Shown here: positions 1 through 64,000 of the stretch, in pieces
How the letters are laid out: the number at the start of each line of letters is the position of its first letter
Position numbering within the stretch: position 1 is the first letter of the stretch
Assembly (NCBI GenBank): GCA_000182565.2
Contig: KQ257451.1
Source: Spizellomyces punctatus DAOM BR117
Lineage: Eukaryota
Direction: 5' to 3' (one strand)
Length of the DNA stretch: 64,000 nucleotides
Made by a program: the position numbers and the translations under genes
The notes under the pieces: generated by a model
Told to the model about the DNA's origin: nothing
Database searches by the model: none
The model's input: only the letters and a program-made list of their open reading frames with translations

Positions 1-1970
1 CATAGGCAGCCTCAATCTGCAGGTGGGAAAGCAGTCAGCCGAAGAAAAAATAAACAAGACATTCAAACAGACACCTACCCGGTTACCGGCGAAGAACCGG
101 CCGTTTAGAGCATTCACCGCCGCTTCCGCTTCAGGAATGCTGTTGTACTTCATATAGATGCGACCATCCTACAATGCCGGATTGAGCGTTAGAGATCAGC
201 AATAATGCACGTTGCCAAATATATGGTCACATACCGGACTTTCAGTATCAATTCCTACATGACGGAGTTTGCCGTACTTAGAACATTCAGATTCAACATC
301 ATCCTTGAGCTCTTTATCCCAGTCAGGTTCCTCTTGTACTTCCTGTAATACGAACATATTCTTCAGCAAAATATTGCGCGTTGGCAGAATGACCGGTTTT
401 CTGTCAGACAAGGGGTTAAGTGTTTATGCTCTAATGTTAGTAAGACACGCTCAGCATAGTCACGTACGCAGGAAGTGCCGAACCGCCAATAGGGAGTTCG
501 TCCCTAGCAAGTTTGGCCATAAGGTCAATGCGGGATACATTGTTCATGGAAAGGCCGCCAATTTCCCCGTCATCCAACGAGTAACTAGACACTCCCCCGC
601 TCAGCTTATCAGTTATATGACCAACTTTGATCTGCAATAAATGTGCTAGGTAAGGGTACCGCATGCAAGAAAACCAAAGAGAAGTGCTTACAGCTCGTCC
701 CATGATCTCAAACCCATTCATTTTCTCCATGGCCTGTTTTGCATCGGCCGGATTTTTATAATGAACAAAAGCAAATCCTCGCGACCTGCCTGTATCCGGA
801 TCCTTGTGCAAATTGATATGATCGATGGCTCCGAAAGGTTCGAAAACTGCCTTCAAATCATCCTCAGTCAGATTGAAATGCAGTGAACCGATATACAAGC
901 GATTCGATTGTAGCTCAGCTTTGCTGCAACAGGGAGGGAAATCAATACGAGCCATCGCGGCATCAAAATGCCGGCATGGGTCGATCAAGACTTACGCGGC
1001 AGCTTCCGCTTCAGCGGCAATCCTGTTCTTCTCGGCTTCTGTACGTTGGACTATAATCGGAATGCCCAGGAGCTTTTGGTTTGTCATCTGTAGAGCCTTC
1101 TCTACAGATTCTTCCTCGTAGAATTCTACATAACCCACCCTATATGCGATAAAGGGTTTAGAGTTTTTCCTTCATCAAACTCAATGATATCCATTAACCC
1201 AGTTCCCTTACCCTTTCGACCGCCGGGAATTACGATCGGCGATAATTCTAGCATCACGGACTTTCCCGGCAGGAGCAAAGAAGTCAAAGAGTTCCCCGGT
1301 TGTAAGCCGTGCAGCCAATTGCATGACAAAGACTGTTCGCTTGTCACGTTCATACTCAGATAACTGCGGTGACGCAGACCTGGTGACAACAGGGCTGAGA
1401 AATTCAACGTATTAGACTTGTATGTGTTGGTTTTCCTTGGACGTATAATTCAAATTTTTTACCTTCTATCCCTTCCAGATCCCCTTCTTGATCGCTCATA
1501 TGAGCTTCTCCTGCGCTTGTGATTGTCCCTCGACCTGCTTCGTGGTCGTTCATGCCTTGTCCGGCGATGCGGGGATTGAGATCTAGAACGGGTACGTCTC
1601 CTACGGTCTCGATCATCCTTATGACGAGGAGATCTCGAGCGAGAACGATCTTTCCTGCTCCGCTTCTTACGGTCTGTCGATCTGGAGCGCGACCGACGTC
1701 GGTCCCTCTCTCGAGACCGTGAGCGGTCTCGGTGCCGCCGCTTTTCCTCCTTCCCACGACTGCTGCGGTTCTCCTCAGCAGGCTTCTCTGGCGACGGTAA
1801 GGGTACAGCAGTGGGTTCAGATTCAGCTCTCTCGGGCTTTTGGGGCGGACCAGCTTGCTATAATCAACGCATTCAGTAACTTTGAAGTCATGTCATGCAC
1901 CTGTGTGAATTTTTACCTCCTTTCGGAAGGGAGCTTCCAGAAGCTGCTCAACATCCAACTCCATGACCAT
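1..1970 (-). CDS. RBM39: RBM39/CAPER-like splicing factor (RS domain, 2 RRMs, C-terminal UHM); multi-exon, runs off left edge
   Basis: Start [20 protein letters not shown]-rich exon ~1480-1840; [27 protein letters not shown]...[44 protein letters not shown] near the edge. Confidence 0.9.
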
Positions 1971-2183
1971 TACCGCAAGTGTTTGTCGTGCAGAAGCTGC
2001 TTATAGCAAAAAGGATAATGACTGCGCCGGAAACCTACTTCGCTTTCAGTTTTCCTTGCAAATGGGAGCAACTTGTCTGGTTGTGGGCATATCCTGATCA
2101 CATGACTCTTCTGCTCAAGTAAGCAGGGTCGTCCACTCGGAGCTTGAGTTCTCCGTTGGTCTGCTGCACGTACCGAAGTCAAG

Positions 2184-3888
2184 ATGCTGCCAGCAATACC
2201 AAGATCCCGCTCATCGTTAGCCTCACATCAAGCAAAGAAGCCGCAAACAGCACGCCGATCGCCCTCTACTGCACAATCAGTCTCCAAAGCCCATGCAGAC
2301 CTTGGAAGTCAAAGGTGCGTGGGTCCGCCTTACCTGTACGCAGACCTCAACTGACACGGTTCAGTCTATAGACGTATTCCACTCCTTACCCAAACTATTT
2401 GTCGTGAACTACTGAAAGAGGGACATGTGCGATCATACATTGATTTTTTTCGGATGGTGGAGCTCAACGCTTCGGAGTTCAGCCCGCCTGCTGAAGCGTT
2501 GCACGAGCTGAAGCAACTTCTAACAGCTGGTGAAGATAGCCAGCGTTCAGGTAGTGTAGCTCATGTATTCTAACGGGTGAGTAAGGCGTCTATTTACATA
2601 TGCTAAATTTCCAATGCAGGTGACCACCGACTGATCTACGAGTCGCGGAAGAACATCGCCCGATATTTCCGGTCCCTTGGCAAATTCGACATTGCGATGA
2701 ACTACTATAAAGAAGCGCTTGACCGAGCTCGACTAATATCAAACGACCGAAATGTAGAAATTGAAGCGACTCGCAATATTGGTGATGTCCTAGAAAGTGA
2801 CGGTAGGCAGCGGCTACGGTCGATTTCACAATTAGCGTTATGTCACTCAAACATGCCGCTGTTCGAAGGACAAGCTCTCGAAGCATCTGATATGTACGAG
2901 CTGAGCCGCACGTTAGCCCGTGACCAAAATAACCAGGAAGCTGAGATACTCGCCGCCAAACGTCTTGTTGATGTCCGAATGAAAATCGCCCGCCAACAAG
3001 AGAAGAATGGCGTATATAGTGATGCCATTGCACACTACATGCATTGCATAAGGATCTTGCAGGAAAGCAACCCAGATGAAGAGACTCTTAACGACCTTAA
3101 CTATCGCCTTGGAAGTGCTTTTCGACGGAATGGGGATATACCTACTGCAATAGAGGTAAATTGTGCACAATGGTGGGAGTTACATCATGAGCGGGAAAAC
3201 TGATTATGGGTTCATAGTATCTGGAAACCTTCTTAGAAAAGGTCCGCAAATACGGCGACAATGTGAAAGAGGCGTTGGCACAAGAGGTTTTGGCCTCTTG
3301 TTATGAGGGGTAAGGTCATTGCTTGTATCGTTTCAAAGACTGTTCTCATCATTTTCTTTTGAAAAAAGCACCGGCGATCTATCACTAGCCACACAATACC
3401 TTCAAAATTTCCTCACACTTAGTTCCGCTGAACCCGCTCAAAAGTCTGCACAAGCCCGGGCATGTCACCATCTCGGTATTCTCTATAACAGAATGGGTGA
3501 TTACAACCAAGCTGTACAATACTTTGAGCGTCATTACGAACTAGCTTGTGGTATTGCTGGGAATGAGGCAACGGAGGAGGGACGGGCGGTCGCCATCGAC
3601 GCCGGAATGAGAAAAATTGAAGCTTCGAAGGAGGAACGATCGGAAGCAGATGCGACCGTAGCAATTGAATCCCCAAAACCTGTCGAACAAGAGATGGCGA
3701 GACCTCTCAACGTGGGCGTCGCCCAGGTTCAGCTAGGTATCTCCCGGGCGAATGCACATATGGACCAATTTTTACGAATCGTGAAAGATGAGAAAAAATT
3801 GGGAATATTGCTGCAATGGAAAGCAACACATTCATTTGATCTATTTGCCGAGCGCGGGGATAGATCAACGCCAGATGAAGAAACATGA
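2184..3888 (+). CDS. TTC29: TTC29-like TPR protein (flagellar/axonemal)
   Basis: Exon reads ICRELLKEGHVRSYIDFF, resembling the TTC29 N-terminal motif; TPR repeats (ACHHLGILYNRMGDYNQAVQYFERHYELA); C-terminal AQVQLGISRANAHM...LLQWK. Confidence 0.75.
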
Positions 3889-4035
3889 TCGTAGATCGGA
3901 TAGCGCAACTACGAACCTCGTCCGCGAAATTGTAACTACATCTCACAAGTTTTATATTAATCAGCGCGTTACTATATACACATTCCTATGAATCCACCGT
4001 CATATACCCTTAAACTCTTGCAGGGTAAACATAGT

Positions 4036-6470
4036 TTAGCCCTGCGACCCAGCAAGCCGTCGTTTCAATTCCACATTTTCTTTTTCCAACTCTTGCAAGC
4101 TAGTCTCTACTGCTCTCCTCTTCTCAACGGCGGTCTGTATACCCTCCATCAGACGCTGATGAAGCTTTTGTTGTTCAGCCTCCACCTTTTGTTGGCTTCT
4201 GCGGGAAGGTAAAGTAAGAATCCAAGGAAAATAAAATGTACGCGAGTTCAGAAACATACTCTTGCTCCACCCGTCTTTGTTCTGCCATGGCAGCCAATCG
4301 CGCCTCATATGCCATCTTGTTCTGGGCGTTCTGGTGACAAAGGACAGTCAGCATTGGTAGAAGACTGTGCTTGCGGGGAACTCGGTGTACCTCTTGCTCC
4401 AAGATGCTGCTGGCGAATCTCAGGGCATTGAAAGCTTTGAGTGTACCTTCTGCGTCACTTACAAGCGTCTCAAACTTGCTTTCCGTTTGAGTGGCCATTT
4501 CATTCTTGGAGCTTCTTCGGTCTGGAGGATTAGTGGCTAGGAAGTCTTGCACTTCGGAATGCAGCTGTATTGGGGTGTTTTAACACCTATATCGCAATCG
4601 ACTGAATTAATCGATTTACCAAAACATACCCTCTCATTTTCCACCAATGCAGTTTGCAATGCCTCGCGCAGTTCGTCCCCTTCCTGTTTTGCCTTTAACA
4701 ATTGATCGCGAACTTGCCAAAGCTCAACTTCAGCGCTGAGCAGTTTTGTCTGCAGCTCTTCCGCATGCGCAAGAGTTACTGGGTATTTTACGGTCAATTC
4801 CTCGGCATCTGCCTTCTGCTTCTCCAGTTCCTCAATCACATTACAACATTCTTCAAGTTCGCCTGCTTGATGTTGGTTAGCCTCCTCAAGTGTCAAAATT
4901 GTCTGGTCTCGGCTCGCTATCACGTCCTTCAATTCGTCAGCGAGAGATCTCGAATCTTGAGGTATGCCACTTTCTCTCAAACCACTCAGATATTCTCTCA
5001 ATCCCTCTACTTCATGACGTAAATGTTCCACTTGTGTAAACTCTTTTGTAACATCCCTATGTTCTTCCTCCAATATCGCATAGCTCTTTTCAGCGCGAGA
5101 GGCTCTGTTCTCCGCTTCTTGTATCATCGTCTCCCATGACTCCCGCGAGGATTTGAGAGCTGCTTGCTCATCTGCGAGCGACGCTGTCAGCCTCAGATTT
5201 TTTTCGGCAAGATCTCTCTTCGAGCTTTCAGCGGCCGTCAGTAACGTTTGCAGTTGTTCGAATGCTTCTGGGCCTTGTCCCTGCTGGACAAAGGTATCAC
5301 ATTTTGCATTCAAATTGGACTCCAACTCCAGAATCTTCTTATTCAACTTTGCCGTCTCCACTGCATGTCGTTGAACTATACTGATGAGCTCTCGTCTAAG
5401 GACGTCTTCCGCGTCCTCCCTGTCTGCGAGTTGCCGCTCCAGATTCCGCACTCTTTCCGCCTGCACTTTTTCATCTGCCCTCGCGCGGTCCGCCTCCTCG
5501 CCTCGCGTATGTAGTTGCAACTCCAAGCGACGAGTACGCGCAACCTCTGCAGCAAGACGATCTTGAAGGGCATTGATGTCATCATTTCTGGTTGCCAATT
5601 CCTTTTGAAGCAGTCCGATTGGGCTGAGTTTCTTTCCTTCCTTTCTGAGTTCGATTTTTTTAGAATGCTTCTCGTCTTCCACATTTTCTCCCCGTTGTTT
5701 TCTCTTCTCCTGCTCGATGCCCTCATCCAACGTGACAAGAACGTTACGAATATTGTGATGCTCCAGTACTTTGGGATTAAAGCTTTCATCTTCTCCCTGA
5801 GAGGTCATAGGTCAGACAGCCCGATGAGCAGCAGCGCATTTCAACCAAATGATGTCGCTCTCGCTTACCGTGTCGCTGTCAGTATTCTGAGATGACTGGC
5901 TGTCGAGCTTCGCACGTTTTGTAGCAGCCGTCTGTTTTTCATTTTCAATATCCTTGTAATTGAACAAATGCCAAATAGAAATTTAGCACAAGAGCGTCCC
6001 CGTTTTCAGCGTCAAACATGACAATTTTCGCTCAGTCACCTTTGAGGTCCTGACGCCTACTTTAGAAAGCTTAGAAATTGGTCGTTTACCAAGTTTGGGA
6101 TCGTAATTCTTGCTTGTATCGGTATTCCTAGGCTAGAGCAATCGTTAGCATCGGTCAGACATCATGTCCAGCTTTTTCACTGTCCCTTTGGTCGTGCCCC
6201 CCTCCGATCTTACCCGTGCAATATTGGGATCGCTCTTCTGTAGTGCAGATTTTGGACCTCCGGTTCTAGTTTGCTGTATTTCAAAGGATATTAGCTTATC
6301 TTAATGTCAATGCTTTCATATTGGAAGGAGCTCACCTTCCATTGGCGCAAAAGCTCCTCACGTGTCATTTTCCTATCCATTTTGTCACCCCTTGAGGTCT
6401 CAAGTTGTTGAACGGTTGAAAATGCTTCGTTCTCCTTGTCCGTATAGATCTTTACCCGCTGCCTTTCCAT
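4036..6470 (-). CDS. Uncharacterised long coiled-coil protein with N-terminal KEN box
   Basis: ATG at 6470 (MERQRVKIYTDKENEAF...REELLRQWK then GT donor); 423-aa heptad-rich ORF 4537-5808; last exon ends RRLAGSQG*. Confidence 0.6.
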
Positions 6471-6911
6471 GGCTGGCTAGGGCCAGTATGTGTTGGCACA
6501 GCGGAAATAGGCCCAGTCAGAGCTCGGGTTAATACTCGCGTGAAATGCGAGCCAGGGTTGAGTATGACGAGAACGTTTCGAATAGGCAGTAAATCTCCTT
6601 ATCCTTGTTGGAAACTCGAGCCCAAAACGCGGTTCTTTGGGCGAAGATGACTTGCTGTTGTGGGAATCGTCGTCGGGGTGCGATCACCAGCGTCCACCCC
6701 TTTACGAAAGCCGTGTCTGCCTAAACCATAAGGAAACTGTGCACTTTGAAGTTGCTATGGAGCCAACTTTGCTGTCACGTGAAACCGTTCCGAGTTCTTC
6801 CAGCAGTTCGAAGTCAGACCGTTCATGAACCTCTTGGGCATCACCTCGAGTTGAGCATCAGGCACCCCTAAACCTCTTCCCTCCCTCTCCCCCTATCGGT
6901 CGTATTTCGCA

Positions 6912-8113
6912 ATGTCTCTCGCGACTATTGGCAGGAGGTCACTCTTGCACTCGCAGAAGAATGTGTTGGTGAGTTTTTCCGCTTGACGGTCTTTCTGAGA
7001 TTGATTTCCTCCTAATCGTGTGCAACACTATCACCATTGTCATATGTCCTTGAGAAGGCCCCGCTTGTGGCCCCATTCCATACCACTACGATGGCTCAAC
7101 TCGCCACCCCGGCCCCCGACCCAGTGCAGAAGCAACCTCTCATCAAGACCTTCAACATTTACCGTTGGGTGGGTGTCTGAATATGAGACTACATGCAAAT
7201 TCTTGCACGGATGCGTGGAGCTGGGTCGCTTTTTCGCTCATGCGTTCATGAATGACTTTGCTTTGGCGTAGACTTACATTCTTTGAGTAGTCTCCCGATA
7301 AGCCCGCTGAGAAGCCCCGTCTTGAGAAGTACCAGATTGATCTCAACCAGTGCGGACCTATGGTGTTGGACGCACTGATCAAAATCAAAAACGAAATCGA
7401 CCCTACGCTTACTTTCCGTCGATCCTGCCGTGAGGGCATCTGTGGATCTTGTTCAATGAATATCAACGGTGGAAACACTCTGGCATGCCTAAGCCGTATC
7501 GACCGGAATCCATCTTCCGATGTCAAAATCTATCCCTTACCTCACACTTACGTCGTAAAAGACTTGGTACCTGGTACGTTCTGCTCCTGTCCTCTCATTT
7601 ACATGCCGAGATTTAAGTCTGATATTGTTCTTTTGATTGGCCACCAGACCTTACGCAAATTTACAAACAGTACAAGTCGATTGAACCATACATGAAGCAA
7701 AAGACGGCCGCTCCTGAGCGCGAAAATATTCAGTCCATTGCGGACCGTAAGAAGCTGGATGGATTGTATGAGTGTATCTTATGCTTTTGTTGTTCTACTT
7801 CGTGCCCAAGTTACTGGTGGAACAGCGACAAGTACCTTGGCCCGGCAGTCTTGATGCAGGCGTATCGGTGGATGATTGACTCGCGTGATCATTTTGGTGT
7901 CGAGCGGCGGGAGGCTTTGCAGGACCCTTTCTCTGTGTACCGTTGCCACACAATCATGAGTAAGTGAACGACCTCGTTTCATGCAAAGAATGTTAGAGAG
8001 AGGACTTAACAGTACTGCTATTACCATTAGACTGCGCCCGCACATGCCCTAAGGGGTTGAACCCTGGTTTGGCAATTGCTGAGATCAAGAAACAAATGGC
8101 CCTTGACGGATAG
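6912..8113 (+). CDS. SDH2: Succinate dehydrogenase iron-sulfur subunit
   Basis: [73 protein letters not shown]. Confidence 0.97.
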
Positions 8114-8301
8114 TTTACGGTCGGGATTGGACAAACTACGTGAAAATATACCGCTGGCTTGTAGTGTATGTGAATTTGATCCGAGTAGTATGGCTGCCGT
8201 GATATAAAGATCCCAAAGAGTGCAATGCATATCTTATTGTAGCATGTCGACATGATTGAACCTTTAGATCCTTATTATGCAATTGGCCTACAAAAGACCC
8301 G

Positions 8302-8810
8302 TCATGCTCCTCGACCACGGGCACCCGCTCCTCTACCACCTCTACCCACGCCTCCTCGTCCTCCGCGACCTCCTCTATCTCCCCCACGTCCCCCTCGACC
8401 ACCATACTGTCTTGGCTCATCGCGGACCATATCAATGACTTCGTCTGGTACCCGAAGGTATTTGATTGTGTTGCCGCGAATGTAAATTTCCGGGATTCGC
8501 CAGAATCGGTCGCCGTCCGGAGACGTGCATATCACCTCACGGAGGTTGATCTAGAGAAGACCGTTAGGCTTGATAGTTCAAAGATAGGCCAATCTTCCCT
8601 GTCCTTCAAAAGACATGGACACATACGTTCATAAAATTATCGCAGTTTACCATGTGACCGTTGTAAGTTTCGCCTGCATCGTTAAGATACATACTTTATG
8701 ATCTCGAACTATCGCGTTAAATATGGAAGCGCTGCAACGACATTACCATTCTTTAGCTCCACAAGCATGGGGTGCCCTTGAGCAGTGTTCAAGAGAGACA
8801 GCGGGAGCAT
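8302..8810 (-). CDS. LSM4: U6 snRNA-associated Sm-like protein LSm4
   Basis: [59 protein letters not shown] tail. Confidence 0.97.
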
Positions 8811-9001
8811 AGCGGTGTCGTAATGTGAATATCCCGCGCAATGAAATAAGAAAGTGGCCAGCAAGTGCTTGACAGCACGAACGACAAGCGATTCTTGTTT
8901 ACTGTGCCATTCGATGTTATGTAACTGTGCCGCACCTTGTCCAAGGCCGCTTCTCAGTCTCACACCAACGTCCAGCAGTCTCGTCGATCTCAATCCGCAA
9001 G

Positions 9002-10694
9002 ATGGTTACGACAACGCTTGGTGACAAACCCGAAGGAGAACGGCTAACAAGAGACTTGATAACACAATTCGAGATCGGTCCGTAGGTCAGCCCTACTCTT
9101 TCTGCGCGTCTTCACATGCCCGCAATTGGGACCTAGTACATGGTTAGGCGAACTGGAAATCTAACGTATTGTTTTTCATGTTAACGTTTGATAGGCAAGG
9201 TATTCAATGACAACAGATCTCAGATCAATTCGGTCGATTTTGATGACACTGGAGAGTTTTGTGTCACTGCATCGGACGATGACTCCTTGAGAGTGTATGA
9301 CGCAGTAAAGGGAAGGTATGTATTCTTACAACTCGAGAATATACTGCATTGTGCTGCTGACACTGCCTTTTACTTTTTTCAGCTCGAAACAGTTTGTGTA
9401 CAGCAAAAAGTACGGTTGCGCACACGCCCGTTTTACCCACCACGCCTCGTCTATCATATATGCATCAACAAAAGAAGATGGTCGGTATTCTTTGTTCACA
9501 TGTTACATGAGAAGGGACATTACATTAACGGCATATTTACGTATAGACACGATCCGATACCTCTCTGTTCATGATAACCGATATCTCCGATATTTTAAGG
9601 GACATACTCGCCGAGTCGTTGGACTTGAGCTCTCACCGCAGGATGATCACTTTCTGTCAGCATCCTTGGATGGGACTGTTCGGCTATGGGACTTGAGAGT
9701 TCAGCATGCCCAGGTTTGTTTTATTTGTCCTTGCTGTTGATATTCTTAACGTATGTCCTTACTTCTATCTGAAGGGACTGATGAATGTACCCGGTCAAGG
9801 GCGTCCTTGCGTGAATTTTGACCAGACCGGGAAAGTATTCATTGTGGCATTTCAAGAGTCCATCAAACTCTACGATCTTAGGAACTTTGATAAGGTATGT
9901 CAGACACAACGGACTGATCCATCGCCCATGTCCGCTTACACTTGCAAACCCACAGGGATCTTTTGCCACTTTTCCTGTCCATGACCCAAATATGATGACT
10001 GGCCCACCTGAATTTGTGGGCATCGAATTCAGTAACGATGGCAGGAATATATTAGTTTCTACACGGGGAGAGACCTCGTACATTCTGGACGGATTCAACG
10101 GCCCCATGAAGCAATACTTGCGAGGTCACATCAATACACGCGGAATCGAGTTGCAGGCTAGCTACAGTCCAGACGGACAGTTTGTTGCATGTGGTGAGTA
10201 AAGGTTTACTGCTGATATGCAACCTACACTGGAAATATATACCCTAAGATTTCATGATATGTTCAGGCTCTGAGGACGGATCTATTCATTTCTGGGAGGC
10301 TGAGAATGGATCCCGGGTATGCACACTAACAGGACATACCGATCCGCCTGCGATTGTAAAATGGAATCCAAAGTACATGATGTTTGCGAGTGCAGACTCC
10401 AGTTTGGTGAGTACAATCTCAATTTAGTTCGTCAACGATCTGATTCCCCGCCTTGTCCAATGGAATGGACATGATGCGTTGCATTTTATGCGGTTTTAAA
10501 TGATCGAACATCAATTATGCCTACCTACCTACCATGGCATGTCTGTCAACGTTCTCTGTTTCGTAAGATTCCGAGAATGCTTTGTGACGGAACATCACAT
10601 GCGTGGGCAGACCATTCCCTCAATGCTATGCCAGTGCTTATACAATGCGTGCCTTTGATAGACCTTCTGGACACCTACGACAACCGCCCCATAG
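9002..10694 (+). CDS. SWD2: WD40 protein WDR82/Swd2 (COMPASS / termination factor)
   Basis: [33 protein letters not shown]; final exon [10 protein letters not shown] after a 255-nt intron. Confidence 0.92.
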
Positions 10695-11370
10695 CAACTG
10701 CAGGGTGACCGTTTGAGCGTAGATTCTCTTGTGTCTTTTCATAGCTACATAGTACAGAGAGCTTGAAATGGAGACTCGCAAGTTTAAATGGATTCAATGT
10801 CAACCACAGCTTAAGCTTGCTGCGGCTGCCCGAGTACGAGCATGCACAGTAAAGTATCTTGCTTGCAACAATCTGAAGGGGTCAGCGTTCAATGTTCAGC
10901 ATTGAATACCAGTAACATGGAGGGAATGGAACTTGCATGGAACAAAAACGGGACGTTCAACTATAGTTAGAAAACATTAAGCAAAAAATAGAATATTTGG
11001 CTTAAATGTGACCGCAATATCGTATGCAGGGTACTGCTTTCAGCTCAGATAAAGCGCCATATAGCATTATATTTTACGAATGCAACGTTAAGTCTAAAAG
11101 CAGTTTGTGTTGTGGATGTTATTAGTAAGCGACTCTAAAGTGCTGATCAATACGTCAATTGACGGACCCTTAGCTAATTAGTGGCGCACCATGACGATCG
11201 TGGCCGTGCTATTCTGACAGATGGCTGCCCTTTTTCGATGGGTTTCCGTTCACTTTTTGGTTGCATTTAAAAACCTCATCGTCATCTCTGTACCCCAAAC
11301 GTATATATAAAGCATTAGGTACACGCAGACGCGCGCAACAAACAGCTGCAATTCTTTATACCAATTCACA

Positions 11371-11970
11371 ATGACATTTATGGAAAGCCAATACCTTTTT
11401 GCACATCCTTTTGGTACTTTAACGTCGGCAAACTGGCGAAAGTATCCCAATGAATACTCTTCACATGTTCTCTCCGTGGACATCCTTTCACGATGCATCG
11501 ACCCACAAACGGGCGTCCTACGAACAGAGCGTTTATTGTCCATCAAACAATCCGCACCCGCAATAGTAAGAAAATTGTTGCCGATACCAGAAGTGTCGTA
11601 CTTTCGGGAAGTCTCGTTTCTGGATCCCAAGGAGCGAACTTACAAGGCGGTTTCGAACAATCTGAGTATGCGATCCATTGTGGATGTGGAAGAGACGTGC
11701 GAGTTTAAGGCTGATCCACAAAAACCTGACGGTGGGACGGTTTTTAACCAGAGAGCGGAGGTCAAGGTTTTTGGAGCTTTGAATTACGTAGCTCGAATGC
11801 TTGAAGAGGCCGCCGTAAACTCGTTCAAGGCCAATGCTGCAAAGGGAAGGCAAGGATTGGAGACAGTCGTAGACATGGTTTTGAATGAAGCAAAGACGGT
11901 AGAGGCGGGATTAAAAGAGGGGTATGAGGCTGGCATCGAGGGACTGAGAAAAGGCACTGTTGGGGTATGA
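11371..11970 (+). CDS. PRELI/MSF1 family mitochondrial lipid transfer protein (Ups-like), intronless
   Basis: F.HPF..LTSANWRKYPNEYSSHVLSVDILSR.IDPQTGVLRTERLL; SFKANAAKGRQGLE. Confidence 0.9.
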   Translation: MTFMESQYLFAHPFGTLTSANWRKYPNEYSSHVLSVDILSRCIDPQTGVLRTERLLSIKQSAPAIVRKLLPIPEVSYFREVSFLDPKERTYKAVSNNLSMRSIVDVEETCEFKADPQKPDGGTVFNQRAEVKVFGALNYVARMLEEAAVNSFKANAAKGRQGLETVVDMVLNEAKTVEAGLKEGYEAGIEGLRKGTVGV

Positions 11971-12163
11971 GCGCAAAGGCTTAGGAACTGTATATTATTC
12001 TCTCTCTTCATTTTTCCTGAATATATTCACCAATACGACCAGTACTACATGGTACTATCCATCACTCGACAATCTATAATAAAAATAATGCCCTAGTTCT
12101 CCCCAAAAGCAAAAGAAATAACAAAATGCTCTAGCGCGAATAATATACAACAGAAACAAAAAT

Positions 12164-14124
12164 CTAAAACTTTAGCATGTTCTTGGTGACCTCTTTTCGC
12201 AAATGCTGCTTGTACTCTGCAATCGATCCACTCCAGAGACGCATGGATCCGTTCTCACATACCCAAATTTGCTTTGAAAATAAAAAAGTCAGGGAACAAG
12301 TCATCAAAAACAGAAAAAATGGATACACATACTTGCGCGACTTGACTGATCAATCTGAAATCGTGACTAACAAGAACCACTCCTCCATCAAAGTTGTTGA
12401 TCGCGTCAGCCAATGAATCAATAGTCTCGATATCAAGTGGATTTGTCGGTTCATCCAGCAACAGCATGTTGGGTCGGGAGAGAGCGAGCTGGCAGAAAAC
12501 GATACGCGCACGTTGTCCGTCTGATAGCTGACGAATAGGACACAACTGGGAGTTGCCTGTGAGGCCAAACTTGCCGATCTGCTGCCGCCAATACGGAAGA
12601 TCTTGTGGCAAGTCCTGGAAAGTCTTGCGGAGGTAGTCGATGGCGGACGCATCAAGGTCAAGTTGATCCGCGGAATGCTGACTGTATTTGCCAATCTTCA
12701 GGTGGGTGTGTCGGGATATAGTCCCGGCCGTTGGAGACAGCTCGCCGCTCATGAGCTTCAACAGCGTGGATTTACCTGCACCGTTGGGTCCTACCAGGGC
12801 GATACGTGACTCGGTATCAGCTCCCCATTCCAGGTTGCGGTAGATGGCATCCTTAAGGTCCCCACTGTATGCAAAGCTCATGTCGGTAAATGCAAGAACA
12901 GGCGGTGGTAGCTGCCCAGAACTTTCGAAACGGAACTGGAAGTTGCGAGATTTTTCCACCTTTTCCACTAGTCCTTCCGCCTCCATCTTATCTAAGATCT
13001 TCTGTCTCGACTTGGCTTGTCGAACCAAGTTGGCGTAGGTACCGCAGGATGCAATGAACTGCTTCATGTGTGCGATTTCTTCTTGCTGCTTTTCGTATGC
13101 CTTCATCTGATTGACCTCCAGCTCTTGCTTCGTCTTCACGTACGTATCGTAGTTACCCGCGTAGTAGTTCAGCTGCTTTTTATGATTCAATTCAATAATG
13201 TTGGTGCAGACGCCGTTCATGAAATCTTGCGAGTGCGACACCAATAGCAGGATACGGTTGTACTGAGCCAAATATTCTTCAAGCCATACACATGCCCCAA
13301 GATCGAGATGATTGGTGGGCTCGTCCAAAAGAAGCATCGTAGGTTTGACGAAAAGAGCTCTCGCCAAAGCGACACGCATACGCCAACCACCAGAGAGATC
13401 TTTGGTTGCCACCTTCATACGCTTTTCGTCAAACCCAAGACCATGAAGAATGGAGGCAGCTCGGGATTCAAAAGTCGACGCATCCATGGAGTCAATACGC
13501 TCGTATATATCGTCCAACAAGGGAGACTCAGGGTCCTCTGTCAGCAAATCCTCCATTTGTTTCTCAAGGCGCTACAGGACAAAATTGTCGTTGAACAGAA
13601 TGCGATACACAAAGTGACGGGATGCGTACTCACCTTCAATTCTTGCTCGGCGTCATCGATAACAGCTTTCAATGCTGTCATCTCTGTGGGTGGATACTCA
13701 GCGTTCAACAGATAGATATCAATGTGTTCGGGAATTGGAGCCTCGCGAGCAGCCAAGGATTGTAAGAAAGTACTCTTTCCTGAACCGTTGGGACCGATCA
13801 AAGCGTATCGTCGACCAAAGTTGAGCTCAATGGTGGTTTCGTTGATGAGGACTTGGGAGAAGAAGCTGAGAGAGTATGACTCGATCTACCGAACAGTCAG
13901 CGAGTGTTGCAAGTCCATTAAGATTGTAGCTGTCCATATACCTTGACATCCCGAGAATCCTTTTGCGAAGTAAGGACTCCTGAAGAGACTCTGTTGTTGT
14001 CTATCGCCAAAGTATCTACGCCGTTCGTAATATCTTCAACAGAACCATTCTTGGCCTTTCGCCCTGCCGCTCTTTCTGCCCGCTTTGCAGCACGTTCTGC
14101 CTTCTTGTCTCCTTTTGGCGGCAT
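12164..14124 (-). CDS. ARB1: ABC-F ATPase ABCF2/Arb1
   Basis: Two NBDs ([39 protein letters not shown]); linker [25 protein letters not shown] typical of ABCF2. Confidence 0.95.
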
Positions 14125-14788
14125 ATTGTTAAATGGAAATGTAATGTGCAAATGCTCAAAGAGATGAAAAGCGACTACAACGACTGCACACTTTTATCCT
14201 CGACGCTGCCCCGTTCTTTTATTTTTTTTTTTTTTCTGCAGTTTCTGGACGGGAAAATCGACGCGTTTTTTTTTTTGACTTCAAGGTATCCTAAGCAGCT
14301 CATTAACCCATAAATGGATGCGATGGGGGAGAGCGACGAGAGCTTGCAAGATGGACGGAATGGTTTTTCAACACGGTCGCAAACAAGGATAAGGAAACTT
14401 GCAGGAAATACTAACGATCTTGGCATTGCTCGTGTCGTCGTCGCAAATGCATGCTGACAGGTGGGGAACGATTGAGTGAAATTGGACTTTAAGCACAGCA
14501 TCCAAGTGGCCAATGTCCCAGAAAAAATAACTGTAGAAAAGGTGCTCGATATGTGACATGTAATCTCGTAAATGCTGGCTTTTTCCTTGTCTGCCCTGCT
14601 GCCAAAAATACAAAGAACGTTGCGTTTACTTATGCGGATATCTTTTGAAAATCGCTGTCCTTGGCTGTCAAGCCAAGTTAACAGGATCGCGTCTCGTAAG
14701 CGAGCGTAAGCAGTCCGACCAGTTAGATCTTGGCAAGTTAAACCTCCACAAATCATAGCCTTGAAATATAGCACATCTCTGAAAAAGG

Positions 14789-17700
14789 ATGGACAATGAC
14801 GGAGAAGCACCTGCACCATCTTCTGAAGGAGCTTCACCCGCTTCGCCATCTCCAGTAGAAACTCCCGTCACCGTACCAGCTGAGCAGGCTACTTCGCCAG
14901 TCCCACCTGAACAATCTGTACCAGCACAGCCCATTGAAGCATCTTCACCTGCACCTCCTTCTGAGGAATATGCTCCGATATCCGCCCCTGACCAATCTGC
15001 TCTCTCATCCCTAGCTGAAGAGTCTACCCCGGGACCGACTAATGAGGAATCTCATTCATCGTCATTAGTGGGAGGATCAGCGCCGGCACTTCCTATTGAA
15101 GAATCTGTTTTCTCATCATCTACAGATGAATCTAATCTGGCTCCCACTATTGAAGAATCTCCCGTCGATCCAGTGGATGTAGAGCCTGCTCCTACAAGGT
15201 CAAATGCAGGATCTGGGTATGCAACACCTACCGAAAATCCTCCATCTTCACCGCCTTTCGACGAGTATTCATTAACAGCAGAAGCTGAGATGGAAGAAAT
15301 CTCATCCCCACAACGTGATTCCAACGCAAATGCCGAAATATCTGCCTCTCAGAAAGATGTCCCAGAAACACCCAACTACCCTCCCCTACCTCCTCTCCCA
15401 ACTTATTCTCTTTCCTATGCCGAACAACAGAGGCCTCCAACCCGTACTCTAGAGACTAGCCTGGATAATGTGTACACGGCATCTGCGCAACAGAGATGGG
15501 CAAGCTCATCTGAGGTGGAAGCGTCCCCCCATGCTTCAGGCGATCTGGGTCCGGATGAGCCTTTGCCCAGACCTGAGGAAGGAGAGCAACATGAGTTTGA
15601 TGACGAGGATGCAGAGGCTATTGCTGAGGACACGGCGGTTATGGATCCTGATAATGTGAGGTTTTCTGCTCACATTTGGCAACACACGGGCTCAAAATCT
15701 AACGCCTTCGATATGTAGCCACTGATGCAACGTGTGCAAGCCGCTCTCTATAAGCAGCTATCCGAGCAAAAATCCAAACTTCAGTATGATCTGAAAGAGA
15801 AAGTAATTGATTGTTACTTTTGGTAGTTTGCTACGAGGTCAGTCTAATGACAATCCTTTGTTTCCTTCAGGAGGAAGCCGTTCGCGCCGCCAACCTTCGC
15901 AGAGAAGCCATTGGTGTTGAGCTTTACTCCTTGCAGCAACAACTAGCACGGCATCAAGCCATGCTCGAAGGCACACAGGACAATTTGAACGTGATTAGGG
16001 GCTATCGAGAAGAAGCGGAGCGTCGGTTGAGACATGCGACAGCGCAGTGGAAGGAACAGAAAGAGAAGGTGGAGCAGCATGCCAAAAACTGTGCGTATTT
16101 GCTTGAGGAATCTTTATTTTATTGTAGTTGCTCAAAAACGCCGATCGCTATTGCGCCTTTCCTCTCCTAGTGGACCAACACAAGCAAGAGCTTGAAAAGA
16201 TATCGAGGACAATCAAACAAGTGGATTTGTATAATGAGGAACTTCGATCTAAAATCCTTGTCGCCAAGCGAACAACAATGAAGGCCGAGGAAGACTTGAT
16301 CAAACAGGAGCAGGACAAGAAGCGCCAAGTATGTAGCGTGAGGTATCTACGTCCTGTATTATGACAAGATGCTTATTAGCAGCTATTCTACATATTAGGA
16401 TTACTTTGTTGACCACCTTACAGATCAATTGCGTAAACTCCAAGAACGCCGGGCTTTATATGAGACACAACTGCTTGCGCAACAGAAAGAGACCAAAGCA
16501 GCTATGGAGACACTGCAGGATGCTGCGACGGAAATGGAGGTAAGGCATCCCAAAAATGGCCACAACAAGAGCGGTTCAACTTAGCTCTGCTTCTAGGCGA
16601 TACAATTTGAGAAACGACAGCTTCTCCATCAATGGAAAAGCAGTTTGATCGGGCTCCAAAAGCGGGAAGAAGTTCTCCAACAAATCGATGCTGGCATCCA
16701 GTGAGTGTTCTCCATTGTTGTGCCTTGGTAATTTACACTCTTTTTCTCATATCATATTGACCAGGAAAAATAAGGATACCATCCTGAATATGACCGGGGA
16801 GATCTCTGGCTTCAAGCATTCGCTTCGCAAAGCGCAGGAAGAGAATGAATCGCTCACTGTCCTTTTGAATAAATTGGAGGGGGAGGTAGATTTTCTGAAA
16901 AGGGAGATAGGATCAATCAATGAACAGAAGGAGAAGCTAAAGGAGAGTTGGACAATGTACACAAAAAGTCTGTCTCAGACTGAAGCGGAATTGGGGACAG
17001 TCATGTTGGTATGGCTCTGTAACATGCTCGTTGACACTGTTGCCCTTACAATACTCACACACATATCAACAGGAACGTCAGACACTTCAAATGGAGATGT
17101 CGGCAGTTCAGAAACAGACCCACATAACCGTCGTGGCCACCCAAAAGCTCCAATCTGAAATCACCGAACATCTGCAAACCCAGCTTTCAATTTCCAAAGG
17201 CGCTCAAGGCACGCGTAAAGACAATAACCGTCTCCATAACCAAATACATGAGAAGGAGGCAACAATCGCCCAAGTGGAGAACGACCTTAGTCACATCAGG
17301 TTGGAGACACTAAACGCAAATTCTCGAATACGGGGGATGAAGGAGACGCTGCAGGTTTTGGATGCGGAGCTGGCGGAGCGAAATGAGGTTATCGAGAAAT
17401 ATGAGGTGGAGATACGCAGGAGAAACGATGAGCTGGGAAAGAAACAGGGTGAAATGGATCTGTTGAACAAGAAATACGATCAGTTAACGGCGAAGAATCT
17501 GGTGCGAGTCTATTCCATACCAACTACAACGACCCGCAATCTAATTCTAATGTTTAGGATGAATCCGTTGGCCCATTGGAAGCAACCATTCATAATCTGA
17601 GCAAATTGGTTCAACAAAAGGAGAAGGAATGCTCACAGCTTTCGCAATTCTGGCTTCGTTCACAAAACGAGCTAGTCGTAATGACAAAGCGAACAGGAGA

Positions 17701-19090
17701 AGTATCAGATGAAACCCAGGATCTGCGGATGCGATTGACTGTATTGAGCCGCAAAAAGATGGTGGTAAACAGTTGAGTATCGTGAAACCCCTGGAACAAT
17801 GCGTAGAAATGAATACTGATATTAAGTGATTCCAGATGCATTTGATACTGAGCTGAAAGAGATTAGGGAGCACCAACGAAACATCCGACAACTTCAAAAT
17901 GACATGGTGAAGATAAATACACTTCTCACCCGTCAAGCCTCTGTGCAAAATAAACTGGAGGAGAACAATCTCGGCTTAGAGCAAGAGTTCAGAGCGAAGC
18001 TGAAGGTAAAGCGCAGTTACATGACATCTATAACGAGTACAAATCTTAACGTCTCCTGTAGCATGCAGAACTTGAGTCGATCCAAATGGAGCAGAATCTT
18101 GAGAATCTCAAATCCGAAAAGCAACGCGCTCTCCAAGGCCTGGTTGAGGCAGAGTAAGTAGTCGACTCACTGCTCTCCTCAAGTTGCAAGCTAAAAGAGG
18201 AGTGTTACAGACGCCAAATGATGCTATGGGAGAAGAAGATACAGCTGGCGCGAGAGACGCAGGCGGCTCTTGATCCAAATGTTGGGGCTACAGAGATCAA
18301 AGAGATGCAAGCAGAGATTCATCGAATGAAACTTCGATATGCAAGCATGCTTAAGTTGCAGGAAAAGATGGTCGCGGAAATGGAGAAAAGCGTGTATAGA
18401 AGGGAGAGCATCACAGCACGGACGAAGACAAAAGGCAAAGGAGGCGGACAAATATCACTGCAGAAAGCAATTACTGATCTAACAAAGAAGATCCGAATGA
18501 CCATGAACGATCTGCGGGAGTGTGATCAAGGTGACCTTCCCAGAGAAGCAATATAACGAGGACAATTCTCACCGGTTCCAAACCTCCAGATATCGTGGCG
18601 CTACAATCTTCTCAAGAGAATCTGACAGCTCAAGTCTCTCAAGCTTCAAATTCAATCACAGACCTGGAAGCAAAGGAGCAGCAGCTCCTGACGGACATTG
18701 AAACTCAATTACAAAAGAAGGAGCTGGTTCGTAGCATTCATGTTTCCTATCATCTCTGGTTTCACCCTTTAATGACCGTTTATAAAGTTGGCCAATCAGA
18801 CTCTTTTGAAGCAACGTCAAGCACGACGATATCGAGATGTTGCAGATGGAAAGTACAGTTTCCTCGTACGAGAGGCTGACCAAAGGGAAGTGGAGCGAGA
18901 TAAACACAAGGAACGTTTAGGAAAGATTGACAGTGTAATCAGAACTGTCGAGGTTAGTTCCAGGATTGGCCACTTTCATTCTTACCCACCCTGAACCTTT
19001 ATTGCATGTGTTTAGACGGAATATGGTGTATCGGTGAAATCGAGCTTTGAACCAATACATAACCTTATTGCAATGGGGTTGACAGTCTGA
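14789..19090 (+). CDS. CCDC40: CCDC40 (FAP172) axonemal 96-nm ruler protein
   Basis: Acidic Pro-rich N-terminus, then MDPDNPLMQRVQAALYKQL, REAIGVELYSLQQQLAR, KKRQDYFVD, MLWEKKIQLARE...EIHRMKLRY; about 13 exons. Confidence 0.92.
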
Positions 19091-19272
19091 TCATGGCAGT
19101 ACGGGTTGGCAGTAGACGAACTGACAATATTTGAGGGCGGGCCCTCTTTGAAATATCTCCTGCTTGTACAATTAGTTAGATACAGTGTGACAATTAAGGA
19201 TGTTCACTGGTTAATATTAAAGCCTAGAAACATGATTGATAGAAGTGTTCATTATTTACATATGGGTAACGT

Positions 19273-20129
19273 TTATTTTCTCGCAGGGCGAGGATGTTGG
19301 CTGAGAACTTCTTCCGATCCCTTCTTGGAGCATGGAGCTGACAAGTCCATTGATCCCATTACACTTCCCATGCGACTCGCGCTTCGACTTCCGGTACGTT
19401 GATGACCGTCATTGTTCATGCCCATCGTGCTCGGGATTCTACTTGCTGTTCTATGCCTGGATTTAGATTGCTGCTGTTGCTGTTTCTGTTCCTGGGCCTG
19501 AGCCAGGGCCGCTGCCAGATTTTTAGCAGTTAATGTTCCAACGTCTTTGCTATGTCTCTCTGCGATCGATATAAGGCGGTCGTTCAAAACTGGAGTAGAG
19601 ATGTTGAGGAGAGCTAACGCTTGGACAAGCTGAATATTTTCGGTGATCAACTGTTGCACAGCAGTATTCCACTATAAGATGATTCAGCATCAGAAACTTG
19701 TAAATGCGTTATAAGGAGATCAGATGGCCACACCTCTTGTTCGTGCCTCCTGTTAACCTCTATTTCAGCGCGCAATCCATCAACATCGTGCTGAATATCA
19801 AAGAGAGCTCGTTTCTTTTTGAAAAGCTCTGAGTGCAGTGCATCTTCCTGCCGGCGAAACCGGTCGAGGGCAATTTCTGGGAAGAGACTGGTAGAATTTG
19901 GCTGCTCTGGGCTCATTGCTGGTGTTTGCAAACTTTCCCCTGCGGTCGGTGTTTCGGCTTGCAACGTTGAGGATGTCGCTGCTATGAGACAATGCACGGT
20001 TGGTAATGAGGGTCCGGTTGCACTATCAAAAGCAGCTTCCAGGTTCGTTCCTCCGCTTGTGGTCCCTCCAATAGCATTGTCGTCAGCCAACGGTGTGGAT
20101 GCTGTTCGCGAAGCTGATGCCGCTGTCAT
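19273..20129 (-). CDS. Hypothetical protein with short coiled coil (2+ exons)
   Basis: Consecutive ORFs 19647-20138 and 19273-19659 joinable by a GT-AG intron; no family recognised; start uncertain. Confidence 0.5.
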
Positions 20130-20372
20130 GTCTTCCACCTGCTGAAAATGGGTAGCAATTCTAGCTCACAGAGGCAGCATTTCAATCGGATTTCTCGCAG
20201 TTCCAGGTTCATTGGGGTTAGTTGATGGTGCAGGATGTCGGGAGTTGGTGTGGAGGACCCCGCCCACCGCGTGCTTACTTAATAGGCTTAGCACTGAAGC
20301 TCCATGACAACTGGTAGTCCGACGTTCAAACATTCAACGTTGACCTTCCAGATCACCGTCCCGTTCTTCGCC

Positions 20373-21523
20373 ATGGCGGCCACACGCTGCTTCGTTAGCG
20401 CCAGCCTGTTTACACGCCGTGCTACCTTTACTACTCATGGTACTCAACCCATACTTCTCCGTCATACCTTTCGTCATGGTCGTCTCTATGCGACTGCTCC
20501 ACCCCAGAACCGAACAATAGCCAACGATCCACACCCGACACCGAGACCAGAAAACATCGCCTACTTCACCGGAAACCCTCGATACTATCAAGATGTGATG
20601 GATTTAAACGCTTTGATTCGGAAGCATGCTCTCTCATTCAGAGATAGTTCTCAGTACAAATCCATTATGGCAAAACCCAAGTGGATGACGTTGGAGGAGA
20701 TGCAAGAGTTTCTCGAGTATAAACTCGTTCGAAGCACATACACTGAGCTCGTGCATAAGCTGAATATTCTATATACAGTTCAAGGTAACTCTCACATATT
20801 GCTGCCTCCGTAGTGTCAGAAAGAGACCGTCCTAATGTTGCCATTAGCTCGTGATCCGGACGTAAACCGGTTGCTGTCAAGATTTGTCAAACCAGGAGCA
20901 GCGCTTGTTACACAGGTGAAGGAGCGGGCTGGTTTGGACGAATTTGGTCGGTCATACTCGTACGGATCAAGAAAAACCGCAAAGGCACAAGCGTGGATGG
21001 TGAAGGGTGATGGTCAAGTATATGTGAACGGCACTCCCGTCTCGGATTATTTTGCTGAGGATGTTGACCGCGAAGTTGTTGTGCGACCACTTGAGGTGGC
21101 TCGTCAGTTGGGGAAGTATAATGTTTGGGCGTTGGTGAAGGGTGGGGGGCCCTCTGGTATGTCATCTTGATCGGTCGTTGAACAACGATTCATGGGCGAC
21201 AAGCTTAACTTTCCCCTGAAGGGCAAGCTGCCGCGGTCTCTGTAGCAGTGGCACGAGGGTTAGTCATACATGATCCAATGCTAGAGACGGCCATGAAAGA
21301 AAGTAAGTTAACTGTAGGTCTTACTTTTATATCCCATTCTTAAAACATAATGTCTCTTCTTCTAGCGGGACTTACGACAATCGACACCAGACAGGTTGAA
21401 CGTAAAAAGACAGGTCAACCCAAAGCCAGAAAGAAGAATACTTGGTAAGCGGTCTTCTTGTCTTCCATTGGATCTTGATGGATCATCTAATTGTAATGAC
21501 TCGTTTGCAGGGTCAAACGTTAA
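20373..21523 (+). CDS. MRPS9: Mitochondrial ribosomal protein uS9m
   Basis: Presequence; YFTGNPRY; GSRKTAKAQAW..KGDGQVYVNG; VKGGGPSGQA; RQVERKKTGQPKARKKNTWVKR*. Confidence 0.93.
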
Positions 21524-21658
21524 GCCAATCTACACCATTCGCGGAGGTAAAGCATACGGTTCATGTATCATAGACATCAATTTATTCCTATCATGAAAAA
21601 TGGCAGTGGAAAACTGTGCAACGCAGGGTGACGATGGATTGTATTCTCCTTAATAATA

Positions 21659-22633
21659 TTAGAGATCCTTGATGGATGCCTTCACATACTCTTGTATTGG
21701 CGTACTGAAATCTGAATGTTTCCCAAACGATACAGCAGCCGCAGAGGCATGACCGGGAGCAGTAGTTCCATTGGGCGTTCGAAGGCGTTGGAGATCTTTT
21801 GTGGGTGTTGACGAGATGGTGGTTCCATTTCCTTTAACTGCGCTGTCCGACCAGAAAGTAATGGGATGGGCAAAACGAGCTTTGTCGGCCTATTAGGTGG
21901 TATATGGTCAACGCTAGCTCAACTCCGCCCTTTTTGGTCAACCTTCGCGACATTACCTCCGATGGTGGCTCGCTGCCTGCATCGATCAGAATATACGCAA
22001 TTAGGGATATCCTTTGTCATACAACCGTCATGATGCACGTACCCAGCTCCTTCAATGTTCCATATACGTCCTCGTGAGCAAAATCTGCTTGATGAGTTGA
22101 TCTAAAGATAGGAGTTGTCAGTCAGTCCGGATAGTCGAATGAGAAAAATCGAGACTATACATACATCCAACCCTTGGCTGATCGGTCAAGTGGAGTGTCT
22201 TTCACATCCTCGCTTAATATCCAGTGTTATCTCAAAATTGATATTTCTTGTATATTGTCAGCAATTGCACTCACGTACATAGCTTTTTTCAGAAGATTTT
22301 CCTCTACGAGTTGACTTCGCTTTCCCAAGTGATTCACATTTTTGTCTAGAACATTGAATGGCTTATGTGCCTCGCGCTGCGTAGTGGTCTTGTACTGCTT
22401 TTCTAAGCCGTGGATCAAGATATCCTGTAACGGACAATGAGTCAAGTGAAACCCAATATGATAGTATCTTCAGCCCTGATTCTCACACGATGACCGTTTT
22501 TACTCAGGTTTGCAATATCCTCTCGCTCATCCAACACTCGGTCACCAACCGCCCGCTCTTCCACCCAGTTTTCCAACAGAGTCGCACCAACACCGTGATG
22601 GCGATTCCAATCTGTGCCGTTGTGGAATTGCAT
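21659..22633 (-). CDS. SPAG8: SPAG8/FAP143-like axonemal microtubule inner protein
   Basis: N-terminal TLLENWVEERAV; spliced C-terminal exon reads HPITFWSD...FGKHSDFSTPIQEY, matching SPAG8-family motifs as I recall them. Confidence 0.7.
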
Positions 22634-22927
22634 TCTTACGGAGCTGCAATGGCAGAGAAACTGAAGTGGGTTGGTCGATAGAAGGGAGACCCCGATGGCT
22701 TACGTAATTTACAATGTCAAATGTATCGGAAATAATAATATATAAAATATTTTCCAAAAAAAAAAAGAGAAACTAATATAGACAATCGAAAAAGAAAGAG
22801 TCCGTAATAAATAAATCTCCATCGGCACTGCTCGCCTCAATACATAGCACCTCCGATGACCTCCCACGGGCCACCCCGACAGGTGAGCCCGCGAAGGTTC
22901 TATGAACGCGGAACTGCCAAGTGTTCG

Positions 22928-25794
22928 CTATCGTTCCGTAATAGGGGAAGACTCTGTAATGACAATTTCATCGTCAGACTCGTCATATCCGCTGGTTTCG
23001 GAGTCATCAGCGGTTTCGGTCTCGCTAGCTGTTGATGTCGTCGGGTCATCTCGAACCATTGCATCTTCAGTTTCTGGAGCCGAAAAACCAGTCGTCAACA
23101 AACGTATGAACGCCAAATCCTCGTCCTTTTCGTGCTCTTCCAATCCCTGCGGAAAGGATGGAACAATGATCTGATAGCATACTGGTCAAATGCGGGGTCG
23201 CGCACAGTCCGAAATAAGACATGTTTTTCACCTTGCCCCTTAGGATATCTTTGCGTTTTTTGCATAGCCGCTTCTTTACCCAGCCGGGAGCGTCTTCTAG
23301 CGATTGCGCGGCTCGCGCGACACGCTGTCTTCGGAGAGCTTTCGGTGAATAAGCAAACGTCAGCCCTACAATGGTAACCGATATCAGCACATCCTCGATT
23401 CAGTCCAATTTCACGTTTGGCAAAGCCTTCAATACTGACCTGGTTGTCTACTTAAGTCGCGATTTCTCTCCGCTACTAAACGTTGCTTCTTTTCGCCGAT
23501 ACTGTCCAACATCTTCTTTCGTGTATTCCACCGTCGATCCTATTAACGTAAAGATTGTCTCATTAATGAGCGCCGAAAAAAAGCTTGCCAAGCGGTCAAT
23601 TAAAGCTACCAGAAACGTATCAGAGGCAAGCTTCACTGCGGCCTCATACTGGCTATTGATGTGTATAATAGTATGCCGGAGCTGATTGGCCGCTATCGTC
23701 AACCGTCTTTCTCGTTTTTCTGTGATTTCAGCAATTTGGGAAAGATACTCCGGATGGTTGCCTGTGAGCCAACTAAATCAGTCAAGCTTGCTCGTGCGGA
23801 TGCAGATCAACTGTTCAAGAACACTTGAAAAGCGACACCCACCTTCGCCAAGGAGTTTTTCCTCGAGCTCAACCTGCTGCAATTCCAAATCACACAATCT
23901 TAAAACGTATTGGTGAATACACGAGTCTCATAAATATGAAGCAGCACACGTCAGACCATCATACCTTTTACGGATAGATTCGGCTTGTGCCTTGATTTCC
24001 AGCATCTCCGCTCGGTATAATTCACCTGCTTTCTGAATGACGCCTAATCGTTCATCAAACGGGTCATTTTCGGGAGCGACCGAGACGCTCTTCGTGGGTG
24101 AACAGGCTTGATTAAGCTGCATGAGATCCTCTGCGTCTGTTGAACATTGTTCGATGAATTTAGCCACTGCCACAGCCTTTCCATAACATAAGGCCAGATA
24201 CGATCCCTGACACATACCATTGACTGCGTTACCGTCTTCAATTTCCTCACCACGCTGCGCAGGCGGTGTTCGGTCCCGCTTAGAGCTAGCTACCCCATTT
24301 TTACCAGTGAGGCTTTGCACGACTCTTCCGCGTTTCTCACGTTTTCTCCGCTTGCCTCGAACAGACGTTGCTCGTGGCCCTCGAAGCTTCTGAGCAGGCG
24401 GCTGCTGTTCAATCACCTCAACTGCAGGTTCTGGCGGTTCGGGATGCTCTTCAATATCGAGTGAAGGGCTTCTGATACGTCTATCAACGGCTTTTGGCAG
24501 CCACGGCCGCAACAGTGGAAAACTGCTTAGGTCAAAAGGTGATCGATTCGCTTCCGGACACATCGGGCGGAAACTCGCAATGCTACTGGTAGGTGATGAT
24601 CTTGTTCTCCAAAGTGACTCAAACATATCGCCGTCATATAAAGGCACCATACTTTCAGCCAACGTAACCTTACGTGTCGATTTCAACCAAGGCTCCGGCT
24701 TTCCAAGAATGTCGTAATATGTGGGCCACCCATATTCTCCGTAACCATAGGACGCGCCGTACAAGTCCAACTCTTCGGAAGCTCCTCTTCCGTTGAGCCT
24801 TCCGCTGTTTTCCAACGACAGCATGTAGTCGCCATAGCTTTCTTCTTCACCCTGTCGATAGGGCGTCCGGTAGGCGTTGTGGCCTGATGAAATATCCACA
24901 TCTCCAGTCTTGGCGTGGCCAAGAGTTTGTTCTCTTCTATTTGATTCGCATGACAAGGTAGTTGCTGCAGACGGAGCTGGCGACGCGGCTTCCGTCGCTG
25001 GGTTCGCAGACGGAGGTGATACAGTAGAAGTGGTTATTGATGACGAGAAGTTCGGCAGTGTGCCCTCTGGTAGAGAGCCGGCTATATGCGGTTGTTTCCC
25101 TCCTGGTGCTGCGGATGCCGGAGCCAAAGCAGCCGATAACTGTGAGGTCGCCACAGACGATGACGGGGCCGAAGGAGTGTGGACAGAGGATGGAGCCGGA
25201 AAGTATCTCTGTGGTGCAGAACCAGATGTGGCATGCATCGACGAACTGGAAGTTGCGGACATAGATGCACCATATCCAAAGGGGTTGGCATACAGGCTCG
25301 CGAGACTTGCGCCATATAGATTTTCTAGTGCGGCCAATCCCTGGCTGTAGTCGTAGTCGTTTTTCTGGTTTGATCCGTACCAGTAGGGAGTATAGAGATT
25401 AGGAGCACTGTACGGTGCAACGTTTTCCGTTGCCGTCTGAAATGAACAATAGGTGATCAAGTGTCAGCACTCGGCAGCGAATGGGAACAGCGTAGAAACG
25501 CTTGGAGTTACATAAGCCTACCGATGTGGGGATTGCAGGTATGCTGGTAGGAACATCATTTGCCGGGAACGTGCCACTCTGCGCACTGTCGCTCGCTGCC
25601 CGAAGTGGTTCTCGTGCAAAACTATTATAATATGCTTCGTAAAATCGAAGGAGGTCTTGGGCAAGATGATCGGGAATCGAATAGGACGGGAGTGGCTCAA
25701 CGTCATTATGATTGACGGTGGTTGTCTGACTTGACGGTGCGGGAAAAGCCTGAGACGCCGCATGGGAGGTGCGGTGGGCTGAGAGATCTGACAT
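22928..25794 (-). CDS. Sds3-like domain protein (Sin3/Rpd3L HDAC complex-type) with long low-complexity N-terminus
   Basis: Exon ~23450-23760 reads HPEYLSQIAEITEKRERRLTIAANQLRHTIIHINSQYEAAVKLASDTF (Sds3-like pattern); 510-aa ORF 23928-25460. Confidence 0.6.
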
Positions 25795-26938
25795 GTGCTT
25801 GCGACGGAAAGCCAAGCAGAAACACGCGCACAGAACGCGTCACAATAGCTGAAGAGTCCTGTACGGCAACGGCAATAACGCTACAAGCAGATGAAGCGAG
25901 AGAAGCACGGCGAACAACAAGTGCGCTCCAGGGCGTTCCCCAACCTCTCCCTCGTGCAACAACCCAATAACAAGTCTCCACAGAGGTCAAACGCACAGTA
26001 AATTTGTGTCAGGAAAGGAAAGGCGAGTTGTCGTTCTTCACAGAGGACGGAGGAGTAGGAACAGCTTAAGGCAGGTCGTGTTGGATTTCGCTGGTCAACT
26101 TGGGAGGGAATGGAACACCTGCCCGGATATCAGGCCAATATTGCACTCAGATTGCAGTCCGGCTCTCACACAAATGTGTGCTGTTGGTGACGGTAAAGAG
26201 AAGGGAGAACCGATAGTGACTATCGGCAGCAGCGCTGGAATGAAACTGATTGTAGGTAAGAAGGTGGAGTAGGCTTGGAGTTGGACTTCGATCGCTAAGC
26301 TAAGCACATTGGTCTCCCTTGATTCAAATCACGTGTCCCTATTCATGTGGGCCAGAGCAAGAATGAATTGCTATCTAAATTGCCCATTCGTTGGGTGGTA
26401 GATATTAGGCATGATATTGCACGGGCATGAGAGCACCTCTTCAATGGGCTGGCAGTTTGAACGCTGCTCGGCGTAAAAAACGACACCGGGCCCGCTGGCT
26501 GCGCATAGCTTGGGCGTTTGTTTATAAAGCAATCGCGTAAGCAGCAATTGAACACTAGCCATGAGTTTCAGCGTATGGAAAAAAAAATATGTACGAGATG
26601 TAAAGCCAACAATTCTCCCTTGCTCAGCTAATGTTGACCTGACAGTATTTGGATATGTCGGTGCAGGCAAATCACCCACCATAGTATATGACAAGAGGTT
26701 ATACAATACTCTTCAGTGTTCACGCAGCCGGACCTTTGAAATGTGTTATATTTCCGTCTATATCTTGCCTAACATAAGTCACATAGTTCAGTATGTGCCT
26801 GATAAAATCCTCCCAGATGATGTTCTTGCGACGGAGGGCATATCAGACTGCCAGACCGCCCTTGGAACCGACAAGGTTTCCAGAGTCTTTCCAGGAGAAT
26901 CCCAGCCTGTGGCTTAGCTTGTCCGGGAGCCTGGACAG

Positions 26939-29915
26939 ATGAGCCAATCTTCGTCCTGTATGAAAGTCATCTCCGCAAAATCTCCTATGGACGAGCCTGC
27001 TGAAACCAAAAAGCGTCCTCTGGATTTAGCCGCTCTTAGGGTAGGAATACTAGTTGATGATACTTGATGCGCTATTCAAGAACTGAAAAGTTGCTTAGCA
27101 AAAACAACTTCAAAAACGGCGAAAGGCCGCTTCAGAGAGTCAATCTACTGCACGCAATTCTGACCAGAAACCTCAACAGCGCTCATCTCTGAGTGGTCGT
27201 CTGTCATCTGGGCCGTTTCTTGCACCATGTCCCCTTTTTCCTAAAATTGGTCGACCCCCACGACCACAACCGGTCGATGTAGAACAAATTCAACCTCCTT
27301 GCAATCTTCTACCGGCTTCTGCTTTGACCTCAACCACGAAGGCAAACGCTAGTTTAAATCCTTTCGCTGCCTCAATCGAAGAAGAAGGGGAATTAAGAGT
27401 AAAGAAGAAGAATCCTTTTAGCGTGATCGATAACATCTGCGAATCGCGTATTTTGTTGCCAAACGATGAAGACTCCGCGAGCATAGCCGGAGATGGCTTT
27501 GAGCTCCTGGACGGAGGTATGGGTGAGCATGTGAGCCAAGCTCTCCAGACTCAGCTCGGAAAAGTCTCCAAACTTGCACCGGTACGTGATGAACCCAACA
27601 GGTCGAAGGTTATTTGATGTCCTCATTCAATTTCGCGGTGATCCAGTCGCTTTCCCGTTCTTTCTCCTGTCCAGCAGGACTCGCAACACCACATATCTCG
27701 CTTTCGAAAAAGTCTCGGGGATCGCTGACTGATTTTCTGGAAGCATCCAGTCATTATAAGGACGATAGTGACGCTAGCGTGACATCCGAAGACGAGGAGG
27801 CAGCATCGCATGGCTATATGTCTGATGTAGAACAGGATTGCGAGTTGCAGGGGTTATGTAAGGAGACAGAGCTCACACCAGCATCTTGTGCCACCGATGA
27901 GCACGACGCTCAGCGGGAACTGAGAATTAATGGAGACGATGTGAAACCAAACGACCAGGAGGTCGGTGCTGGAAACAGCACCGGATTTTTGGACCTCATT
28001 ATTGGGAAACGACTGGTAATGTTTGGCTACGTGCTCGCCAAAGCCAAGCATATACTTAACACCTGATTGTAGGAAAGGGGAGGAATTACCGAACAAGAAA
28101 TCTTGGCTATTGCGGAGTTGACTAAAGTGCGAAAAAGTAAGGCTGTTTTTCGATTTAACCGTCGAATACCTGAGATAGCATCTTAAATACCTGTGAATCT
28201 CTGACCAGCTGACAAGAAGACGTCTCCGGCGCCCGAACCTCCGGTAAGTAAGGGTCTATGCGAGGGAGCATCTTTGATATATCGACTCACTGAGTATATT
28301 AGAAATGTTCCAGCGATATCAGGGGCACAGAGAGTGTGGAACGTGTCGCAGTACGTCGTGTATTTACAATTGCTGACAACCCATGTGCTCGTGAGAGACG
28401 CTAAAACGTTACCTGTACAGAATTCCAATGAGTTACCGATGGATTGGACCATTAAAACTGGCATGACGATATTGTCCCGAAAACCCTTTGCATGCGCTTC
28501 CGAAGGAACTTCTGACGAACAATCCGGTTACTTGCTACATTTCGTCCAACATCGTGCTGAAGACCCAAAAGACTTGCCAAAAAATGTGAGTGCCCTCGTC
28601 ATTTGACGGCCTATCTAGGGAAATTCTTGTTTAATGCTGGTCAACCTTCTGACAGCAAACCTTTGGTTGCTCAATATACCCTTACCTCTATCATTGGACT
28701 TATCCGCCGGATAAACTTGCGCCGTCAAATGTTGCCTTAATGGCAAAGGTACTTGCCAAGGAAGAAGATGAAGCTGGAATGAAAGACTACGAACGGCTTG
28801 AGTTAGCTCATTTTAGAAGATGTGAAGAAGCATGGTGAGATCATACTTCAGCCACCAGGCGCCTCTCCAGCAGAACTAATCCGTACGTTACTACCAGGAA
28901 AGAGGCCTTCCAGTCTGTTTATGCAATGACACGAAACGGTCACGCCGAGTATTTTTTTTACATCAACTCGCAGTTCTCCGTTGTGCTGTTTTCGGGCGAC
29001 AAAGATTCAAGTAAGGAATGCGATGCATTCATGTCGACGTCGACAGCCGGTATACGCAAATGTCTAGACGCTGAAGGTAACGGAATCAGCTGGCAAATAT
29101 CCCGACCCTTAAAGCAGGTGCTCATCTTTTGAAAAAGGCATCCAATACCACCTGGTATTTGGTGATCGAGGACGGGTATTCCGTCGACAAGATCGGTCTG
29201 AAGTTGACGGAGCACCGCTTTTCAGCAAAAAACCTGGGAATGACGACGGCTCCAAAACATCGGATGGAGGGGAATCGAGGTGCGTTGATGCTATAATTGT
29301 ACCGTCTCATGGGCTTCAGTCGTTCTAATGCAGAATACCAAGTGGTCAACTGGACCGCAGCAAAGAGAAGCATCCACTGCGCTTTAATGGTTACGCGAAT
29401 GTCCACCGCCTGTTTAACTTTCTGCTAAACTGGAAGGAACCACAAACAGAAAGACGTGCGATGCAGTTACCAACGCTACTGTGCGCAACGCCGTTTATGA
29501 ACGCGTCACTAAAGACGGCAAAGGTCTGTGAATTAAATCCGAAGTTCTGCAAGAAAGATGCCACATCTTGCAGCTAACTATAGTCGAATGTTTACCACAG
29601 ATATTGAAAAATGAGAAAGTTCGCTATAATGATGTGGAAGATCCCGTTGGCGGGAAGATGATTGAGACGATGCACAAGCTTCAAATCTCTGGTTTTATTT
29701 TACCGACCAGTGCATACGACATGCTGACGCTGTTAAGAGCGCAGCAGGTGATCAAAGATCCGAGTGGTGGTCTCCTGATGGTGACCGTCAAGACTGAAGA
29801 GCGAACAGTCGGGTTGAACGCTGGGCTCGCCGACAAGGCGGAGACCGGGAAGACTCGACAAGTGGCCACTGTTAATACGATTGCATGCAGAGGGAACGTT
29901 TTGCGATGGAAGTAA
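26939..29915 (+). CDS. DONSON: DONSON (downstream neighbour of SON), replisome/CMG assembly factor
   Basis: LPMDWTIKTGMTILSRKPF; W..AFQSVY...YFFYINSQFSVVLF; STSTAGIRKCLDAEGIQY; LPTLLCATPFMNASL. Confidence 0.8.
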
Positions 29916-30046
29916 CCTGATAATGAATGTCTCAAAGAGGGATAACATTTCGAGACAATGTATATATGAAAGGGATGGTATAGACGTTATAGACGTTCAT
30001 GCAAGTATTATGTATTTAAAAAATTGTATCCTACACATTTGGAAAC

Positions 30047-31225
30047 TCAACCGAAGAGCTTTGATAAGACTGCTGCCTTCTTTATGGACGAACCAGCGGT
30101 AGTCGCCTTCGCATCAGAGTCCACGACCTTCCGTTGTTTGAAACGCCTGCGAATGGCCGTTGTCTCATCAGCGTTCAGGGTCGACGCAGCCGCGTCATCC
30201 TTTCCGATCTCAGCTCCCGCCTTTCGCTTCTTTTGTCTATTTCTCTCTTCTATAGCTTCAACCATTTTCGCTTTCCCTACATTCTTGACATACGCTTTGT
30301 TTTCCCTCTTTGCCTGAGCCATCTCAGTCTTCAGTCTCTGTTCCCTCACTTTCAACTCATAAGCAATTTGCTCGGTCAAGTGGTTCCACTTGAATCGTGG
30401 CAGATACTTCATGTTCCAAATGTCATCGTAGTAAAAGCTTCGCTTTTTGCCCCCGATTTGCTTTCCATTCAGATGCGTTGCAACTTGTCGTGCAACCTTT
30501 TTGTCCAGAAACTCCACCCACCCTTCCGTATAGTTCTGTCGTTTGTTATGCCTATACTTTTTTCGTCGGGCTGCGATGCGTGGGTCTTCAGGCGCTAGGT
30601 AGATACGACCGATCGCGCCGAAACGGGCTAGGAGTTGACGGAGTTTAATGGGACGCATGAAAGGTGGGACACGAGAGAGGTAAATGACGCCTGTTGCATC
30701 TACTTTGGATTGGAATTTTGCGAGGGATTTGGCAGTTAGAGGTTTTGCGGAGGAGAGTGGCGGGAGAGCCAGTTCTTGGGGATTTGTTATTGTACTATTG
30801 TCAGGATCAAGAAGGGTAGCGAGGTCTTGTTTTTCCGAACTGTTATCGTCATGGTCATCTTCGGATGCAGAATTGCCTTCTACCTCATCGTCGCTACCCC
30901 CTGAGCTACTCTCTCGACCATCACTATCCTGGGTCTCGTCGCTTGGCAAAACAAATCGGGAGTCAAGCAGATCCTTCCGCTTTGGTGTGGTGCCTTGTCC
31001 CTTCCTTGAGACTGATCGCAAGTAAGCCCCTTCCGCTTCCTCCTCATCGCTCTCTTCCTCAGAGTTTATCGAACCATCTGACTCGCTAGTGTGATCACTT
31101 TCAGACACTTCCAAATCTCCTGGAATTTCGTCCTCTTGAACTTCCAGGTTAATGTCCTTCTTAAGACCCTCTTGTTGTCGCTCTCCCAGCGCCGTCCGTA
31201 TATTGCCCTTTTTCTTTTGTGGCAT
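30047..31225 (-). CDS. ESF2: Pre-rRNA processing protein Esf2/ABT1, intronless
   Basis: TGVIYLSRVPPFMRPIKLRQLL..FGAIGRIYLAPED; EGWVEF; DIWNMKYLPRFKWNHLTEQIA. Confidence 0.95.
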   Translation of the reverse strand: MPQKKKGNIRTALGERQQEGLKKDINLEVQEDEIPGDLEVSESDHTSESDGSINSEEESDEEEAEGAYLRSVSRKGQGTTPKRKDLLDSRFVLPSDETQDSDGRESSSGGSDDEVEGNSASEDDHDDNSSEKQDLATLLDPDNSTITNPQELALPPLSSAKPLTAKSLAKFQSKVDATGVIYLSRVPPFMRPIKLRQLLARFGAIGRIYLAPEDPRIAARRKKYRHNKRQNYTEGWVEFLDKKVARQVATHLNGKQIGGKKRSFYYDDIWNMKYLPRFKWNHLTEQIAYELKVREQRLKTEMAQAKRENKAYVKNVGKAKMVEAIEERNRQKKRKAGAEIGKDDAAASTLNADETTAIRRRFKQRKVVDSDAKATTAGSSIKKAAVLSKLFG

Positions 31226-31292
31226 TCCTAATACTGAGATTGGATACTTCATTGACTTCAAAAACTGGGAACAAAAAAAAATATTGAGCTGC

Positions 31293-31332
31293 TGAGTCAT
31301 CAGCTGAGTCACAGATGCATGTCATGACGTGA
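31293..31332. promoter_or_regulatory. Tandem AP-1/Gcn4-type TGAGTCA sites plus a CRE-like TGACGTGA in the ESF2/USP divergent promoter
   Basis: TGAGTCA at 31293-99 and 31305-11; TGACGTGA at 31325-32. Confidence 0.45.
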
Positions 31333-31395
31333 TGACTTGTTCGCCCCAAAGTCCCGCTACGGGCTTCAAAACAATTCGCAAGACTTCATTTTGCA

Positions 31396-32208
31396 ATGAT
31401 AGACACCGACGAGGATCACCCATTGCCAGATGGGATTGCTACGATAATGGCCTGTCCAAGAGCCTCCGACCTGACGCCGGAGGCTGGAGAGGGCATAACA
31501 ACGCTCGTAGCTCTGGACGGTTCCTCAAACTCTGAAGCAGCATTTGACTGGGCTGCTAAAAACATAGTTACATCGGGGGATACATTAATCTTGCTGAAAG
31601 TGCTTGAAGAATCGCAGATTGCAGATCAGTACTATGGTAGGTGAAGAGGTTGTCAGTTGTGTCGCGAGAAGTACTACTCTTCACAGTGTTGGAGTTGCTA
31701 GCGGATCAAGTAAACGGAACAGATATTCTTGAGGAAACACTCAAGAAGACGGTAATTAAGGATCTATGGACACACAGAGCCATGCCTAATTTAAAGCAAG
31801 AGCAGGCTTCAGAGTTACTTCACAAATATGCAACAAGGTTGACTCAAGCTTCCCCCCATCTGACAGATGTGGAAGTCACTGCGAAAGTGAAAATTGGAGC
31901 GCCACAGATCGTGGCGTGTGAGGTGGTGAGTAGCTGCGGATCGTCATCGCTGCTACAGTTGTAAGGAGGAAGTTTAAGGGACTTCTTCCATTGTTTGCAA
32001 TAGGCAGATGATCTGAACGTCTCACGGCTGGTCATGGGCAGTCGGGGCCTGGGGATGATCAAGAGGTTCGCACAGCTGCCATTCTTTCCCTTGGTTCCGT
32101 AACGTAACACATTGTTTACTAGAATGCTTTTTGGGAGTGTTTCTGCGTACTGCATGGATCATTCTCATGTGCCTGTTACCGTTGTGCGAGTTGAAGACGG
32201 TCAATTGA
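31396..32208 (+). CDS. Universal stress protein (USP/UspA) domain protein
   Basis: LVALDGSSNSEAAFDWA; LVMGSRGLGMIKR/MLFGSVSAYCMDHSHVPVTVVR. Confidence 0.9.
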
Positions 32209-32539
32209 ATATCCATGAGGGTGGTAACAAAGCTAATTAGTTTATCCATGGCTGACTGGCGGCGCACATTTAAAATACGCTTTCGCTACGCCTCTGTAAA
32301 CTTGCAAATTCCTGTTCTGTCTTCAGTGGCTCACGGCAAAGGATATAGGCCATCGAGTGGTGATGGCAATTGAATAAGCCGTTTCGCGGTTTGCCAGTCC
32401 AGATAACGCACGGTAAGTGACCCACAAACGGCCAGGATGTAAATACACTACAGTAATGTCCCAGGCGGCGCCAAATGTCATATTGTATGTTTCTTCTCCT
32501 TAACATTGCACATGTACTTGGGCAACCTTGCGGAATTTG

Positions 32540-35088
32540 CTATCCGCGCTCTTCTCGCGCTGTGGTGCCGCCACGTGTGTCAATGGGTGTCGAGGTAGCA
32601 ATGAACGATTTGCGAAAGCGAGTTGGCTTTTTATCTCCGTCGCTGGGTAGAAGGTTTTCTTTCGAGTCCTCTTCTCCAGGTTTATAACTTCGTGCTTCAC
32701 GCTCGCCCTGGAGCGTAATTCTGACACTTCGATTCAGACTGGACATACTCGTTTGCTTCTTTAAGGCGGATTTGATTGATGAATGCGAGGATGCTGTCGT
32801 GATCCGACTGGCGGGAGTCTCCGTGGGCGGACTAACGTCCACCTCTTTGAAGCTTGCGTGCATGTTCGCATGTGGGCGCGGAGTTTGCGCGAATGTGTCT
32901 GACTCAATAATAAACTCGTTGGAATCCACCTCCTCCCCATGTACTTCAGCCCTGGTTGGTTTAACACTGCTGTAACTCATATGAAAGGGGGTGACTGGAG
33001 GCTGGGGAGACTTTGCTCCGGCAAAAGCCCTCTGTGCTCGGTTTTGTAGTGGAGATGTGGCGGTGGGTATCATCCGTGACTTCAACCACCTGTAAGGCGT
33101 GTGCGTAAGCTCCATGATTTTCCTTGATTTATGATTGAGAGTCGTACTAACCCTGGAGTGTCGGGGAGTGATTTTAGAAGTTTTTGTGTCGCAAGTGATC
33201 GCCGCTCCTCTTCGAAGGCCATCTTCTCTCTCTTGTTTTGGACACCAGTGAAATCAGATCAACATCACCGATTCAAACGCACTGGTGTTCGCCAACCTGT
33301 AATGCAGCCCGTTCTATGCCGAGCTTAATCGCCGCCTCCGTGAACTTGCCCCGCTCTTCCTCCAATTGCTGACATTTCTGTTCTAGCTCGTCTCGTTGCT
33401 CCTGCAAATCCATCAGCGACGTCTCCAAGCTGAATGACGAATTCTGATGCTTAGAATTGGCCCGCTCATGAACGTCATTGGGCATACGTACTGTGCTGAT
33501 AGCCCTTCATTCGATTTTGCATCCTGTTCATTCAGCGAGAGCTCCAATAAACGGTTTTGTTCAGCGATTATTCGCCTGTATTCGTCTACGCATTGTGGTT
33601 AAACTGGTGTAGCTTTTTCAGACGGCCTTCGAACTAAATCGTAACTTACCGCATTCTTTCTCTATAGCTTCCACCTTCTCATACAGTTGCTGTAGCTCAT
33701 CCGCCTGGTGTTGAGAAGCTATTGTTTCGCTTAGGCGGGCCCACTCGTCGTGCAGTTTCATAATGGCTTCTTTAACTCTCTCCTCTACAGAGTGGCAGAC
33801 GAGACTATATGGTAGCTGAAACTGTGCTTTCTCGGTAGGATCGGAAACCTGTGCAATGTGCCATGTTATTGGCGCCTGTTGTGCATTCAATTCGCGCTCC
33901 ACTCACCTCCAGCGGTCCTTCATGACCGCACTCTATCCCATTGGATCCGTCCTCCTCGTGTGTTATCTGGTTTTTGAACTGAGTTTTCAGCTCCGAATAA
34001 AGCGCGTACAAAGTGTTGCGTAATGTTTGATTCTCAATCAGAAGGTCCTTTTCGCGATCTTCGTAGTTCTTTATTACTATATTGTACATTTCGTCTTCCT
34101 GTGTGAATCATCAACATAAAAGCGTGGGTTTGATGGTCGATCTCGCTGCCGAAATCCGTACGGTACCTTCTTGCTTTGTCCCCCGCCACCAGCGTTTGTT
34201 TTGGGTTTCGGTAATGGATTGGCCAGCTTTATCGCAACCTTTTGAGCCGCAGATTTCTCCGTGACTATTCGCTGCATTCTGTCTTTCAATCTATGGTGCT
34301 CACGTTCTCGTTTCCGGAGGTCATGCTATAGAACTCCAATGTGAGCCTGTGGCCACTATATCAATGACAGCCGAAAGCATACATTGTATTGTGTCTTGCT
34401 GTATTGCAAATTTGCCTTAGTGGTCTTCAGCTCTTCTTTGGCTGCATGATGCTTTTCTACCTCTTTCTTGAGGGAGTTCTGGGCGGCACTGAGAAGCTCT
34501 TAGGAAAATAGACACTACTAATATTCAGTAAGCGCCATACTCGAGTTTATTATTCAAGGTAGCAATTTCGCGATCGCATTGTTCCAGCCTTGCCTTCATC
34601 CTCGCCTAAGCAGATATAGTATTTGAGGAGCCATTGTCAAGGCTTGATGCTAGCAGCTACACACTTACAACTGTGCCTGCTAATTCGTCATTATCACCTG
34701 CAGTTCGACGTAATCTATGCTGTAGATCTTCTCGATATGCTACATCTTTCTTTTCACCGAAGGCGCGATAAGCAAGAGCAACAGTACTAAAGCTTTCATG
34801 TCAAACGAATAATACCTGCCGTTGTTGTAGCAGAGTGCAAATACAGTTTAAAACAGTAGCTGCATCATCCACGTTGCCTCCGAACCCTGCAAAGTCGAGT
34901 GCCACAGGAAAGCCAGCAGCGGCAAGTTCGTGATTTACAAAGTCAACACTTTTTTGCAGATTGCTCAAAGACCGTGTTTCAGAGCTAGATCAGCAGATGC
35001 CCCAAAAATTTAGATGTCAGGCTCAATATTGGGTTCCTGGGGTTGCCTCTTACCTATTGCCGCCCTCAAGATCTTGTATTTCTGCCAT
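32540..35088 (-). CDS. SSX2IP/ADIP (Msd1-like) afadin/alpha-actinin-binding domain centrosomal protein
   Basis: Spliced exons read SVDFVNHELAAAGFP...VLNCICTLLQQRQ...HDLRKREREHHRLKDRM; C-terminal FTEAAIKLGIERAAL. Confidence 0.75.
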
Positions 35089-35301
35089 GCTCCCCCCACG
35101 CTGCCAATCAAGGAATGCCAACGTCGGCAAGATCGACCGTCAACTCGTCTGGACAAGTCGGACATGGACGCGTCTGTGGCAAATCCACCAATGAATTGAC
35201 CTTCACGTGAATCCTGCGCCTCTTTGCATGCCTTGGATTCCTCGTCGACAGCAATATTTTTGAAAGCTGGTTTACTGGGTCGAATACAGTGTTCAACAAA
35301 C

Positions 35302-37304
35302 ATGACCGTTGACGAAGGCGGCCAACGCTTTGTGCTGCCCACCGTAGCAGATAACCCGAATGGGTGGGGCCCGTCGACCATTCCAGAGGAACTCTCACAG
35401 GTTCCGTATGCACCATACTCAAAATCCGATCGTCTGGGAAAGATTGCAGACTGGACCGCACCAGCTGGCAGTGACGGATATGGATACGACAGACGCTTTG
35501 GGGGAGATGGCGACCGCAGACGTCGCTTTGGTCCTGCGCAAGAATCCTTTGGAAGCGGTCTTTCGTCCATGTTTGCATACACGGTGGCCGCCGACGACGA
35601 AGCCACTTTCTCAGTCGTGGACCGTCAGAGCACTACCCAGAAAAAGCCAGGGTTCAAAACTCAACGGGGCGCGAGAGCAGGTGGACGAGGCGGTGGTGCG
35701 TGGCAATCTAGGACTGGCAGTCAGGCTGGTGGTGCCAGGAGGGATGACAGACGAGGCCAGCAGGGACCCCGGAGGCGTTATGGTGGCTATAATGATAAGC
35801 CAACCAGGATCAGGGATGCGAGTGTCCAAGTCGGTCCGGAGTGGAAGGTTATTGAAGAACTAGATTTTCCGCGAATGAACAAACTGTACTACGAAGTGGA
35901 AGAACCTGAGGACCTGTAAGTATTCTTCACAATGCTCGTGAGCTACGGTCACTGGGAGTAGATGGGATGTCATTATCTTCTTTGGCTTGACCTATAATGG
36001 AAGATCCAAACTGTATTCACACTGTCTGATTTCTACTTGCTGGTCACGGTGGGACGGCCGTTAATATCGTATGATATTTGCATTGACTTTTGTTAATCTC
36101 TCTTCAGATCGGGTCACGGTGTTTTCAACTACTACGATAAAACATTTGATCGCATCAATACCAAGCAGGAAAAACCTTTGCAGCAGATTGATCGCAACTT
36201 CCTCAACGTAACCGCCAGCGATGACCCGGTTCTTGTCAGTCATGCGAAGAGGGCATCAGAAGGGGTCACTGTTTACTCCACGGACAACGTCTTAGCTACA
36301 TTGATGTGTGCTACCCGCGCTGTGTATTCGTGGGATATCATCGTCAATAAGCAGGACAACAAGCTGTTCTTTGACAAGCGTGACGGTGGAGCTTTCGATT
36401 TTGTGAGTGTGAATGAAAATGCAGCTGACCCGCCGATGGATGGAGCCGACAAGGACAATATCAACACACCTCAAGCGCTGGCCATGGAGGCGACGTACAT
36501 CAACCGCAATTTCTCTCAGCAAGCGCTTAGAGACAACGAAAAGGTTGTAATGCCACAGCGTAACCCGTTCGACGAGAACAGCCAATCTGAACCAACCCCA
36601 TCCCTTGCTTACCGATACCGACAATGGAGTCTTGGGGACGGCATCAGCCTTGTCGCTCGTACCCAAATCGATGCCGCCCTGCATCAACCTGGCGCCAATT
36701 CCCAACAGCCCACCGGTGTCCTGAAGCCCAAGAGCTCAGCGCACCCACCCACTGACACTTACTTCGTGAACGTGAAGGCATTGAACGAGTTCGACTCCCG
36801 CGCTCCGGGAAGCGGTGGTGCCCCTGATTGGAGGCAGAAGCTTGACTCTCAACGTGGAGCTGTAATGGCCACTGAGATCAAGAACAATGGGAACAAATTG
36901 GCACGGTGGGCTATGGAAAGCATTCTGTCTGGTGCGGATCAGCTCCGTCTTGGATTTGTGTCAAGAGTAAATCCGAAGGATCGTAACAGGCATACGATTT
37001 TGGGAACAAGCGCATTCAAGCCTCGCGATTTAACCAGTCAAATGAACTTCAACGTTGGTAATGGATGGGGTATCTTGAAAATGTTTGTGGATTTATGTGT
37101 AAATACCCTGGAAGATGGAAAATACGTTCTTGTAAAAGATCCAAACAAGGTACGTCCAAGCGTGGGAGGGTCTCTACATTACCCGCTGACCCCCTTCCTA
37201 TTTAGCCCTTGCTTCGATTGTACTCGGTTCCAGATGACACGTTTGAGGCAGAAGAAGACGTGCCTGAAAACGTTAGTGAGGCAGTGGAGGATCAGGACCA
37301 GTAG
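35302..37304 (+). CDS. EIF3D: Translation initiation factor eIF3 subunit d
   Basis: DNPNGWGP; VPYAPYSKSDRLGKIADW; YSWDIIV; DWRQKLDSQRGAVMATEIKNN; DGKYVLVKDPNK. Confidence 0.96.
35957..36037 (+). ncRNA. Intronic box C/D snoRNA, snR51/SNORD41-like (guide for LSU rRNA 2'-O-methylation)
   Basis: Lies in a 192-nt eIF3d intron; terminal stem AGTAGA(35957-62)/TCTACT(36032-37); box D CTGA 36026-29; 13-nt guide TGTATTCACACTG (36012-24) complementary to fungal 25S CAGUGUGAAUACA; box C degenerate (GGGATGT). Confidence 0.75.
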
Positions 37305-37419
37305 TGCTGCAATATCTACTTTTGCATATTTTTCAATATAAATAAAAATCCGGCACAAAATACTTATTTCAATTACGCGGGAACGATACAAGAAAATACA
37401 TATGTTGCGTCACCCAAAA

Positions 37420-39434
37420 TTAATATGGTTGATATGCTTGAACTCGTTGAGATGGGGGAGGCTGCGCGACATAACCGTAACCTGGCTGCGGAGAACCGTA
37501 ATTAGTTTGCGGTTGTTCGTATGACGAACCGTATCCGGGATGGGAATTGCCATGTTGTGGGGCGTATACTGCATTGGAGAAGGTTAGCTCTAAAGACATG
37601 CAGTAAAAGTAACGGAACATGTTCACCATTTGGATGTCGGTATTGAGCGAGATATGCATCCATAAGCTTGTGATATATGGAGCACGCCCTTGAGAATCGA
37701 TCGTTCACAGCGCTCAGCTCGTCTTTAAGCCAGTTTTGAGTCCATGTGCCGAACCTAGCATCTTCATGTGTAACTTTACCTTGTTTCGCACGGTATGTTT
37801 CTAAAAGTTTCACCAGCTTAGGCCTCATCATCAAAATATCGTGATAGAGTTGCTACAGAGGAAAACAGTTATGGTGCCCGATTATACACTATCCTGCTCT
37901 GATATCAGCATGCTAACCTGCAAATTTTCATTCTCCGAGAAATTATCTCTCTTTGGATCCAAGGTCGATAGTAGATGGTTAAAGTCTTGAATCTTCCGGG
38001 CGTTGGCCAGGACCTCAGACTCTCCATCCTTCGATGCTCGAGAAGCCTCAGCAACAGCTGCTGCTGTAGACCCTGGCCCTTCCACCTTTTCCACGTAGTT
38101 TGAAGGAAAAATCCCAATGCGACCCCGAACTTCACCTTTCCACCATTCTTGGAATGTCGTCGCATCATAAACATTGATATACTCCCCCCGCTGCAGGCGT
38201 AACTCCCCTTCTTCCGCTCCAGGAAAATCGTAGAGCGCTCGAACTTGAAACAAGACTTTCGGTCCCGTCTGAAGAACAATATTGTTAGAAGTGGGTGCAG
38301 CTGAATTATGTTATGAAACCTCACTTGGATAGGTTTAGGTTGCTGTGCTGGTTGTGACGACGGCGTCTGTGCCATTTACATAATTCGTCAAAATCCACAC
38401 ATGGTAAGCAATGATATAGGCCACCTTACTTTGGCAGATCTGTTTGCTTCTTGGGCGGACAGAGACAGGGCCAGCTAGAGGACTATGTGAATTTCTAATG
38501 CAGCGATACTCTTGCATCGAAAGCATTCCAAGCTTACCGCTAGTTGGAGCTCCTCATCCTCCTTCTCCTTACTTAACATTGCTTGAGTCTGAATAGAGGC
38601 ATCAGATTTGTTTAAAGTGCTTCGCATAGTGTCGTCGGCACATGTACCTTAACCACGTCGGGTTTATGTGGTGCCGGGAACTGGTAACCTGCCGAAATAC
38701 GATGGTTTAGGTCAAGATGCTCAATTGCAGCAGTGTGATAGTGATCATCTTCACCTTGAGATTTGAGCTGATTGTAGGTGTCGACCATGAACCTAGATAT
38801 CGGCGGCATCAGCACTTGCTCTCACTCCAAATGCGGAATCTTTGGCGGGCTACCTACCCAAGTGAAGGATCTCGCCCAAATTCCTCTGCCCATTGTTGAA
38901 TGAAGTCCAATACCCTAGTCCTAACAACTTCATGTACTGCTTTGCCTGAGACCACGCGAACCAGTGCGTCAACGAACGCTCGGGAAGAGATCTCTCGTCG
39001 GAGAGGCTTCCCGCAGTTGTGAACAAGCGAATTGGCGACAGTAAGCGCAAATAGTACAACCTGCGACAATAACCCCATGTCAGACTTTCTGAAGGAGCAG
39101 TACTGGCATTCTCCTTACATTCACATTCCTGTGCTGGACGCGCTTTGTTAAAATCTGGACTGCTTCACGGGCTGAAGCCTCAGAGCTAGATATGGCAACG
39201 ACAATTCAGCAAAGGGACACCATTTATACACTTGAAGACTTATCCATTCAAGGTCTGGTGTACTTACGTATCGGCCTTCTCACATATCTCAATGATAAGC
39301 CCCCAGTCCTCACCTGTGTTCGTTTCACTTGTAGCTTTGGCTGAGGCAGTTTATAATAGATGAGATACTGCTCGCAATCAAAACAAACCAGGTAAAGGAG
39401 CTAAGGCCTTACTGATGAGTTCCTCGAGAGACAT
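37420..39434 (-). CDS. HSE1: ESCRT-0 subunit Hse1/STAM (VHS-UIM-SH3-GAT)
   Basis: ATSETNTGEDWGLIIEICEK; NCGKPLRREISSRAF; UIM EDEELQLA/LALSL; SH3 VRALYDF...WWKGEVRGRIGIFPSNYV. Confidence 0.93.
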
Positions 39435-39609
39435 TGCAATATAAAGGTTGGCAAGTTTGGCCAGATGATTGTTGAAATTACCTATTCTTGGGTCAGTAGG
39501 CGTCGGGGCTTCGCAGCATGTCACACAAGATCGCGTGATCCGTGACTCATTCAGCTCGAAAAGGTCGATCCTTTGCAACATACCATGAGTGCTGCCGAGG
39601 GATCTTCAA

Positions 39610-41949
<2,340 letters not shown>

Positions 41950-42084
41950 TGTAACATTGCTACGCACAACTCTGGATATGCTCTTTTAGAGCCTGCTAGC
42001 CGAGCAATAATCGGAATTGTGGACTAATTATACGTTCTTCCCACATCACAATTATCATCGAAATTTGAACAATGTTTCCACTAC

Positions 42085-42744
42085 TCAAAAGCTTTCCAAA
42101 TGTACAATCATTTTAGCCAAACTTCCAACATCTTCAAGGCCCGGTCCCTGGGCCGATAGACTCTTCCCATTAGCGAGACCTTGGTGTTGTCGGAGATCTC
42201 CCTTCGCTCCAGGAGGTCGCAGCCATCCCCCGGCCTGATCCACATCCCACCCGCTCTTGGCTGCTAATTCCATGGCCTCTGCTGGTGCCCCTAGTCCCAA
42301 TAATGCAGCAGCATCCACAGCGGAAATGCTTTCATAGGAATTGGCTATCAAAGCAAATGTTCGCTCCTGAACTGCATTCCTAAGTCGAAGCACTAGGACT
42401 TCCAGTATTGATGACCATTGTGTCGACGCCATGGCTGAATATACGGAAGGTAGATCCCGATTCCACAAATGGCTTGCGACTGTAGTCACGGCTGCGAACT
42501 CGGGGGTTTGTTGATCTCTGGGCGTTCGTTTAGCGACCAATCGAGCGGCAGGAAGGTCATTTTGAATGAGATGAGCTAGTTGGAGAACCGAGTATAGGCT
42601 GGGTTCGTTTCCGCTAGGTACCGCCCCTGCTGGCCCATCCATGGGAGAGGACAGCACCAGAGAATTCCGCAGTTCGAGGTCTTCCGCTAAGGCTATGAGT
42701 TGGGGTATGTCGCCCTTGGAAATGCATTGGTATATCTCGTCCAT
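42085..42744 (-). CDS. CSN8: COP9 signalosome subunit 8 (PCI domain), intronless
   Basis: LYSVLQLAHLIQNDLPAARLVAKR.P; LWNRDLPSVY; RTFALIANSYESIS; C-terminal LAKMIVHLE. Confidence 0.85.
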   Translation of the reverse strand: MDEIYQCISKGDIPQLIALAEDLELRNSLVLSSPMDGPAGAVPSGNEPSLYSVLQLAHLIQNDLPAARLVAKRTPRDQQTPEFAAVTTVASHLWNRDLPSVYSAMASTQWSSILEVLVLRLRNAVQERTFALIANSYESISAVDAAALLGLGAPAEAMELAAKSGWDVDQAGGWLRPPGAKGDLRQHQGLANGKSLSAQGPGLEDVGSLAKMIVHLESF

Positions 42745-42852
42745 TATACAGTGGCAAAGATCTCAGGAAACGAAGAACTCCCAGATCAAGGTTTCGGGGT
42801 GGTGAGTCATATAGGGGGAGACCCGACAAAAGAAAAGGCGAGAGCAGTTCAA

Positions 42853-42924
42853 CTCCGCATCGGGGAATCGAACCCCGGCCACCGCGGTGAAAGCGCGGGA
42901 TCCTAACCACTGGACCAATGCGGA
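42853..42924 (-). tRNA. tRNA-Glu (anticodon UUC)
   Basis: TCCGCATTGGTCCAGTGGTTAGGATCCCGCGCTTTCACCGCGGTGGCCGGGGTTCGATTCCCCGATGCGGAG; cloverleaf, A/B boxes, downstream T-run. Confidence 0.97.
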
Positions 42925-43426
42925 CTACAAATGCAGTTGGCATAAGGTCCTATCGTAATATTAAGAAATCTGGTAACTTGCCGATTATGCATGTAACAAA
43001 GTAGAATTGCCACTTCTTAATGAGATGTCAAATAGACAAACAATATCATAGCAGTCGTTCATCAATCTTCTTTCTTTTTCAATTGACCATATCTAGCGGT
43101 AAACGGTTTCGGTCATTAATCCATCAAAACCGGCCCATGATTCGTAATGGTCAATTAATGGAGGTTCCCACTGTCTACGCGGCCACTTGATATACTCGAA
43201 ATACGATACCTAGTAAATTAAATGGAAACTACAACCGATTGTAACCGTATTCGTGCGAAAACGAAGGAAGTATAATAAGATTTCCAATGTCGACTTATGG
43301 AAGTCAGCATGAAGGAGGTTTTCTTCGTAAGCTTCAATTCGCTATAGCAGACAACGGTATTGTAACAAAGTCACACAAAACAGTGTAGTCATGAAATTGA
43401 CAAAAAGGACCGGTCGGAGAAGCAAG

Positions 43427-43498
43427 CTCCGCATCGGGGAATCGAACCCCGGCCACCGCGGTGAAAGCGCGGGATCCTAACCACTGGACCAATGCGGA
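43427..43498 (-). tRNA. tRNA-Glu (anticodon UUC), identical second copy
   Basis: Identical 72-nt sequence; TTTTT terminator at 43402-43406. Confidence 0.97.
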
Positions 43499-43816
43499 TG
43501 CGTTACAGCTCTTTACTTCTGCATATTGACATCGCGTTTACAGTTGGCAGATTGTATCATGGTTTAGAATACAAGTATATAAGCACTTTGATGAGTAGCT
43601 CGTGCCGTGGTGTTCGACTGTCATCCAGAGTGGAAAGATGGCAAGCCTGGAACGATGGCACTCATTCTATTAAAAACTACCAAGGCAGTTTTGATGACAC
43701 CTTGAATACCAGGGTCCTGGGCTCGTGGTAGCGTTGCTAGGTTTTCGATTACGTACTCGCGAACTGGGAGTCGTTGGACGTGGCGGAAACCAACTCTAGT
43801 GGTCGCCCGTTGTTAA

Positions 43817-46016
43817 ATGGCATTTCAAAACTCCTCCGCTGCATCCCTATTGTTCACTGATCCTCTCAGGAGCACGCCAACAACTGCCAATCTTATCCAA
43901 TCTACACTAGTAGTATGGGGCTCACAACTGGTTTTCTTTGGTGTGGGTTGGGTGTTTGTTATGGAGAAGTTGTTCAAGGACTATGAGGTCAGGAATGGTC
44001 TCGTTCGGATAGTCTTTGCAGCAACGTTTGCCGCGAGCTGCACGTTATTTGAGATGATAATCTTTGAAATTGGGGGCGTACTGGACGCGAGGTATTGCCG
44101 CCACCTGTGCAAACACGATAACCGGACTGACAGTCAGCATTTTTTTCTCTACCAGTTCCCGATGGTTACATTGGAAGATTACCCTCTATGTCATGCTAGT
44201 CAACGTAATTGCCCTTTTGCCCTTCTATCAATTCTACATTTGCTTTGCCGAACGAGAAAGTGGTAAGGGGATCGGTGCTGCAAAGCTTGTTGTGAAACTC
44301 ATGCGTTGACTAATTCTGGTCTTTCTGCTCAGTATGGCTTCGAAGTAATAGATGGGCTTTGGCTACTTGCTGCTGGATAGTATATCTCTACTTGTTTTGG
44401 AAAATAGGAGACCAATTTCCCATCAATACTGCCCAAGATCGCGCTGCGAGCAGTAGGTTTCCCAATCCATTTGTAATATGTCCGGTGTGAGTTCTTACGA
44501 TGCATGATGGACCCCTAGGCATTTTTTTTGGAATTGAGCCAGGGATGGGGCGAGTTGGAGTCATAGGCGTGACTATAATGGCCATCCTGTCAGGATTTGG
44601 CGCTGTCAATTCTCCGTATACCACGCTATCCTTCTTTCTACGGTAGAATCCATCCCAAAATCAGCCCTCCCCTTTGCCGGTCTCACATTTTGGCAGTCAG
44701 GTTACAGACACGGACGTAATCTCAGCAGAAAAGAAGCTTCTCCAGACGATGGACATGGTCTTGAGCAAGAAGAAGAAGATCCTTCTCGCTCAACGACGAC
44801 AGCAGGCTATGGGGGAGGTGCGGATTGCTCTCTTGATTGGATTTTCGGGTTTCGACGAAGAACCCGTAGAACGTATTATTCGCTCACATATCCCACTCTG
44901 GTAGCAACACATCGTGGGCGTTGGTGGATTCATGAGGAACATGTTCAATAAAGTTACTGGGGGATTTGGTCTGGGTAATGAAAGTACGTACTAGGTAAAG
45001 TGAACATTCCGGTAGACTACGCTGAACATGTTCATCTTTAGATATCGGCATTTTGGCTCACGAAATCAAAGCGCTTGAAACAGTTATGCAGCAATTATTT
45101 ATGGATCTCGATGATCTTAACTCTGAACGGGTATGCAGAGAATGTCATGGCGACCACGGGCAGAGACATAATAGCGCTCTTGATACGAAAAGGAACGCAT
45201 CAAATATTCTAAAACCTTCAAAGGGCACTATTTTAATATTCTGGGATACATATTCTCTGCATATTGTTTGTGGAAAGTGTTTACGGTACGCTACCAGTCA
45301 TATTCTCTGAAGGAATGCAATATACTTATTATCGACGAGTGCATCTCGCAGTCAACACTGAACATTGTATTCAACCGTGTGGGGGGAACCGACCCAGTGA
45401 CACATGGATTGAATCTATTGGTACATCACGTTGGAATTGAGGTGGACGTGACCTTCTGGGCTCCTCAGCTATCATTTGTATTTGTTGGAGTGCTTGTGGT
45501 GTGCTCCATCCGCGGATTGCTCATTCAGTTTATGAAGGTAATGATATCCGTTGCCGGCTATCGTGAAGAAATCCAACGATTCATCTCTTTGCGCAATTAG
45601 TTCTTCCGTGCATTCTCATCCTCCCTATCACCCAACAACATTGTGCTTTTCTTGGCACACGTAATGGGAATGTATTTTCTGAGTACTGTGCTGATGATGC
45701 GAATGAGTGTTCCTCCCCAATACCGGACAATCATCACGAATGTCCTCGGAAGAATTGAATTCAACTTTTACCACCGATGGTTTGACGTTATATTTTTGGT
45801 TAGTGCTATCGCAAGTGGTGGATTCATTATGGTCTGTATCGTATTCTCCTTAGTGTCTTGAAGTGGACGTACCGAGAAGAGCTAATGCAACACTTTGTGA
45901 CAGATCCTTACACAACTGCAGAAGCAGCGAGATCTTGATAATGCTATATGGGCTGGTGGCGGACCAAGTGCCGGTGGACGAGGGGTGTTAGGGAAAACGA
46001 AGCCCTTGTATGATTG
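43817..46016 (+). CDS. GPR89: Golgi pH regulator GPR89/GPHR (GTG-type)
   Basis: [63 protein letters not shown]...[16 protein letters not shown]. Confidence 0.95.
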
Positions 46017-46271
46017 ACAGGTCACCTTCCGAGATGATGAAAGACTCCCATTTTCTGTAGCTGGAGACGGAAGAGTCGGGTATTAAACACGGTCTTGATT
46101 TAGCTCTGGGTGAAACGAATGAAGTTGCGCTTCTGCACCAAGATAGTCCCTTGTATAGACGTGACGTATGGCGTAGCGTATGTTGAATATATAGGAATCA
46201 CGCAATAACAACCGTCAGGCTCCTCACAGATTGGGGCAACCCTGATCACTGTCAATTTTTCTTTCTCATTT

Positions 46272-47301
46272 TTAGAGATCCTGCCTCTCAGTTGCCTGAT
46301 TTAATAGCCCCTCCTCTTTTAACAGTTCTTCAATCTCATGTGGTTTGTAAAGCTTGTATATCACCTTGCCTCCTGAACTACGATGGAGGGTGGCAAATTC
46401 CACTTCAAACAAGATTTGGAAAGGATACGGTCAGAACACTCGTTGTATCTCACAGGTTCATAGAGACGCTTACATTTGTCGCTACCCATGTTGGTGGTAT
46501 CCATTGTTTTTGACAGCACTTTGATTGCCAGACTCTTTGCTTCCTTTAGTCCCATTTCCTCCTTGTAATCTTGCTTCAAGATGCTTTGCGCGTTTGATGA
46601 GTTTGCTCCGATGCAGGTTGCCTTCCATCCGCTGTAATTTCCAGATGGGTCAGAATGGTAAAGCTGGAAGCCAAAATGCTCATCGTATCCGGCGTATAGG
46701 AATGACACTCCGAAGGGGCGTAGGCCTAATTTGCAGTCAATTACTGTCGCTCGACACGGATTCTTGGGGCTTTGCCCATGCCTTCAAGTTCGGCAGTAAA
46801 TACCTCCATATTGTGTGTAGCCTTGCTTCAGATCACAGAGTCGTTGTACTAATTGCTCTACTGGTATCGGTTCATCATAAGTGAAAAGATACTTTTGTGC
46901 TTCCAGGCGCGAGTAGTTGATGAGGGTGTTCGCATCTGCTGTAATCCCTGCCACAGCACAGCATGCGTGGCTACCGAAAACACGTTAAATCGGGTATTAA
47001 GCACCCGAAGTCAGGGCATAAAACCACCACTTACTCGCTTAGCTGGTAGACTTTCTCACTGCTTGCTGTTTGTTCCAACAATTTACTTGCCACCTTCTTC
47101 TCTGCTGCCAGAACAACGCCATCTGTTCCAAGGATGCCCAACGCCGTTCCGGCGTGGGAGATAGCTTCCATCGCATATTCCACCTGGTACAGCCGGCCTA
47201 CAGACGAAGCATAAGTCAATGCACAAGGGATGCTCACAATTTGAGAATATCCTGCCTTCTGGGGAGAAGATGGTTGTCCGTGAATCGTAACGGCGAGCCA
47301 T
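46272..47301 (-). CDS. PRE9: 20S proteasome subunit alpha3 (PSMA4)
   Basis: [55 protein letters not shown]. Confidence 0.97.
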
Positions 47302-47688
47302 AGTTTATAGTTTTCCTTGACAACGAAGGTAAGGTAGGTGGATGACGCCGGATGTGGATGGTCACCTAGTAGGCGCGCTCGTGGTGACGAGTCTACTGTT
47401 AGTCCAAGCTGACTGAAGCCACGTGACTTGTCACCTTTCGTACCAAGTTCTGATCGTAGCGACAGCTTCTGATAATGACAGCACTACTTGTATGATGCAG
47501 ACTGGATCTATACTGCTTTACATTCCTATCAATGCTCTATCCCAATTTATCATATGCACCTGCGCACTGCGGAGCATATCCGGTGAATACGTCAACACAA
47601 CTTGTAAGAAGTCTGGAGCACCTGTCCACGTGATTTTGAGTCCGCTTGGGCGGACATGGTCGCGCTGTGCGATTCTCTGCACTCTGAC

Positions 47689-50600
47689 ATGCAAGCATAT
47701 AAAGTTGGACCGGCGATAGGGGCCGGTCAATTTGGAAAGGTCCACGTTGCTCTCCATCGCCGTACCCTCAAACGCGTGGCCGTGAAGCTGATACCCGCAG
47801 ATCTCTCCGAGATACCTGCCTTGCAAGCAGAAATCTCAACCCACAGAGCACTGTTCCATCCCAATATCGTATGCTTGACAGACTGCTTCGAAAGCAAAGG
47901 GGAGGTATGCGTGGTAACAGAATACTGCGCGGGTGGCGACCTCTTAGCCAAATTGCAAGAAGAAGGCAGATTTGACGTTGAGAAGGTCCGCGAGGTCGCG
48001 AGGGGATTGTGCCGCGGTCTCCGGTATTTGCATGAAAAAGGGATCGTTCATAGAGATCTTAAGCTCCAGGTACCCCGACTGTGGAATGACGCATATGCGG
48101 TGACGGTGCTAATTCGCAGTGTTTTCCGCAGAACATATTACTCGATGACAAAGGGGTTGTCAAAATATGCGATTTTGGATTTTCCAGCTTTCTTCAGCAA
48201 AATGCGGCGCTCACGTCAGTCAAAGGTGGAATGAGTACTCTAATTCAACATGCGATATGGGCCAGCTTACGTTTCTGTCCTTTCCTGTAGGTACTCCCAT
48301 TTACATGGCACCAGAGCTCATACGGGAGCAACCTTACACGCACGCGATCGACCTTTGGGCACTTGGCGTGATCCTCTACGAGGTAATTCTCAGCCTGGAC
48401 CATATCTCCGTACGAAATTTCCCGTCTCTAAATTCGATTTCAGTTATTTGTGGGTATCCCGCCTTTCTATACCACCAATATCTTCAAACTCGTCAACTTG
48501 ATATTGGAGGAATCGATAAAATGGCCGCCAGATATACCTCCTGATCTTCGCAATTTTTTGGAAGGTCTCTTACGGAAGGATCCCCGTGACCGATTGAATT
48601 GGCCGGAATTGGCCGATCATCCATTTCTTGAAGAGCAGAAGCCAACGGCCGCAAGGGAGCTCGCCAGGCACCTAGATTCCGCCATTGATTTGCCAGAGAA
48701 GCCCTCTCACCGGGATGGGGAAGCCGGTGGCTTAAACGGGGGGAGCATCAGTCGGAGTGGTAATGCAGGAGACGGCGTACTTTCTCGTCCGCCGTCCGCC
48801 GATAGCGGAGCAGGACACGTCTCGCTGTCCCATCCTCGGAACCGCCTTCTCACTGCAGCCGGTCAGATCGACTGGAGCGCGCTTCATGACCTGGCCGGCA
48901 CCGCCACATTCATAGACGTTCTCTTCGACCCACGGATCATCAATGGTATTGCGCGCGGTATGATCATGTTTCATGCTGGAAACTGTCAAGACTCGAAATC
49001 TCAATCAGCTCTATTGGCCGTGTTGAACATCGTTGAGCAGTTGTTTCTAGGTATTAAATCAGCTGTCAACACGATGCCCGCGAGACTGGACCCGTCCCAA
49101 ATTCAACATTTGCAGTCTTTTATGCGCACGGCGCTCGTCTGGCTGGCGTCCTTACTCAAGGGGTTCAGCACCGCCATCAACGAAACAACAGCGTCAGTCT
49201 TGAATCAGGTACTGATTGCATATGATGCAGCGCTGCACACCATGTTTTCATTGCTGGACCGCGATATTCCTTCGGTTTCATCACGCCCAGTGACCCCTGT
49301 GTCAAGGCAATCGCAGCCACGTCCTGGCACGCCGTCATCAATGCACATGTCGTGGGCTCTCTTAAGTGTAGTCACGCAGACATTTCTTCCTCTGCTTTCT
49401 CGCTTGCTCCGTGGATCTATGAGTGTTCAGCTGTTGTCGCTCCAAGCAACTACTTCAGTGTTCCGACTCATCCGAAGGTCCCCCCAAGAAATCCGTCTGA
49501 ATCACTATGATGATATACTCAACTTGGAACTCATTTTGCACATTGTCAGATGCCTCGACGAGTGCGACAACAGAGTCATCCGAGACGTTTTAATTGCGGT
49601 GGATGTTTTGATAGGATATCAGATTTGGGAACACGTATCTGCAGATCTGTCAGCAGCGATGACTAGTCGCGAATTAGATGTCCTTAAGGGTTTCCTCAGC
49701 GCCATCGAAAGTGGACTAAAATCGAGAAAACGGCTTGATTCCATCTGCCAGCTACTTGGAGGACCTGATTTTGGACTTGCGGCGAAAGTACTATTGGCAT
49801 GCTTGCATTATTCTCGCGATCTTATTGCGGAAGTAGCCAACATCTCAGATGTTGAAAAATCGTGCATGGATAGGCTGGAAGGCAAGCATTCGGAGCCAGC
49901 TGATCAGCATCTGGCGCTTCTTCTGGTCGCAGAGTTACTTGCGGTTGATCCACACTTAGCGGGGAAAATGGCGCTCATGATACAGTCGATTTTGGATGGC
50001 ATCGCGGAGGAACAACATGACGCCATATGGCTCTCGTGCCTGATGCGATGCCTGTGTTCAATGGGGACGCAACTGCTTCCCGCATATGGACAAGCGCTGC
50101 AGTCGATGTACTCTCAGCTCCTAGACGCAACTAGGACGACTTCGGACCTTTCGAAAATGGGGAATATGCCGGTCCCACTCTTGGAAGCACCTTGCATGTT
50201 ACTGGAATGCATGACAGAGAGGATGATGGACTCCTTAACGTCCTCTACCTTTTGGGCACAAGCATTGACCTATCTGCCCGATATGTTGGAGCTCAATAGG
50301 CGATCGCAGGCCGAAGGCTACGGTCCTTTAATGACTCTCTCGGCAGTTCGCTCGCTTGCTCGATTTGCTTATCGGGTGGCGGCGCTCAATGGAGTCCCAA
50401 TTAATGACATTGCCACTGCCGCGAATAGAATGATGGAGTTTGCGGACCCTGCCTGTTTGCATCAAAGCTGCCTGCGTACTAGATTTCACGCTTTCGGTGA
50501 CAGCGATATGGAAAAGAAGCATGATATCGTGCAACACGTAGTCGGACTTCAGTATATCCTTATATCTCATCTCCGTGCCACGCAGAGCGCCGAAGCTGCA

Positions 50601-51470
50601 ATGACGGGGAATATGATGAATATCCTTAAATTACTTTCATTCGATCTCTCCGATGATACTATATTGTTACCGTTGGCACTCTTGGATAATTACATCCTCT
50701 GCTTTCCTCAAAGTGCAACCCATGAGCTTCTAACAGCACCGACAGAGCTGGTTCGAGTGTTTTGGGAAAGGGTGATGACCGTTGGCGGCAACCGCAATAG
50801 CCTGGTGCATGGCAACTCCGAAACTACCCAACAGCGACTACGGTCAGCAATGATCTTGTTCTCTCATTTTATGCGCGGGGCACATGGGAAAAAATCGTCG
50901 ATCATGGAATCCTACCTGCTTGACATGAATATGCTTCAATATGTTCCGGCGGTCCTTATATACCCGAGCTCGGTGATTCGGGCGAAAGCATGCTCTCTAG
51001 TTGCGCAGCTAGCCCGTCTCTCCCACCGACTAGTACGGCAGATGACGAAGGTTGGTATTCTCAAGCTGATTACCGCAATGTGCCGAGCGGAAGAGGATGA
51101 GGGAGTCAGAACGAACGTGTGGAAGGCCATGATTGTGTTGGTGAAACGAATCAACGCGGAGGAGAGTCGGGATGTGGTAGAAATGGCTGTAGAGGCGATA
51201 TTATCGAAGGACAATGATGATAAGAAGGGATATGCGCTGCACGTTCTGGCTGACGCTCTAACCGGCGTTGACGGCTATGAGAATCGCGAAACGGCGAGAA
51301 AGTTGCTGGATCCAGGTGGCTTGCATGTGCTACACGAACTCGCAAATTGCATGAAAACTCCCGCAGAACCCGATGAGCGTGTAAAACAAGCATATAGATC
51401 TCGAGCCATATCTCGCTGCTTATCGATTTTGCGGGTTGCACCTGATGGAAAATTCACTTCTAACCCTTGA
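47689..51470 (+). CDS. STK36: Fused/STK36-type Ser/Thr kinase with C-terminal ARM/HEAT-like region
   Basis: [84 protein letters not shown] in the tail. Confidence 0.8.
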
Positions 51471-51643
51471 CAATGCCTTTATCACGACTTGACAAGGACT
51501 TTTTTTGTAAATATTATCTGTAGCAGGCGGTACATACAGGATGTAGTTTATTTAAAATTTCCGGCCAAAATCGCAGTCCGTCGATAAGGCCCTTATATGC
51601 TGGACGTCAGACTCAAAACTATGTACATTTTCGAGCTGGATAT

Positions 51644-53220
51644 TCATCGCATGGCATTCTCGCCATAATCTCCGACTCCCTGCTCGGCGCTGATGATGCT
51701 GATGCACTTCCATTCGTCCAAGAACGAGGCTAAAGGTAATACGAGAAATAAACCATCAGTCGGGCTCGGGCTACAAGTACGAAGGATTAGGACTACCTTT
51801 CCATAACCGAACTTTGCCATCATCACCACTTGAGGATAGAATGGTTCCTGTTACATTCCATTCCACTCGCCAGACCTGACGTAGGATGTTAGATGAGGAC
51901 GACGCTGTGCAACCTGGTATGCAGACCTCTGCTCCGTGATCACTGAAATCTGCCACCGTGTCTACTCGGAACTTTTTCTTCCCTTTTGGCGTCAATCCGG
52001 CAACGGCAGCTGCGGCCGCAGCGGGTTGCTGCCATCCACCAACACCTCCGACAGCGCCTCCTCTGGTGTTCTCGTCTGTCAATTTGAAGATGCGGACATG
52101 TCCGTCCTTGGACGCCGTGGCTATTAGCTGGTAACTGCGTCCCATATTGGGAGCCCATGCAACATCCGTCACGATGTCATTGTGTCCTCCCAGGACCTCG
52201 TGAGGCTGCCATCTGTTATGTGAATCCAATCGATAGACCTTATAACAAGGTCAGATGTTTCTCCACTGTCATGAACTCCTGCATGATTAAAACGTCATAC
52301 CTTTGCAATATTTTCCTTCCCACATCCGATAGCGAGCATTTGCGGTTGAAACCTTGACGGACACCACGATAAACAATAATGGGCATCTGGCTCCTTACTG
52401 CTACCAGTACCAACTTCTATTTCATCCTGATGGAGAAATATATTGTCGATGAAAAAGTATCAAATAGCGGCATTGTGCGAGACTATTATTAACCGTACCA
52501 TGAGCGTCCAATGGCTTAATTGTATTACGTCCATAGCTTCGTAGATTCGTACAATGCCATCAGCTGAACATGATGCCTGAGATTACGAGTATGACTACCA
52601 CGCGGCTCATGCTGGTGACCATCACTGTTCACTCACCAGTTTCAATCCTAAATGGTTCGGTGCAAACTCAATATCTTGGACTGTTCCTTTGCTGTCCGCT
52701 AATCTTGCCTTCTCTACCCACTTCCGCCCTCCTGTGTATGCATCTGCTCGATCCGGTCTCTAATCAGATTCACGGCGTCCGACCAGTGTCAAAACCCCAC
52801 AGATACATGGGGGAGGGCGTACCATGCTTTTGCTCTTCCCATATTCGTACGCTCCTGTCGAAGGAGCACGATGCAAAGACTTGCCCATATTCCGGATGTG
52901 CCCAGGAAGCTTTTAAAATAGACGAGTCGTGGCCCTGAGAGTGCACACCTATTAGCACAAATGACTGGGAGTGGGATAGAGGAATAAAGAAGTACCTTCC
53001 AAGTGTCATTTAGCACCCACAGGTTTGTTTGACGGTCCATATCCCACACTTTAAGTTTCTGGTCAGACGAGCAAGTCTGGACAGGGCATGTCAAAATAAG
53101 TCGGAATTTTCCATGTTCTACTTTTCCAGCACGCACCACGAGTCGGTTCCCGTAAAAGTCATAAGCGACATCGTGTATAAGGTCCTCATGGCCGGCTGAA
53201 AACTGGGTTACTTCGTTCAT
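51644..53220 (-). CDS. SEH1: Nucleoporin / SEA-GATOR2 subunit Seh1
   Basis: [77 protein letters not shown]. Confidence 0.95.
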
Positions 53221-53449
53221 CTGGTGATGTTCAAGTCGCTCCAAATCCTCCACAAGACTCGCGTAGCATCCCAAGTTAATGACCTTCATTTTTCCCTTTT
53301 GGGCTGTACTTGCTAAATATGGTTATATGAGCTGCGCCATGTCTACAGCAGGCGAGTTGATACTTTGCAAGCAGCCGTTAGAACAGATTTCTCTCTGCAC
53401 AACAAGTCCAAATTGCCCAGCTTCGTACAGGGAAGGACAATACATCGCA

Positions 53450-54325
53450 ATGGCCAAGATCTCAAACGCCGGTAGGTGTTTTGTTTGTGAGAGAGTAGTG
53501 AACGAACGTGGGAGAGCTGAGATGGATGGATGGATGGATGAATGGATGTGATTGATGCGTTGACGTGACTTTGCATGCTGACATGCTTTTCTGCGTAGTG
53601 TCCTCCAGCCGTCGTAAGAGCCGAAAGGCGCACTTCTCTGCGCCCTCCAGCCTTAGGCGCAAGATCATGTCTGCGCCCTTGGACAAGGAACTGAGGGAGA
53701 AGTACAACGTACGTGGAAATTGAAATGTTTGTGAATTAGAGTGGGAGGGAGAGGGGCGAACCACTGCGGACAGACGAGATCGGCCTGCTGCCAATATACT
53801 GTCTGGTGGAAAGCCCCCTCGTTTTGCTGAAAGCATTCGAGGCGAGGGTTGGGCACAGCAAAGCGGAAAGCTGATTATATCTCGCTTTCTGCAGTGCCGC
53901 TCCATCCCCATCCGCAAGGATGACGAGGTGAAGATTGTCCGGGGTACCTACAACGGTCGGGAGGGCAAGGTCACCACTGTTTACCGTAAGAAGTGGTGCA
54001 TCTACGTTGAGAAGGTCACCCGCGACAAGGTCAACGGTAAGCATTTTTTGAATGCTGTTTCCACCACTGTATTGCGTGCCTCATATTTTTCGACCGTAGG
54101 TGCTTCCGTCCAGATCCCCATTCACCCTTCCAAGGTGGTCATCACCAAATTGAAGCTCGACAAGGACCGCAAGGACTTGCTTGAGCGCAAGGCCGCTGGC
54201 CGCAAGACTGAGGCCAAGACCGAGCAGGTGTGTTACAACTCGCCAGTATTTAGTCCTCTGCGTCGACTCAATTGCTGAAACTCTCTTCTTTGGCTGTTGT
54301 TTTCGTCATTGATGTTGTATAGTAA
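53450..54325 (+). CDS. RPL26: 60S ribosomal protein uL24 (L26)
   Basis: [64 protein letters not shown]. Confidence 0.97.
53521..53548 (+). repeat. (GGAT)n microsatellite in RPL26 intron 1
   Basis: gatggatggatggatggatgaatggatg. Confidence 0.85.
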
Positions 54326-54569
54326 ATATAATGCTGTTCTTTAATATACTTGTGTGCCTTCTAAATTTTGGGGGTTGTTATCTGTTGTCATTGCATATAC
54401 TACCATTTTACACATCGAACTCGCTGATGAGAAAGACTGCCCTCTGTAATTGCTAGGCGGCTTTCGAACTCGATGTTGCGGTCACGTGATTAATTGCTAT
54501 AGCAACAGTATAAAAAAAAGACGAGCCGAATTGCTATAAAAAGGGAGTGCATCGTCCTCACATCCCTTA

Positions 54570-56340
54570 TTCTTCAGCTTCTGGAGTCGATGGGATGTCC
54601 TTTGGATTTTCCCCTGGATATCCTGATAGCGTAGTGCGCTCGGCACTTTCTTGCCTTTACTTTAAAGGTAGCGTATCTGGCTTTCGTAGCCTGTGTGCTG
54701 GCGATCTGTGGTGCTGGGGGTGATGACTTCAATTCTTTCCCCGTCTTATCGACCATGGTGAAAACAGCGCCTCGCTTTACGGAGCGGGGTTCACTCTAGC
54801 CAGTGCCTTGTCTGACCCATAACAGATCGTCAGAGCACAGTGTTCTCATCTTGTGCTTGTCAACCTCAACTGATCACGATCTTTATTTTCTTGTAAAGGT
54901 GGCGTGGGACTGCGTGCCCAACTTGTTCACGATTGCCCCGAAGCCATTCCGCTCGCTGTTCAGGTAGGCTTCGACCCTCTCATGGATAAGGTTGCACGTT
55001 GGCCGAGGATGAAGCTATTGTTTCCAATTCGCAGTTTCCACCGAAAGGGGTTCGCCTCTAATGCTGGCACAAGTACCTTCCTTGGATGTCTGAGGCCATA
55101 TGTGCAACCTTCGTTCCTTCTCATCATACAGATGATGTGCTGATGATTTCACTGGGTGCTTAGGTATCCTTTTTTCCTTGTTTAGACACGGCACGGCATG
55201 TACAGCTCCATGCTGCAATACCTTTCGCATTCTGATACACGACGCTCGGGCCGACGGTATCCCAACCTTCAGAGCCTGGTGGACTAGGGTGGTGCTCAAG
55301 CTTGTGACTCCAGCAACACATCCGGGTAAGGGGTTCGCCCCTTGCTATTGACGCTGGGACAGGCTCCCACATAAGCACATCAAACGCCTGAAAGAGGCGC
55401 AGGGCGCAAGCTCTGGTGGGTTATCAGAAATTCAGGCGCTGGGCTTGCTCGATGATGCTTTGTGCACAGAGTTGGGACCAGTTGCCTTTGAAACAGGCCC
55501 ATGTGCGGCAAACCGTTAAGTGCAATTCACAAGCCGACTTGCGAGTCGGACATGAGTGGGATGCTCTGACTGCCACCCTGGTTCCATTTGCTGTGTCGTT
55601 GGGATATCTTCCGCCTAAAAGTTGTCTGGGGTGCAGCGTGGTTGGTCTGGTTACATCTTGTGTGTACGTGTTTAGTTAACCCATGCCCAGTCCCAGTACA
55701 AGCACGCTCCTCAGTATGGACGCTACCTGTTGAGCTGGTTAGACTCATTGCTATGCTCATAGACTCCATCTGTGGGACGCTTATAACATACCTCAAAATA
55801 GTAAGTATTACCTCTAGGATGGCATGACTTGATCAATTAGAGATCATTTTACTCGCCACCGCAACCGTTGTATACTTTTCTATGAGAAGCTGAGCATTGG
55901 TCATGTCCATTGGGGGACGGATTCCGGACAAGCATACCGCGTTGAATATCGTGGGTGCAGGTCACTGATCTCGATTTCACATTCTTTATCGTTACTTCCC
56001 TGGGACTGGGTACGACACCTTTTGGAGAGTGGTGCTCTCTGAAAGCCGGGGCCGGTTGCGGTTGATCCTTGCAGCTCCTAGCCGTGAAGGGATTGCAAAG
56101 GCACTGTTTCTTCGCCGGGATAGAGTGAAGTAGGGTTTGAGGAGTGTTGTCAGGACTTCTGCGCAATAGGCATGTAAACCCCTTTTCGCGGACAAGGTTG
56201 TGACAGGACTACATTTAGTTCTGTCTCTGGTCCTGTGCTGCTGATACTGAACAACGTTGTGTGTTTTGAAATGTTTGGTATGGAGTGTGTGTTGGGCGTT
56301 TTGCGTTTATTTACCATCGCTGTGAGAACAGGCATTTACA
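54570..56340 (-). mobile_element. Possible heavily decayed pogo/Fot1-type (DDE_1) transposase remnant
   Basis: Stop-riddled minus-strand frame IIEQAQRLNF**PTRACALRLFQAFDVLMWEPV...GWDTVGPSVVYQNAKGI loosely matches the DDE_1 motifs LQPLDV..F.P and AW..V.P..I...F...GI; no clear TIRs. Confidence 0.3.
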
Positions 56341-56515
56341 ATTGCCATCTTGCGCTGGGTGGTGTTTGTGGTTCTAAACTATTTATTGTAGTGTTTATGA
56401 CTAGTGTTTATAATTGTTCGTGGTGGATGTACAAGGATTATGTATCTACTACTCTGTCGTGCAACATTGGAAAGGAAATATGATACAGAAATAGCGATTC
56501 GCTTCACACCACTTA

Positions 56516-59500
56516 CTACGACGCACCAGACAGAACCTCCTTGGCAATCTTGCCGCCTCTTCGCACCGCTTGTTCATCTACGTTCTTCCCCCCAACTTCG
56601 TAACCCTCGCGTGCCCATCCCTTGATAAAGAAACCCAAGCCTTCTCGGACGTTCTCGTTAGTTAATGCTCGGTTGAGAACTTGGCGTAAACCGAGCTCGC
56701 TTTGAGCTAATGTTGTAAAAAGAGTGGACAGAAATAGTTTGAGGAATAGAATTTGGAGGGGCGCGAGGGAGGTATATGTGAGTGCCTACATGGTGAAGTA
56801 CATAAATTTCAGAAAATTAGTGATGATAAAAATTGCCAGGAAATACACACCTTCAGGGCCGTCAGCGTTAGACCATTCGTCCCGATAAGATGTGCGTAAA
56901 GTTTGGCCATATTTGACACCGTTCGTACATCCATTCCTTCGCCTTCCTCTCCAGCTCCTGCTGCCATTGCCTTGAATGCGTCCCAAAGTGCATATTGAAA
57001 TGTAACCTTGAAGCCGTGTGCATGTTGACATACTTTCTGAGCGACGAGTGCATAATATGGATTGTACACGCGTTCTTGGCAGCAACAGTGAACGAGCACC
57101 CTGACGATTTCTCGTTCTTGTTTGTCCTTCAAATTCAATTTGAGCAGTCGTTCGAAAGCATCCACACAATCTTCACTGCTCATTAGGACGATAAACACAC
57201 TGCGCCGAACGTCAGTGTTCATTTTTTGCGCCTTGGCGAGGCGCAATAAATCGTCCTTGGTATCCGCGGCTGTCGTTCTTTGAACGTCGCTGTCACGAAG
57301 TCCGCCCTCGGCGTCAACAGAACCATCGTGTCCAGCCCAAGCTGAGCCCACCAGCCACCATTTCCCCTTGGTCTTTACGGATCGGATATCTGCTAATCCA
57401 ACCCTAAGGGGTTCTGTATTGTGAACATATCTCTTACTTGCTAGATTTGTCACAAACTTCTTCAATCGCTCTTGCTGGGTGCTCTCTCCGCCAGAGGAAA
57501 TTCCTTTCTTTTGCAATTTCCGTTTGTTGTTTTTGAGATCCATTATTGTTTCCACCATAAACTTGAACCTCGTACTGGTACTTCCCACTTCTCGCTTCTT
57601 GACTTCTTCTTGAATCGTCAGGACAATGTCTTTCAGGGCCAACGGATCGTCCGCCCGGAGCTGAAACCCGCAGATCCGCAGCATCTTCAATAGTATCTCG
57701 ACATCCAGCTCGGATAATTCACTGATGGTCATTCGCACGATGTCGTAGATCAGGACGCATGCAACCACTTCGAAATTGTACAGGTATGCCAGTAATATGA
57801 CCAAATTTGTGCATCGCTTGCTCTTGGCCTCTACGCCATCAGGATCCTTTTTGTATCCTGCCAAATACTCTGCTCGAGACTGTTCGAAAAGCTCCACGAT
57901 CGTTTGAACTATGTGCGCTCCAAACTCCACGCCGATTACGTTAAACAGCGTAGCAATGAACGCAGCGTACGTCAGTACAAAGGAATCCAGAAGATTTGCA
58001 TGGTCACCGACAAACGCGACAATAGAGTCAGTCAAAATTTCTGTAACGTCGTGCCGGCTATTGTTTCGGTAGCATTCCTCAATGCTAACGAAAATGGACT
58101 CCATGTTTGCATCGCTCAGTCGGTTCAACAATCCTTGTATCTGTCGCTTCAGGCGTTTATATTGCTCGCTTTGATTTTCAGACTGTTTGCGCAAATGTGG
58201 CGGAACGTATTTCGCCGTCGTAGCCACGTTGGCATCAGTTTGTTCCACACTTTGCTCAAAGTTCTCAGACTGATCATTATCATCACTTTCCCCGGCCAGT
58301 TGTAAGCCATCCTCATCCTCATCCTCGTGGTCACTCTCGTTCTCGCTTTCCGCATCTTGAAGGGATGCATCAACTTCAGGTATCTCGCTCTCATCTGATT
58401 CCTGTCCATCAAAACCCTCGTCAAAACCCTCATCATCAGACTCATCAGAGTCTCCTTCATTTGGAGAGACCGAGCCTTCAATTCCATTTATACCCAGCTC
58501 CGAATCTCTATCAAAATCTGAATCGTCCTCCTCCTCATCCAAGCCCTGTTCACTGCTGTCATTCCTGCGATTCTCAGCCCAGTCCGTTGCGAAGTCTTCG
58601 TCATCCGACTTTATAAAATAATGAAATGAGTACCCGTGTCTCGAAGTGCCGCCAGAAAGAAGTGGAAGTTTACCTCGCCTCCGCCCATGAGCCCTTTGAA
58701 AAGAACTAAGGAAGAGTATAGGTTAGCCCGCTGTACGGAACACAGTCAAAGCAAGAAGCCCACCAACTTACAATCAAGACCATCCTCACTGAATGCTGAA
58801 GGCATCTTCTTCTGATCCTTGATTCCCAATTTTTTAGCATATTTGGCAATTTGCTCTTCGTCAGCACTGAACGCTGACTTTGTCACATCCCCCACAACCA
58901 GTCGTTGTTCGCTCAGCAGCCGGTAAAAGTTCGGATTATTTTTGGCGAGTCGTTCCAATTGACGCTTTTCGGTAGATGGGTCATTTGTTTTGACCTGGGT
59001 CGGTGGTTTTCTAGCCGCTTTCGGCGGCTCAGATACTATCTGAAGTTTGGGTTTCTTTGGGATATCGTCGTGCTGGATTGGCCCTTGCTTTCGCTTCTAT
59101 CCATTGTGTTCTTGGCTTAGGACTTGTTCAAGAGCCGCGATGTTTCAATTTTCAACGCAATACATATCCTCACCTTCGTACCAGGCTCCACTTCTGTTGG
59201 AGGTTGTGTCTTCCGTCCGTAGTGGGCCGAAATTCTCTGCTTCTTCTCTTGCCGCTGCTGTTTACGGTCTGCCTTCCTTGAAAAGGCCTTCTTATTGAAG
59301 CGTAACGCAAAGCGCTGTTCAAGTTCTTTGTCTCCACTACCATCTTACGGTTCGGCACAACAGAAGATACGAGGAAGCGTGAGTTCCAAGCGACATACGA
59401 GCTTGACGAAGGCGCTGCATGTCCATACCAACAGTTCGACTTTCTAACTGGTCACTTAAGCGAGCGGGCAGCTTGGTCGTGTCGTCCGGCTGTCTCCGCC

Positions 59501-59567
59501 CTTTAGCATGACCTCGAGCTTTGAACCCGCCCCGACCTCTTGAACTTCTGTTCACCGAGGATCTCAT
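56516..59567 (-). CDS. SGD1: Sgd1/NOM1 nucleolar MIF4G + MA3 protein
   Basis: KYVPPHLR; IQGLLNRLSDANM; GFQLRADDPLALKDI; RFKFMVETIMDLKNNK; KGKWWLVGSAW; MNTDVRRSVFIVLMSSEDCVDAFERL. Confidence 0.95.
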
Positions 59568-59734
59568 AGCAAGTTTAACCATAGATGATGTATCAAGTTC
59601 AACATTTTTGGCCAAAAACAATTCAGTGGCACAGCGTGGCACGGCAGTCATGTCCAGACCCACGGACGTACTGATAGATCCGACAGAGCGATCGCCTGCC
59701 TGACGTTTCCAACATTTTGCTTTAACGACGCAAC

Positions 59735-60851
59735 ATGTCTCACAAGCCTCGGAGTATGCCCGTCGGGCAGCGCAATATTCTGCGTCCTAATGACTCGGCT
59801 TCTCTGTGGAACTGTACTCTATCTCCAGGTCGGATTCACAAGACCATTTTGTCATTCAAGTACGATATGTTATTGCTTATCCTTTTTCTTTGAAGGCTGG
59901 ACGCGGGAGGAGTCTGATATTCTTCGAAAAGCGCTGATGAGATTTGGGGTCGGGAACTGGAAGGACATTATGGAGTCTGGGTGCCTTCCAGGAAAGACGA
60001 ACGCACAGCTGAACTTGCAAACCCAGAGACTTTTGGGCCAGCAAAGCACGGCTGGTAAGTCACAGGGACGGCTTGTTTGATGCATTGAGTCCCAGAAAGT
60101 ATGCAATATGGATGTGTAACATCGCTCATCCTCATAACATAGAATTTCAGATGCTCCATATCGACCCTCTTGTCATTGGGGAAAAAAATGCACAAATACA
60201 AGGAGAGCATGTGAAGCGAAAAAATGGGTTCATTGTCAATTCAGGAGGTTCGTAGATTGAACCATGCGATATCCTTGACTCAGAATCTCTGACTATTGAA
60301 TGATAAAGGGAAATTGTCGCGGGAGGAGAAGTTGCGTAGAATAAAGGAAAACAAGGAAAAGTAAGTAGTGGACGGAGTCCAATCAAACCCCACCTGACCA
60401 GGGTCACTTATAATACCTTATAGGTATGAACTTCCGGAGGATGTATGGAGCAAGATAGACCTTCCCCGACGCGATGATGTAAGTTTTCACCTCTCCAGAA
60501 CTACCTTGAATGAGAACATTGATTTGCCCTGCTTGCCCTGCTCTCTGACTGATATGATCCTAGCCGGTAATACGTAGGTGTTTGATTGGCCCTTGCATAT
60601 TCATCGAGAAGTTTGAAGTATGACTGATCACATGTTCATAATGCGCAGTGCTTGAACAGAAAGAGCGACAGTTGGCAGAAATGCAGCAAGAGCTCATCAA
60701 GGTGCGGGAATGGATTCAGGATAGACGAACAGAAGTAACAAAAGATGCCAAAGCATTGTCGCTGGAGCTGGACTCCTTTGTCGAGAATGACGAGAATCTT
60801 GATATAATGGAAGAAACATCGAGAGGCAAGCGGATAAAACGATCACCATAA
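59735..60851 (+). CDS. p1 (AMTP1)-like HTH/Myb subunit of the MTA1c DNA N6-adenine methyltransferase complex
   Basis: Spliced product SLWNCTLSPGWTREESDILRKALMRFGVGNWKDIMESGCLPGKTNAQLNLQTQRLLGQQSTAEF..HID...RKNGFIVNSG..SREEKLRRIKENKEKY, matching the ciliate p1 N-terminal domain as I recall it. Confidence 0.8.
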
Positions 60852-61014
60852 CTAGGATCCTGTACATAGAATAGCATACGTAGCAAAATGACGGTTTCCC
60901 AGAACTCTCCAACAAGCGTTGCGAGAACAGTGTGAAGAGGATTTTTATTACCATCCAGTCGCTAGATTTGTGTGGGGACGCTGTATGCTTTGTATGTCGG
61001 TCGCAATATGTCAT

Positions 61015-61596
61015 CTATACCCTCAGACGTTGCTCTTCCTCCAAAATTGATGCCACCCAATCTGCTGCCTCCCGGCCCGATTGAAGATCCCTAGTTCGTG
61101 TCCTGTAATCAAGCAACATCTGTAAGAACCAAATCCAATGAATTTTGCACAAGATCGACGTGACGATAAACCTTGCAGGAAGTTGGAAGAAGTCAAACTC
61201 CGTCTGCAAATCCCAGTAAAGACCAAACCTAGAAAGGGGTCAGTACTTAATTCAGCAGTGAAATAACAAGAGATGTACGAACCGGTCGAGTCGGTCAATA
61301 GACAGGTCCCGGACGAGATTCGCCTCGAGGTTCACCTGCACATGCGCGTGAGTTTGAGTCAGGTTGGCACTAGACCAAAGCGCCAGATCACAGGCCTCAC
61401 GCACCTTTTCTTGCGCAACCTTTGCGTAGTCAAAGAGCATATCCAGGACCTTCTCATCAACCTCAGCCTTTGTGTAGTGTTTTGGTGGGGCGATAGTTTT
61501 TTGGTATAGAGTTCTAGTAAAGGGAGACAGTGGAGCGACGAATGCTCGAGGAGAAATAGCAGCCACACGCATAGGAGCCGCAAAGAGCGAACGCAT
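61015..61596 (-). CDS. Mitochondrial acyl-carrier-protein-like paralog lacking the Ppant-acceptor serine
   Basis: Presequence MRSLFAAPMRVAA; ACP-like EVDEKVLDML...EANLVRDLSIDRLDR..DLQTEFD..LP...LQSGREAADWV. Confidence 0.7.
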
Positions 61597-61762
61597 GTTG
61601 AAGTTCAGTGTGTAAGCGAGCCGGTGAATGTGGAGGTCAGTAGCAAATCTCGAACGAGAGTTGGTTTGGGGACATCAAGCACGAGTGTCATAGCAACACG
61701 CGACGTGCCCAAACTTCCAACGCAACTTTCACGCAGCTTGCCATTTTTTATTTAATGAGGCC

Positions 61763-63067
61763 ATGAGTAAGGAACGGTCGCCTACAATGGCGCAAGCTTT
61801 ATTGGTGCGTTCGGGATATCAAAGATGGTCAGTGTGTCTCTTTCATTTGATAACAATCAGTTGCCGTAGGCAGGCGGACTTGCTGGGACCGCTGTCGATG
61901 TTGCCCTCTTCCCTCTTGATACAATAAAGACTCGGCTGGTGGGTAATGTGCCTTTACCATTTGCTGAATGGACTGCACTGTGTTACCACGTTTTGAGAGT
62001 CATGACACTTTAAAGTACGCATTAGCAAACTAAGGGAGGTTTTTGGGCCTCAGGAGGATTTTCCGGAGTGTACTCTGGTCTATCGTCAGTAGTAATAGGA
62101 TCAGCACCGGGAGGTATGCGACGAGTCACCCTGTCCTGAATTTGATTACTATTATGATAATCGTAACTGTCCATCCTTACAGCTGCCGCTTTTTTTGTGA
62201 CTTATGAATATCTGAAACGGAAGCTGGCCAGTGCGCTGCCTGGGCGAAACCGCGAACCGTTGGTGCATATGATTGCTGCATCCGGTGGAGAAGTTGTAGG
62301 TCTACTTATTTTAGATCCGACATCTTTGCGGGGTTATGAATTTTTGAATCAGGCCGCATGCTTTATTCGCGTACCAACGGAAGTTGTCAAGCAGCGAATG
62401 CAAACTGGCCAGTATCGAAGTGTATCGCTAGCCTTGACATCTATAATGAAGTTGAATGGAATACGAGGTTTTTATCAAGGCTACTCAATGACAGTTTTTC
62501 GCGAAGTCTGTTTTCCTTTTCTGCTCCTTCATATATTCATTGTTTTCTGATCAATAACCTAACACCAGATTCCATTCACATGCATCCAATTTCCGCTATA
62601 TGAGCGATTTAAGGTTGGTCTTCAACGTCCGGCCGTCTGGTGCATATGTCTATACCCACTATTCCTACGAACAGAAAATATGGGCTGACTGGGAGGGTAG
62701 ACCAGTGTATCCGTGGGAGGCGGCCCTATTTGGGTCAGTTGCTGGAGGAATTGCGGCCGCGTTGACGACGCCTCTGGACGTTGTTAAGACGAGGATCATG
62801 CTCTCCACAAAGGTAACAAAACCAGGTGTATTTGTGAAAAGCTGTTTAACAAACTGACTGTTTTTTTAACAGAGAGGAGGCGCCGTTGGTATATTGGAGA
62901 CGTTTCGTGCAATTGTCGCAAAGGAGGGTGCGCGAACGCTTTTTTCTGGTGTCGGGCCGCGGGTTATATGGATATCGATCGGAGGTAGCATCTTCCTGGG
63001 CGTTTATGAAGCGGCGATGAACCTACTGGTGGATGGTAGACTGAGTGCTCATTCGTTCGACCTGTAG
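61763..63067 (+). CDS. SAM5: Mitochondrial S-adenosylmethionine carrier (SLC25A26/Pet8)
   Basis: [82 protein letters not shown]. Confidence 0.93.
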
Positions 63068-63230
63068 TCGAATGCATAAGTGTAGAGCATGACATCAATT
63101 AGAGTGTACCATGTCCATAGTCCACCAGCCCTAATAGAGACAAGCTACACCGCAAATGTAGATAAACAAACTTCGAGTGTTTATTAAAATTGTCATGGAC
63201 AACGCTTCTAGACAAGTGTATACGATTTGC

Positions 63231-64000
63231 TTAAATGAGACCCTTCGCTACCGCTACCTCGGCATTCATGATACTGCTTCCTGCAGCGCCCAAGATGGTG
63301 TTGTGGGAGAGTAGCGAGAACTTAACATCGAAGATGTTGCACTTTCGTACCCGCCCAACCGCGACAGTGTTTCCATTTCCGATCATTATGTCCATTCGTG
63401 GCTGCGGTCGATCAGCCTCTTTCATCACAACGACCGCATGTTCAGGTGCCGATGGGACACCCAACTTCTGTGCATCCGATGTGTAGGATTGTAGGGCCTC
63501 GATGATCTGTTCGATCGATGGTGCTGGGCACTTTTGGAACTCCACCATGACGCTTTCCATATGTCCATCGATGACAGGGACACGGTTGCAGCTTGCCGAC
63601 ACCTTCATCTCTGGCAAATTTGAGAATCCAGTTAAATCTGCAGTGACCCCTCCGAGGATTTTGGAGCATTCGATTTCTATCTTCTCTTCTTCGCCGGATA
63701 TGTACGGCACAACATTACCCAGGATATCCAAACTCGGCACACCTGGATACCCAGCTCCGGAGATCGCTTGCATGGTAGTGACAACCACGCGAGAGAGTGG
63801 ACCAAAGGCATCTTGGAGAGCCTTCAATGGAACGACGAGACCAGTGGTGGAGCAGTTTGCGTTTGTGATGATGAAGCCTTTGCTCAGTCCGTGAACCTTG
63901 CGTTGATGTGCAATGACGTCAAAATGGGATGTATTAACGAGGGGAACAATGAGAGGAACAATAGGGTCCATGCGATAGTTCTTTGCATTTGAGAATACAG
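63231..64000 (-). CDS. HOM2: Aspartate-semialdehyde dehydrogenase (3' part)
   Basis: NANCSTTGLVVPLKAL; TMQAISGAGYPGV; SASCNRVPVIDGH; LSHNTILGAAGSSIMNAE. Confidence 0.96.
   Translation of the reverse strand, partial: VFSNAKNYRMDPIVPLIVPLVNTSHFDVIAHQRKVHGLSKGFIITNANCSTTGLVVPLKALQDAFGPLSRVVVTTMQAISGAGYPGVPSLDILGNVVPYISGEEEKIEIECSKILGGVTADLTGFSNLPEMKVSASCNRVPVIDGHMESVMVEFQKCPAPSIEQIIEALQSYTSDAQKLGVPSAPEHAVVVMKEADRPQPRMDIMIGNGNTVAVGRVRKCNIFDVKFSLLSHNTILGAAGSSIMNAEVAVAKGLI

What the first reader, a model, noticed from the sequence alone, without database searches (positions are those of the whole stretch)
61015..61596. Mitochondrial ACP paralog with DSLD changed to DRLD: a pseudo-carrier that cannot be phosphopantetheinylated
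Seen: a mitochondrial-type presequence and an ACP-like body where canonical DLGLDSLD reads DLSIDRLD (Arg codon CGA at 61291-61293, minus strand). The frame is intact across three GT-AG introns. Known: the DSL serine carries 4'-phosphopantetheine, which is needed for mtFAS and for acyl-dependent LYRM binding in complex I and Fe-S assembly. Inference: a structural or decoy ACP, e.g. a complex I or mitoribosome-assembly subunit independent of acylation state.
Basis: partly seen in the sequence, partly recalled or inferred. Interest (0 to 1): 0.7.

Follow-up and report, generated by a model that had tools for sequence, protein, structure and literature searches.

The report
Chytrid cofactor-free mitochondrial ACP paralog
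Chytrid fungi carry a second, expressed copy of the mitochondrial acyl carrier protein that has usually lost the cofactor-bearing serine and nearly always the acidic docking surface, so it probably serves as a structural part of a large mitochondrial complex rather than as a carrier or a decoy.

Summary
The gene (minus strand, 61596-61015, three introns) is spliced and polyadenylated in RNA reads, and the Arg codon shows no variant. Its 129-aa product folds as an acyl carrier protein (ACP). A canonical Ser-bearing mitochondrial ACP gene lies elsewhere in the genome.

The protein belongs to a single clade found in 24 named chytrid species. One environmental contig has it in tandem with canonical ACP. 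Arg is not conserved: the site reads R15, D7, K4, S4, Y1, Q1 of 32. The conserved change is next door. Helix II reads R-F/Y-G, and the two Glu residues that bind LYR proteins are gone (Glu kept in 1 and 2 of 32). The genome's ISD11, NDUFB9 and NDUFA6 keep cofactor-binding features.

A decoy for LYR proteins is therefore unlikely. A repurposed structural subunit with a new partner is the best reading (about 0.6). The partner is unknown: a respiratory or ATP-synthase site, or an mL50-like mitoribosome site. Ser-less ACP folds are known in Plasmodium, Tetrahymena ATP synthase and mL50. This scan noted Ser-less ACP look-alikes before in phages and bacteria, not this family. New variant of a known kind.

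The parts
61405..61596 (-). Exon 1 (codons 1-64): presequence-like N-terminus, basic Pro-rich extension, ACP helix I
61510..61596 (-). Putative mitochondrial presequence (about residues 1-29); inferred, variable in length across the family
   Evidence: composition; alignment
61336..61404 (-). Intron 1, phase 0; same position as intron 1 of the canonical ACP gene of this genome and of the L085 ortholog
61283..61335 (-). Exon 2: loop I and start of helix II with DLSIDRLD
61291..61293 (-). CGA = Arg79, at the phosphopantetheine-serine position
61229..61282 (-). Intron 2, phase 2, inside the Arg82 codon; conserved in the L085 ortholog
61172..61228 (-). Exon 3: remodelled helix II; Phe83, Gly84 (61224-61222, canonical Glu+5), Trp87, Asp88, Gln90 (61206-61204, canonical Glu+11), Phe93
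61103..61171 (-). Intron 3, phase 2; conserved in the L085 ortholog
61015..61102 (-). Exon 4 coding part: basic loop in place of the acidic helix III region, SGRE cap and helix IV, C-terminal RL, stop
60926..61014 (-). 3' UTR ending in a poly(A) site near 60926
   Evidence: 14 reads with untemplated T before 60926

Best explanation
The mitochondrial ACP gene was duplicated early in chytrid evolution. One copy kept the carrier job: phosphopantetheine on Ser, fatty-acid synthesis and LYR-protein binding. The other kept the four-helix ACP scaffold but stopped needing the cofactor. Its serine site now varies freely, the acidic faces read by transferases, FAS enzymes and LYR proteins were replaced by a conserved R-F/Y-G-x-x-W-D helix II and a basic loop, and it binds a new fixed partner as a cofactor-independent structural subunit of a large mitochondrial complex. 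Shown: gene, expression, fold, paralogy, loss of Ser and Glu, purifying selection. Inferred: mitochondrial location, and that it is a subunit. Not known: which complex. My split of the whole probability is a new site on ATP synthase or a respiratory complex (ATPTT11-like) about 0.35, a mitoribosome site filled by a non-orthologous ACP copy or another stable complex about 0.25, and the rivals below for the rest.
For: Expression and splicing. ACP fold, with mitochondrial ACPs as best matches. Canonical ACP with DSLD at G000:C2:1698827. A stand-alone FabF-type ketosynthase gene and four PPTase-domain matches are present, so the carrier pathway looks intact. The family is one clade against canonical ACPs, support 100/100. 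Duplication: shared phase-0 intron 1 and a tandem canonical-plus-paralog pair about 180 bp apart in L085. Selection: 51 of 90 core residues are identical with the L085 ortholog while only 5 of 16 four-fold sites match. Column counts of 32: +3 R28/K3, +4 F19/Y11, +5 G25 (E1), +9 D26, +11 E2. Those two Glu bind the LYR motif and are kept in Plasmodium mACP (PMC8547962, passages). ACPs have pI 3.9-4.3 (PMC11293456, passages). The genome's canonical ACP has pI 4.24; the paralog has 5.18, and the family 4.4-8.8 over 27 rows. Precedents for cofactor-free ACP-fold subunits: Tetrahymena ATPTT11 (PMC7583250, passage) and mL50 (PMC6367999, supplement Table S3).
Against: No partner, localisation or proteomic evidence was obtained. 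Four members keep a complete DSLD (P0007, P0014, P0020, P0027) and two more keep DS (P0026, L085), so cofactor independence is not shown for every lineage. A shared fold shows no function: the Tetrahymena ATP synthase chain scores Z 10.6, tied with ordinary ACPs. Surface assignments rest on alignment to ACP and recalled ACP structure, not on solvent-accessibility calculations.
Confidence: 0.6

Rival explanations
1. It is the true chytrid ortholog of mitoribosomal protein mL50, an ACP-derived subunit that bridges uL4m and mL49.
For: mL50 is classed as ACP-like and was gained in opisthokonts (PMC6367999, passages and Table S3). Its partners mL49 and uL4m are in this genome. No PF10501 match was found in the genome. 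A yeast mitoribosome chain (8ux4_8; mL50 by recall) matches the model at Z 7.6, rmsd 3.2, 80 aligned. A basic-plus-Phe pair at +3/+4 is recalled for mL50 (from memory, not tested).
Against: 0 of 33 members hit PF10501 at E up to 10, though only 1 of 33 hit PF00550 either. No mL50 appears among the 60 best solved-structure hits shown of 113 and 109, which are all ACPs. Animal and Dikarya mL50 share one Pfam family (recalled), so a chytrid ortholog should resemble them more than ACP. Tandem linkage to canonical ACP in L085 fits a younger duplication. The PF10501 blank is weak: the same kind of search with PF00550 missed the intron-split canonical ACP gene.
Confidence: 0.13
2. One reading: it occupies LYRM-bound ACP sites (complex I, ISD11-NFS1, mitoribosome assembly) independent of acylation, like Plasmodium mACP.
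For: Plasmodium precedent (PMC8547962). The fold is intact and closest to complex I ACP chains. Some LYRMs such as FMC1 need no acyl chain (PMC11293456, passage). One database protein (P0007) joins the domain to IND1/NUBPL, a complex I assembly factor.
Against: Glu+5 is kept in 1 of 32 and Glu+11 in 2 of 32, whereas Plasmodium mACP keeps both. ISD11 keeps Lys at the Arg-6 position, NDUFB9 and NDUFA6 keep Arg at -6, and all 11 LYR loci seen keep an aromatic-plus-basic motif (read by eye). Plasmodium Isd11 changed Arg-6 to Ile. The canonical ACP is present. IND1 is unlinked in this genome, so the P0007 join may be a gene-calling merge.
Confidence: 0.1
3. The family is a specialised carrier in the lineages that keep Ser, and a Ser-less relic or regulator in the rest.
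For: Complete DSLD in 4 members from separate parts of the tree.
Against: Ser-bearing members are scattered (3-4 changes, no clustering against shuffles) and share the remodelled helix II. Sister rows differ (P0027 Ser; P0011 and P0016 Arg). The residues seen (R, D, K, S) are consistent with a free helix-start position (inference).
Confidence: 0.07
4. It is a soluble regulator or chaperone that binds one mitochondrial enzyme or RNA transiently, not a stable subunit.
For: Conserved basic and aromatic surface; small size; no membrane segment in the model.
Against: Conservation spreads over several faces, including the N-terminal extension and the C-terminus, which better fits a buried subunit (inference).
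Confidence: 0.1

Closest known systems
Mitochondrial acyl carrier protein (NDUFAB1, ACPM1/2, Acp1; Pfam PF00550)
   Same: Four-helix ACP fold (Z 11.5, rmsd 2.0); 30% identity to the genome's own canonical ACP; presequence-like N-terminus; shared intron 1.
   Different: Ser is usually absent; Glu+5 and Glu+11 and the acidic helix III region are replaced; higher pI; below Pfam detection.
Apicomplexan Ser-less mACP (Plasmodium PF3D7_1208300; Toxoplasma paralogs), PMC8547962
   Same: Mitochondrial ACP homolog without the phosphopantetheine serine.
   Different: Plasmodium lost mitochondrial FASII, keeps the LYR-binding Glu residues, needs a fixed Phe and has a co-evolved Isd11. Here a canonical ACP and a ketosynthase remain, the site is variable, the Glu residues are gone and ISD11 is ordinary.
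Tetrahymena ATP synthase subunit ATPTT11 (PMC7583250)
   Same: ACP fold with no phosphopantetheine, used as a lineage-specific structural subunit. Chain 6ynx_q matches at Z 10.6, rmsd 5.0, 92 aligned; that this chain is ATPTT11 is inferred from the paper's description.
   Different: 13% identity, unrelated lineage; analogy only, no evidence of orthology or of the same binding site.
Mitoribosomal protein mL50 (MRPL50, Mrpl13; Pfam PF10501)
   Same: ACP-like fold in opisthokont mitochondria, structural role; no cofactor (recalled).
   Different: No family member hits PF10501; sequence and structure are closer to true mitochondrial ACP (Z about 11 against 7.6).

Membership tests
Functional mitochondrial ACP | ACP four-helix fold | tested here: met
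Functional mitochondrial ACP | Ser at the start of helix II for 4'-phosphopantetheine | tested here: not met
   Arg79, codon CGA 61293-61291; Ser in 4 of 32 aligned members
Functional mitochondrial ACP | Glu at +5 and +11 for LYR-motif binding | tested here: not met
   Gly84 and Gln90; Glu in 1 and 2 of 32
Functional mitochondrial ACP | Strongly acidic protein (pI about 4) | tested here: not met
   pI 5.18 against 4.24 for the canonical copy
Functional mitochondrial ACP | Mitochondrial matrix location | not testable with these tools
   Only N-terminal composition and homology
Apicomplexan-type Ser-less mACP | Replaces canonical mACP after loss of mitochondrial FASII | tested here: not met
   Canonical ACP and a FabF-type ketosynthase gene are present
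Apicomplexan-type Ser-less mACP | Keeps LYR-binding Glu; Isd11 loses Arg-6 | tested here: not met
   PMC8547962 passages
mL50 | Match to Pfam PF10501 | tested here: not met
   0 of 33 members at E up to 10; caveat: PF00550 also found only 1 of 33
mL50 | ACP-like fold | tested here: met
   the fold is shared with all ACPs, so it does not discriminate
mL50 | No other mL50 gene in the genome | tested here: inconclusive
   PF10501 search found 0 candidates; a recalled-motif pattern gave 38 hits, none mL50-like by eye; both are insensitive to intron-split genes
mL50 | Binds uL4m and mL49 in the large subunit | not tested
   Needs co-folding, proteomics or cryo-EM
ATPTT11-like ATP synthase subunit | Part of the Fo region of ATP synthase | not testable with these tools
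   Only fold likeness

The most novel reading that the evidence does not exclude
Chytrids independently rebuilt a duplicate of mitochondrial ACP into a dedicated, cofactor-free subunit of ATP synthase, a respiratory complex or the mitoribosome (in place of mL50). It is still close enough to its parent, and in one lineage still next to it, to show residue by residue how a carrier becomes a structural subunit, with Ser-bearing and Ser-less states side by side.
Probability: 0.45. Interest if true: 0.65.

Novelty: new variant of a known kind. Interest (0 to 1): 0.45.

Why it matters
Falekun et al. (PMC8547962, passage seen) found divergent Ser-less mitochondrial ACPs outside Apicomplexa only in Vitrella. 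This family adds a phylum-wide fungal case of a different type: an extra paralog beside an intact carrier, with the LYR-binding face rebuilt. It points to an uncharacterised subunit of chytrid mitochondrial complexes, and it corrects a database label, since UniRef names the protein 'Acyl carrier protein'. It also gives a tractable model for how mL50- and ATPTT11-like subunits arose from ACP. The kind of event is known, so the surprise is moderate until the partner is found.

Tried and rejected
Sequencing error or pseudogene: rejected (RNA reads; orthologs; selection). Alternative intron 3 models listed: rejected by the read joint. Arg as a conserved functional residue: rejected.

Co-folding with uL4m gave no verdict: no structure was produced, so it says nothing about the pair. 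Co-folding with LYR proteins was not run.

Looking for mL50 among solved-structure hits with divergent members gave nothing useful: P0038 had 7 weak hits, best E 0.09; P0017 had 0; a 10-member profile again gave only ACPs in the 60 shown of 109. The Atlas feature search without ACP families gave only scores of 0.80-0.81, with no PF10501 row. The recalled mL50 motif pattern gave 38 genomic hits against 15 for the control, none mL50-like by eye. No RNA holder was listed in the run index; the raw-read run X9 supplied the evidence. Pairwise dS against L085 was saturated and could not be computed.

The tree used a mis-spliced canonical ACP row and was replaced. Rows dropped from counts: P0070 (near copy of P0011) from the column tally. 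P0007, P0032, P0045, P0053, P0071, P0072 and P0079 were not in alignment A4. P0026 and P0042 (fragments) and P0070 were left out of the trees, and P0056 out.

Literature: searches listed no paper on this family ('pseudo-ACP' 0 papers; 0 papers). I did not search full texts by locus tag, and the library lacks most subscription papers. The supplement of PMC7947838 (mitoribosomal protein distribution) could not be read and may say whether chytrids have mL50. Term look-ups in PMC10214729, PMC10952624 and PMC13632651 found nothing relevant.

Full report
Observation. The gene lies on the minus strand with exons 61596-61405, 61335-61283, 61228-61172 and 61102-61015. The codon at 61293-61291 is CGA, within DLSIDRLD. 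RNA run X9 (about 6 in 100 of the run read; 1277 reads laid) shows all three GT-AG joints with 9, 10 and 34 reads, a poly(A) end near 60926 and no variant at the Arg codon. Spliced contigs of run X6 cover the codon without differences. The product equals database protein P0002, named SPPG_01465 of Spizellomyces punctatus and labelled 'Acyl carrier protein' by UniRef. The presequence is inferred from composition only.

Fold and origin. Pfam finds nothing. Solved-structure searches give mitochondrial ACPs first (E 2.6e-7; profile E 1.1e-10), and profile comparison with an ACP gives 97% probability. The AlphaFold model (pLDDT 85.8) matches mitochondrial ACP at Z 11.5, rmsd 2.0 over 85 residues. 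Arg79 aligns with the cofactor serine. A canonical ACP gene with DSLD lies on the same contig about 152 kb away. It encodes 127 aa, is 30% identical, and shares the phase-0 first intron, but not introns 2 and 3. In metagenome locus L085 a family member lies about 180 bp downstream of a canonical ACP gene on the same strand, which points to tandem duplication; this rests on one contig. All three introns are conserved in that ortholog, with 51 of 90 core residues identical and 5 of 16 four-fold sites matching.

Family. A search of 1.84 billion representatives gave 67 hits. About 30 are family members; the rest score lower and, where inspected (5 aligned) or judged by length and repeated matches, are canonical or multi-domain ACPs. 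The 24 species that carry a name are chytrids of 22 genera. Two were checked in the taxonomy; the rest are chytrids by my knowledge. Twelve further family-like sequences are unnamed or were not looked up, so the range outside Chytridiomycota is not excluded. The family is one clade against 5 canonical ACPs, support 100/100.

What is conserved. In 32 aligned rows the serine site reads R15, D7, K4, S4, Y1, Q1. P0007 and the L085 protein also have Ser, making 6 of 34, four with a full DSLD. These are scattered inside the clade (3-4 changes). The strong signal is beside it: +3 R28/K3, +4 F19/Y11, +5 G25 with one Glu, +8 W18, +9 D26, +11 two Glu. The acidic region after helix II becomes a basic loop. 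Falekun et al. (PMC8547962; passages and part of the abstract seen) name the Glu at +5 and +11 as the contacts for the LYR motif, and report that Plasmodium's Ser-less mACP keeps them while its Isd11 swapped Arg-6 for Ile. Here the reverse holds. The Glu residues are gone, ISD11 keeps Lys at that position, NDUFB9 and NDUFA6 (identified) keep Arg at -6, and all 11 LYR loci seen keep an aromatic-plus-basic motif (read by eye; a lower bound on the LYR set). A stand-alone FabF-type ketosynthase gene and four PPTase-domain matches are present (mitochondrial targeting not checked). The calculated pI is 5.18 against 4.24 for the canonical copy; ACPs are given as 3.9-4.3 in PMC11293456 (passages).

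Mechanism. The most likely reading is division of labour after duplication. The canonical copy stays the carrier and LYR activator. The paralog keeps the scaffold, drops the cofactor and docks on a new fixed partner through the remodelled helix II, the basic loop and a conserved basic, Pro-rich N-terminal extension (about 0.6). Gene, expression, fold, paralogy and residue changes are shown. Location and subunit role are inferred. The partner is unknown.

Known precedents. Tetrahymena ATPTT11 has the ACP fold with no phosphopantetheine in the Fo part of ATP synthase (PMC7583250, passage). A chain of that structure matches the model at Z 10.6, tied with ordinary ACPs. mL50 is classed as ACP-like and stabilises uL4m with mL49 (PMC6367999, passages and supplement Tables S3-S4), and loss of uL4m blocks its recruitment (PMC11638073, passage). 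For mL50: its partners are in the genome, PF10501 found nothing, and a yeast mitoribosome chain matches at Z 7.6 (identity recalled). Against: 0 of 33 members hit PF10501, the family is closer to true ACP by sequence and structure, and the PF10501 blank is weak because PF00550 likewise missed the intron-split canonical gene. True mL50 orthology is put at about 0.13; a non-orthologous mitoribosome role is inside the best reading.

Novelty. Ser-less mitochondrial ACP folds used as subunits are a known kind. I found no description of this chytrid family in ten library searches. The library lacks most subscription papers, no locus-tag search was run, and the supplement of PMC7947838 could not be read. 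Earlier notes of this scan cover Ser-less ACP look-alikes in phages and bacteria and nothing like this sequence. Verdict: a real, expressed, phylum-wide cofactor-free ACP paralog; new variant of a known kind; interest 0.45.

Noticed in passing
L085:649-984 and L085:1161-1820: An intronless canonical mitochondrial ACP gene sits directly upstream of a three-intron, Ser-bearing family member on the same strand. A frame on the opposite strand resembles the dynein assembly factor DNAAF3 (recalled motif, not tested).
   Followed up: yes
P0007 (Blyttiomyces record): The family domain is joined to an IND1/NUBPL ATPase; a real fusion or a gene-calling merge. The IND1-like gene is unlinked (contig C1) in this genome.
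   Followed up: partly
window 61870-63067 (+): A mitochondrial carrier gene (PF00153; SAM-carrier-like by recall) lies head to head with the ACP paralog, about 270 bp away; a shared divergent promoter is possible.
   Followed up: partly
window 60700-61027: Reads from a convergent plus-strand transcript overlap the 3' UTR of the ACP paralog; the neighbour may be the Myb-like gene near 59589-60851.
   Followed up: no
window 61220: 6 of 59 RNA reads show another letter near the start of exon 3; probably misalignment at the splice junction.
   Followed up: no
window 61336-61404: Intron 1 is 69 nt with no in-frame stop, so retention would keep the frame; depth in the bin inside it was 0.
   Followed up: yes
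window 63231-63998 (-) and 56809-59344 (-): Ordinary neighbours: aspartate-semialdehyde dehydrogenase C-terminal domain, and a MIF4G/MA3 protein.
   Followed up: partly
G000 contigs C5, C8, C10, C3, C24: Many carrier-protein domains in long open frames (NRPS/PKS-like clusters) among the 27 PF00550 matches.
   Followed up: no
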